Virus record (IMG/VR): IMGVR_UViG_3300045988_078288 | Origin: a virus | Reading direction: 5' to 3' (one strand) | DNA: 64,000 bases | In this document: piece after piece, positions 1 to 64,000 of the stretch | Layout: every line of letters starts with the position of its first letter | Position numbering within the stretch: the stretch's first letter is position 1 | The notes under the pieces: generated by a model | Databases searched by the model: none | Told to the model about the DNA's origin: nothing | What the model saw: only the letters and a program-made list of their open reading frames with translations | Translations under genes and position numbers: made by a program

Positions 1-7040: not shown

Positions 7041-7113
7041 CGCAACAGTTGAGGAAGCGATATGGGCAGGAGCATACATCGAGATAGATTTATGGTGCAA
7101 TAAAATAAAATGA
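6994..7113 (+). CDS. 39-aa ORF (below cutoff), ATGA-coupled to the next ORF
   Basis: MALKDEIQKWLREHPDATVEEAIWAGAYIEIDLWCNKIK. It overlaps the 3' end of 6144..7040, so it is uncertain. Confidence 0.3.
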   Translation: MALKDEIQKWLREHPDATVEEAIWAGAYIEIDLWCNKIK

Positions 7114-7238
7114 CAATGACAACAACCGGAATAATATTACTCGTAGCCTACGTCGCTTTTGTGGTAGGATCAATCGGCTACACAATCGGCTTCCTTCACG
7201 GAAACTCCGCAAAACATAGCGAATATAATGAACTTTAG
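7110..7238 (+). CDS. 42-aa single-TM peptide (below cutoff)
   Basis: MTMTTTGIILLVAYVAFVVGSIGYTIGFLHGNSAKHSEYNEL. Its ATG overlaps the TGA of the previous ORF. Confidence 0.35.
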   Translation: MTMTTTGIILLVAYVAFVVGSIGYTIGFLHGNSAKHSEYNEL

Positions 7239-7241
7239 CCT

Positions 7242-7379
7242 ATGGAAACAATGGATAAAGAAGTCTACGAAATCAAGAAAGACGGCATGACGCGAGCAGA
7301 ACGTAGAGCATACCAAAGAAATCTGAAGAAGTATGACAAAAGTAAAGATTGGAAAGACAGCCATCCCGCTGCCCATTGA
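7242..7379 (+). CDS. 45-aa basic ORF (below cutoff)
   Basis: METMDKEVYEIKKDGMTRAERRAYQRNLKKYDKSKDWKDSHPAAH. It overlaps 7333..7524 by 47 nt, so only one of the two may be real. Confidence 0.3.
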   Translation: METMDKEVYEIKKDGMTRAERRAYQRNLKKYDKSKDWKDSHPAAH

Positions 7380-7524
7380 TGACAAACCCGACATCATTCG
7401 TTATATCGTCAAATACAAGAAACACTGGTGGAGCAGATGGAAGTATGTCAAGGAACATGGCGTACCGAAGCTGTACACGAAAGAAGAGATAGAGAAACTA
7501 ATCCCTAAGTACACGGGAGCGTAA
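7333..7524 (+). CDS. hypothetical protein
   Basis: 63-aa track ORF. Confidence 0.4.
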   Translation: MTKVKIGKTAIPLPIDDKPDIIRYIVKYKKHWWSRWKYVKEHGVPKLYTKEEIEKLIPKYTGA

Positions 7525-7635
7525 TCAGGATTGCCAAGTTGCAACCTCCGTACAACGTAAATAACGGACACTGGCGTGGACGTGTGAGAAAAAGGAAAAT
7601 TCTACCACCACGCATTTAAACTAAAAACAACAGAT

Positions 7636-7851
7636 ATGGCAAACGAAAACAACAAACCTTATTTTCTTTTGGTGTTCGAGAGAGGTGACACCATGCCGAC
7701 TATTATGTCAGCGGAAACAATATCCGAGATATACCCAAACGCTTACGACAAAACAATGGATATTATAACCGTAAATGGCGATAATATGGGCTTCGAGAAC
7801 GTCGAGTCTTTCAAAATGGTTCCTGCCGAGGAAATTAACTTTAACATGTAA
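7636..7851 (+). CDS. hypothetical protein
   Basis: 71-aa ORF in a co-directional array. Confidence 0.55.
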   Translation: MANENNKPYFLLVFERGDTMPTIMSAETISEIYPNAYDKTMDIITVNGDNMGFENVESFKMVPAEEINFNM

Positions 7852-7862
7852 CAACAACAGAT

Positions 7863-8189
7863 ATGAAGAAAACAATCAAAGAATTTATTAACAGGCTGCG
7901 CGATGCGTGGTCTATAATAAGAGGGCACAATTATGTTTTTATTCGCTATGACGAGGACACAAGCGAACAAGAGATGTTCCGCATGATAAGTGCTGTCTTT
8001 GGCGCACATTGGCTTAGAAACGACGACAATGTGAATTATTTCTCCCGGGCAAATGTGTTGTTTGACTTACTGGATGACACAAACAGTGTCATGCTGCTCA
8101 CAAAGGAAGCTGACGGCAGGCTGACTTACTGCTACGACTGCAAGTCGGAAGAAGATTTCAACGACTTAATCAACATGGAGGTGAAGTAA
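7863..8189 (+). CDS. hypothetical protein
   Basis: 108-aa ORF, tightly packed. Confidence 0.6.
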   Translation: MKKTIKEFINRLRDAWSIIRGHNYVFIRYDEDTSEQEMFRMISAVFGAHWLRNDDNVNYFSRANVLFDLLDDTNSVMLLTKEADGRLTYCYDCKSEEDFNDLINMEVK

Positions 8190-8190
8190 T

Positions 8191-8355
8191 ATGGAAAGTG
8201 AGCTTTATTTTATCTACATGAATGGCAATAGCTACTTCAAAGTTGAAGATGGCGTTGTCTATTCGCAAGGCAAGAAGACCGACGTATCGCCCGACAAACT
8301 CTCCGACTTCCTTGCAATAGCGAAGGAGCTTGGATTTATAACTGGTAAGCTATGA
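8191..8355 (+). CDS. 54-aa ORF (below cutoff)
   Basis: MESELYFIYMNGNSYFKVEDGVVYSQGKKTDVSPDKLSDFLAIAKELGFITGKL. It fills the gap exactly and has an ATGA overlap with the 8352 start. Confidence 0.45.
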   Translation: MESELYFIYMNGNSYFKVEDGVVYSQGKKTDVSPDKLSDFLAIAKELGFITGKL

Positions 8356-8537
8356 AAGTCGTACTGACATTAGACAACGGAGAGAAATTTATCGCAGATA
8401 TTTATCCTCTCCAAGGCAAGAAACAACACAGACCACGTTTCCACGACGAGTACGAACGTTGGTTTGTAGAAGAGTTTAACAAGGCGCAGCCACGAGCTGC
8501 CCACAAGGTGGTGAAGGCGCACATACTAAGAAACTAA
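8352..8537 (+). CDS. hypothetical protein
   Basis: 61-aa ORF. Confidence 0.5.
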   Translation: MKVVLTLDNGEKFIADIYPLQGKKQHRPRFHDEYERWFVEEFNKAQPRAAHKVVKAHILRN

Positions 8538-8549
8538 TAATACAATAAT

Positions 8550-8888
8550 ATGACAGAAGAAAGATTTTACTGCGAACGCCCGAGATGTAGCGTTCACAAC
8601 AAAAAGACGAAGGCTCTTGCAAACAGCTTGGAGTTCTTCAAAAACGCCGAGTTTGGTTTCGGTGAGGACTTTACTCCCGAAATGTTTTTCGACCGCCTTA
8701 AAGAAGGCGTTGCAAGACTCAACTGCAAATACAAAGGCAGAGAGATTGAGGTCACGATGATGCGCTTCGGTGGTACAATATCGTACGACTTCAAGGACAA
8801 TCCTAACAGCGACGCCTGTCTTGGTGGCTTGACTCTTATGCCAATAGTAACAACTATTTACAACATAAACAAGTTTAAAGTCGAATAA
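8550..8888 (+). CDS. hypothetical protein
   Basis: 112-aa ORF. Confidence 0.6.
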   Translation: MTEERFYCERPRCSVHNKKTKALANSLEFFKNAEFGFGEDFTPEMFFDRLKEGVARLNCKYKGREIEVTMMRFGGTISYDFKDNPNSDACLGGLTLMPIVTTIYNINKFKVE

Positions 8889-9787
8889 TGATAGGAATAG
8901 TATTAACAATCATTAATACCGCCTTTTTTGCGGGAACATGGTACTTTCTCGGCAGAGGTTCGATATACGCAAAACTAATTAAGGAATTACGAGAGGCGTT
9001 AGAAGTCATAGGCGCGCAGGAAACTATGATACAGGCTTACAAAATGAAGTATAACACAGAGAAAACGGAGAAAATGGAAAACAAAATTAACATTGCGGAA
9101 ATACTCCGCGATATGCCAAAAGGCACAAAGCTATATTCGCCGCTGTTCGGCAAATGCGAGCTTGAAGAAGTTATTAACGACAAAGAGTATCAAATCTCTG
9201 TTTATATTGGAGGTGAACAGGCGTTTAGAACTTTTACAAAAGACGGTTGTTATTTTTCTAACATAGAGGGTAGTGGATGCGTCCTCTTTCCTTCTTCAAA
9301 GATGCGTTGCTGGAGCAAGTTCTTCAAGCGTGGCGATATTGTGTATAATCCACACAGCCAAATGTACGCTGTATTTGAGTGCTGGGCAAATGATGATTAC
9401 ACAGAGTTTAATACCACAATCAACTATTATGATGACCATACATTTGGAGAAGAAGAAGTCTGCACCACGAATTGCTTTGTAAAAGCTACCGACAAACAGA
9501 GAGTAGAGTTTATTGAAGCGGCAGAAAAGCACTATGGCGGCAAGTATAACCCCGAAACGCTGCAAGTAGAGCCTGTTAAGGTTGCTGAACCTAAGTGTTC
9601 GTTCAAGCCGTTCGACAAGGTGTTGGTGAGATATAACGAAGATAGCGTATGGCGTTGTGAATTCTTCTCTAACTACAATACATTCAATAAACGATACCCT
9701 TACGTCTGTTTATCAGGTGTCTACAAGTACTGCATCCATTACGATGGCAATCAACACCTTTTAGGTACGGATAAATCTCCCGAATAA
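8888..9787 (+). CDS. hypothetical protein with N-terminal TM helix
   Basis: 299 aa. N-terminal hydrophobic segment, a short coiled coil, and a Cys/Trp/Tyr-rich remainder. Confidence 0.7.
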   Translation: MIGIVLTIINTAFFAGTWYFLGRGSIYAKLIKELREALEVIGAQETMIQAYKMKYNTEKTEKMENKINIAEILRDMPKGTKLYSPLFGKCELEEVINDKEYQISVYIGGEQAFRTFTKDGCYFSNIEGSGCVLFPSSKMRCWSKFFKRGDIVYNPHSQMYAVFECWANDDYTEFNTTINYYDDHTFGEEEVCTTNCFVKATDKQRVEFIEAAEKHYGGKYNPETLQVEPVKVAEPKCSFKPFDKVLVRYNEDSVWRCEFFSNYNTFNKRYPYVCLSGVYKYCIHYDGNQHLLGTDKSPE

Positions 9788-9791
9788 CAGC

Positions 9792-10043
9792 ATGGCAAAA
9801 GACTTCTCGCTTGCAAATGTCAATTTCCGCGAGACAGGACATATCGCTTTCGAAGACGAGTATATCACATCGTATGTGTCAACGGACATCGTGCCAAAGA
9901 TATACATGAGCGTGAATACTCCTCGTGACGCAACAGGGCTTGTTTCAGGCAAGCCTAAGCGTTACTACCGCACACGATACAGTCACTGGGTAACGGAAAA
10001 GACATTTGCCAAGCAATATCAGAAAATAAGAGAAAAATTCTAA
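9792..10043 (+). CDS. hypothetical protein
   Basis: 83-aa ORF. Confidence 0.55.
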   Translation: MAKDFSLANVNFRETGHIAFEDEYITSYVSTDIVPKIYMSVNTPRDATGLVSGKPKRYYRTRYSHWVTEKTFAKQYQKIREKF

Positions 10044-10045
10044 GT

Positions 10046-10597
10046 ATGATAAATCTTTCTTTAAATGTGCACGACTTCCTCAATGCGGTTGAGGGTTTCG
10101 CAAGAGGTTCGCACCTCCGGCAGCACGTCTGGCAGGAGATTGTATATAAATCAATTCCACAGATGTCAGACGACGATATGGACTTTCTTTGGTTCTATAT
10201 GCGCCGCGACATCTTCGAATGCTACTTCTACGAGCTAAACGGTAAGAAGAACACGCATTTCGGCTATGAGGATTTTATGCACGCGCTCGCTGCTTTGCAC
10301 AGAGGAAACCGCTACATGGTGACATTTTACAACGAGATAGAGCACAAGCAGCTCCAAGCTCTCTGCTACCGCTTTGAAGGCGAATATCATCCGCTTTATC
10401 TTTACATCGGGGGCAAGGTAGTCGGCAAGACGAAGAAAAGCAGCGGCTTGCAATCGTTCAATGCGTCTGTTCCGAACGAGTGGATAAAGGCAGTTGCAAA
10501 GCACAAGATGCCCGAAAACGAACACGTAGAACTCGGCAGAGAAGAATGGTGGAATGACTTGGAAATTTACGACAACTTTAAAACAAAATTATTATGA
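10046..10597 (+). CDS. hypothetical protein
   Basis: 183-aa ORF. Confidence 0.65.
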   Translation: MINLSLNVHDFLNAVEGFARGSHLRQHVWQEIVYKSIPQMSDDDMDFLWFYMRRDIFECYFYELNGKKNTHFGYEDFMHALAALHRGNRYMVTFYNEIEHKQLQALCYRFEGEYHPLYLYIGGKVVGKTKKSSGLQSFNASVPNEWIKAVAKHKMPENEHVELGREEWWNDLEIYDNFKTKLL

Positions 10598-10935
10598 TTG
10601 ACGAAAAGAAAATACAAGAAGCAGCAGTCGGCAAGTTTAATGTAGGAGGCTTGGTGAATACTGTCGAACGAATTGCCTTTAAAGAAGGTGTTGAATGGTT
10701 TAAGAAAGCTCTTTGGCATAGCCAGGATGAAATTCCAGAAGATGGAAGGATAATTCTTGTAAAGGGATGGTATGATTGCAAAAGGTCAGGAGATTATATC
10801 ATAATTAATACTACCGAAGACATAAACTACAGTGATGTTGATCCTGATAGAAAGTTTCAATGGGAGTGCTTTTGTGAACGTGCTGTGACACCTATTACAT
10901 GGTGTTACATAGAGGACTTGCTGCCTAACAAATAA
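10594..10935 (+). CDS. hypothetical protein (possibly DUF551-like)
   Basis: 113 aa. The pattern W..QDEIPEDGRIILV...W.YIEDLLP resembles DUF551. This is a weak call. Confidence 0.6.
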   Translation: MIDEKKIQEAAVGKFNVGGLVNTVERIAFKEGVEWFKKALWHSQDEIPEDGRIILVKGWYDCKRSGDYIIINTTEDINYSDVDPDRKFQWECFCERAVTPITWCYIEDLLPNK

Positions 10936-10946
10936 ATATCAAGTAT

Positions 10947-11321
10947 ATGGAACAGAGATATATAGCCGGTGATTGGGTGAGATATATAGGAGTAGCCTCA
11001 CCAAGCGTCGTGCAAATTATAGAAGTGAGAGAGGAAAAACTTTTAATTGATCTCGGCGAATGTAACTGGTACCTTGCAGACCGCAGTGAAGTGGATTCTA
11101 TCCGTTTAACTGGCGAAATTCTCGAAAATAATGGGTGGGAAAAGAGTCGCATATACTTTACGAATAGACGTATTCCAAGAATCAAACTTTGCTCAGACGA
11201 ATCAGAATCCAAGTGGTCTGTTTTAATAAATGGCGACATTATGGGAGGTTATATCTATAATGTTCACGATTTACAGCATATCCTATTTGCCTTTCGGATT
11301 GAACAAGAAATAGAGGTGTAG
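10947..11321 (+). CDS. hypothetical protein, paralog of 11372..11827
   Basis: 124 aa. The C-terminal motif VHDLQHILFAFRIEQEIEV is shared with the next gene. Confidence 0.65.
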   Translation: MEQRYIAGDWVRYIGVASPSVVQIIEVREEKLLIDLGECNWYLADRSEVDSIRLTGEILENNGWEKSRIYFTNRRIPRIKLCSDESESKWSVLINGDIMGGYIYNVHDLQHILFAFRIEQEIEV

Positions 11322-11371
11322 GCATGAAAGATATAGACGAGATGTAGACAACTATGTAAAAACTACAGAAT

Positions 11372-11827
11372 ATGATTAAACCAGAAGACCTAAGAATAGG
11401 CGACCTTGTAATGGTCAGCAATGATAACTGCATGATACCCAAAGGAGCACTTTGCGAGGTTGTAGACATAGACTCCGAACGGGCATGTGAAGACAAGAAG
11501 GGGCTTGCGGGTCTGCTTCAAACTGTTAGAGAAGAATGGGAGTTCTCTCACGGTGTTTGGTGTAATAACATTGAAGGTATACCTCTTACGCCTAAACTCC
11601 TCGAAAAGAACGGGTTTAAGGAAGAGCAGCACCAAAAAGAAGGCACTTCGGAATGGTACGACTACTATCATTACGACCTCGGCATTAATATCGTGTACGA
11701 GGTCGAGGAGAAAGAAAGCAAGTTCGCCGTTTATCTTGACGGCAAAAAGTTACGAGAAATTAAATACATTCACGAACTCCAACATATCCTTTGGGCGTTG
11801 GGGTTGAACGCAGAACTAAAAGTATAA
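11372..11827 (+). CDS. hypothetical protein, paralog of 10947..11321
   Basis: 151 aa. C-terminal motif IHELQHILWALGLNAELKV. Confidence 0.65.
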   Translation: MIKPEDLRIGDLVMVSNDNCMIPKGALCEVVDIDSERACEDKKGLAGLLQTVREEWEFSHGVWCNNIEGIPLTPKLLEKNGFKEEQHQKEGTSEWYDYYHYDLGINIVYEVEEKESKFAVYLDGKKLREIKYIHELQHILWALGLNAELKV

Positions 11828-11834
11828 AAGAGAT

Positions 11835-12113
11835 ATGAAATTTGGTATTATTGATTTTATGACGGCATCGCTTCAGATAGCCTTCATCGTAATGAAACTC
11901 TGCGGAGCAATCAGTTGGTCGTGGTGGTTAGTTATGCTGCCCATTCTCTTGGTTGTAGTGTTTAACGTTCTCGTACTCCTTCTTTACGTTTGCATAGAGA
12001 AGTATAAGTCGCATCTACTCTTCAAGCAGTATGGCACCGACAATAAGTTGGCTATTCGCTTGAAAAAGATGCAGCAGGAAAGGGAGAATCTTATGAAGCA
12101 GAAGAATAAGTAA
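11835..12113 (+). CDS. small membrane protein (2 TM)
   Basis: 92 aa with two hydrophobic helices and a basic tail. Confidence 0.6.
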   Translation: MKFGIIDFMTASLQIAFIVMKLCGAISWSWWLVMLPILLVVVFNVLVLLLYVCIEKYKSHLLFKQYGTDNKLAIRLKKMQQERENLMKQKNK

Positions 12114-12138
12114 TAATGTCTTAACGAAAATATAGAGC

Positions 12139-13314
12139 ATGAAGAACGTAAAGATTTTTGCAAAGACTATCGAGGCGGAAGCAATGAAACAGATAGAAAA
12201 CTTGGCAACGAGCAAGGCTTACCGCGACTGCAAGATACGCATTATGCCTGACTGTCATGCGGGTAAGGGATGCACAATAGGTACGGTAATTCAGACCGCC
12301 GGCAAGGTGGTGCCCAACACCGTGGGCGTTGACATCGGTTGCGGTATGCTCGTGTGGGATTTAGGCTTTGCCAACATCGATATGGCGATTCTCGACCGCA
12401 TCATTAACGACAACATTCCAAGCGGATTCAATGTGCATGAGAAGCCTTTGTCGTCAGAGATGGTTGCCCTTATGCACCATGAAATACAAGAATTTCTTCC
12501 TTCGTGGGAGAAATACTTTGACCTTGACTATGTACTGCGTTCGCTCGGCACTCTTGGAGGTGGCAACCACTTTATTGAGGTGAACGTGGACGACGAAGGG
12601 TGCAAGTATCTCGTAGTACATTCGGGTAGCCGCAATCTGGGCGTAAAAATATGCCAACATTTTCAGCAGTTGGCATCAAGACAATGCGACAACAGTGAGG
12701 AACGTGGACGTATAATTTCTGAACTGAAAGCTCAGGGCAGACAGAGCGAGATAAACGATGCGCTGCGCCAGTTAAAACCCGTTTCTAAAGACATGGCCTA
12801 CATTAGCGGTCCCACGCTTGGCAATTACTATGATGCCATGCGCATGTGTCAGCATTATGCCGACTTGAACCGTTTCCTTATGGCGCAAACCATAATTAAA
12901 AGTCTTGAACTAAAGTCTACAGGTCGTGTATTCACCACCGTGCACAACTACATCGACACCTTCGGCATCATCCGCAAGGGAGCAGTGAGCGCAAAGCGTG
13001 GCGAGCCATTGATTATCCCTCTGAACATGCACGACGGTTCGCTTCTGTGTACAGGCAAGGGCAACGACGACTGGCTTCAGTCGGCTCCGCACGGTGCAGG
13101 TAGACTAATGTCGCGCTCGGCGGCCAAGAAGCAGCTCAGCATGAAGGAATACCGACTACAGATGCACGACATTTACTCCACATCGGTATGCGAGTCAACA
13201 ATCGACGAGTCGCCAATGGCGTACAAGCCTGCCGAAGAGATAGAATCGCTTATAGGCGACACGGTAGAGATAGTGAAGAGAATTAAGCCGATATATAACT
13301 TCAAGGCAAAATAA
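12139..13314 (+). CDS. rtcB: RtcB-family RNA ligase (3'-phosphate/5'-hydroxyl)
   Basis: 391 aa. Hallmark segments: IMPDCHAGKGCTIGTV, GGGNHFIEV, HSGSRNLG, APHGAGR. Confidence 0.85.
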   Translation: MKNVKIFAKTIEAEAMKQIENLATSKAYRDCKIRIMPDCHAGKGCTIGTVIQTAGKVVPNTVGVDIGCGMLVWDLGFANIDMAILDRIINDNIPSGFNVHEKPLSSEMVALMHHEIQEFLPSWEKYFDLDYVLRSLGTLGGGNHFIEVNVDDEGCKYLVVHSGSRNLGVKICQHFQQLASRQCDNSEERGRIISELKAQGRQSEINDALRQLKPVSKDMAYISGPTLGNYYDAMRMCQHYADLNRFLMAQTIIKSLELKSTGRVFTTVHNYIDTFGIIRKGAVSAKRGEPLIIPLNMHDGSLLCTGKGNDDWLQSAPHGAGRLMSRSAAKKQLSMKEYRLQMHDIYSTSVCESTIDESPMAYKPAEEIESLIGDTVEIVKRIKPIYNFKAK

Positions 13315-13341
13315 CATAAAAGCGTAGAGTATAACAAAAAT

Positions 13342-14049
13342 ATGAAACAGTACACTGGAACAAAGACAGTGAAGGCTATGCCTATGACAATGGGCGAAGC
13401 CTACGAGCGCAAGCTCTTGAAAGAGGGTGTAAGACCCTCTGAGTGTGAAACAGACAAGGCTGGCTATCTCGTAGAGTACGAGGAAGGCTATCAGTCGTGG
13501 TCGCCAGCAGATGTATTCGAGAAGGCTTACAAGCCGTCTGAAACGTTTGTCAACAGAATGCTTCTTGAACTCGAAGACCTTGAAAAACGCATGAATAAAT
13601 GCGATAACTTTCTTTCTTCGGATGAGTTCAGTGCTTTAGACGCACTTTCTCGTGCTTTGTTGACTGTGCAAAGAGGGGTGATGGGGCAATATTACTTTGT
13701 CTTGGCAGACAGATTTATAAAGGCAAATAAGATGAAAGCTAAGCTGTCCAATTTTACATTCGGCACGGCAGTACTTTATCTTAAAGCAGGTATGGCTGTC
13801 CGCAGAGCTGGTTGGAATGGCAAAGGCTTATTTGTTGTCAAGCAAGTGCCAGCCCATATTACAGCCGACATTATTCCTAACATGCAGTCACTTCCTCAGT
13901 CTGCCAAGGACATCATTATGGCACGTGCTGAGCCACACATCAGCTATACCAACCAGATGCTCATTGTACATCCAGACGGACGTGCCGACTCTTGGGTTCC
14001 GTCTTCGAGTGATGTATTTGCAGAGGACTGGGAGTTGGTAACTGAGTAG
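13342..14049 (+). CDS. multidomain protein with C-terminal DUF2829 (Tad2-like) domain
   Basis: 235 aa. The C-terminal segment FGTAVLYLKAGMAVRRAGWNGKGLFVV...DSWVPSSSDVFAEDWELV fits the DUF2829 signature. Confidence 0.7.
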   Translation: MKQYTGTKTVKAMPMTMGEAYERKLLKEGVRPSECETDKAGYLVEYEEGYQSWSPADVFEKAYKPSETFVNRMLLELEDLEKRMNKCDNFLSSDEFSALDALSRALLTVQRGVMGQYYFVLADRFIKANKMKAKLSNFTFGTAVLYLKAGMAVRRAGWNGKGLFVVKQVPAHITADIIPNMQSLPQSAKDIIMARAEPHISYTNQMLIVHPDGRADSWVPSSSDVFAEDWELVTE

Positions 14050-14072
14050 ATGACACTTATAAATAAACGAAA

Positions 14073-14273
14073 ATGAAAACATATAAATGGAAAATCACCG
14101 CTTTTGTGGTGTGGGTTGTCATAACGCTCATTGTTGTCAGCGTTGCGCTGAGAGGCGTAAGCAAGGCAGATACAGCAACAAATCTGATTAGCGTAGCAAT
14201 CCTTTTATTTTGGACGCTTTTGTCCTTTGCAACGAATTGTTTCACTTTTAAAAATAATAAAAACAATGAGTAA
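14073..14273 (+). CDS. small 2-TM membrane protein
   Basis: 66 aa. Overlaps the start of the SPFH lipoprotein gene. Confidence 0.5.
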   Translation: MKTYKWKITAFVVWVVITLIVVSVALRGVSKADTATNLISVAILLFWTLLSFATNCFTFKNNKNNE

Positions 14274-15069
14274 AATTAAATCAATGTGTATGTTTGTGCT
14301 GCCTATGACAGCATTGTGCTTAACCTCTTGTAGCGAGCGTATCGACGCTGGTTCTGAAGGCATTCTCGTCAACCTTTACGGTTCAGACAAGGGCGTTGAT
14401 GACGTAAGTCTCGTTACCGGTCGTGTGTGGTACAATCCATTTACAGAAGAGGTCTATGAGTACCCGACATTCGTACAGACAATCGACTATCCTGCTTTTA
14501 CCATCAACGCCAAGGATGGTTCTGAGTTTACCGTTGATCCGACGGTATCTCTCAAGATGATCGACGGCAATGCACCGAAAGTGTTCAAGAAGTACCGCAA
14601 GGAACTGAACGACATCATAAATGGTACATTATTCAACTATGTCAAAGATGCGTTCCGTATTCAGCTCAACAAGTACACTACCGATCAGATTGTCAGCAAC
14701 CGTGATATGGTAGAACGTGCTATTGAATCACAACTTAGTAAGGCACTTGCCAAAGAGCACTTCCAGCTTGAACAGCTTACGTCTGGTCTCAAATATCCAA
14801 ACTCCATCGTTGAAGCCGTCAATCAGAAGAACAAAGCTATTCAGGAGGCACAGCGAGCACTCAACGAAGTGGCTGTAAAGAAGGCTGAAGCAGAAAAGAT
14901 GCTTGTACAGGCACGTGCCGAACGAGAGGCTAATGAACTTAAATCCACAACACTTACTCCAGCAATTCTCAAAAAGATGTGGATTGAGAAGTGGGATGGA
15001 TCTGTTCCAACGGTTGTTACAGGAGGAAATACGTCAACATTTTTAGATTTAAGTAAAATTCAAAAATGA
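14266..15069 (+). CDS. SPFH/Band-7 (prohibitin-like) lipoprotein
   Basis: The internal ATG at 14266 gives a lipoprotein signal (MSKIKSMCMFVLPMTALCLTSC). It is followed by an SPFH-like core and an Ala/Glu/Lys coiled coil (AIQEAQRALNEVAVKKAEAEKMLVQARAEREANE). Confidence 0.7.
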   Translation: MSKIKSMCMFVLPMTALCLTSCSERIDAGSEGILVNLYGSDKGVDDVSLVTGRVWYNPFTEEVYEYPTFVQTIDYPAFTINAKDGSEFTVDPTVSLKMIDGNAPKVFKKYRKELNDIINGTLFNYVKDAFRIQLNKYTTDQIVSNRDMVERAIESQLSKALAKEHFQLEQLTSGLKYPNSIVEAVNQKNKAIQEAQRALNEVAVKKAEAEKMLVQARAEREANELKSTTLTPAILKKMWIEKWDGSVPTVVTGGNTSTFLDLSKIQK

Positions 15070-15073
15070 CACA

Positions 15074-15577
15074 ATGAAAAATAGAGTAGTTGAAATAAAT
15101 GATAATGTAGCGGCTATAGAAATTCGATATAAGAATACCACACTATTATGTTACATTAATAAAACTGATTTATCTAAGGTTGCTTCCATAAAAGGCACTT
15201 GGCATATTAACAGGCATAAAAGTGGTCATATTGATGGTGTAAAAACTAAAATCCAAATTGATAAAGTTAGAAAACAAATATGGTTGCATAACTTTATATT
15301 TAACAAATTGGATCCTAACAATGTTATCGACCATATTGATCACAATACTTTAAATAATGTCAGAACAAATCTTAGAGAAGTTAGTAGAGAACAAAATGCT
15401 CAAAATATTTCTACTACTCTAAAAAGTTCAACAACATATAGAAACGTTACCATGGAAGGAGAGAAGTATAGAGTAAGAATTGGAAGACATTCTTTTGGAA
15501 GGTACAATACCTTAGAAGAAGCCATTGATGTGGCAAAAAAGGAAAGAAAAAATATATTTCCTTTGTCTTCTGAATAA
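15074..15577 (+). CDS. HNH homing endonuclease with AP2-type DNA-binding domain
   Basis: 167 aa. HNH_3-like segment IDHIDHNTLNNVRTNLREVSREQNAQN. AP2-like segment YRNVTMEGEKYRVRIGRHSFGRYNTLEEAIDVA. The local sequence is AT-rich. Confidence 0.75.
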   Translation: MKNRVVEINDNVAAIEIRYKNTTLLCYINKTDLSKVASIKGTWHINRHKSGHIDGVKTKIQIDKVRKQIWLHNFIFNKLDPNNVIDHIDHNTLNNVRTNLREVSREQNAQNISTTLKSSTTYRNVTMEGEKYRVRIGRHSFGRYNTLEEAIDVAKKERKNIFPLSSE

Positions 15578-15642
15578 AACGGCAGAATTGCTTTATAATT
15601 CCCGTTTATGGAAACGTGCCGCAGATTATGATGACCAAGTAA

Positions 15643-15690
15643 TTACTAACTTCTCTCCCCAGTGACAGTGGGGAGAGAATTTAGTAATCA
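15643..15690. repeat. long interrupted inverted repeat / hairpin
   Basis: TCTCTCCCCA (15652-15661) pairs with TGGGGAGAGA (15669-15678) across a 7-nt loop. The stem is extended by TTACTAA/TTAGTAA. No U-tract follows. Confidence 0.5.
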
Positions 15691-15697
15691 TAAGACA

Positions 15698-15871
15698 ATG
15701 AATAAAGAAAAAGCTATCGAGAAAATACAATATGCTGTAATGCAAGTAGCTTCTGTATATGCATGTTCTGCTATCTTTGATGAAAAGACAAAGGTAATAG
15801 AAGGCAGACAGAAAGAACTTGAAAAAGCGATTGTCAATTTGCATGATGCACTTAAAGAGTTGGAGGATTGA
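15698..15871 (+). CDS. hypothetical protein
   Basis: This is track ORF 15662..15871. The start is moved to the ATG at 15698 because the upstream part lies in the hairpin. Confidence 0.45.
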   Translation: MNKEKAIEKIQYAVMQVASVYACSAIFDEKTKVIEGRQKELEKAIVNLHDALKELED

Positions 15872-15873
15872 GT

Positions 15874-16029
15874 ATGACAAAATTTAAAGTTATTAGATAT
15901 TGGGACACGTATCCCGATGGAGTTGTTGCAATTTGTGACACAGAGGAAGAGGCAGAAAAGATATGTAGTAAATATCGTAGAAGCCGCAAGCCTATGTACG
16001 ATTATTTAATCAGAAAGGAAGGTGAATAA
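15874..16029 (+). CDS. 51-aa ORF (below cutoff)
   Basis: MTKFKVIRYWDTYPDGVVAICDTEEEAEKICSKYRRSRKPMYDYLIRKEGE. It fills the gap. Confidence 0.4.
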   Translation: MTKFKVIRYWDTYPDGVVAICDTEEEAEKICSKYRRSRKPMYDYLIRKEGE

Positions 16030-16196
16030 TGACCAGAGAAGAGTTGAGAAATAATTATGGAAATGAAATATGCGAGTTATACTGCCGATGGTATTTTACC
16101 AACAGAGCATTTCCTAAGACACTTTGTGGAGGTCATTGTTGTGAGGATGCAGAAGATAGTTTTGCAGATGAACATAATATAGAACTAAAGGATTAA
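16029..16196 (+). CDS. 55-aa Cys-rich ORF (below cutoff)
   Basis: MTREELRNNYGNEICELYCRWYFTNRAFPKTLCGGHCCEDAEDSFADEHNIELKD. Its ATG overlaps the previous TAA. Confidence 0.4.
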   Translation: MTREELRNNYGNEICELYCRWYFTNRAFPKTLCGGHCCEDAEDSFADEHNIELKD

Positions 16197-16210
16197 TATA
16201 ACATTAGAAA

Positions 16211-16501
16211 ATGAAAACAATTATAGCAAAAATGACCTGCGTCTTTTTAACGGCGCCGTTAATTCCAATAATGCTGATAGGTATTATCCCCTACGCTTTA
16301 TTCAAAGGGATTACAAGCGAACGTGTCTGGGATGAATATTTTGATATTTGGAACTCGTTCACCAATTTCCTAATACATCCATACTATAAATACATGGAAA
16401 GAAAAAATTATATAAAAAAGTTGAAGCAGAAGGTGGATTATTATCGCGAGGAGAATGTTAGACTTAATAACGCATTGGAAAAAATTGAAAAAGAAAAATA
16501 A
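16211..16501 (+). CDS. membrane protein
   Basis: 96 aa with an N-terminal hydrophobic region and a C-terminal coiled coil. Confidence 0.55.
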   Translation: MKTIIAKMTCVFLTAPLIPIMLIGIIPYALFKGITSERVWDEYFDIWNSFTNFLIHPYYKYMERKNYIKKLKQKVDYYREENVRLNNALEKIEKEK

Positions 16502-16503
16502 TT

Positions 16504-16857
16504 ATGAAAAAAGAAGAATTAGACAAGCAAATAGATAGATGGCTAAAGCGACGAGAAACAATCAAGCCTTTTATAGATAGAATGGTAAAGTTAAATGTAA
16601 GGCGCGAGGAATTACTTCAAGATATGAAACAACTTCAAGAGGACTATATTAAAGCCTTACCTTTTAAAGTTGGAGATAAGGTTATAGATGAAGCTGGAAA
16701 CGTAGGCTGGCTTTCAAGAATAGTTCCGCATCATACACCATCAGAAAAGTATATGCGAGCAACATTAGGTTTGACATTCTTCTTCTATATGGAAGAGAAA
16801 GACGGCACTCGTGCCAAGCATGATGTTTATACTTACGGACGACCAACTAAACTATAA
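16504..16857 (+). CDS. hypothetical protein
   Basis: 117 aa. Shares the pattern coiled coil + P...DKV...W.S.I with the next ORF. Confidence 0.6.
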   Translation: MKKEELDKQIDRWLKRRETIKPFIDRMVKLNVRREELLQDMKQLQEDYIKALPFKVGDKVIDEAGNVGWLSRIVPHHTPSEKYMRATLGLTFFFYMEEKDGTRAKHDVYTYGRPTKL

Positions 16858-16863
16858 ATAATT

Positions 16864-17046
16864 ATGACAGAAGAAGATTTTGTAAAGCAGATGCGTGCTC
16901 TCAATAAAAAAGAAATAGAGATTGCACGTCAGAAGTATGAACTAAAAAAGCAATACCTTGAAGAATATCCGATACAAATTAACGACAAGGTAGATTGTAA
17001 CGAAAAAGCCTGTTGGGTTAGCAATATTCGTTTCACTACCTTATAG
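16864..17046 (+). CDS. hypothetical protein (short paralog of 16504..16857)
   Basis: 60 aa. Confidence 0.45.
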   Translation: MTEEDFVKQMRALNKKEIEIARQKYELKKQYLEEYPIQINDKVDCNEKACWVSNIRFTTL

Positions 17047-17155
17047 TAAGGTATTTCTTGGTTAGCTACCCCAAGAAGAATGGCGAACGCTCCAATCGTG
17101 AGCAGTGCGCTTGGGGAGTAACAAAAGTATAATAATACAATTAAAGCAGATAGTT

Positions 17156-17572
17156 ATGACAAGAGAGGAAGCAAAAGAAATGCTGCCTATAATACAGGCA
17201 TTTGCAGAAGGTAAAGCCATTGAGATAAGACACGGAGATGCACCGTGGGTTGAAACAAACCGAATAAAAGAAAGCATTTTTGATGATTACCAATATCGCA
17301 TCAAGCCCGAACCCAAGTACCGCCCATTTAAGGATGTCGAAGAGTGTTGGCAGGAGATGCAGAAACATCAGCCGTTTGGGTGGGTAAAGACAATAGCCAA
17401 CATCCCAGAACTACACAATATATCAGCCATTTTCCCAGCTACAGAATTTCCTGTCCTATTGGGTATTGATTTAGAGGAAGGTGAGGCGAGAGAGTATTCA
17501 CTTAAATTGTCTGAAATGTACGATTTATACACATTCGCCGACGGCGCGCCGTTCGGAGCAAAGGAGGAATAG
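17156..17572 (+). CDS. hypothetical phage protein
   Basis: Track ORF with the start moved to the ATG at 17156 (MTREEAKEMLPIIQAFAEGK...). Confidence 0.6.
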   Translation: MTREEAKEMLPIIQAFAEGKAIEIRHGDAPWVETNRIKESIFDDYQYRIKPEPKYRPFKDVEECWQEMQKHQPFGWVKTIANIPELHNISAIFPATEFPVLLGIDLEEGEAREYSLKLSEMYDLYTFADGAPFGAKEE

Positions 17573-17578
17573 CAATCT

Positions 17579-17755
17579 ATGTATGAAAAAATCGGAAAAT
17601 TCGCCGCAACCATGACTTTATCATTATGGACGGTGGTATTACTACGTTTGATAGGATTCGAATTTTCAAAAATGACATTTTGGGTATTCCTTGCAATTTC
17701 ATCAATCGGCACTAACTGGATAGTCGATAAGTTAAACAGTATAAACAAGAAATAG
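17579..17755 (+). CDS. 58-aa membrane protein (below cutoff)
   Basis: MYEKIGKFAATMTLSLWTVVLLRLIGFEFSKMTFWVFLAISSIGTNWIVDKLNSINKK. Preferred over the antisense track ORF 17368..17748. Confidence 0.4.
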   Translation: MYEKIGKFAATMTLSLWTVVLLRLIGFEFSKMTFWVFLAISSIGTNWIVDKLNSINKK

Positions 17756-17757
17756 TT

Positions 17758-18123
17758 ATGAGAATAATCAAATTCAAAGGCAAGCGTCTCGACAATGGCG
17801 AGTGGATATATGGCGACTTACTCCATCTCGTAGATGGTGTGTACATAAGCAACGATAACGGAAATAACATGGCGCAGGTAGACCCCGATACGGTAGGTCA
17901 GTACACAGGACTGAAAGATATGAACGGCAAGGAGATATATGAGGGTGATGTTATCCCTATCGGACCAGATTATAGTGTTGTGATATGGGTGGAAGATTTA
18001 GGAGGCTTCTACCTGAAAGCGGATTATGCAAAATTACCTTATACCAGTCCTTTAGGTGCAATGTTGTGCCGTTACGACATCGAGGTTATTGGCAATATTA
18101 ACGACGACCAGAAAGGAGGCTAA
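17758..18123 (+). CDS. YopX-family protein
   Basis: 121 aa. Pattern: KFKGKRLDNGEWIYGDLL...VGQYTGLKDMNGKEIYEGDVI...IEVIGNINDD. Confidence 0.75.
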   Translation: MRIIKFKGKRLDNGEWIYGDLLHLVDGVYISNDNGNNMAQVDPDTVGQYTGLKDMNGKEIYEGDVIPIGPDYSVVIWVEDLGGFYLKADYAKLPYTSPLGAMLCRYDIEVIGNINDDQKGG

Positions 18124-18124
18124 T

Positions 18125-18307
18125 ATGCAGGAAACGAAAATAACATTTAAGGTTCAAGTGACGTACGATGAGAGTCGTGTCATAATCACAGAACTGGCAA
18201 TGACGCAGCCTATAAGTTTCGGTGTTGCCGCAGGTATCTTTAGAAGCCTTGCAGACTTTCAGGAAGAATGGAATGAGGAACATGACATAGAATTCAAAGA
18301 GCTATGA
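18125..18307 (+). CDS. hypothetical protein
   Basis: 60 aa from the ATG at 18125 (MQETKITFKV...), directly after the YopX stop. Confidence 0.45.
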   Translation: MQETKITFKVQVTYDESRVIITELAMTQPISFGVAAGIFRSLADFQEEWNEEHDIEFKEL

Positions 18308-18438
18308 CACAAGAAGAAGAGAATCAGCACATAAAGAAACTGAAAGACGCAGGGTTTGACTGCAGCACCAGCAGGTCAATAGACGAAATCATACAGCTCT
18401 TGAAGCTATCTTCAGGAGGACTGGAACAAGGAACATAA
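18304..18438 (+). CDS. 44-aa ORF (below cutoff)
   Basis: MTQEEENQHIKKLKDAGFDCSTSRSIDEIIQLLKLSSGGLEQGT. ATGA overlap with the previous ORF. Confidence 0.35.
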   Translation: MTQEEENQHIKKLKDAGFDCSTSRSIDEIIQLLKLSSGGLEQGT

Positions 18439-18450
18439 ACAAAAAGGAAT

Positions 18451-18735
18451 ATGCCAAAATACAAATGGATAGTAGTAGCTTTACTTTTGGTTGCGCTTAC
18501 TATAATAGTAATTCTTTTAAACACCGCTTATGGTGTTATATTAGCTTTAAGCGAATTAATAGCGTTCGGATTATTATATAAAATTGATACAACAATGAAA
18601 CAGGCAGATTATATCAGACTGACGGCACAGATTGCCGTGCTGAAAGAAATTGCCGTTGATTACAGCGGCAAGACGATAGACAACATCATACAACAGTTGG
18701 AAGCAATTAAGAAGGAGGTGACGGATGAAGATTAG
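18451..18735 (+). CDS. membrane protein
   Basis: 94 aa with two N-terminal TM helices. Confidence 0.55.
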   Translation: MPKYKWIVVALLLVALTIIVILLNTAYGVILALSELIAFGLLYKIDTTMKQADYIRLTAQIAVLKEIAVDYSGKTIDNIIQQLEAIKKEVTDED

Positions 18736-18976
18736 AAAAACAAAGAAGCGTTACAAAACCATGTTTCGGACGCAGTATTGCTGCACTAAAGTAAAGTTTA
18801 AAAAGGTAAGCACATCAATCGAAACAGAACCACGCCAATACCCTAAAATGTGCGGCGTGTTTATTACGTACGAGGTGCGTACGTGGTATCGTAAAAGAGA
18901 ACTAACAACTCGATACGTGCGCATAAGAATTGCGCAGTTAAAAGTAAAACATCACTCAAAATCAAATAACAATTAA
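18725..18976 (+). CDS. very basic small protein
   Basis: 83 aa, Lys/Arg-rich, immediately upstream of the radical SAM gene. Confidence 0.45.
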   Translation: MKIRKTKKRYKTMFRTQYCCTKVKFKKVSTSIETEPRQYPKMCGVFITYEVRTWYRKRELTTRYVRIRIAQLKVKHHSKSNNN

Positions 18977-18978
18977 CA

Positions 18979-19989
18979 ATGGAAATACTCAAAGAAATCA
19001 AAGTTCCTACAGGTGAAATCTACACCGCAAAAGGAGATAAAGGCGTGTTGGAGTTTCTGACAGTAGCCGACTATGGCAAAGACGCAAATATCAAAGCCGA
19101 CTTCCTCGGCATAACAAGAGAGCTGAATGGTGTGCCGAACGGAACGCCGATGCCCTTAACCGAAAAATGGGTGATAACAATTTCTACACAGTACGGCTGT
19201 TCAATGAACTGCAAGTTCTGCGACGTGCCGAAAGTCGGACCGGGACGCAACGTAACTCTGAACGACCTGCGTAACGAGATAACAACGGCGTTAAGTATGC
19301 ACCCAGAGGTTAACCATACCAAGCGTCTTAACGTACACTATGCGCGCATGGGCGAGCCGACATGGAACGAGGCTGTAATCGAACACGCACGTTTCTTCTT
19401 GCGTGATGATATTATTCCTTACATCGGAAATTCGCTTGTGCATCCTGTAGTAAGCACGATGCTTCCGAAGCATAATCGAGGCTTAAAAGACTTCATTCGT
19501 GAATGGGTTAGGGTAAAGAATCTCGACTACAACGGAAACGCAGGCTTGCAGTTCTCCATAAACTCTACCGACGACGCACAGCGAGAATACCTATTCTCGG
19601 GAAACGCCTTACCATTGAGAGATATTGCAGAACTTGCTGACACCCTCGTATCTCCGTGGGGTCGCAAGTACGCTCTTAACTTCGCGCTTGCCGACGACTC
19701 TATCATTGACGGCAAGGTGCTTGCTTCGATGTTTGACCCACGCAAGTTCATGTGTAAGATTACACCACTTCACAGAACAAACAGCTGCGAAGCCAACCAT
19801 ATTCAGACAAGCGGAGGTTACGACTCGTTTGTGCCGTACAAGAAAGTGGAAGAAGATTTGAAGGCAAACGGATTTGATGTAATCATATTCGTTCCGTCGT
19901 ATGACGAGGACAACGGGCTGATTACTTGTGGCAATGCAATCCTGTCCGGCAAGAAGCCGACATCAAGCTACAAGGAGGTAATATTTTAA
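18979..19989 (+). CDS. radical SAM enzyme, RlmN/Cfr-like RNA methyltransferase family
   Basis: 336 aa. ISTQYGCSMNCKFCDV contains the CxxxCxxC cluster in the RlmN context SSQVGC...C.FC. Also YARMGEPTWN (compare MGMGEPL.N) and a C-terminal DNGLITCGNAI (compare DIDAACGQL). Confidence 0.7.
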   Translation: MEILKEIKVPTGEIYTAKGDKGVLEFLTVADYGKDANIKADFLGITRELNGVPNGTPMPLTEKWVITISTQYGCSMNCKFCDVPKVGPGRNVTLNDLRNEITTALSMHPEVNHTKRLNVHYARMGEPTWNEAVIEHARFFLRDDIIPYIGNSLVHPVVSTMLPKHNRGLKDFIREWVRVKNLDYNGNAGLQFSINSTDDAQREYLFSGNALPLRDIAELADTLVSPWGRKYALNFALADDSIIDGKVLASMFDPRKFMCKITPLHRTNSCEANHIQTSGGYDSFVPYKKVEEDLKANGFDVIIFVPSYDEDNGLITCGNAILSGKKPTSSYKEVIF

Positions 19990-20003
19990 TCTGATAAACA
20001 AAA

Positions 20004-20339
20004 ATGAGCAAAAAGAAAATTTACATATCATCACCGATTACCGGCTACAACCTCAACGAGCGACACAAGTTCTTCGCTCGGATTGAAACAGAACTGACAA
20101 TTCTCGGCTACAAGGCAGTCAATCCCATGAGTAAACCTTTATCCGACTCTGCGCCGTACACGGAGCACATGAAAGAGGACTTACGCCTGCTCCTCGGCTG
20201 CGACGGCATTGTTGTACCGAACCGATGGCGGTGCTCGAAAGGCTGTGAAATGGAACGCCGTGTGGCTGACGCTTGCGGAATACCGGTTGTCGGCGTGATA
20301 GGCGAGACGCACGATTTGCAAATCTTAAACGCGATATAA
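20004..20339 (+). CDS. DUF4406 / nucleoside 2-deoxyribosyltransferase-like protein
   Basis: 111 aa. KIYISSPITGYNLNERHKFFARIETELTILGYKAVNP fits the DUF4406 N-terminus. Confidence 0.6.
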   Translation: MSKKKIYISSPITGYNLNERHKFFARIETELTILGYKAVNPMSKPLSDSAPYTEHMKEDLRLLLGCDGIVVPNRWRCSKGCEMERRVADACGIPVVGVIGETHDLQILNAI

Positions 20340-20341
20340 GC

Positions 20342-20731
20342 ATGAGTGCAAGTCAGTTAATGAGCCGAACCCCCAAAAGGGCGTATATTATCGCGCCAAG
20401 TGTAAAGCAGAAAGAGGAAATACTAAAGAGCATTGACCGCTATTGTTCGCTGTATTACATCACAATGGGTTCTGCATACAACATTGCCCAAACAGCGATG
20501 ATAGACGCTTACAACGCAATTAAAGATGACAAAAAGCTATACCGTCAGCAGACAAAGCAAAGCATTAACAAGGCTCTTGCTGCATACAACACATGGGATG
20601 CGAAGATGCGCTTTGTCCTCGCCGACCGCTATCAGCTTTGGCTTGACCTATCCGATGCGTCGGATAGCGGAACTGAAACCGCTCGTTACAACGCTCTATT
20701 ACAGCATCGACAACTACTTCTTGAAGAATAA
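20342..20731 (+). CDS. hypothetical protein (possibly the 5' part of a split gene)
   Basis: 129 aa from the ATG at 20342. Confidence 0.5.
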   Translation: MSASQLMSRTPKRAYIIAPSVKQKEEILKSIDRYCSLYYITMGSAYNIAQTAMIDAYNAIKDDKKLYRQQTKQSINKALAAYNTWDAKMRFVLADRYQLWLDLSDASDSGTETARYNALLQHRQLLLEE

Positions 20732-20759
20732 GGTGCCGAAAAGCAAGATAATCGCCCGT

Positions 20760-21089
20760 ATGGAGACGGCAATGGTGCTGATAGATGTTGCTGTAAACCT
20801 ATTTAAGAACTTGTTTGATAACATCCAAAAGAAAATCGGCAAGGACTTGCGACCGATGTTCAGTGATGGTAACGCACTGGAGTTGCAACAAAATTGGAAT
20901 AATGCCATGCAATCCGTCATAAACTCGGTACCAGGAATGCCCGACATTAACATCAACGATGATGCGGACAGCGTTCAGGCAGCAAAGAATATCGTAATGA
21001 AGATCTCGAACGAGAACATCTACGACCGCGCAGGAGAGTATGCGTTGCAGGTGAACCCCGAATATAAACCAGAGGATTACGGAGAATAG
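20760..21089 (+). CDS. hypothetical protein (possibly the 3' part of a split gene)
   Basis: The frame stays open back to 20526. In-frame ATGs occur at 20655 and 20760. Protein-like sequence begins around 20660. Confidence 0.45.
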   Translation: METAMVLIDVAVNLFKNLFDNIQKKIGKDLRPMFSDGNALELQQNWNNAMQSVINSVPGMPDININDDADSVQAAKNIVMKISNENIYDRAGEYALQVNPEYKPEDYGE

Positions 21090-21100
21090 GTTAATACCAA

Positions 21101-21150
21101 CCGCGCACGGACAGCAGGAGTAAAATCTTGCTGTCCGTGCGCGGTTTTTT
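21101..21150. terminator. strong bidirectional rho-independent terminator
   Basis: A 16-bp perfect stem, CCGCGCACGGACAGCA (21101-21116) with TGCTGTCCGTGCGCGG (21129-21144), then TTTTTT. It lies between convergent gene arrays. Confidence 0.8.
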
Positions 21151-21151
21151 G

Positions 21152-21559
21152 TTATTTGTCTTGCAACGTAAATGCCCGACCATACAGCAGCATCGTAAGA
21201 ATAATCAGCGTGTAGTCCGCAATCTTTGTTGCTTCGGAAATACACAGCGTGCCGTGCCCAAGCCTTATCAGAATAACTCCTGCAAGATACAGGAACGGTA
21301 TTCGCCACACCCAACCGAATTTGAAAAGAAAACTTGCCGGCAGTAAAACGGCTGGCAGTACGACATAAGCAAGTACATATACTGACGCAACCAAAACGGC
21401 GTTCTCGTTCAGATCTAAACCCATTGACGCAGTGTTATGGTGAAACCAATACACGCCGAACCAGTGTAAAACCATAAGGAGTATAGGTATCACTCTTATG
21501 CCGATTCTGTAAAACCAAAACAGCTTTTCGGCAAGCGTATTTGTCTGTATTGTTTTCAT
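21152..21559 (-). CDS. polytopic membrane protein, paralog of 26157..26663
   Basis: 135 aa. LPAVLLPASFLFKFGWVWRIPFLYLAGV aligns with LPMVIILASRFFWLCWKYRIPFFYYFGV in the paralog. Confidence 0.65.
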   Translation of the reverse strand: MKTIQTNTLAEKLFWFYRIGIRVIPILLMVLHWFGVYWFHHNTASMGLDLNENAVLVASVYVLAYVVLPAVLLPASFLFKFGWVWRIPFLYLAGVILIRLGHGTLCISEATKIADYTLIILTMLLYGRAFTLQDK

Positions 21560-21569
21560 ATCGCTAAAT

Positions 21570-21950
21570 TTATGTTAGTTTCTTGAATATCCGTTCACAT
21601 AGTTCTCCCATGATATAGCAAGCCTGCTCACCGCTCATATCAATATCGTACGCCTCACAGATGTGCGCCGTAACGTGCAGCAGTTCGTGACCGATTGTAT
21701 TCACCATCTCGCTTTCTTCTTCTGAGTGTCCGATAGTAACCACGCTCACCTTGTCCTTAACGTTGGAGTAGGTGAGTCCTCTGCTTTCGCCACCGCCTAT
21801 GAAGTGACGGTAGGCTTTGCTTGTCGCTTCGCTGCCACACCCAATAGTCATAAGCTCGTTACAGAGATGCACCGCGTCGCCGCTGTCATATCCAATGAAG
21901 CAACGCACATCCCAGTCGTACTTGTCGAGCCTTATATCACGCCTAATCAT
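21570..21950 (-). CDS. small HExxH (putative zinc metallopeptidase-like) protein
   Basis: Start set at 21950, where the ATG overlaps the upstream TGA (ATGA). Motif TIGHELLHV. Confidence 0.6.
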   Translation of the reverse strand: MIRRDIRLDKYDWDVRCFIGYDSGDAVHLCNELMTIGCGSEATSKAYRHFIGGGESRGLTYSNVKDKVSVVTIGHSEEESEMVNTIGHELLHVTAHICEAYDIDMSGEQACYIMGELCERIFKKLT

Positions 21951-22375
21951 AACAAGTCCTCCCAAGGTATAGGCATACCGTTGTGGCAGCAGTCGGCATA
22001 GAAGCGGTTGAAGATGAAGCCGTCCTTCTGGTCTGTATCATCAACCATATCTTTTACATACTGCGCCATTTGTTGCTCGTCCTTTATTGACTTGCCCCAG
22101 AAGTCTGCCTTGCACATATTGGCTACATATACATGGTCGTAGCCGACGAGGTTTTCAAGCTGCAAGCCATTCGTTTGCAACATCTCTTCGACCTTTTCTT
22201 TCGATAGCATCTCCAAACGTTCTTCCTTGCCTGTAGTTGGACTAATCATTCGCATTTGCTTGACAGCCCATTCACACATCTTCTTGTTGAAGTGATAGCC
22301 GTTGTATCTTAGATATGCTATCATTCCTTCGGGCTTCAAGTCGTACATATCCAAAGGCATCTTACATCTTCCCAT
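21947..22375 (-). CDS. hypothetical protein
   Basis: 142-aa ORF. Confidence 0.65.
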   Translation of the reverse strand: MGRCKMPLDMYDLKPEGMIAYLRYNGYHFNKKMCEWAVKQMRMISPTTGKEERLEMLSKEKVEEMLQTNGLQLENLVGYDHVYVANMCKADFWGKSIKDEQQMAQYVKDMVDDTDQKDGFIFNRFYADCCHNGMPIPWEDLL

Positions 22376-22436
22376 AATATTTAGGTTTTAAGGGACTGGC
22401 AGGGAAGCGAACCTCCCCACCAGTCGGGTTAATTAC

Positions 22437-22703
22437 TTAGTAGCGTCTGCGACCGCGATAACCGCCGCGTCGTTCTCCGTAGCGACCGTCATCGTCATCA
22501 TCGTACATATCGCGCTCACGGCGTTCGTTCTCGTATCGCCAATCATCGCGATAATCGGGCATAGGTGAACGCTCACCGTATCGACCTTCGCCACGCTGCA
22601 AGCTGTCAAGACACGCCATTGCCTTGCCGCCATAGCGCAAGCATTTCTCTACGTTCTCAACAAGCTCACCCATCTTGTTCTCTGTGATTTCAATCATATA
22701 CAT
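22437..22703 (-). CDS. small protein with Arg/Gly/Tyr- and Asp-rich disordered tail
   Basis: 88 aa. GRYGER occurs twice, there is a DDDDD run, and the protein ends RGGYRGRRRY. Confidence 0.55.
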   Translation of the reverse strand: MYMIEITENKMGELVENVEKCLRYGGKAMACLDSLQRGEGRYGERSPMPDYRDDWRYENERRERDMYDDDDDGRYGERRGGYRGRRRY

Positions 22704-22715
22704 AGCTCAAGCATT

Positions 22716-23234
22716 TTAGTTATTGCTGTTTGACTTTTTCAGTGCCTTTTGCAACATGCTTTCTATGTTTGACAAAGTACCCTCCATGCCGCAGACCTTG
22801 GTTTCGAGCTGAGATATTTTCTGCTCCTGCTCCTTGTCTTTGGCAATCTGAGGATTGAGAACACACATTATCTTCTCGCAGTTGCACACCACCTTTTCGT
22901 GATAGTCCTTGCTTGCAAGCACCTCTTGCGAGTGTCGTAACATCGCTTCCACTTCGGCAATCATCGCTTCGCGACTTTCGCTTACTACCACGTCGCCAGA
23001 GTTGGCAATCTGTCCGTTTGAAGGCAGTTGCTTGAACTCTGCTTCGCCGTCGGGCAACTTTACTTTCACATCTACAACCGTTTCAATAGGCTGCGCTGAA
23101 AACTGCCCTGGTTGATAGGTAGGGAACTTCGGCTGCGGATTACTTACGCTTACCACCTGTCCGATTTTCAATGTCGGCTCTTCACCTTTCTCAAGCACAT
23201 AGAATATGCTGTTTGTTCTTAGTCCACTGAACAT
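22716..23234 (-). CDS. hypothetical protein
   Basis: 172 aa with a C-terminal coiled coil. Confidence 0.65.
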   Translation of the reverse strand: MFSGLRTNSIFYVLEKGEEPTLKIGQVVSVSNPQPKFPTYQPGQFSAQPIETVVDVKVKLPDGEAEFKQLPSNGQIANSGDVVVSESREAMIAEVEAMLRHSQEVLASKDYHEKVVCNCEKIMCVLNPQIAKDKEQEQKISQLETKVCGMEGTLSNIESMLQKALKKSNSNN

Positions 23235-23253
23235 ACAATTCGCAATTTAGTTG

Positions 23254-23604
23254 TTAAACAATACCCGTCATTAGCTGAAGGGTGTTAGTATCTCTCTCGA
23301 ACCAGAGCTGATATACGCCAGTTCCGGCTACGTCGGCAACCGTAAGAGCTGCACCTCCGAACTTGGTGACAGCCTGCGTTACGCCGTTGGTCTCAAAGAG
23401 TATCGGCAGCGTGGTCGTTGTGCCCGTCGGTATCGCCTGTCGCAGATTTACGAATACCGTACCTCTGTAATTGGCGTTCAAGAAGGCGTGGTTCCTGAAT
23501 GAGAATACCACACCGTTTGCGCCTACCGACACACCGGTAGAACCGATAGCTGCCGACCCTCTTCTGTTGACCCAATTGAAAGGGTTATTCCAAATTAATG
23601 TCAT
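23254..23604 (-). CDS. hypothetical beta-rich protein
   Basis: 116 aa, Gly/Thr/Val/Asn-rich. Confidence 0.6.
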   Translation of the reverse strand: MTLIWNNPFNWVNRRGSAAIGSTGVSVGANGVVFSFRNHAFLNANYRGTVFVNLRQAIPTGTTTTLPILFETNGVTQAVTKFGGAALTVADVAGTGVYQLWFERDTNTLQLMTGIV

Positions 23605-23728
23605 AATAATTTCTTTATTTGAAAATTAATTATTAACTTTATATCGGGATAGATGAGAGTAATTAACTCATTGATAAGAGGTATGTCAACGCCTCTTCCC
23701 ATTTTTCAAGTTGACACGTTTTGAATAG

Positions 23729-24667
23729 TTGACAGTTATGAACAATCAAGAATTTCTTAAAAGTATCACCTTGGATGGTGAGGAGTGGCGAGATATAATC
23801 GGCTTTGAAGGGCTTTACAAGGTGTCTTCTTATGGTAGAGTTGCGTCTTTGGAACGACACGTAAACAATCGCTATCAGGATGTTTATAAGCAACCACATT
23901 TACTCAGAGCGAGTAAAACAAAAAGAGAAAAAACACCAAGTGTTACACTCTCTATAGACGGCAAAGATAGTAAAAGACATATTCCTTATCTTGTAGCCCA
24001 ACATTTTCTTTGTCAACCAGATAATAATTACGTACTTGAAGCCAAAGATGGTGATTTCTACAACTGCAAGGTTGATAATCTTTATTGGAGAAGAAAGAAA
24101 CGAGCGCGCAAACTGTACGACACTGCTTCACTTGAAGGTGAAGTATGGAAGGCGATACAAGGATATGAAGGCTTATATGAAATATCTTCTTTAGGAAGAA
24201 TAAAGTCTTCATATAGCAGAAAGATTTTAAACCCCTCTTCTGTTCATGGCTACAAATACGTTTCTTTAGCAAAAAACTCGACGATTCGTAAGCACTACAT
24301 TCACCGACTTGTAGCAAAAGCATTTGTTCCTAATCCTAACAACTATCCCTGTATAGACCACATTAACACAATCAGGACAGATAACACTGCGAGAAATTTA
24401 AGATGGTGTACCTATTTGCAAAATATGTTAAATCCAATAACAAACAGCAAAAGAACTATCAGTGTTTGCAAGTTAAGAAACGGAGTATTAATGCATATCT
24501 ACGAGTCTATGGCAGAAGCGCATAAAGATGGTTTTTCCTCAGCCAGCATATTTAAATGTTGCAGAGGTTTGCAGAGTAGCCATAGAGGTTACGAATGGAT
24601 GTACACCTCCGATTATAAATCTCTTATCAATAAGCCAAAGAACTCTCAATCTACCGATATAGATTAG
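23729..24667 (+). CDS. HNH homing endonuclease with duplicated NUMOD4 modules
   Basis: 312 aa. Two NUMOD4-like segments (EEWRDIIGFEGLYKVSSYGRV and EVWKAIQGYEGLYEISSLGRI). HNH_3 segment IDHINTIRTDNTARNLRWCTYLQN. AT-rich and on the opposite strand to all its neighbours. Confidence 0.8.
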   Translation: MTVMNNQEFLKSITLDGEEWRDIIGFEGLYKVSSYGRVASLERHVNNRYQDVYKQPHLLRASKTKREKTPSVTLSIDGKDSKRHIPYLVAQHFLCQPDNNYVLEAKDGDFYNCKVDNLYWRRKKRARKLYDTASLEGEVWKAIQGYEGLYEISSLGRIKSSYSRKILNPSSVHGYKYVSLAKNSTIRKHYIHRLVAKAFVPNPNNYPCIDHINTIRTDNTARNLRWCTYLQNMLNPITNSKRTISVCKLRNGVLMHIYESMAEAHKDGFSSASIFKCCRGLQSSHRGYEWMYTSDYKSLINKPKNSQSTDID

Positions 24668-25572
24668 CCCCAGAACCCTCCGTTATTAAGGGCATTAAAG
24701 CCGTACAGACCCATCTGTGCTGCTACACAATTTGGAACGGCGGTTGCTTGTGCGTAATTTAACGTTACCGTCTCGGGCATCTTGCATTTGATACCCGCAA
24801 CCTCCTGCTGCAAGCCTGCCAACACCGCATTGATAGGAGCGACCGCCTGACCTACAATCTGACTTGTCATAGCCGACGACTTGAACGTTGAGTTCTCCTC
24901 ACGCAGATGGTCTAACTTGTCCTGCATCTCTCGAAGCTCTGCGGCACGCTGTCCGTCAAGAATCTGCTGTGTGCTGTTCTGGATAGTGTTGGCAATACTT
25001 GAGAAACCGCGCTCCTGACTTGTTGCAACGCCATTGATAGAATTCTGCAAGGTGTTGGTCTGCTGGCATGTGGCAAGTCTGTTCTCGCAGCAACAAGAAG
25101 CGAGCTGCTGTGCAATCTGCATGTTGCCTTGCTGGAGAGCGTTGATAACTTGCATACCGCTCATGCCGATCTGATTGCCCACACCCTGAACCTGCGAGGT
25201 AAGAGCCGAGATAGCCGCCTGTATCTGACCTTCGGTGCAGTTAAGCTGTGTAGCAAGGTTGCTTAGAGCGTTTCTGTTTCCACCGATGGCATCCATGAGG
25301 AGCGAGCGACCGTAGTCGTTGTTGATTTCATTAGCAATACCGCCTGCGCGACCATTGCCGAAACCACCCCAACCATTACCGCCCCAACCCATGAGGAAGA
25401 ATAGGAAAATTACCCACATGAAGCCGTCGCCCCAACCATTGCCGTTCTTGTTCATGGCAAGGAGAAGATTAGGGTCAAGACCTCTCTGTTGAAGCAGAGG
25501 AGCGAGCAAACTCATCATGCCACCCTGTCCGCTACCTTCATTGCCGAATACATAAGTTTTTGACTCAGACAT
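24664..25572 (-). CDS. Gly/Trp-rich, Gln/Asn-rich protein with hydrophobic segment; function unknown
   Basis: 302 aa. Contains GNGWGDGFMWVIFLFFLMGWGGNGWGGFGNG, then a long Q/N/S-rich helical region with CCC, and ends GGFWG. Confidence 0.7.
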   Translation of the reverse strand: MSESKTYVFGNEGSGQGGMMSLLAPLLQQRGLDPNLLLAMNKNGNGWGDGFMWVIFLFFLMGWGGNGWGGFGNGRAGGIANEINNDYGRSLLMDAIGGNRNALSNLATQLNCTEGQIQAAISALTSQVQGVGNQIGMSGMQVINALQQGNMQIAQQLASCCCENRLATCQQTNTLQNSINGVATSQERGFSSIANTIQNSTQQILDGQRAAELREMQDKLDHLREENSTFKSSAMTSQIVGQAVAPINAVLAGLQQEVAGIKCKMPETVTLNYAQATAVPNCVAAQMGLYGFNALNNGGFWG

Positions 25573-25742
25573 AATACAATCTTTTTTTTAAATTTTACCT
25601 TAGTTGACTAAACACTATTGTAACGTTACACCGCAAAGTTAGCGAGTTACGACGGATAATGTTATAACACGCTCAAAGATTTTATATTACGCTGATAATC
25701 AGATATATAAGGTGATAGTCGGTACTATCACGTTGTAAAATA

Positions 25743-25773
25743 TTCTTTCCAATGTTTGAAGAATTGGAAAGAA
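25743..25773 (-). terminator. intrinsic terminator after 25801..26145
   Basis: An 11-bp stem, TTCTTTCCAAT/ATTGGAAAGAA, followed on the minus strand by TATTTT. A weaker hairpin with a T8 run lies just upstream of it. Confidence 0.55.
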
Positions 25774-25800
25774 ATGGAAACAAAAAAAAGAGAAGCCTCT

Positions 25801-26145
25801 TTACTTGCCTCTCTTATGTTTTAAAAAGTGAAGAATGTCCCACTTCTTCCAGTATCGTGTGTGTCCGCGCTTCTTGCACTCACCGTTTGGTATCTCGCCA
25901 CGCTTTACCATTCTATTGAGTGTTGCATCGCTAACGCAAAGTCTGTCCTTCACTTCCTCTGCGCTCATCATCGGGTTGAGCATATTAGGAAGTATGTCCT
26001 GGCAGAGTGTTTCTATATCGTCGTCGCTCATACCGCAAGCCGTCACTTTTTCGCCGTTGCGCTGCTGCTCGTCCGCCTGAAAGCACGAATTGGCAAGCGA
26101 TTGCAACAACGTGCCGAGCATCTTGTATCCGAAAATCTTTCTCAT
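25801..26145 (-). CDS. HTH (excisionase/MerR-like) DNA-binding protein
   Basis: 114 aa. SAEEVKDRLCVSDATLNRMVKRGEIP. Confidence 0.6.
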   Translation of the reverse strand: MRKIFGYKMLGTLLQSLANSCFQADEQQRNGEKVTACGMSDDDIETLCQDILPNMLNPMMSAEEVKDRLCVSDATLNRMVKRGEIPNGECKKRGHTRYWKKWDILHFLKHKRGK

Positions 26146-26156
26146 AACATTTCTTT

Positions 26157-26663
26157 TTAACTGAACATTCTTTTGCCGAGCTTTGATTTACAGCAAAACC
26201 AGTCGACAGCTCCGTAAATATACAACAACAGCGTAAACGCCATGATTGCAAAGTGTGCCATTACCATCTCGTTGGTCGTGTACCAGTTCCAATATACAAG
26301 ATGTATGGAGTTGACACCGAAGTAGTAGAAGAACGGTATGCGATACTTCCAACACAGCCAGAAGAAGCGTGACGCAAGAATTATAACCATTGGCAGTATA
26401 TAGACCATGATATAGATGAACGCATAGCACGCATAGTTCGCCTTGTGTACCTCAAACATCTCCTTTGGATTACGGCTAAAGTCAAACACGCCGTACATGT
26501 GCGCCGTCATTATGAGTATTGGAACCCACTTGCAGAACCAGCGGAAAAACCGCAATATTCTGCGTGAATACTGATTGCCGGACTCTGCCAGCAAAGACAT
26601 AATTTCCGATATGTCCTTACCCTTCACAAGAGCAAGAAACATCCTTTTATCATCCTCGTTCAT
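26157..26663 (-). CDS. polytopic membrane protein, paralog of 21152..21559
   Basis: 168 aa. Shares the motif described for 21152..21559. Confidence 0.65.
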   Translation of the reverse strand: MNEDDKRMFLALVKGKDISEIMSLLAESGNQYSRRILRFFRWFCKWVPILIMTAHMYGVFDFSRNPKEMFEVHKANYACYAFIYIMVYILPMVIILASRFFWLCWKYRIPFFYYFGVNSIHLVYWNWYTTNEMVMAHFAIMAFTLLLYIYGAVDWFCCKSKLGKRMFS

Positions 26664-26819
26664 ATTGATTTTATTTAATTTAATATAACGTTGATTAGTT
26701 TTATTTGATGCAAGTTAGTCATTTATTTTCAAAGTTGTATGTTTTGTTGTCTTTATTTATATTTATTTAAACACAGTAAAAAACGCAAGTCTTTAGCTCA
26801 TGGGTAGTTCACTTAAACT

Positions 26820-26848
26820 CCTTGCCTATCCATCACGGACGGGCAAGG
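26820..26848 (-). terminator. possible terminator of the late/lysis operon
   Basis: CCTTGCC/GGCAAGG stem with a 15-nt loop, then TTTAAG on the minus strand. The U-tract is weak. Confidence 0.3.
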
Positions 26849-26904
26849 CTCCTAAAAACAATTTACCTTAAACTAAAAAAACTAATAACTAACCAATCAA
26901 CATA

Positions 26905-27588
26905 TTATCTTCTTCTGTGTATCAGCCAAAGCAGCAGCGAGATTAAACATAGTACCACCGCTCCGACCGCTATCTTTCCTGCGAACATCTGCGTCCGCTC
27001 CCACCATGTAGCCTTACGCTCAACTGGCACCGGCACTGGTATCGAGTCTGCTCGCAGGATAGACTTGTATATCGTGTCCGTCTTCACGCTCACTCTGTCA
27101 CGCCATTTGAATACGTTCTTTGTCTTGTATATTGTATCACCTACCATGTAGCTCTCGACATATATAGAGTCATGTACGCGGAACGTATCGGCTTTGTAGT
27201 TGGTCTTATACAACGTGTCCGTCTTGTTAATCACTCGCTCCCACACAACAGGCTTCGGAGTTGTGCAGCTCGTTACCACAAGCAGGAGCAGATGCAGCAT
27301 AGAGCCGACGATGATAGTGAAGCCGTAGCGACAAATATCGTCCCACTCAATACCCGGTAGCTTATAACGCTTCCATTGATAAACCTCACGCAGCACCATT
27401 ACGGGCAGCGCGAGAACGCCCACGAACACCGAAGCCAAAAACCAACCGATTGTGCCCTGTCTGTTGCGCACGTTCTCGTCACAGTCCTCATCGAGCGCAT
27501 CGAGCTTGTCTGCCTTGTAGAAAATAAAGAGCGTTGTTGCTCCCAATATGATGCAGTTCAGCAACATCAGTATTCCTCTTATATCCAT
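26905..27588 (-). CDS. 4-TM membrane protein of the lysis cassette (holin/spanin candidate) with DT(I/L)YK repeats
   Basis: 227 aa. TM segments at the N-terminus and at the extreme C-terminus. KTDTLYKT, GDTIYKT and KTDTIYKS repeats lie in the central soluble part. Confidence 0.6.
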   Translation of the reverse strand: MDIRGILMLLNCIILGATTLFIFYKADKLDALDEDCDENVRNRQGTIGWFLASVFVGVLALPVMVLREVYQWKRYKLPGIEWDDICRYGFTIIVGSMLHLLLLVVTSCTTPKPVVWERVINKTDTLYKTNYKADTFRVHDSIYVESYMVGDTIYKTKNVFKWRDRVSVKTDTIYKSILRADSIPVPVPVERKATWWERTQMFAGKIAVGAVVLCLISLLLWLIHRRR

Positions 27589-27612
27589 ACACTTTTACTT
27601 TTGACATTATTA

Positions 27613-27996
27613 TTAATCCGTTTCTTCTCTCCCATAGTCACGTGGTGGTTTTCGCTTCATGCACCCATTTATCGTACACTCGTTCCATTGGAGCTCGCGC
27701 ATTCTCATAAGAAGCGTGTTCTTATCGTCTTTGAGCTGACGGATGGTCGCACGCTGCTTACCAATGTCGTCGTAGAGCGAGTCTATTTTGTTATTGAGTC
27801 TTGTGCGCTCCTCCATGTGCTCCTCATGCTCATGGTCGTAAAGGTTGTGCCATTCTTGAGCATAAGCCATTGCGTTCGCGTCTTCGTCTTTCTGCGCAGA
27901 CGCAGCTTCCTTTCGTTTTCGAGAGTTGTAGTAGAGGAGTTGTCCGACGATGCCGCTGCTTACAAGCAACGTTATAATCTGCAATACTGTATCCAT
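27613..27996 (-). CDS. N-terminal TM + coiled-coil protein (i-spanin- or holin-like)
   Basis: 127 aa. TM segment MDTVLQIITLLVSSGIVGQLLYY, then a charged coiled coil. Sits between the endolysin and the 4-TM protein. Confidence 0.55.
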   Translation of the reverse strand: MDTVLQIITLLVSSGIVGQLLYYNSRKRKEAASAQKDEDANAMAYAQEWHNLYDHEHEEHMEERTRLNNKIDSLYDDIGKQRATIRQLKDDKNTLLMRMRELQWNECTINGCMKRKPPRDYGREETD

Positions 27997-28006
27997 TTCG
28001 CCTCCT

Positions 28007-28468
28007 TTATTCTATTGTGATATAAATCTGTTCTCCTCTCTCGTCCGCAGCCTTCAGCTTCGCGTACACCTTACGGAACGTCGCCGTTGAGTTAAGTACC
28101 TGTCCGACCGCCTTATTCTCACCGACAAGGATGCAGCCCTCCGTGTCCTTCGCAGTGTTGCCGCAGTGAATAAGTACGCCTTGGTAGCCGGGCGTATTGC
28201 ACAACCTTGGCAGTCGACCCTTGCAGAACTGGTACTGCGCCCGACCTCCGAACCTTGGCGATACCGTCTTCATATCGACGAGGTATCTGCCTGTAGGTAT
28301 GGCGGTTTCGCCTTTAATCTTCACTCCGCATATCTGCGCAACCGACATATTAGATGTCAGCCCTCTGTCCTTATCCTCGAGCGTGTCGCAGACATACTCG
28401 CCGTCGACGTACATCTTGCCTATTGTGTACGCCTCCTTTCTTGCTATTCGCTTTACTTTTATTTCCAT
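28007..28468 (-). CDS. putative endolysin (DUF5675 / L,D-peptidase-fold-like)
   Basis: 153 aa. TIGKMYVDGEYVCDTLED...TAIPTGRY...PGYQGVLIHCGNTAKDTEGCILVG resembles DUF5675, with a YkuD-like H..GN...GC motif. Located directly after the tail genes. Confidence 0.55.
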   Translation of the reverse strand: MEIKVKRIARKEAYTIGKMYVDGEYVCDTLEDKDRGLTSNMSVAQICGVKIKGETAIPTGRYLVDMKTVSPRFGGRAQYQFCKGRLPRLCNTPGYQGVLIHCGNTAKDTEGCILVGENKAVGQVLNSTATFRKVYAKLKAADERGEQIYITIE

Positions 28469-28632
28469 GCTATTTGAATTTTTTGTTAATTAAAGTTATA
28501 AAATCACTTTTTATCTCTGTTTCTTACCAACTACCCTTACAAGTATTATAAAAATGTAGTAATTTTGTGAGTGAAGAGGAGTCCCCGAACCGATGCGATT
28601 GCTCGACTAAATGTCGATGTTACGCGTGCGTT

Positions 28633-29856
28633 TTAGGAGAGCCTCTTTATTTGTTTTCTCTTTATGTTTACGGCATATGTTTGCATATAACAACTTTTCT
28701 TTTCATTTTGGTGTTTAGCCACAATATTACAGATGCCAAACTTGATAAATTTACGTCTCATTTTTTTTACTTTTAAACGCACACCTTGTTTTAACCGTTT
28801 GGTTCTGCACCACGTGTATTTGTAAAGGTATATCCCTTGCTTGGCGGAGAATTCATCTAACGAACCCGCGTTAAAATTGAGACTTTGTGGCAGACGTTTA
28901 TTTACTACCATGCCTTTCTCGAATTTTCTGTAAGGGCTTACGGTATCAAAAGAACTTGGAATGCCTTTGGAATCCAATGTAACCACATAAACACCATCCT
29001 TACTAAGTGTTACGTTTTTTACAAACCAGGCGCCACTGTTCGGAACGTTAATATATAGAGACACTCTAAAACAAGTATAAACATCAGATACTTTAGTGAT
29101 TTCTATCTCATCATTTCTACCAGGTGAAACAGAATAGTAATGTGTTCTCACAGGTTCTACCCAACCCAATAAGGGAATAGGTCCATTAATAATAAATTTC
29201 ACCTTAATACTATCTCCTTTCTTTGCCAGAAGACTTGATGTTTTATTGCCAACCAATAAGGAAATCATTTTATCATTGTTGGGCACAATATACCTTACCC
29301 TGTCAGATGATGATAAGGTCAGCAATGAGCATTTTATCGCCCTACCAACTACATATTCTATCTTTGGTTTGCTCTTTTTGACACTCGAGGTTGTTCGCGA
29401 AGACACGGGTGGAAGGACAACAAGCGCAGTATCCACGGCAAAACCCTCAATCTTCACATCCATGCAGCCTTTGTTGGCATTATCTCCGTTGCCGTCCTCA
29501 ATGTTGGTGTCGCACTCGACAGTACCATCCTCAAACACTGTATCGCTGCTTGCGTTGTTGTCCACGATGGCGAACTGCTCGTATTCATAGCTTCGCCAGT
29601 TGGCACCCTCCAGTACGCCCGTCACCTCCAAGGCGTATGTGCCTAACGACAGTGTCGTGCCGTCAACGTCAGCCAAGAGCACATCATTAGACTCCTTGTC
29701 GATGGTGTAGGGGAGTGCGGTACGCTTGTACTGGCTAACGACGTGCACCGCGATGTCGGTGCAATCAGTCAACGGGAACGATACCTGTTCACCATTGACT
29801 ATTTTCTTTACTGGTATGCGCAACGTGAAATCGTTGCCTCTAACTATTTTCTTCAT
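28633..29856 (-). CDS. tail fibre / receptor-binding protein candidate
   Basis: Start set at the ATG at 29856 (MKKIVRGNDFTLRIP...), after the upstream stop at 29889. It is the last gene of the tail module. The 3' two-thirds look visibly more AT-rich. Confidence 0.6.
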   Translation of the reverse strand: MKKIVRGNDFTLRIPVKKIVNGEQVSFPLTDCTDIAVHVVSQYKRTALPYTIDKESNDVLLADVDGTTLSLGTYALEVTGVLEGANWRSYEYEQFAIVDNNASSDTVFEDGTVECDTNIEDGNGDNANKGCMDVKIEGFAVDTALVVLPPVSSRTTSSVKKSKPKIEYVVGRAIKCSLLTLSSSDRVRYIVPNNDKMISLLVGNKTSSLLAKKGDSIKVKFIINGPIPLLGWVEPVRTHYYSVSPGRNDEIEITKVSDVYTCFRVSLYINVPNSGAWFVKNVTLSKDGVYVVTLDSKGIPSSFDTVSPYRKFEKGMVVNKRLPQSLNFNAGSLDEFSAKQGIYLYKYTWCRTKRLKQGVRLKVKKMRRKFIKFGICNIVAKHQNEKKSCYMQTYAVNIKRKQIKRLS

Positions 29857-29888
29857 ATTATTTTGTGTTCTATTGTTGTACTTTATAT

Positions 29889-32800
29889 TTAACCATAAAT
29901 ATTTCCATTCCACCCTACGGCGGTTAAGCGGTTGGGGTTAGCTCCACTCAAAGAATTGCCAAAAGTAGTCGTAACCTCGCAAGTCGTGATAAGTCTTTCA
30001 TTTGAGGAAATTTCATTGACTTTTAGAGTTCCAGTTGAGGTCGTTGTTCCTCTTTTGTTTATTATACCTCCTCCATGTACAACGAATGCAACGTTTGCGC
30101 GATTCTTGATTATTAGTGTTTGTCCAACATATTGTAACGCTTCGTCGGTTGACACGCCATGAAGACTATTCAAACTATCTTTAGGATTGTTGAATGGCAA
30201 TACAAGATCAACCTGCGAGGATTTAAAGTAATTATTGAAATCACCTTGAAACTCCACGAACGAGCCCGCATTAGTAAAGTCGAATAATACAACGCTTAAG
30301 GAAGCTGCGGGTATTCGGTATTGGTCTATGTTCTCTGGTGTAATAATTGTCTTTTTCTTTTTGACAAAACCGCCAAACAGACCTGCGCCAACCTCTAACA
30401 AACCTTTCTCATTAACGCTTGCCGTTGTCTCGCCGCTATTATTACGTATCTCGAACTTGTCCGCAGTTGCCGTTATCTTGCCATTCTCGATGTCTAAGCC
30501 AGTGCGCAGTAGCTTTGCGGCAATGCCACTGTCCTCGACAAAACCACTCTTGCCCTCTATCCAGTCGGTAGGAGTTGCTCCGACCTCCAGCTTCGGCATT
30601 GTCACCCACGCCTTACTGCCTTGCAAACTACGGATTAAGACATAATTAGGTATGCCAGTGCCCTCAGAACGCCAGTGTACCCAATAACGCTTCCACTCGC
30701 TTGTAAGAGAGAAGCGACGACCTCCGTCGGCGTTACTTGTCGTTGTATCGCGCTCGCTGTCCTCGGCGAATATGCTTAGATTAGAACCACTCCACATGTA
30801 TGCGTCGATGCTGCCGGAACCTTTTGCCATAAAGGAGAGTATGTAGTCCTCATCTTTTTTGATGATGGTATTCACGCTCCATTGCGCCATCTCAATGTAT
30901 TTGGAGGCTGCGTTGGCATATATTACCGAGCATCCGTTGTTGTACGACTCGTTAGTGACCACTGACGCATCCATTCGCATCAGATTGCCGGATTTGGCGA
31001 ACGTGCGCGTGTTGTCGAGAAGATTGCCCCCGATGTAGTCGTAATCGTCAGGCGATGCGCTCCAACACACAAAGTCCTCCGCAGTACCCTCTATGAGGAT
31101 AGGGTGGGCGATGTACACCTGCTGACTCGCAGTAGATGCGTTAGCTTTTAGACACGCCACGGAAATCCACTCATAAGGGGCGTTCGCTGCAACGGTAAAG
31201 GTTTTTTGGTAGAGATACCATCCGTTGCTTGGCGTTATCGTTACGCCGCCTAAATTCGCACTACCGTTAGGACCGGTATATCCACTTGGTCGCGACGTGT
31301 CGGTTGCCGAGCTATGCCATATCGTCTCGCCCACAATTTCTACTCTGGCAGACTTCGTGCGTGCCCAGAAAGCCAGCGTGTACGTCTTGCCCTTGGTGAC
31401 GTGTATGTTGTGAGAGTTCGCCGCTCCACCCCATTGCACACCGCCTGCTTTAGCTTCTGGTGCGAATATCACATTAGCACCCTCATGCGCCGACGTGCGA
31501 TATATCTTAGAGCGCAGAAGAAAGAAACCCTCGCCTTGCTTGCGGAACAACGAGCCGACGAGCAGGTTACGTCGCTCGGCAAGAGTGTAGCCCACCTTCA
31601 TCGCTATCTGTGTAGCGGTCTGTGTTATAGAAGAGCTAACAGTTGCTATTTGGTCGTTTACATCCTTCTTGGTAGAGTAGTCTCTCCTAACCTCTGTTCT
31701 TATATCATTTGCGGTCTGTGTTATCTGCGACTGCGTGCTTTTTATCTCGTCGTCAAGCTCTTCTTTGTTTCTGTTGACCGTCAACTTGAGCCCATCTACG
31801 GACATTACAAGCTCCGCAAACGACTGTGTGCTCTTTATCTCGCCATTAGCCTTGCGCGTAATGAACCTAAACTTATCGGCTATGGCGAACATCTCCTGAC
31901 GTGACAGGACAAAGACCTCTCTATTCTCTAACGAGTAGCTATCTACGCCTTCGTACATCTTTAACGATGGCGCATCCGCTCCGTATGCCGACAAAACAAC
32001 GACCGACTGGCGAGCCGTGTCCGTCGTATTGCCCATCTGTACAAGCTCGTCACCTGCCTGCGGAATATCGCTACCAGTATCGCAGAAATCAGCAAGCACA
32101 TCAATGAAATCTTTGCCTACCTTGTACACCTTACGCCAGTAGTATCTGTTCTTCACGTTCTCATTCACGCCCTCCTTGACGTTGAACGTCTGACAGCGCA
32201 CAAGGTCGCCCATCACAAATTGGTTCTCAATCTCCTCGTCGCCTTTCTTCTGTGAAAAGTAACAGCGGTAAACATCGTAACGTAGGGGAGAGCCGTCGTA
32301 TTCGGGAAGAACCGTGAACTTCTCGAAATAGACCACATTGCTAATCTTCATGGCAGCAGGCGACAGAACAATCTCACCACCTACGCTTTGAAGCTCTCGG
32401 ATTACGAGCCTTACGAACTCCGCAGCCTTGCGCACAAGCAGGCGGTCTACCTCCAAGTAACTGTCACCACTTCCGTTGTAATCACCAAGTTTAAAACCAG
32501 AGCCGAGCGCACCCGAACGGAACGCAGCTGACACAACCTCTTTGAGTGTGGCGATTCCGTCAGAGGAGATGCCGAGAGGGTTATTGTCGCTCTGTTCGCC
32601 GAATGCGATACCTTCCCAAAAGCGGATAAGTTTTTCTGCTACATCTGTCTTGACCTTCGACAGAAAATACTTTGAACCTTCGCTTTGGATGTATTCCTTA
32701 ACTTGTGCGGGCGTAAAATCTCCTGTGCTATTACTTATGGCCGTTATCTTGTCTTGTATTTTTTGTAGTGTACTAACCTCTTTGTTATCGCGCAATGATA

Positions 32801-34922
32801 CTTCATAGGTAGGTATCGCCCCTTCTTTCTCTGTTATGGAGAGACTATCAATTACAACGTCTGCACTGATACCAAAATCCTCGTCGCTAAACTGAAATAT
32901 ATCCCCTTCTTTAATAGTGTCATGTAGACTCTTTGTAGTACCAGTGGTATCCTCCATGGCCTCGTCGTGTTGGCGGGCCATATAAATTTCATCTATTTTC
33001 GGAGCATATGTATGCTTGGTGTGGTCGTTTTCTATAAGCCAAGCGATGGCGTAGCGTAGTAATTTCTCAGATGCAGCATCCACGTATTGTGTCGGGAGGG
33101 TTATTCCGGATAATACAAAATGGTCTCCAGCGTTAATCTGAAAGTCTTTGTACGGAAAGTATAGCCCAATATCCTCCACGCGCTGCAATGTCAAAACCCA
33201 CTGCCCGCTTTCTTTTGTACTGCCACTCACCTTGAATTTACGTCCTGCACACATTCCGTCGACCATAGTAACGGAGAAGTCACTTTGTTTCAGAGCGTTA
33301 ATGTCAAAGTTTAATTCTTTTTTTAGAGTGAGTTTAAACCCAGGAACTGTTGCGCCTTCTTTGAATACACCATTATCTTCGATGTTTGAACCAACTGCAA
33401 TTTCGTCAATACGCACACCGTCTACTTCCATTTCCTTGATAGTGGGATATATCTCAACGGTCTTTTCCTTTACATCTTCGGTGTCAAAAAACACGCTACC
33501 GGGACGCACACCGATAACGTCTGCCGCAGGCGACTCTATCCACGGACGGTCTGCACGCTTAGAAAAGCGCAATTTTGCACCTGTTGGGTTTAATTCTTTA
33601 TGCTTCTCGGGGTGGTTATTCCACCAGTCTTGTAAGGATATAGAAGGAAAACCAGGTAGCATTAGGTTAAAGCACGCCATATTGTTTGGCAGATGCGCGC
33701 CAGCTGCATAATCCCTCCTATTAGAAGGAAAGGCTTCTTTGTTGACACCGCTAACGAAATGTACCCTATCTGCTTCTTGTATCGCAGCAAAGCACGCTTT
33801 AGCTTCTTCTATTGTAATATCATATCCTTTTCCGCCTAATATCTGTAAACTAATGTGATTATGGTAATAAGGCTCTACGCCAACATTGACCTTGGCTTCA
33901 ACAACCATTCCACCATCATGGATATTCACAGAGTATGTATCATATCCTGGGCCACCGCCAATTCGATACGTAAAATATACGGAAGCACGCTCGATGGGTA
34001 TGTCGTCGATATAAAATTCTATATTGCAAATTTCACCATAAACTTCGTTTTGTATTACGCGAGAAGGCTTAGACCAAACCTCCATATTTAGTGTTGCATA
34101 GTATCTGTCAGGAATATTTTTGTCAGAACCGTATGCTCTCATACGTGTAACTATTTGTTGGTCTGCCTCTGCATCTTGATTTACCTCGTACAAGCCGTTG
34201 CCCTTTCCGTACTTGAAAACGTTACGTGTTGGCAGTCCTGACGTACCAACAAACACTTCTCTGTTGCGCGTTATGAAGTTTACGTCGAACTGGGAATTTA
34301 CCAACGCAAGGCCTTTCCACACCGTCTGCTTGTCGATACTAATGGATGTTGATGTTATTTTGGTATCAGAGACTCCCGTGTTGTCGGGATTTGACGTATC
34401 ACCTCCATATATCTCCTCCCATCTTGCTGCATCGCATCCTCTCGTATTGCTTCTGTTCCAGTTGCGCGAATAGAATAGCCATTTGTTTCCGCCAACTTGT
34501 TCATTCATACACGCCTGCAAACGGTCGAGTAAGTCATCCAACGACTCCACGTAGAATTGGAAGACGGGCAGGGCGGTATAATGTAGCTCGTTATCGTTTA
34601 AGACTACATCTAAAAATTCTGCTCTTGCCAGTTCGTCAGATAAAGAATTGAATTTTACAACTTGGTACTTGAACGAATTGCCGAGTGCATTTTTACGGCC
34701 TTGTTTCGCCTTGCCTGGGTCGTAGTTTAATTCAAAACGTTCATTTCGATATATTAGATAATCACCAATTTCAAAGTCTATTGGAGCCTCATTCTCTATA
34801 GATACAGATACCGAGCACTCGCCCATCCACTCGCCGTCGTATTTCAGCGAATGAACGGAAATTTCCTTGCCGTTGGTGTCACGCAGCGGCGTGCCGTCCT
34901 TATGATAAAGTTTCCATTCCAT
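29889..34922 (-). CDS. large tail-tip / host-specificity protein (Tal-like minor structural protein)
   Basis: 1677 aa, immediately after the Dit-like gene. N-terminal prophage-tail-like region, a central coiled coil, two tandem jelly-roll carbohydrate-binding-like modules, and a C-terminal beta-rich part. Confidence 0.75.
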   Translation of the reverse strand: MEWKLYHKDGTPLRDTNGKEISVHSLKYDGEWMGECSVSVSIENEAPIDFEIGDYLIYRNERFELNYDPGKAKQGRKNALGNSFKYQVVKFNSLSDELARAEFLDVVLNDNELHYTALPVFQFYVESLDDLLDRLQACMNEQVGGNKWLFYSRNWNRSNTRGCDAARWEEIYGGDTSNPDNTGVSDTKITSTSISIDKQTVWKGLALVNSQFDVNFITRNREVFVGTSGLPTRNVFKYGKGNGLYEVNQDAEADQQIVTRMRAYGSDKNIPDRYYATLNMEVWSKPSRVIQNEVYGEICNIEFYIDDIPIERASVYFTYRIGGGPGYDTYSVNIHDGGMVVEAKVNVGVEPYYHNHISLQILGGKGYDITIEEAKACFAAIQEADRVHFVSGVNKEAFPSNRRDYAAGAHLPNNMACFNLMLPGFPSISLQDWWNNHPEKHKELNPTGAKLRFSKRADRPWIESPAADVIGVRPGSVFFDTEDVKEKTVEIYPTIKEMEVDGVRIDEIAVGSNIEDNGVFKEGATVPGFKLTLKKELNFDINALKQSDFSVTMVDGMCAGRKFKVSGSTKESGQWVLTLQRVEDIGLYFPYKDFQINAGDHFVLSGITLPTQYVDAASEKLLRYAIAWLIENDHTKHTYAPKIDEIYMARQHDEAMEDTTGTTKSLHDTIKEGDIFQFSDEDFGISADVVIDSLSITEKEGAIPTYEVSLRDNKEVSTLQKIQDKITAISNSTGDFTPAQVKEYIQSEGSKYFLSKVKTDVAEKLIRFWEGIAFGEQSDNNPLGISSDGIATLKEVVSAAFRSGALGSGFKLGDYNGSGDSYLEVDRLLVRKAAEFVRLVIRELQSVGGEIVLSPAAMKISNVVYFEKFTVLPEYDGSPLRYDVYRCYFSQKKGDEEIENQFVMGDLVRCQTFNVKEGVNENVKNRYYWRKVYKVGKDFIDVLADFCDTGSDIPQAGDELVQMGNTTDTARQSVVVLSAYGADAPSLKMYEGVDSYSLENREVFVLSRQEMFAIADKFRFITRKANGEIKSTQSFAELVMSVDGLKLTVNRNKEELDDEIKSTQSQITQTANDIRTEVRRDYSTKKDVNDQIATVSSSITQTATQIAMKVGYTLAERRNLLVGSLFRKQGEGFFLLRSKIYRTSAHEGANVIFAPEAKAGGVQWGGAANSHNIHVTKGKTYTLAFWARTKSARVEIVGETIWHSSATDTSRPSGYTGPNGSANLGGVTITPSNGWYLYQKTFTVAANAPYEWISVACLKANASTASQQVYIAHPILIEGTAEDFVCWSASPDDYDYIGGNLLDNTRTFAKSGNLMRMDASVVTNESYNNGCSVIYANAASKYIEMAQWSVNTIIKKDEDYILSFMAKGSGSIDAYMWSGSNLSIFAEDSERDTTTSNADGGRRFSLTSEWKRYWVHWRSEGTGIPNYVLIRSLQGSKAWVTMPKLEVGATPTDWIEGKSGFVEDSGIAAKLLRTGLDIENGKITATADKFEIRNNSGETTASVNEKGLLEVGAGLFGGFVKKKKTIITPENIDQYRIPAASLSVVLFDFTNAGSFVEFQGDFNNYFKSSQVDLVLPFNNPKDSLNSLHGVSTDEALQYVGQTLIIKNRANVAFVVHGGGIINKRGTTTSTGTLKVNEISSNERLITTCEVTTTFGNSLSGANPNRLTAVGWNGNIYG

Positions 34923-34926
34923 ATCT

Positions 34927-35394
34927 CTATTTGATTAATGTTACTTCCGTTACGGGGTCTTCAACTCTCAACACTGTAGAGAACGTTACCACATCTCCCT
35001 CGTCGTCGCGGTGCAGGTCTGCGTCGTCGGATACCTTCTTGAGGCGGATGTGTCTTCTTCCTACCTTAGTCCAGTCGCAGTACATCTTCATCTTCATACC
35101 GCTTCCGTCGCGTCCGCTGAGGTAGTTCAGAAATTTTCTTATTACTGCGTTAGCTGAAAACTTGTCACCCTTGCAGCACCATTTTACGGTCATGTCGTAT
35201 GCTGCGAATTTAAGGCTGTCACCGAGGTATGCGTCTTCTCCGTTTTCATCCTTCCAATCCCTTACCACTGGCTCCTTGACCTCCATGCCAATGTCGAACG
35301 GTATGGAGGCGCACCACACATCAAAGTCAGCTACGGTTTCTTTTACCACAGCTCCAGTCTGCTCTTTTTGTATAAAGACATTGTAGTGTTGCAT
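34927..35394 (-). CDS. distal tail protein-like (by position)
   Basis: 155 aa, between the tape measure and the Tal-like gene. Confidence 0.5.
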   Translation of the reverse strand: MQHYNVFIQKEQTGAVVKETVADFDVWCASIPFDIGMEVKEPVVRDWKDENGEDAYLGDSLKFAAYDMTVKWCCKGDKFSANAVIRKFLNYLSGRDGSGMKMKMYCDWTKVGRRHIRLKKVSDDADLHRDDEGDVVTFSTVLRVEDPVTEVTLIK

Positions 35395-35490
35395 AAATAT
35401 GCATAATTTTCTCCAAAAATAATAAAAAGCGGATAATTATACAAATTAATATATAACTATCCGCGATTTTAACAATAAATATACACTTTG

Positions 35491-38400
35491 TCAGCTAATA
35501 TAGAGCTTTTTTCTGCCACTTGTAGACACCGCGTTCATCCAATCCATCATCCGATCGAGCTTCTCGTTACGAGCTTCCGCGAGCATGACAATCTGCGTGA
35601 GCTGCCCGAGCTGCGCTTTCTGTATCTGACCCATTTCGGGAAGACGCATCTTCAATAGTTCTCCGATGTCCTTGACCTGCGCACGATTAACACTCACGTC
35701 AAGACGGATGGCATTGACGTAACTTGCGAGAATATCCGCAGTTTCCTCAGTGATATTCGTGATGCCGTTGGTCACACTTCCATCGCCATTTTCCGACAAG
35801 TCGAGTCCCATATTCTTCAAGCGTTCGAGGATTGCCGTGATGTTCTCGGCTGCATTGTTGGTGCCATTATACAGGTCATCCGCAACCTTAACAACATCTT
35901 CTGGTTCAAGCTTTCCTTTCTGCTTGATTATTTCCGTCAGATTGTCAAGCGGCCCCTGTAGAGCAACCTCCATTACCTTCTGAGAGACGATGTTTTTGGT
36001 AAGGTCTTTTACCATTTCTTTTGCCTTCTTCTTGTAGGCATCAATAGCGTCCTCACCTTTTGACCATGCGCTTACAACTGCGTCGGTTAATTGGCTTGCC
36101 CACGCCTTCATATCTACGCCATAGATGTCCTTGAGAAAGTCTTTTGCAAAATTGTTAATGGTCGTTTCCATCTCCTTGATTTGCTGTTTGTAGTCGGCAA
36201 TCTTATCCTTGTCCTTCTTCTTCTTGCCCTCCTCAGCGTTTAACTGCCTCTGCATTTCATCCTTCTGTGCCATGAGGGAAGCCTGCTCAGCGAGGTAAGC
36301 ATTGCCTGGGTCGGATAGGGATTTTTTAGCAGTAGTGTACGTATCAGAGGAATATTGGCTCTTTTTACTCTCTCCTCTTGCTGCTTTTTCGTAAGAATTA
36401 GTAACGTTGCCCAATCTTTTACGTGTATCCGCATCCATTTTGTAGGAATAGACACCGCCAAGGGTATTTTCAATCGCCGTCTTTACATCGTTGCGCAAGC
36501 GCTCAAGTTCCGTTATATTTCGCTCTGCGAGTTTGATTTGGCGTTCTAACTTTGCATCGTGCGCCGCAGCAAATGCCTTAAATGGAGAGGTGAAGATGCC
36601 AACAAATCCTTGAAGAACACCGCCGACATTGCCAGACATAGCACTTGTGACCATATTTGAAATGGAACTTGAAACACCGCCGAGAGAATTAAAGAATGCC
36701 GTTGCATCTTGCCATCCGTCGTTTTCTGTATCAACGCCAAGAGCACTCGCTGTGTCCTTAATATCATTGAACGTGGCGACAATGCTTTGGATGTTTTCAT
36801 TGATTTTACTTGCTGCGGCACTGACATTCGCCATAGATTCCTTGAACTCATTGGCGGCCTTAGCCTCTTTTTGACCCTGTTTGAGTTTCGCGTCACCCTT
36901 TTCTTCCTTTTCATGCCCCTCAAGCATTTTAGCAACGATTTCATCGACAGCATCAAAATCCAAGTTTGAGAACGCTTCTATTAGCTCCGTGTTAGCCTCC
37001 TGCTGCATTCTCTCGCCCTCCTGCTTCAATGCCGCTCCAGCTGTAATTTTCTCGTTGGCGTTCTTTACTCTCTGTTCGGCGACACCACTAAGACCAGAAT
37101 TAAAGAAGTTTTTCTTGCCACTTGAGAGTTTGTTCAACTGCTCGTCAAGCTGCTGTATCTGCTTGCCGTACTCGCGAGCGTCAATGGTTCCGTCAGCAAG
37201 TGCCTGGTTAATGTTCTCGCGTATCTGCGAAGCAATTTCGGATGCCCTGTCCATGCCGAGCTGCGACACCGCTCCGAAGAACGTGATATAGTCACTACTC
37301 TTGTTGAAGGCTTCCGTCTTAGCAGAGTTCACTTCCTTGTCCCGTTGGCGCGTGTAACGAGAAGCAAGACCATAGTTTCCCGCTTCTTCCGCTTGTGCAA
37401 TAGGCGTTTCATACTTGGCGTAGATGGCGGCTATCTTCTCCTGCGTGCTTGCTGTCTGTGCGATGATGTCCGCAGCCTGCTGTAAGCTCTTGACATAATT
37501 GTCCTTTACCAAGGTCGTTATCTTCTGCCAAGCCTCAAGAGCGAGAGGCGTGTCCTTATACAGAACCTTTGCGTCGGCTTCGGTCATTCCGAGGTTGACA
37601 TCGTGCCCGAAGTTCTTCTTGAAGTCCTCCGCCATCTTTCTTGTCTGCTTATCCCACACCGCGCCGTCCTGAAAGGCGAGCTTGGCGAAATCCAGACTGC
37701 CGGTCTTCTCGTACAGTTCCTTCTGCAAGTTCGCCTGCTTCACGCCTTTCTCCAGTGCCTCCTTGAAGTTTGAAGATACGCGCTCCCATTCCACCTTGTC
37801 GATTTCAGAGTACTGCCACTCTGCCTTTTCGCGGTTGACTTGCGTACGAAACTTCTTGCGGTCGGTGGTATTCCAGAAGCCGCGGCCAGGCATCATTGCC
37901 TCAAGACTCTCCATATACTTGGAAAGGTCTATCTTCTTCCAGTCGAGGTTGGGGAATAGGCTCTTAACCTTTCCTATAGCCTCGCTCTGCGTGTTTCCTA
38001 TGCCAATGTATTTCTGGTACCACTGGCGAGCGGCCTTGAAATCTTCAAACTGCTGACGAAGCGACTTAAGAGCGGAGTCTTTCTTCGGGCCTTTGTTCTT
38101 ATCTTTCTTTGCGTCGAACAGATTTAATTCCTTTGCGGTCTGTTCTGCCAGCTGCCACTCCTTTTTTAATTCATCCTGCCGTTTTGATTTTGCTTTTTTT
38201 GCAGCTTCGTATTCCTTCTTTTTCGCAGCTACATCAGCGTTAGCGGCTTCTCTTGCTTTAGTCCACGACCCCTCCTTTCCCCAAGATTGCGCAAATTTCT
38301 GCTTCTTCGCTTGTGTTTCTGGGTCACCAACGCCAAGTGGCATTTTTGGAAGATTGCCAAGAAGCTCATTTTGAACATCATTAAACTTACTATCTTTAAA

Positions 38401-41400
38401 AACAAGATTTATAACAGCCTCGAAGTTGGACGCATCAAGCAGTGCCTGTAAAGCCTTTTCAAATTCCGGGTATTGCCCCGTAAGCCCTCTTTTTGCATCT
38501 TGCATCAACTCTTCAACTTTCGCCTTTTCGGCTTCGTTGAGAGTTTGCCCCGAGCGTATTTTTGTTGCAATAGTCGGAGCAATACTGTCAAGCAAATCGC
38601 TAAGTTTGTTTTTAGCCTCTTCCTGTAACCATGAGTCTTTATCTCCAATGCCAAATGCTTGTAAGACCGATGCTCTTATCATGTTGGCTCTACTCTCTGG
38701 TATTTCCATGGAAGCAAAAATGTTGCTCATGGCTTGCATCGCAGCAAGGCGCATAGTTTCGTCTTTAGAAATATCTCCGAATTGTTTAAGTATAACCTTT
38801 TTTATCGGATTTACCATGTCGCCCTTCTGATAAGGCTGTAAACCTTTCCATGCCGCGCTTCTCGCAGATGCAAAGTCCATGCCCTTGTCACTCATATTTT
38901 GGGCGGTTGTCTTTTCCAGTCTTTCATAGTTTCTGTTTGACCGTGTTATCGCCCCGCTAAAGTCCGAATAATTATCGCGATTTCCCATTTTGGACTTAGC
39001 AATCATCTCTGCATCACGCAACCTCTTTAATTCCTCATCAAGATATTTCAGACGCTCCTCATGGCTTTGCTTCTCGTCAGCCTTCATTACAAGATTGTTG
39101 TAATTGTAAGGCTCAAGTTGTTTTAGCTTTTCTTTGTATGCGTCAATTAGGTTATCAACCTCCTTTATATCCCCTCCGGATAATACCTTTGCGGTGTCAT
39201 TTTCGCGCAAAAAGTCGTTTAGCTGTTTTATGCGGTCTTCAATTTCGTTCGTTGTTTGATTAATCCTATTCGTTAAATCAGCACTCTTTGTGTACATATA
39301 AGATATACCCATCGTAACGCCAGTAATAATCAGGCCAGGCAATCCGCCGACGGCAGCGAGCAATGTCGCTCCCATAGTCCTTGCGCCAGCTGTGAGTATT
39401 GCGAATGCAGACATTCCTTTAAGTGCGAACGTTCTCCAAAAACCACCTGTAGTGGCGAATTGTATTTTTAGATTTGTAAAGTAAGCGTTCGTTCTTAATT
39501 GCAATCCAATAAAAGCGGCTTTCGCTTTATTCCACCATCCACCATTCTGTCTCGCCTCTACGAGCTTGCGGCGCGAACCAAAGGTTCCAGTACCCGCAAA
39601 ATCTGTCATGCCGTCTTTGTATATAGATCTGCTTATCTGCCCATTTATATACATTCTTTCGAGGTCGACCTTTTTAATCGCTTTCGCTAAAGAAAGTGCT
39701 TTTATATCCTCTGATGTGATAAGCTTCTTTGTAGCAAGCAGACGGAGTTCTTGTGCTGTTGTTTTCTCTCCGAGTAACACCTTCTTTTGGATATCAGAAG
39801 CCATACTTGCTTTGCCAGACAATAACGCAGCACCGATGCCACCGCCAAGCGAGGTTTGCAGTCTTTTCAATGCAAAACCGCTAAATGCCGCGACAACAAC
39901 AGGTGCCATCGTGTGCAACGCCTGTACAAGATTTGTAACAAGGTCGAGTATATGCTTTAGATTGCTTCCAACGATGTTGCTATCGCTTGCAAACTCTGAA
40001 AGCATAATTTCCCACGCATCTTTGAGTTTATTGAATCTACCAAGAAGCGTTTCTGAAAGCACAAGCTGCATGTTGTAGAACTGACCTCCCGCATCGGTCA
40101 TTTCCCAAAAGACGTTCTTTACGTCCTCGAAATCAACGCCGCGTCCCGATATGCGGGTTTTTACTTCGCTTGTAGACACCTTGCGGCCTTCACGCTTTGA
40201 ATAGTATTCGGAAAGTTTCTGTAACAACGGAATACCTGCGTAGGAAATCTGGCGCAGCTCCTTGCCATCAAGCCAACCGCGAGAGCGTACCTGTCCGAAC
40301 GCCAAAGCTATTCGCTCGAAGCTGACTCCAAGACCCGATGCCATATCTGCGAGTCGCTTTGTGGTGTCATACAACTGGTCGTACTCTACTCCGTAAGCCG
40401 CCAACTGTTTTACATCTCGGTTTAATTCAGAGAAAGTAAACGGCGACTGTAATGCAAGTTGTTTAACTTGTGAGAACATGGTGTTGGCGTTCTGTACATC
40501 ACCCAAGATACTCTGTAATGCGATATGTTGCTTTTCAAGCTCGCCACCAGTCTTTATCACACTCATGGCAAACTGCTGCATACCATAAACAAGTCCTCCC
40601 TGCATAACCAGGGACTTCAAATCCTGCATTGTAGAGTTAAGACCACCGGCGGAGTTTTTCGCCTGCTCAAAAGCGCGAACAAGGTCGCTACGCACCTTTG
40701 CCGCCGAATTTGCAATCTCCTGCTGGTGCTTTCGCTCTAAATCAATACTCTTTTCTTTCTCGCGGTTTGTCTTTTCTTGCGCCGCATTAATCGCTCTTTG
40801 GTCTTGCAGTGCTCGCCCTGCCTGCGTTGCGTCGTGTCCTGTACCGATACTTCCTATACGGCCAACAACATTCTGACCTTCTACAAGCCAAGTGCGCATC
40901 TGTCTAAGATAGCGCATAATGTCGATAAGACGATGTATCTCAGCCTCCGCTTTGCTCACGTCGGCTCCCAACGATATGCCGCGGCTAAACTCACGTCTGA
41001 GCGATCTCACCTTATTGCCAAGCGAGTCGTAACGAGCCTCCGCTGCCTTTATTTCAGACAATCTCTGCTTGTTGTCGCGTGCTTCCTGTCTTTCGTTCTT
41101 CCTGTCCTGCTTTTTGTTAGCTCTCGTAATGGCATTGTTCAGCTTGTCCTGCTCCGACTTGGCATTGCCGATTTCGTTTTTGAGTATCTTGTACTCCGAA
41201 ACCAGTTCCGCCACCGCGTTCTTGCTGCCAATGTCGGCGTTGTTGAACTTGTCGCGCATTTCAAACAATCGCGAAATGGCACTTCCCACTCTTGATGTGT
41301 CAGCACCGACCTTAAAGCCTCGTTTGGCAGAGTCGTTGAGTTCGCGTATCTTTCTGCTCACCTCGCTCATAAGCTCCTGCAAGCGTCTGTACCTCGCCTC

Positions 41401-43161
41401 CATTGTTTCGAGGTTGCGGTCGGTTGCCACCGCCTTTGCCTTTTCACGACCATAAGCCTGCATTGCCGTTGAAGCCTTGTTGAGTTCGACAGAAATATCG
41501 CTAAAGAGTTGCTTCATCTTGTCGACATTCGCCAGTTCTCCGTTCTTGTTTGACATTGCTGCTTCCATTCGTGCCACAACGCCTCCAAGTCCAGAAATGC
41601 GCTCTCCGAACATTGAAGTATTATATCCCTTTTGCGTGCCTTCGTTCATAAGGTCGCGTAGCTTGGCGAGTTTTTCACGCACAGCGTCAATGCGCGCATC
41701 CAGTTTAGAGAAATTACCGTCGAGGTCGGACAAAGGATTCGGCTTCTGTAATTTGCCGATAATTGCATCCACATCCTTGAGCGTCATCGCCAAAGTCTTT
41801 CCGTACATACCGAGCACATGGGCATTATCCGCACCTGTCCCGAACATCTTGTCCTGAAGCGATAATAGTCTGTTTCGGAAATTCTCAATGAGCCTTGTGG
41901 CGTTCTCTATATTCTTTGTGTCAACGTTTGGGTTTGCAGCCTTAACCTCGGAGATGTGCTTTTGGGCGATGTCTATTCTCTGTAACAGGGAGAGGTATTC
42001 AAGAGCTTTTTTTAAGCGTGGGGTAGGGTCGGGAAAATCATTGGGGTTAAAAGCTTTCCCTTGGTCTTTCATCGCCTTCGCTCTTTCTTTGTTTACTTTC
42101 TCAATCGCGACATTTGCTGCGTTCAGAATGTCAACGTATTTGCGCCCACTGTCGTCCTTAACGCCAATAACCGCACTTGCCTTGCCTTTGAAAGCGTCAA
42201 GGGCTTCGTTCAGTTTTAACTGGTAAGATGTTTGTGCCTGTGTCGCTGCAACGTCCTTTTCTCTTGCGGCTGTTGCCTCGTTGAGCATTTTGTTAAGCCC
42301 CTTGTTCTCAACAAACGGCTGTATCTTAGGTGCAGTCGCAGTCTTGCTTTCTGCTGCACTCTTTTCCTTCTGTGCAGCAGTGGTAGCCTTTAGCTGCTCC
42401 TCCTGCTTCTTGAGGGCATTGGTCTGCTCATTGACCGCTTCTGCATTTTTCTTGGTCTGTTCCTCTGCTCTCTTTCCTGCATCTGCAACGGCGTTGGTTT
42501 CCTTAGATACCCCCTGTGTAGCTACGATGTATTTGTACTCTATGTCTGTTACCTTGCCATCGAGTGTGTTTAACCACTTGTCGATTTGCATGTAGTTCTT
42601 GATGGGGGAGTGAATGAGGGATGTGCCTTCGTTTATAAGACCTTGGAGCTCTTGCCGAATAGCCTTTAGACCACTGGCTGTCGGTGCGTCGGCAAATTTC
42701 AAATGATTTTGCAGCGACGCAATAGCATCAATAGCTTCTCTACTTTGATATATTGTGCTTTGCAGATTAAAACCAGAGTCAGACAAACCCTTTTTTGACT
42801 CAATGTTAGTCAGAGCGAACTCAAGTTCCCGCACAAGTTTGGCGTACTGCTGTAATTTTCCTATATTTAAATCTTCCGTTATACCCTTCCAGCCACCTTT
42901 GGTTTTCCCAATCACACCTAATACCGCCTGCAACTCCTTTGCTTCGGCAGACGTATCACCGAGAGCGTTTTGAATTTTTTTCAAAAAACTTATATTCTTC
43001 CCCGATACATCCGTATCAGCAAGTTTTCGCAAATTCTCCTGCGCTTTCCTGGTTTTTGCATCAACGCCAGTCATGCCATCGGCAATCTTGTTCAACTCCT
43101 TAGATACTGTTTCTTTGAGTCCAAGGCTCATCCATAAACTTCCAACGTTTCCGTCTGCCAT
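35491..43161 (-). CDS. tail tape measure protein
   Basis: 2556 aa, Ala/Lys/Glu/Gln-rich coiled coil. Conserved TMP core (LQSILGDVQNANTMFSQVKQLALQSPFTFSELNRDVKQLAAYGV). Mid-protein hydrophobic helices. Follows the frameshifted chaperone pair. Confidence 0.9.
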   Translation of the reverse strand: MADGNVGSLWMSLGLKETVSKELNKIADGMTGVDAKTRKAQENLRKLADTDVSGKNISFLKKIQNALGDTSAEAKELQAVLGVIGKTKGGWKGITEDLNIGKLQQYAKLVRELEFALTNIESKKGLSDSGFNLQSTIYQSREAIDAIASLQNHLKFADAPTASGLKAIRQELQGLINEGTSLIHSPIKNYMQIDKWLNTLDGKVTDIEYKYIVATQGVSKETNAVADAGKRAEEQTKKNAEAVNEQTNALKKQEEQLKATTAAQKEKSAAESKTATAPKIQPFVENKGLNKMLNEATAAREKDVAATQAQTSYQLKLNEALDAFKGKASAVIGVKDDSGRKYVDILNAANVAIEKVNKERAKAMKDQGKAFNPNDFPDPTPRLKKALEYLSLLQRIDIAQKHISEVKAANPNVDTKNIENATRLIENFRNRLLSLQDKMFGTGADNAHVLGMYGKTLAMTLKDVDAIIGKLQKPNPLSDLDGNFSKLDARIDAVREKLAKLRDLMNEGTQKGYNTSMFGERISGLGGVVARMEAAMSNKNGELANVDKMKQLFSDISVELNKASTAMQAYGREKAKAVATDRNLETMEARYRRLQELMSEVSRKIRELNDSAKRGFKVGADTSRVGSAISRLFEMRDKFNNADIGSKNAVAELVSEYKILKNEIGNAKSEQDKLNNAITRANKKQDRKNERQEARDNKQRLSEIKAAEARYDSLGNKVRSLRREFSRGISLGADVSKAEAEIHRLIDIMRYLRQMRTWLVEGQNVVGRIGSIGTGHDATQAGRALQDQRAINAAQEKTNREKEKSIDLERKHQQEIANSAAKVRSDLVRAFEQAKNSAGGLNSTMQDLKSLVMQGGLVYGMQQFAMSVIKTGGELEKQHIALQSILGDVQNANTMFSQVKQLALQSPFTFSELNRDVKQLAAYGVEYDQLYDTTKRLADMASGLGVSFERIALAFGQVRSRGWLDGKELRQISYAGIPLLQKLSEYYSKREGRKVSTSEVKTRISGRGVDFEDVKNVFWEMTDAGGQFYNMQLVLSETLLGRFNKLKDAWEIMLSEFASDSNIVGSNLKHILDLVTNLVQALHTMAPVVVAAFSGFALKRLQTSLGGGIGAALLSGKASMASDIQKKVLLGEKTTAQELRLLATKKLITSEDIKALSLAKAIKKVDLERMYINGQISRSIYKDGMTDFAGTGTFGSRRKLVEARQNGGWWNKAKAAFIGLQLRTNAYFTNLKIQFATTGGFWRTFALKGMSAFAILTAGARTMGATLLAAVGGLPGLIITGVTMGISYMYTKSADLTNRINQTTNEIEDRIKQLNDFLRENDTAKVLSGGDIKEVDNLIDAYKEKLKQLEPYNYNNLVMKADEKQSHEERLKYLDEELKRLRDAEMIAKSKMGNRDNYSDFSGAITRSNRNYERLEKTTAQNMSDKGMDFASARSAAWKGLQPYQKGDMVNPIKKVILKQFGDISKDETMRLAAMQAMSNIFASMEIPESRANMIRASVLQAFGIGDKDSWLQEEAKNKLSDLLDSIAPTIATKIRSGQTLNEAEKAKVEELMQDAKRGLTGQYPEFEKALQALLDASNFEAVINLVFKDSKFNDVQNELLGNLPKMPLGVGDPETQAKKQKFAQSWGKEGSWTKAREAANADVAAKKKEYEAAKKAKSKRQDELKKEWQLAEQTAKELNLFDAKKDKNKGPKKDSALKSLRQQFEDFKAARQWYQKYIGIGNTQSEAIGKVKSLFPNLDWKKIDLSKYMESLEAMMPGRGFWNTTDRKKFRTQVNREKAEWQYSEIDKVEWERVSSNFKEALEKGVKQANLQKELYEKTGSLDFAKLAFQDGAVWDKQTRKMAEDFKKNFGHDVNLGMTEADAKVLYKDTPLALEAWQKITTLVKDNYVKSLQQAADIIAQTASTQEKIAAIYAKYETPIAQAEEAGNYGLASRYTRQRDKEVNSAKTEAFNKSSDYITFFGAVSQLGMDRASEIASQIRENINQALADGTIDAREYGKQIQQLDEQLNKLSSGKKNFFNSGLSGVAEQRVKNANEKITAGAALKQEGERMQQEANTELIEAFSNLDFDAVDEIVAKMLEGHEKEEKGDAKLKQGQKEAKAANEFKESMANVSAAASKINENIQSIVATFNDIKDTASALGVDTENDGWQDATAFFNSLGGVSSSISNMVTSAMSGNVGGVLQGFVGIFTSPFKAFAAAHDAKLERQIKLAERNITELERLRNDVKTAIENTLGGVYSYKMDADTRKRLGNVTNSYEKAARGESKKSQYSSDTYTTAKKSLSDPGNAYLAEQASLMAQKDEMQRQLNAEEGKKKKDKDKIADYKQQIKEMETTINNFAKDFLKDIYGVDMKAWASQLTDAVVSAWSKGEDAIDAYKKKAKEMVKDLTKNIVSQKVMEVALQGPLDNLTEIIKQKGKLEPEDVVKVADDLYNGTNNAAENITAILERLKNMGLDLSENGDGSVTNGITNITEETADILASYVNAIRLDVSVNRAQVKDIGELLKMRLPEMGQIQKAQLGQLTQIVMLAEARNEKLDRMMDWMNAVSTSGRKKLYIS

Positions 43162-43180
43162 ATCCTGAAATATTTATCGT

Positions 43181-43593
43181 TTAGATTTTGTTATTTAAAT
43201 AATCGGAGAGGCTAATCTTCTTGCCAACAAGACTGCCCTCCTTCTCCTTCTTCTTTACCCAGTTATCCCAAAGGTCGTCCATCTCCTTTGCGGTGTGCTT
43301 GACACTACCGTCGGGGTTGCGCTTCTTGTCTTTCTTGTACACAATAATGGGCTGGTCTGCAACCATGAGGTCTATCTGTACCGAAGTGTAGCCCCACCAG
43401 TAGTCGTATGCCTTGATGCCGTAGCGCGTGGCAAAGAGGAACGGGAACTTTTCGGCTAACGAGAAGGCTGCTCCCCAGCTTGTCCTGCTCGGGTAGCTTT
43501 CACTTCTTTCTTCGTCATCGTCATCGCCAGATCCGTCATCCCTGTCGCTAATATGGTAGTCAGCGAGCACACTACCAATGGTACTTTTTTTTT
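43181..43593 (-). CDS. -1 frame extension of the tail assembly chaperone (T-like part of a G/GT pair)
   Basis: The ORF is open in the -1 frame from the A9 run down to 43181. A -1-frame TAA lies immediately 5' of the run. Confidence 0.6.
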
Positions 43594-43911
43594 AGCTGCG
43601 TCAACGACCCTCAGAACCTCGATTGCATCCAAGTCCTTGATGTAGTACAGCCAACGCCAGTAAGCCCAGTAGAAGAAGCGTAGCTTCCAAAAATTATTAA
43701 GAAGAACGATGGCGCACAGCTTTACGCCGCGCTTCCACTCGTCTTTCTCATTCGCTGTGACGTGCGAAAACTTTCTTATCGCACCTCGTTTAAGCCAACC
43801 GATTTTGCGCTTCCTGCCCATAAAGACAACCGCTTCGGGTTCCGCCTCCAATACGCTGTCAAGAGCTTTCTGCAACTCGTCGCTGGGTTGTTCTATCTTC
43901 TTTTCTTCCAT
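43456..43911 (-). CDS. tail assembly chaperone (G-like)
   Basis: 151 aa, between the tail tube gene and the tape measure. Contains the slippery site. Confidence 0.7.
   Translation of the reverse strand: MEEKKIEQPSDELQKALDSVLEAEPEAVVFMGRKRKIGWLKRGAIRKFSHVTANEKDEWKRGVKLCAIVLLNNFWKLRFFYWAYWRWLYYIKDLDAIEVLRVVDAAKKKVPLVVCSLTTILATGMTDLAMTMTKKEVKATRAGQAGEQPSR
43585..43593 (-). other. slippery run for programmed -1 ribosomal frameshifting
   Basis: The minus strand reads GCT AAA AAA AAA GTA in the zero frame (A AAA AAA heptamer). After a -1 slip the frame reads AAA AAG TAC... and stays open for about 130 codons. Confidence 0.6.
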
Positions 43912-43937
43912 ACCGTTTTTCTTGATGTTAAGTCTTG

Positions 43938-43990
43938 TAAAAACAAAAGCGGAAAACCGCGACCCTTGATAAGTCCGCCGCTTTCCGCTT
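43938..43990 (-). terminator. terminator/attenuator after the tail tube gene
   Basis: On the minus strand, an AAGCGGAAA ... TTTCCGCTT stem followed by TTGTTTTT. Confidence 0.5.
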
Positions 43991-44021
43991 CATATTCGAT
44001 TGCGTTACGCCGCTTTTTACT

Positions 44022-44609
44022 TTAAGCAGCTGCTGCCTTTGTAAGCCAAGCGATGCTCTTCTTGCCAGCACCCTCGATAGAACCCGAGAACTTGAACGCA
44101 ACAGGCTTTGTGCCTGTTTCATCCCACTGCAAGGTAGCGTAGAGGGCGATGTTGGTGATGACCATGACGTTTGTCTTGGTATCGTCAACGATTGCGATTG
44201 TGCCCTGAATTTTGAACTTCTTAAGCTCAAGAGCAACGCCGGTAAAGCCTGTTGTCGCGTCGAGCTCGGTGTCGCCGGTCTTCAAAGTGACCTTTGTAAG
44301 TTCGCTCACCGCATCGTTGCCAAACATCGCAGCGAGCAGATCCTTTGCCTTTGACGGAACAACGAACTCAACGTTGAAGTCGCCAAGCTCGGAGGTTGTC
44401 GCCCAGTCGCCTGCAAGACCGATAACCTTGTAGTGGTTGATGGTTGGGTCTTCCATTGTCGCCTTCAGTGAGTCAACCTCAACAGGCAGTTCGAGGTCTG
44501 CTGTAATGTCGATAGTAGCCTTGCTGAGGTCTGTGATTGCCTTAGCGTACAAAAGTGTCTTAGGGCCTACAAAGAGGTCCTTCAACTCTTCGATTTTCTT
44601 CATTGCCAT
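44022..44609 (-). CDS. major tail (tube) protein
   Basis: 195 aa, beta-rich. Sits directly upstream of the chaperones and is followed by a hairpin. Confidence 0.7.
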   Translation of the reverse strand: MAMKKIEELKDLFVGPKTLLYAKAITDLSKATIDITADLELPVEVDSLKATMEDPTINHYKVIGLAGDWATTSELGDFNVEFVVPSKAKDLLAAMFGNDAVSELTKVTLKTGDTELDATTGFTGVALELKKFKIQGTIAIVDDTKTNVMVITNIALYATLQWDETGTKPVAFKFSGSIEGAGKKSIAWLTKAAAA

Positions 44610-44647
44610 AATTCAAAACTTTTTTAGTTAAACCTTAATTTTTGCGT

Positions 44648-45055
44648 TTATTTGGTTCTTAACGAGCCCTGTATTATCGTTACCGAAAAACCGTCGCCGT
44701 CGTCCGTTTGCAGAGTGACACGCGGCTTGGTTACGATGATGTTGTCTGTTGAGATTGGAAACTTTGTCATTACCGCACTGACCTTCTCGGATACCGCAGA
44801 CACGTTCAACGTATTGGGGTTCCTGGCGGATGTCTTGTCACGGACATATATCTCTATCTGCGCGGTAGTCGTATAATCGTTGAAACTGCCGTCGTCGTTC
44901 ATCTCATTGTTGTAGATGCTCGACGGGAAAGACACAACGATATAGCTGTCGGGCCTGTCGCAGACAGACTTCGGACGGTTTCTTGGATAAACCTTGTCAC
45001 AGATGCCTTTTACGGCATTGCCAACATCGTAGTATAGTGTCTTTATGCTTATCAT
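44648..45055 (-). CDS. tail completion / tail terminator protein (by position)
   Basis: 135 aa. Confidence 0.55.
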   Translation of the reverse strand: MISIKTLYYDVGNAVKGICDKVYPRNRPKSVCDRPDSYIVVSFPSSIYNNEMNDDGSFNDYTTTAQIEIYVRDKTSARNPNTLNVSAVSEKVSAVMTKFPISTDNIIVTKPRVTLQTDDGDGFSVTIIQGSLRTK

Positions 45056-45609
45056 ATAGTTACTATCGTTCCTTCAAATATACCTGGTATTTCATCAGTT
45101 AGTCCAGTAAGAACATCGTGGTTGCGCTTGTTCTGGACATATTTTGCATATTCCATCGCAACGACAGCAATCAACGCATATGTAGCTTTTGGCTTTCTTG
45201 CTTTAAGACTTCGCCGTGCAACACTAATTCCATCCTTTCCTCCGCCTCCATATTCACCAGTGAAAGGTCTTGATACCGTCTTCCCATCTGGCATAACGTG
45301 TATTACAGGTTCTCCTGTATAGTAGGCGGATAAGTTGTACTTTTCACCTTTTGCAAGTGACCTGCGGGTTGGCGGTTCAAGACCGACATTTGTTGCGTCT
45401 GCGATGCTAACAAGTTTACTACGATGATATACGCCTACAGCGAATGAGTTCAACAAGTTACCAGTTACGTCATAGTAGTTTTTTGTGCCAGCATAGCGCT
45501 GAACCATCTCAATGGCGACCAAGTTCAACTTGTCAAGTATCGCTTCCGTCGTTTTCTTTCCTATAACATTCTTCGCCTTAATGGCAAATTGTTCCGCCAA
45601 GCTTCCCAT
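45052..45609 (-). CDS. HK97 gp10-like head-tail joining (neck) protein
   Basis: 185 aa. The TGNLLNSF segment is typical of the gp10 family. Position in the module agrees. Confidence 0.6.
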   Translation of the reverse strand: MGSLAEQFAIKAKNVIGKKTTEAILDKLNLVAIEMVQRYAGTKNYYDVTGNLLNSFAVGVYHRSKLVSIADATNVGLEPPTRRSLAKGEKYNLSAYYTGEPVIHVMPDGKTVSRPFTGEYGGGGKDGISVARRSLKARKPKATYALIAVVAMEYAKYVQNKRNHDVLTGLTDEIPGIFEGTIVTI

Positions 45610-45612
45610 ACG

Positions 45613-45990
45613 CTAAACCCTTGTAAAGTCCCAATAAACAACAGTTCTATTATTGTCAGGCTCGCAGTCCTTCACCATTCCGACCTCGGTGTTGTTGCCG
45701 ACCGTTGCGTAAATCATGTCACCATCAAGAGGACATCTGCCGGCATCCCATTCGTCATATCTGACAGGAATTGATACCTTCCTCTTGTTCTCGTCGACAT
45801 TCTTACCGCCCTCGGTAGTCGTATCGGTATAGCTGCGGCCCTCGCCTTCGTAGATAACAATCTCTGTGTCATCGCCAACCTTTGCGTCATCATCAGCAAA
45901 CGGATCGTTCTCGTCCGCCTTGCCGACAAGCACCCTAACGATTTTTATCGTGTGAGGGTATCTCGGGTTTCTGATATTTGCCTTTCTCAT
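45613..45990 (-). CDS. head closure / head-tail adaptor protein (by position)
   Basis: 125 aa. Confidence 0.55.
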   Translation of the reverse strand: MRKANIRNPRYPHTIKIVRVLVGKADENDPFADDDAKVGDDTEIVIYEGEGRSYTDTTTEGGKNVDENKRKVSIPVRYDEWDAGRCPLDGDMIYATVGNNTEVGMVKDCEPDNNRTVVYWDFTRV

Positions 45991-45996
45991 ACATCC

Positions 45997-46425
45997 TTAT
46001 TTTATAATGTGAGGAAGCGGGCATCCGAACGCCGAAATGTCGGCACGTTTCACGCCATGAGAGGTTATTCTAAACGACGATTTCTTCTTTAACATCGAAC
46101 CTGGCTCAAGCTCCGCATAGATTGCGTTGGCTTCCGCCTTGAGTTCCGCACGGTCACGCTCCGACATTTCAAAACCGCCTTCCGTATGACTCCATCCGTT
46201 ATCGGAGTCGGAAGTGTTGTTCATCTTACTCGGGCCGAGAACAAGCCATTTTAGAATATCGGCATAGGCAAGGCGAACGTCATCACGGTTAGCGTCAGCA
46301 TACGCCATGCTCCCGTCCAACGCCCTTTCAATGAGGATTGTATGCACTGTGTCGTCGGGTATATTGAAACGCACCTTGCTGAACAGAGCATCCTCCAATG
46401 TATATATATTATTGCCTTTCTTCAT
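45997..46425 (-). CDS. head-tail connector protein (by position)
   Basis: 142 aa. Confidence 0.55.
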   Translation of the reverse strand: MKKGNNIYTLEDALFSKVRFNIPDDTVHTILIERALDGSMAYADANRDDVRLAYADILKWLVLGPSKMNNTSDSDNGWSHTEGGFEMSERDRAELKAEANAIYAELEPGSMLKKKSSFRITSHGVKRADISAFGCPLPHIIK

Positions 46426-46519
46426 GCGCTAATTCGATTCGAGTTAAATCAGAGATTGTTTACGCTATCCGTCCAAATGCAGCCGATTGCAGCTACAGGA
46501 GGACGGATAGCTTTTGTGT

Positions 46520-47710
46520 CTAGGCAGCTACGCCTTCGCCCTTCTTGGTGATGTCGATAATCCAACGGTACGGGAAGTCGAGCATCGCCGGTACTGCGGC
46601 AAACATGAGGTCGGTATGCCACTCCATGTAGTCGCCGTTGGCGATTGTAGAGTTGCAGAGCAGGCCGAGACCCTTGTTTGTCTGCGCGAACACCTTCTGA
46701 ACGATATTGTTTCCGTACTTCTCGAACATCGGCTTGTCAGCAACCTGCTTGCGCTCGTACTCGAAAGCATTACCGGCAGGACGGAGAACAACGATGTTGT
46801 CATCCCAGCCCTTAACCTTGACAACCGAGCCGTCGAACTTGAGGTTGCGCTCCTCCTCGTCAATAATCTCGATGCGTGAGATACCCTGGATGTCGGCGAA
46901 CGCCTTGAGGAACATCTCTGTGTTCACGCCGTAATCCTCAACATAAGCAACGTAGTGGGCCTTGCACCAGTTGATGTACAGCTCCTTAATCTGCTTGTTG
47001 CCAAGGAAGGTGTTGTAGAAGGTGTCGTAGGTCATCTGCCATACGAGGGCAAGGCGGTTCTGACCGAACTCCTTGCGCCACTCGCTCTCAATCTTGCGCA
47101 TCTGTTCGAGGATGTTGCAGTCAACGTTAGCCCATTCGAGCTTGCCGCACTTTCTGAAATTCTCCTTTGGAATTGGCACCTTGTGAAGCGGAATCTGAAT
47201 ACCGCGGGCGATGCCTGTATAGTCAAGTTCGCCGGTTGTAGCCAGCTTTGCCACCATGTAGTTCATGGTCATGTCGAGAGAGTCCATCAACTCCTGGGTG
47301 TCATTGCGCCACTGCTTTACGAGGTCACTGTCGTTACCAAACTCCTCAAACTGCTTCTCGCGGTAGTTGCGCTCCTCTGCGGTTTCCTTGAAGCCGTCGG
47401 TAATGAAGTCGGGAATAGTGGCAGAATAAACTGCCAATGCGCCCTTGTCCTTCTGGAACGAACCTGCGAGCGGAGCACGGAGGTTGGCGAGCGTTGCAGC
47501 GTGCAAAGCGGATGCCTCCACTGAGAATGTAGCCACGCCCTTATGGTTGGTAGGCGTGAGGTCGGGCGCGATAGTACCCTGTGTGAGATACCAGCCGTAG
47601 TTTACATGGAAGATGTCCTTCTTGTCGATAAACTTCTGCAAGTATCTTGTATTCTCTGGGTCGCTGAAGAAACGCGCCTTTCGGGAATTATTAAAATCAA
47701 ACTTTGGCAT
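46520..47710 (-). CDS. major capsid protein
   Basis: 396 aa, downstream of the scaffold and auxiliary head genes and upstream of the connectors. Codon usage suggests high expression, and a hairpin-bearing spacer follows. Confidence 0.8.
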   Translation of the reverse strand: MPKFDFNNSRKARFFSDPENTRYLQKFIDKKDIFHVNYGWYLTQGTIAPDLTPTNHKGVATFSVEASALHAATLANLRAPLAGSFQKDKGALAVYSATIPDFITDGFKETAEERNYREKQFEEFGNDSDLVKQWRNDTQELMDSLDMTMNYMVAKLATTGELDYTGIARGIQIPLHKVPIPKENFRKCGKLEWANVDCNILEQMRKIESEWRKEFGQNRLALVWQMTYDTFYNTFLGNKQIKELYINWCKAHYVAYVEDYGVNTEMFLKAFADIQGISRIEIIDEEERNLKFDGSVVKVKGWDDNIVVLRPAGNAFEYERKQVADKPMFEKYGNNIVQKVFAQTNKGLGLLCNSTIANGDYMEWHTDLMFAAVPAMLDFPYRWIIDITKKGEGVAA

Positions 47711-47743
47711 ATCTTTTCGTTTTTGTGTTGTATGTTTTTCCGA

Positions 47744-48514
47744 TTAGTTCTCTGCGTACCACCACTCTGCGTAGCGGCTCTTGTTCATCGCCTCTACAGC
47801 TGGCGGAATTGGGCTCATGCGTGACTTCCACATAACCACGTCAGTTCCGAGCAGACAGAAGTCATTGAGGTAGCGCGGAGCATAGAACTTGTCACTGCCA
47901 GCCAATGCGTGGAACGGCATGTCAACGTCGCATGGAGCAAAGCAGTTCGGGTTAGTAACCATAGCGGAAACAGTTGCGCCTGCCTTTTCCGCCTCCACGA
48001 GAACCGTACCGACGGTAAGGGAGCCGAGAGTTTCTGCGAGTGTAACCTTCCAAACATCCTTGCCGTCATGCACGTCATTTTCAACCGCAGTAACGAGCAC
48101 ACCCTTACCCTTTGTCTTGAAGTCCTTCGGGCCAACCATGAGATTGTCACCCACAAACGGAATGTGGTGATAGCCGTCGCGTGTGATGTAGATGGCTGTA
48201 TCCGTAGCAGCAGTGGTAGCCTTAGCCACCTCATAGCTCTTGAGCACCTTGATTGTGCCGCCGCTGTTGTCCGCAAAACCGAGGCTGTGCTCGATGAGGT
48301 CGCCGGCATAAATCTTGGCTGGGCCAGGGAACGGGTTTTTCAGGACACCGCCAATCGGAGGGCGACGGAACGCTTCCTTAACGGCGCCAGGCAGGTCAAC
48401 AAACACATGACGCTGACCGCCGATAGTCATTTCTGACTGCAAGATTACAGCGCCAGTAGCATTGACTGCACCCTGCGCCATCATCTGTCCGTAGTAATCC
48501 TTGTTGTTATCCAT
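47744..48514 (-). CDS. auxiliary head protein (decoration-like, by position)
   Basis: 256 aa, between the scaffold and the major capsid gene. Confidence 0.55.
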   Translation of the reverse strand: MDNNKDYYGQMMAQGAVNATGAVILQSEMTIGGQRHVFVDLPGAVKEAFRRPPIGGVLKNPFPGPAKIYAGDLIEHSLGFADNSGGTIKVLKSYEVAKATTAATDTAIYITRDGYHHIPFVGDNLMVGPKDFKTKGKGVLVTAVENDVHDGKDVWKVTLAETLGSLTVGTVLVEAEKAGATVSAMVTNPNCFAPCDVDMPFHALAGSDKFYAPRYLNDFCLLGTDVVMWKSRMSPIPPAVEAMNKSRYAEWWYAEN

Positions 48515-48541
48515 AACTTTTTACCTTAAAAATTAAAATGT

Positions 48542-49207
48542 TTACTTTTCTTTCGGTTCGATGATGTCATCCCACTCGTCGTCACGGATTGTCTTGCCGC
48601 CGCCAGAAGAAGAGCCGCTGCCCTTGTGCGGTATAGCAGTGTTGCCTGTAGCACGCTTGAAGTCGGTAGTGTAAATACCCTCTGCCTTTGAAACCAGGTC
48701 GATTACATCGGCATCATGGTCGGGAATTTCAAGTTTGGAGATTGCAGTGTCAAGAAAGAAATCGTTAAGTTCGAGCTTTGCCTTGTCAAACTTATCCTTC
48801 AAGCCCTTTCTGACCGCTTCGATTGTAGCGGCTCTTGATGCCTTCTTGTCGCGCTCCTCATTTGCCTTTTCGAGGGCTTCGAGCTTTGCGAGCAGCTTGT
48901 CGTACTTGTCGTCGGGCTTGTCCTCCTCGCTCTTCTTTCCATTGCGCTCCTCCTCTTCCTTCTTCTTGCGTTCGGCTTCCTCTCTGCTTTTCTTAATCTC
49001 GTCAGAGACATTCTTGTGCAGATTGCCGTCCATGCGCTTGAGTCGGTTTGCTACCTTGGTAACTGTCTTGGCGTTCGCAGCCTCGTCGTCACCAAATTCA
49101 TCCAGTACGTCATTAAGTTCTTCGTTAATGGTTTTCTGGCTAAGTGCTTTGAACTTGGTGGTATCAACCTCCTTGTTCACCAATGAAAGCAGTTCTTCTA
49201 CTGTCAT
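48542..49207 (-). CDS. head scaffolding protein
   Basis: 221 aa, highly charged Lys/Glu/Asp coiled coil. First gene of the late operon. Confidence 0.7.
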   Translation of the reverse strand: MTVEELLSLVNKEVDTTKFKALSQKTINEELNDVLDEFGDDEAANAKTVTKVANRLKRMDGNLHKNVSDEIKKSREEAERKKKEEEERNGKKSEEDKPDDKYDKLLAKLEALEKANEERDKKASRAATIEAVRKGLKDKFDKAKLELNDFFLDTAISKLEIPDHDADVIDLVSKAEGIYTTDFKRATGNTAIPHKGSGSSSGGGKTIRDDEWDDIIEPKEK

Positions 49208-49319
49208 ATATAAAAGTTTTAGTGTTGGTTTCCGGTAGTTCTTCTACCATTAATGTATAAATATACGTTTTTCTTTCGCAAAAATATGAATAAATATACA
49301 ATTAACCAAATATTTTCGA

Positions 49320-49327
49320 TATATTTG
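49320..49327 (+). promoter_or_regulatory. candidate -7 box for the terminase operon
   Basis: TATATTTG fits TAnnTTTG and lies 20 nt upstream of the ATG at 49348, inside the 140-bp AT-rich divergent region. Confidence 0.3.
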
Positions 49328-49347
49328 CATAAATATTTTGTATATAT

Positions 49348-50985
49348 ATGCAGAAAAGTTGTTTTTCAGGGTTGAAATTGGATAACGGAGAGCCTATTTA
49401 CACTCAAGAGTACATTCAATCACTAAGAGATAAAGACAAGAAGCATCCCGACAGGTTGAAGATTATCGCTCAACGTGGCGGACAGGAGCGTATGCTTGCC
49501 ATTGATGCTGATATTAAGATAGTCGGAGGCTCGCGAGGAGGTAGTAAGAGTTTTAGTTCTCTCATGGAGGTGTTGAAAGACATCAAGAACCCTGAGTTCC
49601 ATGCAACAATCCTGCGTAACGAGAAGGATGACCTTCAATCGCTTGTAACGGACTCGTACAAGCTCTTCTCGCAGTTCGGCACATACAACAAGTCGCAGAA
49701 TGATATGACGTGGAACTTCACCAACGGAGGCTGGCTAAAATTCTCATACTACGCAGGCTCGTACCAGGACTTCAAGACCCGCTTCCAGGGCCGTCAGTTC
49801 GCATACGTGTGCATCGACGAGGGAACCCAGTGTCCGTACAAGAAGTTCAAGTATCTGCTTACCAACAACCGTAACGCCTCGCAAATCCGCAACCGCTTCT
49901 GGATAACGTGCAACCCTGATCCTGAGTCGTGGGTGCGCAAATTCATAGACTGGTGGGTAGACGAGGATGGATACATTATCCCCGAGCGTGACGGAGTCAT
50001 ACGCTACTGCTTCATGGACGGAGATACTCCCGACTCAATCTATTGGGGAGATACGCGAGAGGAGGTTTACGAACAATGCGGAGGTATCATAGATAAGCTG
50101 TGGAAAGAAAGCTATGCCGAACTCGGATATACCAAGCTCGAAATGTTCATCAAATCCGCCACATTCATTCGTGCCGACGTATCGGAAAACATCAAACTTA
50201 TCTCTACCGACGCATCATATCTCGCCAACCTTGCACAACAGGACGAGGAGCAACGTATGCGCGACCTCGAAGCCAACTGGAACTGGAAGTCCGCAGGCGA
50301 CGACATGATAAAGATGGCAGACCTCGAAGAAATATTCGACAATGCCGTACAGGTCGGAGATGGAGTGCGGCGTGCATCCGCCGACATTGCCTTCACCGGC
50401 GGCGACAACTTTGTGATGTGGCTGTGGGAGGGATGGCACTGCAAAGACCTTGTAGTAATGCGACTCGACTCTCAAACGCTCGTGTCTGCGGTGCAGGCGA
50501 AGCTGCGTGAATGGGGAGTGGAGGAGTGCAACTTCACTTACGACTTGCAGGGTATCGGTCAGTATTTCAAAGGTTTCTTTGCCGATGCCGTACCGTTCAA
50601 CAACCAGGCAGCACCTGTCGCTATGACACACCAGGAAGAAAAGGGCATCAAGTTCCTGTACAAAGACCTTAAATCACAATGCGCCTTCCTGTTCTACAAG
50701 ATGATAAAGGAAAAACAAATCTCGATAGAGTCTTCGCTGCTTGAGCGCAAGTATTCGGGAGACGGATTTGACAAGGTGCCGCTGCGTCAGATTTTACAGA
50801 AGGAGAGAAAGATGCTGCGCCGCGACGACAACAGCGACGACAGAGGCTTCAAGCTACTGCCTAAGAAGATGGCTAAACGGTACGTAGGGCACTCGCCCGA
50901 CTTCTTCGAGTCATGGCTATATATAATGATTTTCAGCTTAACTAAAAAGAAACACAAAAAGATAAAAGGACTATGGATGCTTTGA
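49348..50985 (+). CDS. terL: terminase large subunit
   Basis: 545 aa. Walker A-like GGSRGGSKS, Walker B-like YVCIDEG, followed by the portal gene. Confidence 0.85.
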   Translation: MQKSCFSGLKLDNGEPIYTQEYIQSLRDKDKKHPDRLKIIAQRGGQERMLAIDADIKIVGGSRGGSKSFSSLMEVLKDIKNPEFHATILRNEKDDLQSLVTDSYKLFSQFGTYNKSQNDMTWNFTNGGWLKFSYYAGSYQDFKTRFQGRQFAYVCIDEGTQCPYKKFKYLLTNNRNASQIRNRFWITCNPDPESWVRKFIDWWVDEDGYIIPERDGVIRYCFMDGDTPDSIYWGDTREEVYEQCGGIIDKLWKESYAELGYTKLEMFIKSATFIRADVSENIKLISTDASYLANLAQQDEEQRMRDLEANWNWKSAGDDMIKMADLEEIFDNAVQVGDGVRRASADIAFTGGDNFVMWLWEGWHCKDLVVMRLDSQTLVSAVQAKLREWGVEECNFTYDLQGIGQYFKGFFADAVPFNNQAAPVAMTHQEEKGIKFLYKDLKSQCAFLFYKMIKEKQISIESSLLERKYSGDGFDKVPLRQILQKERKMLRRDDNSDDRGFKLLPKKMAKRYVGHSPDFFESWLYIMIFSLTKKKHKKIKGLWML

Positions 50986-52682
50986 ACAATGTAAAGGACG
51001 TGCGGGAACTGCTCGTCCGAAAGCCGTTTTACGAAGTAACCCCGAAGGGTTATATGAAACACGGAATTATAGACCGTGAGTTTTCCGAGAACGAAGACCC
51101 TTGTATGCCTGCGGATGTGCTGTACCGCAACATCAAAACACAGCAGGACTTCTTGCGCGAGTTCTATCCGTCAGGACACAGGATTTGCGACCCGCAGCAA
51201 TATCCCGACATCTGGAAGAAGAACCCGGAAACGGGACTTTGGTGCGTGCAGAAAATTCAGCGCACCGCGTTTGCCTTTCAGCAGGTTATTTACACCAAGC
51301 ACGTTCTTCATGTGACTGGCAACGATATTCAGTTCGAGCTTGCGGAGGGAACCGAAGAAGGTAGCGAAGAGAAACTACAAGAGCTGCTCACGAAATACAA
51401 GAAGGGCTGGCTCATGCACGATATGGAGATACGCTTCTTCGAGGCGGTATCTGCATACATGAAGGTTGCAGACTGTGCCATTGTAGGCTATTTCGACGGC
51501 GACGGCAAATTCGGAACGAGAACACTCTCGTTCGACCGTGGCGACACGCTGTTTCCGAGATACGACCCGCTTACCGGCGAACTGATTGCGTTTGCACGCA
51601 AGTATGTGGACTATGACGAGGAAGGAGAGGAGCGCATCGAGTGGGTTGAAGCATGGGACAAGGAAAAGTTCTACCGCTTCAAGAAAGACCTGTCGGGAGG
51701 CACTGCGAGAAATGCCTTTAGAAAGGTCGCGTCTATCTTCGGTGCGTCCGAATATGCCTGCGTCGAAGAGAAACGACACGGCTTCCCGTTCATACCTGTG
51801 TCATACGCCCGCAACGAGGACGGCCCTTGCTGGTCTGCCGTACAGCGCAATATCGAGGATTATGAGGAGGCGTTCTCGTATCTCTGCGAGAACAACAAGG
51901 CGTACGCCTTCCCGATACTCACGCTTACCGGCGAGGGGGATGAGATAGAGATAAAGGGCGATACGAACGGCGCTGCTAAGACGATTATGATTACCGACAC
52001 GGACGGCAAGGCGGAGTTCCTCAATGGCACGGACGCGTCAAACGCCTTCGCTACACAGCTCAACAAGTCTTATGACCTCATCTACGAGCTTTCGTTTACC
52101 GTGAAGCCGCCCGAACTCAAATCGGGAGACCTGCCGGGCGTTGCAATCAAGCTGCTGTATTCTCCAGCCCTCGAAGCTGCCATGAATGACGCACAGAGAT
52201 TGCAGCCGTTCCTCGACCAGTTGGTGCGTATAACTAAGTTTGGCATCGGAACGGAGAACAACTGTATGGCCTCAATGGTTGCACTGCCGGTCAATGCGTG
52301 GATTGAGAGCTATATCCATCAGAACGACACTGAGCTTATCACTAACCTGGCCACTGCGGTTCAGAACAAATTCCTCTCGAAGCAGACTGCTTCTGAGCGC
52401 AATTCCAAGTTCTCGAAGAACGACGAGTTTACTCGTATCATGCGCGAGCAGAAAGAGGAAGACCAGCAGGACTTGCTCATCGACATCCAACGCCAGGAGG
52501 CGCAGGTCGAGAACAACATCGAGCAGGAGGAAGCACTTGCAAAAATTAACAATCAGCAGCCTGGCGACGACATCAACACAGGTCGCGGCAAAAAAGGCAG
52601 ACCGAAGAGGTCTGACAAGGCATGGGACGAGAACGGCAATTATCCTGGACGCAATAACTGGGATAAGAATCTAAGAAAGTAA
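50973..52682 (+). CDS. portal protein (SPP1 gp6-like)
   Basis: 569 aa. Overlaps the terL stop and has an acidic/basic C-terminal tail. Confidence 0.8.
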   Translation: MDALNNVKDVRELLVRKPFYEVTPKGYMKHGIIDREFSENEDPCMPADVLYRNIKTQQDFLREFYPSGHRICDPQQYPDIWKKNPETGLWCVQKIQRTAFAFQQVIYTKHVLHVTGNDIQFELAEGTEEGSEEKLQELLTKYKKGWLMHDMEIRFFEAVSAYMKVADCAIVGYFDGDGKFGTRTLSFDRGDTLFPRYDPLTGELIAFARKYVDYDEEGEERIEWVEAWDKEKFYRFKKDLSGGTARNAFRKVASIFGASEYACVEEKRHGFPFIPVSYARNEDGPCWSAVQRNIEDYEEAFSYLCENNKAYAFPILTLTGEGDEIEIKGDTNGAAKTIMITDTDGKAEFLNGTDASNAFATQLNKSYDLIYELSFTVKPPELKSGDLPGVAIKLLYSPALEAAMNDAQRLQPFLDQLVRITKFGIGTENNCMASMVALPVNAWIESYIHQNDTELITNLATAVQNKFLSKQTASERNSKFSKNDEFTRIMREQKEEDQQDLLIDIQRQEAQVENNIEQEEALAKINNQQPGDDINTGRGKKGRPKRSDKAWDENGNYPGRNNWDKNLRK

Positions 52683-52685
52683 TTC

Positions 52686-53444
52686 ATGGAGTCACAGGAA
52701 TACGCACTTAATAGAACCAAAGCGCAGATAGCCTGCGAGTCGCGCGTACAGAAGCGACTGTTTAAAGTTGCCCGTGAGATAGCGTCGCTCGCTTCCAAAT
52801 ATAGGAGGGGAGCGACACTGACAAACGAGAATGGGTTTATTGCGGCCTCACAGCGCATTGCGTTAGGCGTTGCTGACGGAATAGAAAGTGACATCGCCGT
52901 CTGCGCAAAGACCGCGTGCTCGATATTGAATATCGGCACGGAGAGCACGGAAGCCTTTCTTGTGTCAAAGGTGTTCGGCAGGACATCAATGGAGCGAACC
53001 ACCAGTTATCTGAAAAACTTTGCGGAGGACATGGTGCGTATGTGCAAGGCGGGCGTATTGATGAAATACACCGACTCGCAGCTTCTGTCCGCGATACGTA
53101 CTGGATATAAAGATCCGTACACCACATCCGTAATCACGAAGGCAAGAAAGGAGGATATAAACATCGCCACGCCTTCATACGGCAAGGGCATATTTCATTC
53201 GGCGTATCAGAACATCGTCCGCAACGCGCGGCAAATGGTCGCCGTCGCATGGGGCAGAGCCGAACAGCAGTACGGCAAGGAGCACGGGGCGATAGGCTAC
53301 TACATCTTTCGAGGAAGTTCGTATCCATGCGCGCACTGCGATGATGAGACGACGTATCTGCACCACTTCGGAGATCCGTTTCCACCGCTGCACTACCGGT
53401 GCTTTTGCTATGTTAAATTTGTTTACGAAAAAGAGGAGGAGTAA
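52686..53444 (+). CDS. head morphogenesis protein (SPP1 gp7 / Mu F-like)
   Basis: 252 aa. The C-terminal FPPLHYRCFCY matches the PP.HPNCRC signature. Confidence 0.7.
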   Translation: MESQEYALNRTKAQIACESRVQKRLFKVAREIASLASKYRRGATLTNENGFIAASQRIALGVADGIESDIAVCAKTACSILNIGTESTEAFLVSKVFGRTSMERTTSYLKNFAEDMVRMCKAGVLMKYTDSQLLSAIRTGYKDPYTTSVITKARKEDINIATPSYGKGIFHSAYQNIVRNARQMVAVAWGRAEQQYGKEHGAIGYYIFRGSSYPCAHCDDETTYLHHFGDPFPPLHYRCFCYVKFVYEKEEE

Positions 53445-53446
53445 TT

Positions 53447-53956
53447 ATGTCAGAATACACATTATCAGCCTATATGTACAAGTTGAAAAAGCAGTACAAC
53501 ATGGCGGATATTTCATATCTTATATATGCCGACCTGCGTGCGGCAGGTTGGGGTAAAGGCGACGCTTGGAATGTAGCTTTCCAAGGCCAGGGCCTAAACT
53601 GGGCCAAAGCTGAACTGCTTCGCGAGATTGAGAAGCTCGAAGCACTCGACTCAGTTCAGGCGCGCATTGCGGATGTACAGGGCACAAACTCGCCGAAGAA
53701 CGACGAGATAACCGCGGAGGAACTTGCAAAGGAGACTTCAAAGGAATCCATCCTGCGCAAGCTGGTAGCTGCTGAAAAGAAAGCCAAGAAAGGCTCTCCT
53801 GACTGGCTGAAGATTGTGTCGCTTGAGGCGGACTATAACAAAATCAAGCAGGATGAGATAGATGTGGAGAACAATACGATTCACTTCCATTTACCAGTCA
53901 ACTATCCAACTTCGTGTAAAAATTGCCTTCTTTATAAAAACAAGAAAGATAAATAA
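53447..53956 (+). CDS. hypothetical protein
   Basis: 169 aa. Last gene of the plus-strand packaging operon. Confidence 0.6.
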   Translation: MSEYTLSAYMYKLKKQYNMADISYLIYADLRAAGWGKGDAWNVAFQGQGLNWAKAELLREIEKLEALDSVQARIADVQGTNSPKNDEITAEELAKETSKESILRKLVAAEKKAKKGSPDWLKIVSLEADYNKIKQDEIDVENNTIHFHLPVNYPTSCKNCLLYKNKKDK

Positions 53957-53959
53957 ATA

Positions 53960-54004
53960 CAGAAATAGCCTCGCAGTAATTTCTTTGCTGCAAGGCTATT
54001 TCTG
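53960..54004. terminator. bidirectional terminator between convergent operons
   Basis: CAGAAATAGCCTCGCAG pairs with CTGCAAGGCTATTTCTG (one mismatch) with T-rich flanks. Confidence 0.65.
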
Positions 54005-54007
54005 TTT

Positions 54008-54196
54008 CTACTTGTACTTCTTGCCGGCAACCTTTTCAAGCGTTGCCACAAACGTTTCTTCAATCAAACTGTCATTGAAGGTCGGCAGAAAAACCTCTTC
54101 TGGAAGTGCCTTTCTTTCTGCCGTCTCCATGATGATACGCAGGCCCATTTCGAGAGCATACTTATCTTCGATGATTTTAATGATACACTCTTCCAT
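54008..54196 (-). CDS. hypothetical protein
   Basis: 62 aa, acidic. Confidence 0.45.
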   Translation of the reverse strand: MEECIIKIIEDKYALEMGLRIIMETAERKALPEEVFLPTFNDSLIEETFVATLEKVAGKKYK

Positions 54197-54208
54197 AACT
54201 ATCTCTGT

Positions 54209-55777
54209 TTACTCTTCTTTCTTTGCAGGCAGGTCGTCCTTGATAAAGCTGTATTCCTGCGTCTCTTCCGCGCTCTTCATGTTGGATATGAGGAAGTGCT
54301 CCGCAAGGTCTGCTTCCGTGATGCCGTATGTCTCGTAGATAACTCCGCTTGGCGTGCGCTTCTTGTAGAACTTGCAGGAGTTCCACATCACTCTGCCAAA
54401 CTTCTGCTGTGATGGTATCTCCTTTTCCTCAAGATTGTTATCCTCACAGAACTGTCTGAAGCTGTCATACAGCGTCTTAGCGTTTATCCAAACTGGTATC
54501 TCGCCCTTCGTTCCCTTGTCACAGCGTATCTCATACGCCTTTAGCCATGCCAGCACGGGCTGTGTGCCGAGATATGAAAGAATGAGCTGCTTGCGCGAAC
54601 CTTCCGCAGACGGAAACTGAAACTTACGCTCTCTCAACATACGCTCGCCTTTAAGAACCCAGTTGAACACACCTGAAAGCTCCTCCTTGATAATCTCCGC
54701 CGCAAGACGCGGATTCTGCTTCTCCTTGGGGATTGTAACGTCGAAGCTGACATACTGCAAGCGTCTGATAAAGCCGAGCGTGACATCCTCGGGGAACGGA
54801 AGCTCGTTGAGATTGAAGATGAGGTATGGAAGGCTCTTTGACTCCAGTACGTTCTCGCCCAGCTTTCTGTACGGTACGGGCTCTCCGCTCACAAGCCTCT
54901 TGAACATACCAGTATTCTTGCGTCCGAACTTCTTCGGGTCGGAGTCGGAAGACCAGTTGAAGATGGCGTTACGGATAGGGTAGCGCCCTCTCATGCCCTC
55001 GTCACCGTCAGCGGTAAGTTCCGCATAGTCCATTTTTGATATGCGGTCTTTGCCGAACAGGGCGCACATAACCTCAAATATCACACTCTTTCCGTTTGCT
55101 CCGCTACCGATAAGCATAAGGCACAGCTCTATTTTGTCGGACATTTTACCTTCATACGGATTGTATGCGTCACCGCGCTGCACCAAGCCGAGACCCATGA
55201 ACATCTGCAAGATGTCACGCGAGTCCTTGTCTGGCAGCACATCAAGCAGAAATCTCTCCCATTTCTTGCACTTCGCTTTCGGATCGAAGTTGTACGGATG
55301 ATAGTAAGTCACATGATAATGCGGAGAGAACGGCATCGCCGTAGGAGCCACACGCGCAAGGCCGAAGTCAACGACACCGTTGGCGAAAGCCACAACATCG
55401 AACTGCGGAACAAGCACGTTGTAGTTCTTGATGGTGTCGATGAACGACTCCTTTCTGATTGTGGAACGACCGAGCACGGGTGCTATGAACAAGTCCTCCA
55501 TAAGCAACTGGTAAGCCTGCTCCACAACAATCGGCTCCACCACCTCGTATATTTTTCCGTTGAACGTATAGAACGCTCCTGCAAAATATTTTACAGGGCA
55601 GTCCTTGGCAAGTTCCCTGATACTCTTGCAAAAGCCCACCAGGAGCCTGTTCCAGCTCTCGCTGTTCACCTTGCCCCAGTCGGTTCTGTACATACCGAAG
55701 CCGTACTTCGCGTCTGCACTCAACGCCTTCAACTGCCCGTACAGCGAATCTATCGCCTCACCACTACTTCTTTTCAT
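54209..55777 (-). CDS. P4/D5-family primase-associated SF3 NTPase (replicative helicase-like)
   Basis: 522 aa. Walker A LIGSGANGKS. D5_N-like segment upstream and a P4-primase C-terminal-like region. Confidence 0.8.
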   Translation of the reverse strand: MKRSSGEAIDSLYGQLKALSADAKYGFGMYRTDWGKVNSESWNRLLVGFCKSIRELAKDCPVKYFAGAFYTFNGKIYEVVEPIVVEQAYQLLMEDLFIAPVLGRSTIRKESFIDTIKNYNVLVPQFDVVAFANGVVDFGLARVAPTAMPFSPHYHVTYYHPYNFDPKAKCKKWERFLLDVLPDKDSRDILQMFMGLGLVQRGDAYNPYEGKMSDKIELCLMLIGSGANGKSVIFEVMCALFGKDRISKMDYAELTADGDEGMRGRYPIRNAIFNWSSDSDPKKFGRKNTGMFKRLVSGEPVPYRKLGENVLESKSLPYLIFNLNELPFPEDVTLGFIRRLQYVSFDVTIPKEKQNPRLAAEIIKEELSGVFNWVLKGERMLRERKFQFPSAEGSRKQLILSYLGTQPVLAWLKAYEIRCDKGTKGEIPVWINAKTLYDSFRQFCEDNNLEEKEIPSQQKFGRVMWNSCKFYKKRTPSGVIYETYGITEADLAEHFLISNMKSAEETQEYSFIKDDLPAKKEE

Positions 55778-56292
55778 TCTTCCTTCTCCTTGTGTTTTTC
55801 TCTAATTGTGACATCACCTCGCGTCTTTCTGACCCTGCCGCCGTGCAGATAGACGAAAGCCTTTGCACCCTCTTCGCAATACACTTCCACCTCCGCATTG
55901 TCGTACATGTTGATAAACGCTCTCGCAAGGCCGTTTACAAATACAGTCGCCTCGCAGTCATGCCTTACATATATGTCGCCGCAGCTCTTGCCGGAGTAGG
56001 TCAGTCCTGCGACGCACTCTCCGTTTAATATCACCGTCGGCTTGTCGTCCGCAAGCACGTTCTCGTCCACGTACACGCCGTGGTCGTGAATGACATCTCC
56101 GAACTCCTTCCGTATCACTTCGCATGACGGAAAGTTGTGTTCTATGCAGAAGTCAATGCCTCTGACAAACTTCTCGACAAGCTCGTCTTTCGACGTGCCG
56201 TCGGCCCATTCGTCAGTCCATTGCTGGCACAGACCCAAGCCGACCGCCTGCGACTTCATCTTAGCCGAAAGCTTCTCTACTTTTCCACCCAT
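55774..56292 (-). CDS. hypothetical protein
   Basis: 172 aa. Confidence 0.6.
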   Translation of the reverse strand: MGGKVEKLSAKMKSQAVGLGLCQQWTDEWADGTSKDELVEKFVRGIDFCIEHNFPSCEVIRKEFGDVIHDHGVYVDENVLADDKPTVILNGECVAGLTYSGKSCGDIYVRHDCEATVFVNGLARAFINMYDNAEVEVYCEEGAKAFVYLHGGRVRKTRGDVTIREKHKEKEE

Positions 56293-56708
56293 AGCTGTTC
56301 GTTGTCATGCTTTGTGTTTCGTTCTATATACTCGCTCATGGCTTTCATCTTTGCTGTCTGGTACTCCGCATCACCAACGACGGTAGTATCAACGAACATG
56401 CCGGTAAAGATAGCCTCTGCGTTCTTGCCTTCCATTCCGTGAGTGCGCCAATCGCCTTTCTCGTCACGAACCATGCCAAGCGCGTCGATTGCTTCGAACA
56501 TCGTCGTGCCGATGCCGAACTCCACCTTCCATCCGCCGCCGACCGTTTCGACGCAAATGTACGGAAGCGAGCCTCGTGTCAGATGCTTGCGGACATCCTC
56601 ACGGATACCTTCCTTGTCGCGGAGTTCCTTCAACTCCTGCTTGCTCAGACTGCGCGACTTCTTTGTAACTACAAAATTACCGCAATATAACTTCTTTCCA
56701 AAATCCAT
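56277..56708 (-). CDS. hypothetical protein
   Basis: 143 aa. Confidence 0.6.
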   Translation of the reverse strand: MDFGKKLYCGNFVVTKKSRSLSKQELKELRDKEGIREDVRKHLTRGSLPYICVETVGGGWKVEFGIGTTMFEAIDALGMVRDEKGDWRTHGMEGKNAEAIFTGMFVDTTVVGDAEYQTAKMKAMSEYIERNTKHDNEQLWVEK

Positions 56709-56746
56709 ATCTATACTTATTTAGTTAAACAATGTTTTTATCCTCT

Positions 56747-57256
56747 CTAAAGGCATTTCCTTCGCCCGTATTCGCATATCAGCGTTGCGTCACATTTGTT
56801 GTCGTCTACGTTCTTGCACTTGCTTGTACGCCTAAAATCTTCGGTCGGGAACAGTCGTCTTGCGGCGTTGATGGATGTCGCCTTGTTGTCAGTGCTTTTC
56901 TTTCCGCAATAACTCTTGACAACCTTATCGTGACTTATCCAAATCTCCTTCTGCCAAGTCTTCGGAGGTACAAGATGATAGGGTATCTCAAGCGCAATCA
57001 ACAGACCTTGCAGTACTCCGAACGTTTCTCCGAACGAGAATGTGGACTTTGCTGACGAACCGAAGATGGCGTGTATCTCCTCCATACAGCACACGCAACT
57101 TTCCTCACACACCGTCTTGATGTTTTTCAGAAACAGTGCAATATCGTGATAATCGCAGTCCTGCAAGGAGCAATACTCACGCGTATCGTCAGGGTGCATT
57201 ACTGCTATGAAACCCTTTGAGCCAGGGTCTATGCCGATGTATGTCTTGTTTGCCAT
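56747..57256 (-). CDS. RuvC-like Holliday junction resolvase
   Basis: 169 aa. N-terminal YIGIDPGSKGFIAV motif. Confidence 0.7.
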   Translation of the reverse strand: MANKTYIGIDPGSKGFIAVMHPDDTREYCSLQDCDYHDIALFLKNIKTVCEESCVCCMEEIHAIFGSSAKSTFSFGETFGVLQGLLIALEIPYHLVPPKTWQKEIWISHDKVVKSYCGKKSTDNKATSINAARRLFPTEDFRRTSKCKNVDDNKCDATLICEYGRRKCL

Positions 57257-57257
57257 G

Positions 57258-57764
57258 TTATTTTACTCCTGTTGAATTAAAACCGTTGTCGCCACGCTTC
57301 TTGTCATCATTTTCTTGAATTTTGATGACACCGCTCACAAGTTCCGTGTTTGGTATCTCCACAATGCGCATCTGCGCTATCTTGGTGCCGGCTGGGATAA
57401 TAATGTTCTTTGACAGATAGCTGCCTATCCCAAAGGTTTTTACGATTGCGTTCACCTCGCCAGTGTAACCGCTGTCTATCAAGCCGATTTTCACGTCGGC
57501 ATCAATGCGGACTTCGACAAACTCTCCTTTGAAGTGCTCTCTTCGGGCGTACAAGCCCTTGGAAGACATACCGCTTCTTGGTTGTATAACTGCTGCGAGG
57601 TGTTTGGGCAGTTGCATTTTGAAGCCGAGCGGTATTGCGTAGCGCTCCCAGTCGAACACTTTTACGTCTTCCTTGGTGAACACATCATACGCCGCGTCGG
57701 CATCGTGCGCCTTTTCGGGCATCCTGCCGCCACAAAGTTCTATTACTATCTTCTCTCTTTCCAT
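57258..57764 (-). CDS. dut: dUTP diphosphatase
   Basis: 168 aa. Motifs: DAAYDVF, PRSGMSSKG, IDSGYTGEV. Confidence 0.8.
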   Translation of the reverse strand: MEREKIVIELCGGRMPEKAHDADAAYDVFTKEDVKVFDWERYAIPLGFKMQLPKHLAAVIQPRSGMSSKGLYARREHFKGEFVEVRIDADVKIGLIDSGYTGEVNAIVKTFGIGSYLSKNIIIPAGTKIAQMRIVEIPNTELVSGVIKIQENDDKKRGDNGFNSTGVK

Positions 57765-57778
57765 TTTGTTTTTGTTTA

Positions 57779-57952
57779 TTATTTCTTACCGTTCCACTTT
57801 ACAAACTCCTCACAAGCCTCATCTTCGCCCATTACGAACGTGTAGAGGTCTTTGGCGAGGCAATAGGGTGCGCTGTCTGCATCCTCGTCCGCAAACATTG
57901 CGCAGTCCTTGCACTTATAATACTCCTTGCGCTTATCTCCTTTCTTAATCAT
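57779..57952 (-). CDS. 57-aa Cys-containing (zinc-ribbon-like) protein, below track cutoff
   Basis: MIKKGDKRKEYYKCKDCAMFADEDADSAPYCLAKDLYTFVMGEDEACEEFVKWNGKK. ATGA overlap with the upstream stop. Confidence 0.45.
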   Translation of the reverse strand: MIKKGDKRKEYYKCKDCAMFADEDADSAPYCLAKDLYTFVMGEDEACEEFVKWNGKK

Positions 57953-58377
57953 AAGCTGTTCCTATTTACATGAACATTATAATCTTCCTCACTAATTTTG
58001 TAAAATTCCGCACTCTCGGAGTAATAGCCGTTACTTGTTCCAAACCATCGAATAGTGACATCCCCATGAAACGTTGCTAAATGATAAAATGTCCAAGTAT
58101 AAGTATCTTCAATACATTCTTCATCTACAGGATAGTCGTTGTTTAACTCTTCCGCTGTCAGTATTTCCTCATTCAGTAAATCAGCGAAATCGCCGCAAAT
58201 ATCATCTATATATACATTCTCGCAACAGTCTTGATTGTGCGTCATAATGTAAAATTCTCCATCAGCGGTTTTGAAAAACAAAGCATCGTTTGAGTCATAA
58301 TGGCTTCTCTCGACCTCAACGAGTGTTTTTCCTTTTAGCACATCAATGTCGCGATAGTTTTCAAATCCCAAAAACAT
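57949..58377 (-). CDS. hypothetical protein
   Basis: 142 aa. Segments HNQDCCENVYIDDICGD...TWTFYHLATFHGDVTIRWFGTSNGYYS. Confidence 0.6.
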   Translation of the reverse strand: MFLGFENYRDIDVLKGKTLVEVERSHYDSNDALFFKTADGEFYIMTHNQDCCENVYIDDICGDFADLLNEEILTAEELNNDYPVDEECIEDTYTWTFYHLATFHGDVTIRWFGTSNGYYSESAEFYKISEEDYNVHVNRNSL

Positions 58378-58394
58378 AAGCTATTCCTCCTATA

Positions 58395-58721
58395 TTAAAC
58401 CCCAAAACAAAACCAAAGCACACAAGCAACCTTCATTTTTTCTTTAGAAAGTAATTCAAAACAATCAAGGTTATAATCCTTACTGACACAAACCCTAATT
58501 TGAGGTGCAAATTGTTTTTGTTTCACAGCGATTGTATATAATGATTCGTGGGGGAAAACTGAATTTACATCCTCAACAACCGCGCACATAACCCTGCCAT
58601 CTTTTCTGACTTCCGCATAACTTTCTATTTGCTGCTTTAGCTTTCCGACAGAATTATTTAGAAAAAATTCTTTTGGCGCAAGAAAAATGTCACCAAGTTT
58701 TAATTTTTCATTTTTATCCAT
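58395..58721 (-). CDS. hypothetical protein
   Basis: 108 aa. Confidence 0.55.
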   Translation of the reverse strand: MDKNEKLKLGDIFLAPKEFFLNNSVGKLKQQIESYAEVRKDGRVMCAVVEDVNSVFPHESLYTIAVKQKQFAPQIRVCVSKDYNLDCFELLSKEKMKVACVLWFCFGV

Positions 58722-58724
58722 AAG

Positions 58725-59156
58725 CTATTCCTCCTTGTCTTTAATTTCTATAAAATCACCGACTCCCAAACGAGCGTTGTTGATACAATTACATATCCAA
58801 CCCATAAGGTATGCCTGGTGCTCATTTCTGCCGTTATACATCCTTTCCAAGTCGCACGCATCGTTGATAGACGATAGAACATGATATGCCTCATGGCAGA
58901 TATTTTTCATAGTCATATCCTTCTTCTTTGGAAAGACAACGAGATTACCGAAGTATTTCCCTGCCTTACTCATACATTCGTCATAAACCATACCTCCGTA
59001 GTTTCCTTCACTCATAGGCTCGCCGTTGTGAACAAGAGGCTCGCCTTTCATGTTGGTAAAGCATTTGTCTATTTCTTCTTCCGACGTATTGTACATCACC
59101 CAAAGTTTCCTTGGGTAAATCTGCGGTGTATATTCGTAATATCCTTTCTTCTTCAT
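58725..59156 (-). CDS. small HExxH (metallopeptidase-like) protein
   Basis: 143 aa. Motif NICHEAYHV. Confidence 0.6.
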   Translation of the reverse strand: MKKKGYYEYTPQIYPRKLWVMYNTSEEEIDKCFTNMKGEPLVHNGEPMSEGNYGGMVYDECMSKAGKYFGNLVVFPKKKDMTMKNICHEAYHVLSSINDACDLERMYNGRNEHQAYLMGWICNCINNARLGVGDFIEIKDKEE

Positions 59157-59506
59157 AATTCACGAATTAGCTTAGTTATACGCTTGTATTCCTTAATGAT
59201 TGGAGCATCAAACCATTGTGTTTTAACGATATATGTCCTACCTTGTTTTATAACTCCAACGAGTTGGGCATTACCCCAGACTCCATACAAATCTATACGA
59301 TACGCTCCCTTATCTGTAGCCACAAGATAATAGGTCTCTGTACCAAACGATTCTTTGTTACCAGACGTTTCTACGATTTTATCGACAGAGTAAACCGTAA
59401 TAGTGTCGTACAACTTACGATTGCCTCCTTGGAATCTCTGACTCCTGCTACACGATGCCAATAGCGACACCACCGCAACTAATGCAAATAATAAAAACTT
59501 CTTCAT
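59153..59506 (-). CDS. lipoprotein
   Basis: 117 aa. Signal peptide with lipobox: MKKFLLFALVAVVSLLASC. Confidence 0.65.
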   Translation of the reverse strand: MKKFLLFALVAVVSLLASCSRSQRFQGGNRKLYDTITVYSVDKIVETSGNKESFGTETYYLVATDKGAYRIDLYGVWGNAQLVGVIKQGRTYIVKTQWFDAPIIKEYKRITKLIREL

Positions 59507-59513
59507 ATCTCAA

Positions 59514-59885
59514 CTATTTTATTTTAACTATGTCAACTATTTCTATTGGCGCAATAGATTTGATATAATGATACCCTAACGGATCTGTATAGTTCAAGCT
59601 ATTCCACCCTCTCCCGACACGAACATACGGAACCCTGCATGTACGGATGTTTATGCTATCCGCTTTGTCAGGGTAATGGATAACAATGGTTGCAGAATAC
59701 CATACCGTATCGTCTTTAACAAATCCGCCGTTCTTGTATTTTTCACTTTGCCAAATAACAAAACCAAAGATTAAAACCGCTAAGGCAAAAAGTGATAAAA
59801 AACACATTTCTGCACTCCAGTCATTCAACCATCTTTTCACGTTCATATCCTCAATATTTATTTGTGCAACCTTCCGATATGCCAC
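59514..59885 (-). CDS. membrane-anchored protein
   Basis: 123 aa with one TM helix. Confidence 0.55.
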   Translation of the reverse strand: MAYRKVAQINIEDMNVKRWLNDWSAEMCFLSLFALAVLIFGFVIWQSEKYKNGGFVKDDTVWYSATIVIHYPDKADSINIRTCRVPYVRVGRGWNSLNYTDPLGYHYIKSIAPIEIVDIVKIK

Positions 59886-60082
59886 TTAGAGCACAGTTCG
59901 CAGAAATACGGACGTTCTCCCATTGTTTTCAGCTTCGGGTTCTGCTCAAGAAACTCCCATGCCTCATCCTCGGTATCGTAGCCAATCTTCTGCTTCCACG
60001 AGTTCCCCTTGCGAGTCCAATGTCTTGCGTCGGGATGCAGGGTGGAGTAGGGTGCTTTGTTGCGGTATCTGTTTTTGCTCAT
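59858..60082 (-). CDS. hypothetical protein
   Basis: Start set at 60082, where the ATG overlaps the methyltransferase TGA. Contains C..C near the C-terminus. Confidence 0.5.
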   Translation of the reverse strand: MSKNRYRNKAPYSTLHPDARHWTRKGNSWKQKIGYDTEDEAWEFLEQNPKLKTMGERPYFCELCSKWHIGRLHK

Positions 60083-60684
60083 ATCCATTTTACGGTTGTT
60101 TCTCCGTTGTAACCTTTCTGCCATACAAACCATGCGTAGCTGACTGCACTACCGCCACCATTGCGCATTGCAGCGAACTTGCCGTTCTTTGCGCACAGCA
60201 CTCTCTTTGAGAATTGCAGTACATACTTAGGCGGCGTGTTCTTATAGAGACTCTCGTAGCGTTTCTGACCCTCCAGGAATGTTGTCTTGAGAAACATCAC
60301 ACACAAGCCTCCGTTAGGAAGCAAGCCAAGCGAGTGCAGCACGAACTCCGATGCGTACTTGTAGGGTGGGTTGGTCAGTATGCACTTGCAGCTGTCGGGC
60401 ATCGTATCCGCTTTAAAGAAGTCCTGCACATCGCCGTACCCCCGGTCTATAAGGTCGGTGCTCACGACATCGTGCCCGAACTCAATAAGACGCTCTGACA
60501 AGCATCCAGTACCACAAGCGCACTCCCAAATCTTCTTCGGCAGCTCGAAGTTGCGGACAAGTCTGTCAATCGCAACAGGGCTCGTAGCGTAGAAATCGTG
60601 CTCCTCACGCTCCTTGTCCGTGTGATTGCTCGCACCGATTGTTATGAAGGTGCTCTTGCCGTTTCCGCTCCAGTCCTTAGTCAT
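60079..60684 (-). CDS. orphan DNA N6-adenine methyltransferase
   Basis: 201 aa. SAM-binding ECACGTG and catalytic NPPY (ILTNPPYKY). No adjacent nuclease. Confidence 0.75.
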   Translation of the reverse strand: MTKDWSGNGKSTFITIGASNHTDKEREEHDFYATSPVAIDRLVRNFELPKKIWECACGTGCLSERLIEFGHDVVSTDLIDRGYGDVQDFFKADTMPDSCKCILTNPPYKYASEFVLHSLGLLPNGGLCVMFLKTTFLEGQKRYESLYKNTPPKYVLQFSKRVLCAKNGKFAAMRNGGGSAVSYAWFVWQKGYNGETTVKWI

Positions 60685-61484
60685 TACTCAACTTGTTTGT
60701 AACCCAAATTATTAAGTGTCCTGCGGATAAAATCCATTCCCTTTTGATAGACGAGTGTCTTGATGCTAATTTTCACACCGTCATGCGTCGTGTATTTCTG
60801 TTCTATCGTGCGGAAATATCCACAGTCAACATACTTCTGATATGGGAGATTGTTCCACATGAGTATTTTCGCGTTGCGCAGAATTTCAAACAACTTGTTT
60901 CTGCCGATATTCTTGAAGTGGAGGGTATTCGCAGCTGCCTTGATGTCGATGGCGGTCTTGCTTTCAGCCACTGCTTCAAAGAACTCTACTTTCGGCTTCT
61001 GCACCTCAAGCTGCTTCTGCTGTGCTTCTATCTGCTCCTGCTGCTTGGCAGCAAGCATAAGAGCCTGGGAAAACGTCTGCGGAACGCCCGAACTCTGACG
61101 TATCTGTTGTTCCATGGCGTTAAAGGCATTCATATACTCCAGCTTGAAAGCCAAAGCCTTCGACCCCGTAAAGCCCATAGCCAACAGAGTAAAGCCGTCC
61201 CTGTTCATCACGTAGATAGGCAGCTTCTTCACACCGCCACCAACAGGCATCGGCTGTTCCACCTCCGTAAGGGAAAACATCTTTGCAAGTTGCTGATTGT
61301 CAACGAAAAGTGTTTTTTCACTTGTCGTTGACAGTAAATTATTAATAGCCTTTAGAACATTGTGATGTTCCTTGCCAAACTTCTCTGCAACAATCACACT
61401 TGTCGTCAGAGCCTGATTATCGTTACTTCTAAATACAATCTCTTGCATATTATTAGATTTTAAGTTGCAATTACTTTTTGTCAT
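60684..61484 (-). CDS. Rha-family regulator with KilAC antirepressor domain
   Basis: 266 aa. Rha-like N-terminus (LTTSVIVAEKFGKEHHNVLKAI) and KilAC-like C-terminus (IGRNKLFEILRNAKILM...GYFRTIE). Confidence 0.7.
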   Translation of the reverse strand: MTKSNCNLKSNNMQEIVFRSNDNQALTTSVIVAEKFGKEHHNVLKAINNLLSTTSEKTLFVDNQQLAKMFSLTEVEQPMPVGGGVKKLPIYVMNRDGFTLLAMGFTGSKALAFKLEYMNAFNAMEQQIRQSSGVPQTFSQALMLAAKQQEQIEAQQKQLEVQKPKVEFFEAVAESKTAIDIKAAANTLHFKNIGRNKLFEILRNAKILMWNNLPYQKYVDCGYFRTIEQKYTTHDGVKISIKTLVYQKGMDFIRRTLNNLGYKQVE

Positions 61485-61695
61485 TTATTGTTTCCACTCG
61501 CAGCTTGATATGTTCAGCCGAACCATACCAGGTGTATCTCTCCACGGCTGAAGCATTTTCTGCTGCTTCAATGGAGTTTTTGAGTGCTTCACACGCCTCT
61601 TTGTCCGAAAGCCCCATGTTTCTTGTAGCACTAAGGAATAGTTTGGCAAATGCTTCTATTCCGCTTTCTTCGGGGTCTAAAACAATCTTCGCCAT
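61471..61695 (-). CDS. hypothetical protein
   Basis: Start set at 61695 (MAKIVLDPEES...), 1 nt after the upstream stop. Confidence 0.5.
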   Translation of the reverse strand: MAKIVLDPEESGIEAFAKLFLSATRNMGLSDKEACEALKNSIEAAENASAVERYTWYGSAEHIKLRVETINDKK

Positions 61696-61696
61696 A

Positions 61697-62488
61697 TTAC
61701 TTCCTTGTCTTGTCAAGTTCCATAATCGTAAGTATCGCATAGTTCGCAAGGTCAAGCAATGAGTCTCTCATACTCTCGTCCTTCACCTTCGCCTCGTCAG
61801 ACATCAGAGACTTCACGCGCTTTAGCTTCTCGGACAGGTGCCCGTAGGCGTATGTCATACCGCACTCCGCAAACAATTCCGAGAAGCTATTGCCGTAGTC
61901 GTGATTCTTCGCCTTGAAGGTGTCGTACATGCCGTTGGTAATGTCGCGGAACGCATCGGCATCTCCAGTTGGCTGTTCAGTAAACGCGGAAAGCTTTGAA
62001 AGAACGTCAATCGGATCAAGGGAACATCCGTAATGCTCCATACGGTATTTTTTTCCGCCGCTGCGACTGCCACCACAAATAAAGTTGTACGCCCAGTCGT
62101 TCTTCGGGTTCTCTGTACTGAAAATATGGCAGAGATTAGCGTCGATGGCACGTCTTCCGTGTTGCATCACGTCGCCCAGGGATATGTAGAGCGGTTTCTT
62201 CCCGAGCGCATCGCTGCGCACCTTGATGTACTCGCCGACCCATGCGCAATGCGGGTCTTTCTTGTCAGCGGAGCTTATCAGCTTCGGACCGCCGCACACC
62301 TCGAAAAGCGGTACTTTGGGCGTTACATAGTTTTTGTCTCCGTGCGGAGTTTTCAGCGTTGTCAGATACTGGATGGATTCACACATATCCGTGGCAAGAC
62401 AAAAGCTCGCCACTTGATACTTCCTCCTGATTATATCGTTGGGCATCCTAAACTTCAAGCCCTCCTTTATGTCCTCTCTGTTAATCAT
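61697..62488 (-). CDS. two-domain protein: N-terminal domain paralogous to 62522..62872, C-terminal DUF1599-like
   Basis: 263 aa. The C-terminal KNHDYGNSFSELFAECGMTYAYGHLSEKLKRVKSL resembles DUF1599. Confidence 0.65.
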   Translation of the reverse strand: MINREDIKEGLKFRMPNDIIRRKYQVASFCLATDMCESIQYLTTLKTPHGDKNYVTPKVPLFEVCGGPKLISSADKKDPHCAWVGEYIKVRSDALGKKPLYISLGDVMQHGRRAIDANLCHIFSTENPKNDWAYNFICGGSRSGGKKYRMEHYGCSLDPIDVLSKLSAFTEQPTGDADAFRDITNGMYDTFKAKNHDYGNSFSELFAECGMTYAYGHLSEKLKRVKSLMSDEAKVKDESMRDSLLDLANYAILTIMELDKTRK

Positions 62489-62521
62489 TGTTACTACTCC
62501 TTTCTTTGATTCAACCTTTTT

Positions 62522-64000: not shown

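Follow-up and report, generated by a model that had tools for sequence, protein, structure and literature searches.

An RtcB RNA ligase carried as a swappable single-gene cassette by a temperate, Prevotella-type prophage lineage that also encodes tRNA-like RNAs

The DNA analysed here is a stretch of 64,000 nucleotides (the window) from the uncultivated virus recorded as IMGVR_UViG_3300045988_078288 in IMG/VR, and it makes up the leftmost ~64 kb of an element that is temperate and siphovirus-like. A CI-type repressor is encoded on the minus strand at 150-644. Other genes of the element specify HTH/Xis-like proteins, a RecT/YqaJ-type recombination module, an antirepressor, a dUTPase, the large terminase, an SPP1-type portal and a 2556-aa tape-measure protein. 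In metagenome contigs the repressor adjoins host pyrG, yidC and a peptidase gene, and similarity stops at window position 60. Among the species genomes of GTDB, an uncultured Prevotella metagenome-assembled genome gives the sole match. The carrier, a phage of gut bacteria, is probably a temperate siphovirus-like prophage with Prevotella as its host. The ligase gene discussed below had been described as phage-encoded, and the terminase, portal, tape-measure protein, CI-like repressor and antirepressor in the window bear this out. Giant open reading frames had suggested a crAss-like phage, an affiliation that was rejected since the 2556-aa frame encodes the tape-measure protein and the portal is of the SPP1 type. 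No related isolated phage was found at the nucleotide level by megablast, and ARAGORN in its default mode detected no canonical tRNA genes in the window.

The gene of main interest (12139-13314, plus strand) starts with ATG and encodes a 391-aa RtcB RNA 3'-phosphate/5'-OH ligase with an intact active site. Enzymes of this family join RNA 2',3'-cyclic-phosphate or 3'-phosphate ends to 5'-OH ends in a reaction that uses GTP and Mn2+, and RtcB is the tRNA-splicing ligase of archaea and metazoa. The product matches Pfam RtcB (PF01139) at E=9.8e-64, scoring 216.6 bits where the cutoff is 27. It matches best to PHROG 1075 'tRNA splicing ligase', a clade of phage proteins, with E=2.3e-127 over residues 2-390. 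BLASTP aligned it collinearly and over its full length with RtcB of E. coli K-12 (32% identity, E=7e-52, residues 4-389 against 13-407 of 408), and HMMER aligned the Pyrococcus horikoshii enzyme over the conserved blocks, the phage protein being ~90 aa shorter. An AF2 model built on a shallow alignment was of moderate quality (pLDDT 65.5, pTM 0.68), and all 16 significant Foldseek matches in the PDB were RtcB structures (TMq 0.42-0.49). The RtcB assignment of the preliminary description is thus upheld by the Pfam and PHROG profiles, the E. coli alignment and the structural search, and the four motifs on which it had been based are present as DCHAGKG (residues 38-44), GGGNHFIEV (140-148), HSGSRNLG (161-168) and APHGAGR (316-322).

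Profile confirmation had been proposed together with a check of the residues that bind metal and GTP, and all of these ligands are in place. The two-metal ligands D65, C68, H144, H161 and H269 align to D75, C78, H168, H185 and H281 of the E. coli protein, and D65/C68, H144 and H161 align to D95/C98, H203 and H234 of P. horikoshii. N143/H144 correspond in the alignments to E. coli N167/H168 and P. horikoshii N202/H203, R322 to E. coli R341, and D38/H40 to P. horikoshii D65/H67, while E147 belongs to the catalytic set beside N143/H144. H318, within APHGAGR, aligns to E. coli H337 and P. horikoshii H404, and by this equivalence it is taken to be the histidine that accepts GMP. The roles given to these residues (metal ligands, GTP contacts, guanylylated histidine) are presumed from studies of the Pyrococcus and E. 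coli enzymes, as is the equivalent of P. horikoshii H329, which was reached through E. coli H281. The chemistry is presumably shared with the E. coli protein. The catalytic histidines and the cysteine show no inactivating substitution; D38/H40, D65/C68, N143/H144/E147, H161, H269, H318 and R322 do not vary among 16 homologues that are 68-97% identical. Pairwise dN/dS against 10 alleles ranges from 0.11 to 0.23, so the gene is under purifying selection, and the complete catalytic set, its invariance and these ratios together identify a functional, selected RtcB.

Relatives of the prophage were gathered by an anchor gene encoding a DUF6291 protein, situated between the tRNA-like cluster and RtcB, and the features were then mapped on them. 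Most of these relatives lack RtcB. In one of them (L112), the segment 12115-13332, delimited by BLASTN breakpoints, is cleanly missing, which leaves the flanks just 4 nt apart. The slot thus defined is bordered on the left by a gene for a small 92-aa membrane protein with a weak Tmemb_185A match (11835-12113, plus strand) or by p151, and on the right by a Tad2-like gene. Across the relatives it contains RtcB, an unrelated phrog_874 gene, or nothing. The phrog_874 product, of ~195-228 aa, had been considered as an ASCH/RNA-binding protein, an identity that is not supported, as the protein has no Pfam hit and belongs to a family, phrog_874, without an assigned function. Two RtcB alleles occupy the slot, the window type and one that is ~65% identical to it; the 3' third of the latter is 91% identical to the window allele, and this allele is therefore recombinant. 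The cassette has a GC content of 0.49 against 0.38-0.46 in its neighbours. Close RtcB alleles (65-97%) are also found, among the matches listed, in other viral contigs with unrelated neighbourhoods; these RtcB-anchored IMG/VR loci are the matches listed, with some RtcB-bearing contigs lying outside them. No gene travels together with the cassette in the slot comparison among relatives. RtcB is accessory, swappable single-gene cargo in one prophage lineage. This uncultivated lineage of Prevotella type provides a further well-supported instance of an RtcB gene that phages carry as mobile cargo.

The stop codon of the 92-aa gene is separated by 25 nt from the RtcB start on the same strand of a long rightward operon, which makes co-transcription of both genes probable. 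Upstream of RtcB, no promoter motif of the Bacteroidetes type was found on the plus strand. From the rightward operon, the short gap and the lack of a promoter motif of its own, we infer expression of RtcB in lytic development; judged by gene order, the ligase belongs to the early/middle operon, and its synthesis should follow induction or infection. The slot is bordered on the right by the gene for a 235-aa protein (13342-14049, plus strand) with crAss001_48 and Tad2-like (Thoeris anti-defence 2, DUF2829) domains, matching Pfam PF11195 at E=4e-17, the value of the Tad2-like domain, and PF21825 at E=2.8e-13. Tad2 proteins are sponges for Thoeris signalling molecules, and the 235-aa protein is a predicted anti-defence sponge. 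The same pair of RtcB and Tad2-like genes occurs in reversed order in the distant Bacteroides phage BS-TP1. A general linkage between these two genes was rejected, as they are adjacent in 7 of 86 RtcB loci among the matches listed, and the adjacency therefore provides mild support for an anti-defence island. Further downstream lie a Band_7/SPFH lipoprotein-like gene, an accessory neighbour (14227-15069, plus strand; PF01145 at E=3.7e-23, PHROG 200), and an HNH_3 homing-type endonuclease gene with a GC content of 0.29 (15074-15577, plus strand), the product of which is a DNA nuclease and no RNA partner.

The carrier being a prophage, RtcB could also be a case of lysogenic conversion and serve the lysogenic bacterium, repairing RNA that is damaged by RNase toxins of competitors (colicin, CDI or T6SS-type tRNases) or under stress, much as chromosomal Rtc systems do. 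A 15.3-kb prophage remnant (window 60-15348), recovered in several independent assemblies, retains an identical RtcB with host genes on either side, which could point to such a benefit, and the chromosomal RtcB of Salmonella responds to tRNA damage (PMC7790460). Such a role is nevertheless unlikely, since the gene forms part of the rightward early operon, where a CI-type repressor should keep it silent, and lacks a promoter motif to itself, since no RtcR-type regulator was found by Pfam among the 84 open reading frames of the window, and since the sole GTDB genome match has an in-frame stop at codon 31. The E. coli enzyme differs in its setting: it is encoded in rtcBA, a chromosomal stress operon regulated by RtcR, whereas the present ligase is viral cargo without RtcA or RtcR/sigma-54.

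The other outstanding feature of the element is a cluster on the plus strand (1428-3112) of four tRNA-like RNAs and a structured RNA. The tRNA-like elements are E1 (1428-1557), E2 (1679-1792), E3 (2120-2207) and E4 (2952-3111), and the structured RNA is located at ~1830-2095. E3 matches the Rfam tRNA model with 37.3 bits and has an anticodon loop of 21 nt in place of 6, while acceptor, D and T arms were recognised in E1, E2 and E4 by eye and by folding. Compensatory changes occur in the acceptor, T and D stems across ~16 relatives. In E3, AGGAGAG/CTCTCCT is replaced by AGGAGGG/CCCTCCT and ACTGG/CCAGT by GCTGG/CCAGC; in E4, GAAGTTG/CAACTTC is replaced by GGGATTG/CAATCCC. The middle parts of these RNAs behave differently. 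In five relatives E3 takes a form (form B) in which the anticodon arm is wholly missing and the acceptor and T stems covary; the centre of E2 varies in length and sequence between sublineages and its ends are conserved; and the centre of E4 is a conserved domain that is not tRNA-like.

In its intron mode, ARAGORN detected no canonical or intron-bearing tRNA across the window and 42 related loci. Relaxed settings yielded noise and a forced E3 with a 15-nt 'intron', C33 and an assignment as Ser(GGA) without the long variable arm. No bulge-helix-bulge (BHB) motif brackets an insert in any of E1-E4, the candidates numbering 0, 0, 2 and 2 against shuffle means of 1.2, 1.1, 0.65 and 2.3. The Rfam search of positions 1000-4000 (E<=10) returned the tRNA match of E3 alone, and within this interval no Y RNA including YrlA, group I intron, tmRNA or self-cleaving ribozyme was found. 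E1-E4 are real and structurally conserved, but they are not interrupted decoding tRNAs, given the E3 form without the arm, the hypervariable centre of E2, the non-tRNA domain of E4 and the lack of canonical tRNAs and BHB motifs. Of the earlier view of these elements as tRNA-like genes expanded in the anticodon region, the elements themselves have stood the comparison, whereas the inserts are hypervariable or absent and do not resemble introns.

It had been proposed that RtcB serves a protein-dependent processing and ligation pathway for these genes, in which an endonuclease would cut out the anticodon-region inserts of E1-E4 and the ligase would join the halves. Both components are real and occur in one genome, the ligase family is that of archaeal and metazoan tRNA splicing, and E3 can be forced into an intron-bearing tRNA as mentioned above. 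The main point against this proposal is the uncoupled occurrence of the two features: among the 14 related loci that span the slot and still have the cluster, RtcB is present in the slot in three (L106, L111, L125) and missing from this syntenic position in 11. Co-occurrence alone is not decisive, as RtcB might sit elsewhere in the slot-negative genomes, and the host might supply an RtcB of its own. The cassette is, however, mobile by itself, E3 form B lacks the anticodon arm altogether instead of presenting a 7-nt anticodon loop, both the length and the sequence of the E2 insert are hypervariable, and the forced E3 combines C33 with a serine anticodon and no long variable arm. BHB-like motifs do not exceed the shuffle expectation, and neither a self-cleaving ribozyme nor a group I intron is available in the Rfam results. 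Processing of the RNA ends would not help either. RNase P and RNase Z leave 5'-P/3'-OH ends, which RtcB cannot join. For these reasons (the uncoupled co-occurrence above all, then the variability of the inserts, the lack of BHB motifs and of a partner, and the wrong end chemistry), splicing of E1-E4 by RtcB retains a very slight chance of being correct, and this attractive link between the ligase and the tRNA-like RNAs is withdrawn as unsupported. The locus shares the ligase family with the archaeal and metazoan splicing system (EndA, RtcB and archease), but a BHB motif and an intron at 37/38 of a decodable tRNA are missing, as are EndA and archease among the Pfam matches of the window.

The partner scan with Pfam covered the 84 open reading frames of the window, ~30 kb of phage genome lying beyond it. 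No RtcA, RtcR-type regulator, archease, Ro60/TROVE, EndA, Pnkp, Rnl, Hen1 or PrfH/RF-1 was found among these frames, and the EndA/Sen and archease domains PF01974, PF02778 and PF01951 gave no match at E<=0.01. The absence of Rsr/Ro60, RtcA, archease and EndA noted in the preliminary description thus holds at the sensitivity of Pfam for this set, and the RNA endonuclease partner it had sought among the hypothetical frames did not emerge from the same scan.

This context also bears on the nature of the substrate. RtcB proteins might repair rRNA in the manner of the RtcB2-PrfH module or reseal phage mRNAs cut by toxins, and DNA 3'-phosphate capping or ligation has been reported for some RtcB paralogues and could likewise be the activity here. 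The protein shares the short (~390 aa) bacterial type with RtcB2 of the ribosome rescue and repair module, and it gives sub-threshold matches to PRK09588 and to TIGR03073 'release_rtcB'. RtcB chemistry is in any case not restricted to tRNA (PMC9304027, PMC7790460). The scores nevertheless lie well under the family cutoffs (140.9 vs 407 for PRK09588 and 105 vs 271.8 bits for TIGR03073), the PrfH/RF-1 neighbour is missing from the window, no profile fits the protein better than that of the phage clade PHROG 1075, and phage RtcBs are often found near tRNA genes. A substrate other than tRNA is therefore quite unlikely.

RtcB is a common phage accessory. By tblastn, 695 of 50,697 phage records contain a homologue; Mycobacterium phages account for 221 of them, Bacillus phages for 63 and Listeria phages for 58. 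Isolates show 45-55% identity overall to the present protein, the closest being RtcB of Bacteroides phage BS-TP1 with 50%. Among the matches listed, canonical tRNA genes lie within 10 kb of RtcB in 30 of 80 viral loci, and in one locus (L057) RtcB stands inside a tRNA cluster, between tRNA-Ile and tRNA-Gln/Trp; this proximity is in keeping with a role of the clade that relates to tRNA. The ligase of the window agrees with its phage relatives (BS-TP1 gp87, SPO1-like Bacillus phages and subcluster K1 mycobacteriophages) in family, length and PHROG 1075 membership, and also in standing alone among small early genes, which in that clade are often near tRNA genes. It differs from them in that no isolate exceeds ~50% identity, in the lack of any canonical tRNA gene in the window, and in behaving as a presence/absence cassette. 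A function of phage RtcB as a shield against tRNA cleavage by the host was proposed in 2011 for cluster K1 mycobacteriophages (PMC3203893) and restated in 2021 for jumbo phages (PMC7824862), and a study of Cas13a suggested RNA ligases as possible factors against type VI CRISPR (PMC11042736). The counter-defence idea is thus already published and the gene itself is ordinary for phages; the searchable literature holds such proposals alone, with no experimental test of any phage RtcB against defence.

On balance, and with slightly more confidence than doubt, the stand-alone RtcB is regarded as optional counter-defence cargo that would mend RNAs after their cleavage by metal-independent RNases of the host, tRNAs being the most plausible substrates. 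After prophage induction or infection, the ligase would be produced from the rightward early/middle operon. Host HEPN or anticodon nucleases (PrrC/RloC-like), or the collateral cleavage of Cas13, may nick tRNAs and possibly other RNAs, leaving 'dirty' 3'-P or 2',3'>P ends that the predicted GTP/Mn2+-dependent enzyme would seal directly to 5'-OH, a reaction for which no phage-encoded partner should be needed. Resealed tRNAs would keep translation going for the phage. The accessory cassette, the mobility of its alleles, purifying selection, the Tad2-like neighbour, the proximity of RtcB to tRNA genes elsewhere and the lytic direction of the operon all argue for counter-defence. Against it weigh the many relatives without RtcB, the adjacency to Tad2-like genes in just 7 of the 86 listed loci, and the host-flanked remnant that contains RtcB. 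Repair of tRNAs as a counter-defence had been put forward in the preliminary description, and it accords with the cassette, the selection, the Tad2-like neighbour and the RtcB-tRNA gene proximity, while the role as such is one that we infer.

The likeliest functional parallel is the repair of PrrC-cleaved tRNA-Lys by Pnkp and Rnl1 of phage T4, the logic of which is also the one proposed for RtcB, namely a phage enzyme undoing the work of an anticodon nuclease. The proteins are unrelated. In T4, a kinase/phosphatase heals the ends and the 3'-OH/5'-P junction is then sealed with ATP, which takes two genes, whereas RtcB would seal 3'-P/>P to 5'-OH directly with GTP and as one gene, Pnkp and Rnl being absent from the window. 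The natural presence/absence cassette 12115-13332 would offer a clean genetic test of the long-proposed action of phage RtcB against RNA-cleaving immunity.

The uncoupled presence of RtcB and the tRNA-like RNAs argues solely against an obligate dependence of one on the other. The RNAs could be tRNA mimics with a missing or scrambled anticodon that serve as decoys or competitive inhibitors of host nucleases directed at tRNA, with the optional RtcB as a repair layer for tRNAs or decoys that are still cut, so that both would belong to one strategy against tRNases, perhaps against Cas13b in Prevotella. In the case of Cas13b or other HEPN nucleases, this could amount to a type VI anti-CRISPR by repair. 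Such a strategy would be of high interest if true, and it is given a slim chance. The rsr-yrlBA-rtcBA operon of Salmonella likewise unites RtcB with tRNA-like non-coding RNAs in one genome, and competitive inhibition of an anticodon nuclease has been proposed as a role for its YrlA (PMC7790460). The present locus departs from that arrangement by having neither Ro60/TROVE nor a YrlA match, by the distance of ~9-10.7 kb between the tRNA-like RNAs and RtcB, which do not share an operon, and by their uncoupled presence; in addition, the tRNA-like RNAs end at the acceptor stem as a tRNA does, unlike YrlA. The tRNA-like RNAs and the structured RNA lying among them set this genome apart more than the ligase does, and they merit a study of their own.

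A 15.3-kb segment of the window (60-15348) is also present in the related loci L003, L005, and L132. It comprises, in order, the repressor, the tRNA-like cluster, recombination genes, the RNA ligase gene rtcB, the Tad2-like gene, and the Band_7 gene, with a truncated HNH gene at its end. Several independent metagenome assemblies show the segment with host pyrG/yidC on one side and DUF3078/alpha-amylase genes on the other. This segment is a prophage remnant, and the RtcB that it encodes is identical to that of the window. In the contig L006, a module common with window 8082-20342 was found at 98% identity, with a tyrosine integrase (L006 18229-19341) at its end adjoining the host shikimate dehydrogenase gene. 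Differently organised integrated elements thus have the RtcB-containing module in common.

Two HNH_3 homing-type endonuclease genes are located in the window, at 15074-15577 and 23729-24667, and NUMOD4 motifs occur in one of them. The GC content of the gene at 15074-15577 is 0.29, against 0.456 for the window, and the same gene forms the breakpoint of the prophage remnant. Together, these features suggest recent insertion and recombination activity.

In many relatives, the RtcB slot is occupied by a phrog_874 protein of ~195-228 aa (MKKIMFNDKYGLTQAVLEGRKTQTRR...), which gave no match to Pfam. It is found in loci L103-L123, in the slot equivalent to window 12115-13332, and also in L009 (7856-8467) and L010 (8994-9647); the L116 copy is frameshifted. 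In other phages, the phrog_874 protein is encoded directly upstream of RtcB. Among GTDB species genomes, the sole RtcB relative detected (65% identity) lies at 10001-11173 of L135, from the uncultured Prevotella MAG CAAGPV010000014.1. An in-frame TGA replaces the codon for Cys31, a position invariant elsewhere, meaning either that the gene is a pseudogene or that the assembly is wrong at this codon.

The gene to the right of the slot (13342-14049) fuses a crAss001_48-related domain to a Tad2-like (DUF2829) domain, and is 92-100% conserved across relatives, including those without RtcB. The product is thus a candidate for an anti-Thoeris sponge encoded by a Prevotella prophage.

The four tRNA-like RNAs, E1 (1428-1557), E2 (1679-1792), E3 (2120-2207), and E4 (2952-3111), show covariation in the acceptor, D, and T stems. 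E1 retains a purine-purine 26/44 pair and has a T loop of 8 nt. The "anticodon region" is hypervariable in E2, is either a 10-bp hairpin (form A) or wholly missing (form B) in E3, and is a conserved non-tRNA domain of ~90 nt in E4. These RNAs are not decoding tRNAs; they could act as mimics, decoys, or processing signals.

Between E2 and E3, a non-coding stretch of ~270 nt (1830-2095) keeps 88-100% identity across at least 15 relatives and is more conserved than the adjacent protein genes. Base pairing is clearly maintained by compensatory substitutions, with GUCGA/UCGGC replaced by GCCGG/CCGGC and GCACG..CGUGC by GCGCAAU..AUUGCGC; several GNRA-type loops are present, and no Rfam family matched at E<=10. 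The stretch looks like an undescribed structured RNA with tRNA-like elements on either side. Between E1 and E2 (1632-1668), a conserved GC-rich hairpin precedes a run of T residues (CCCGCAAATCTGCGAAGACAAGCGGG-TTTT) and is terminator-like; the related locus L099 retains it, with one compensatory change.
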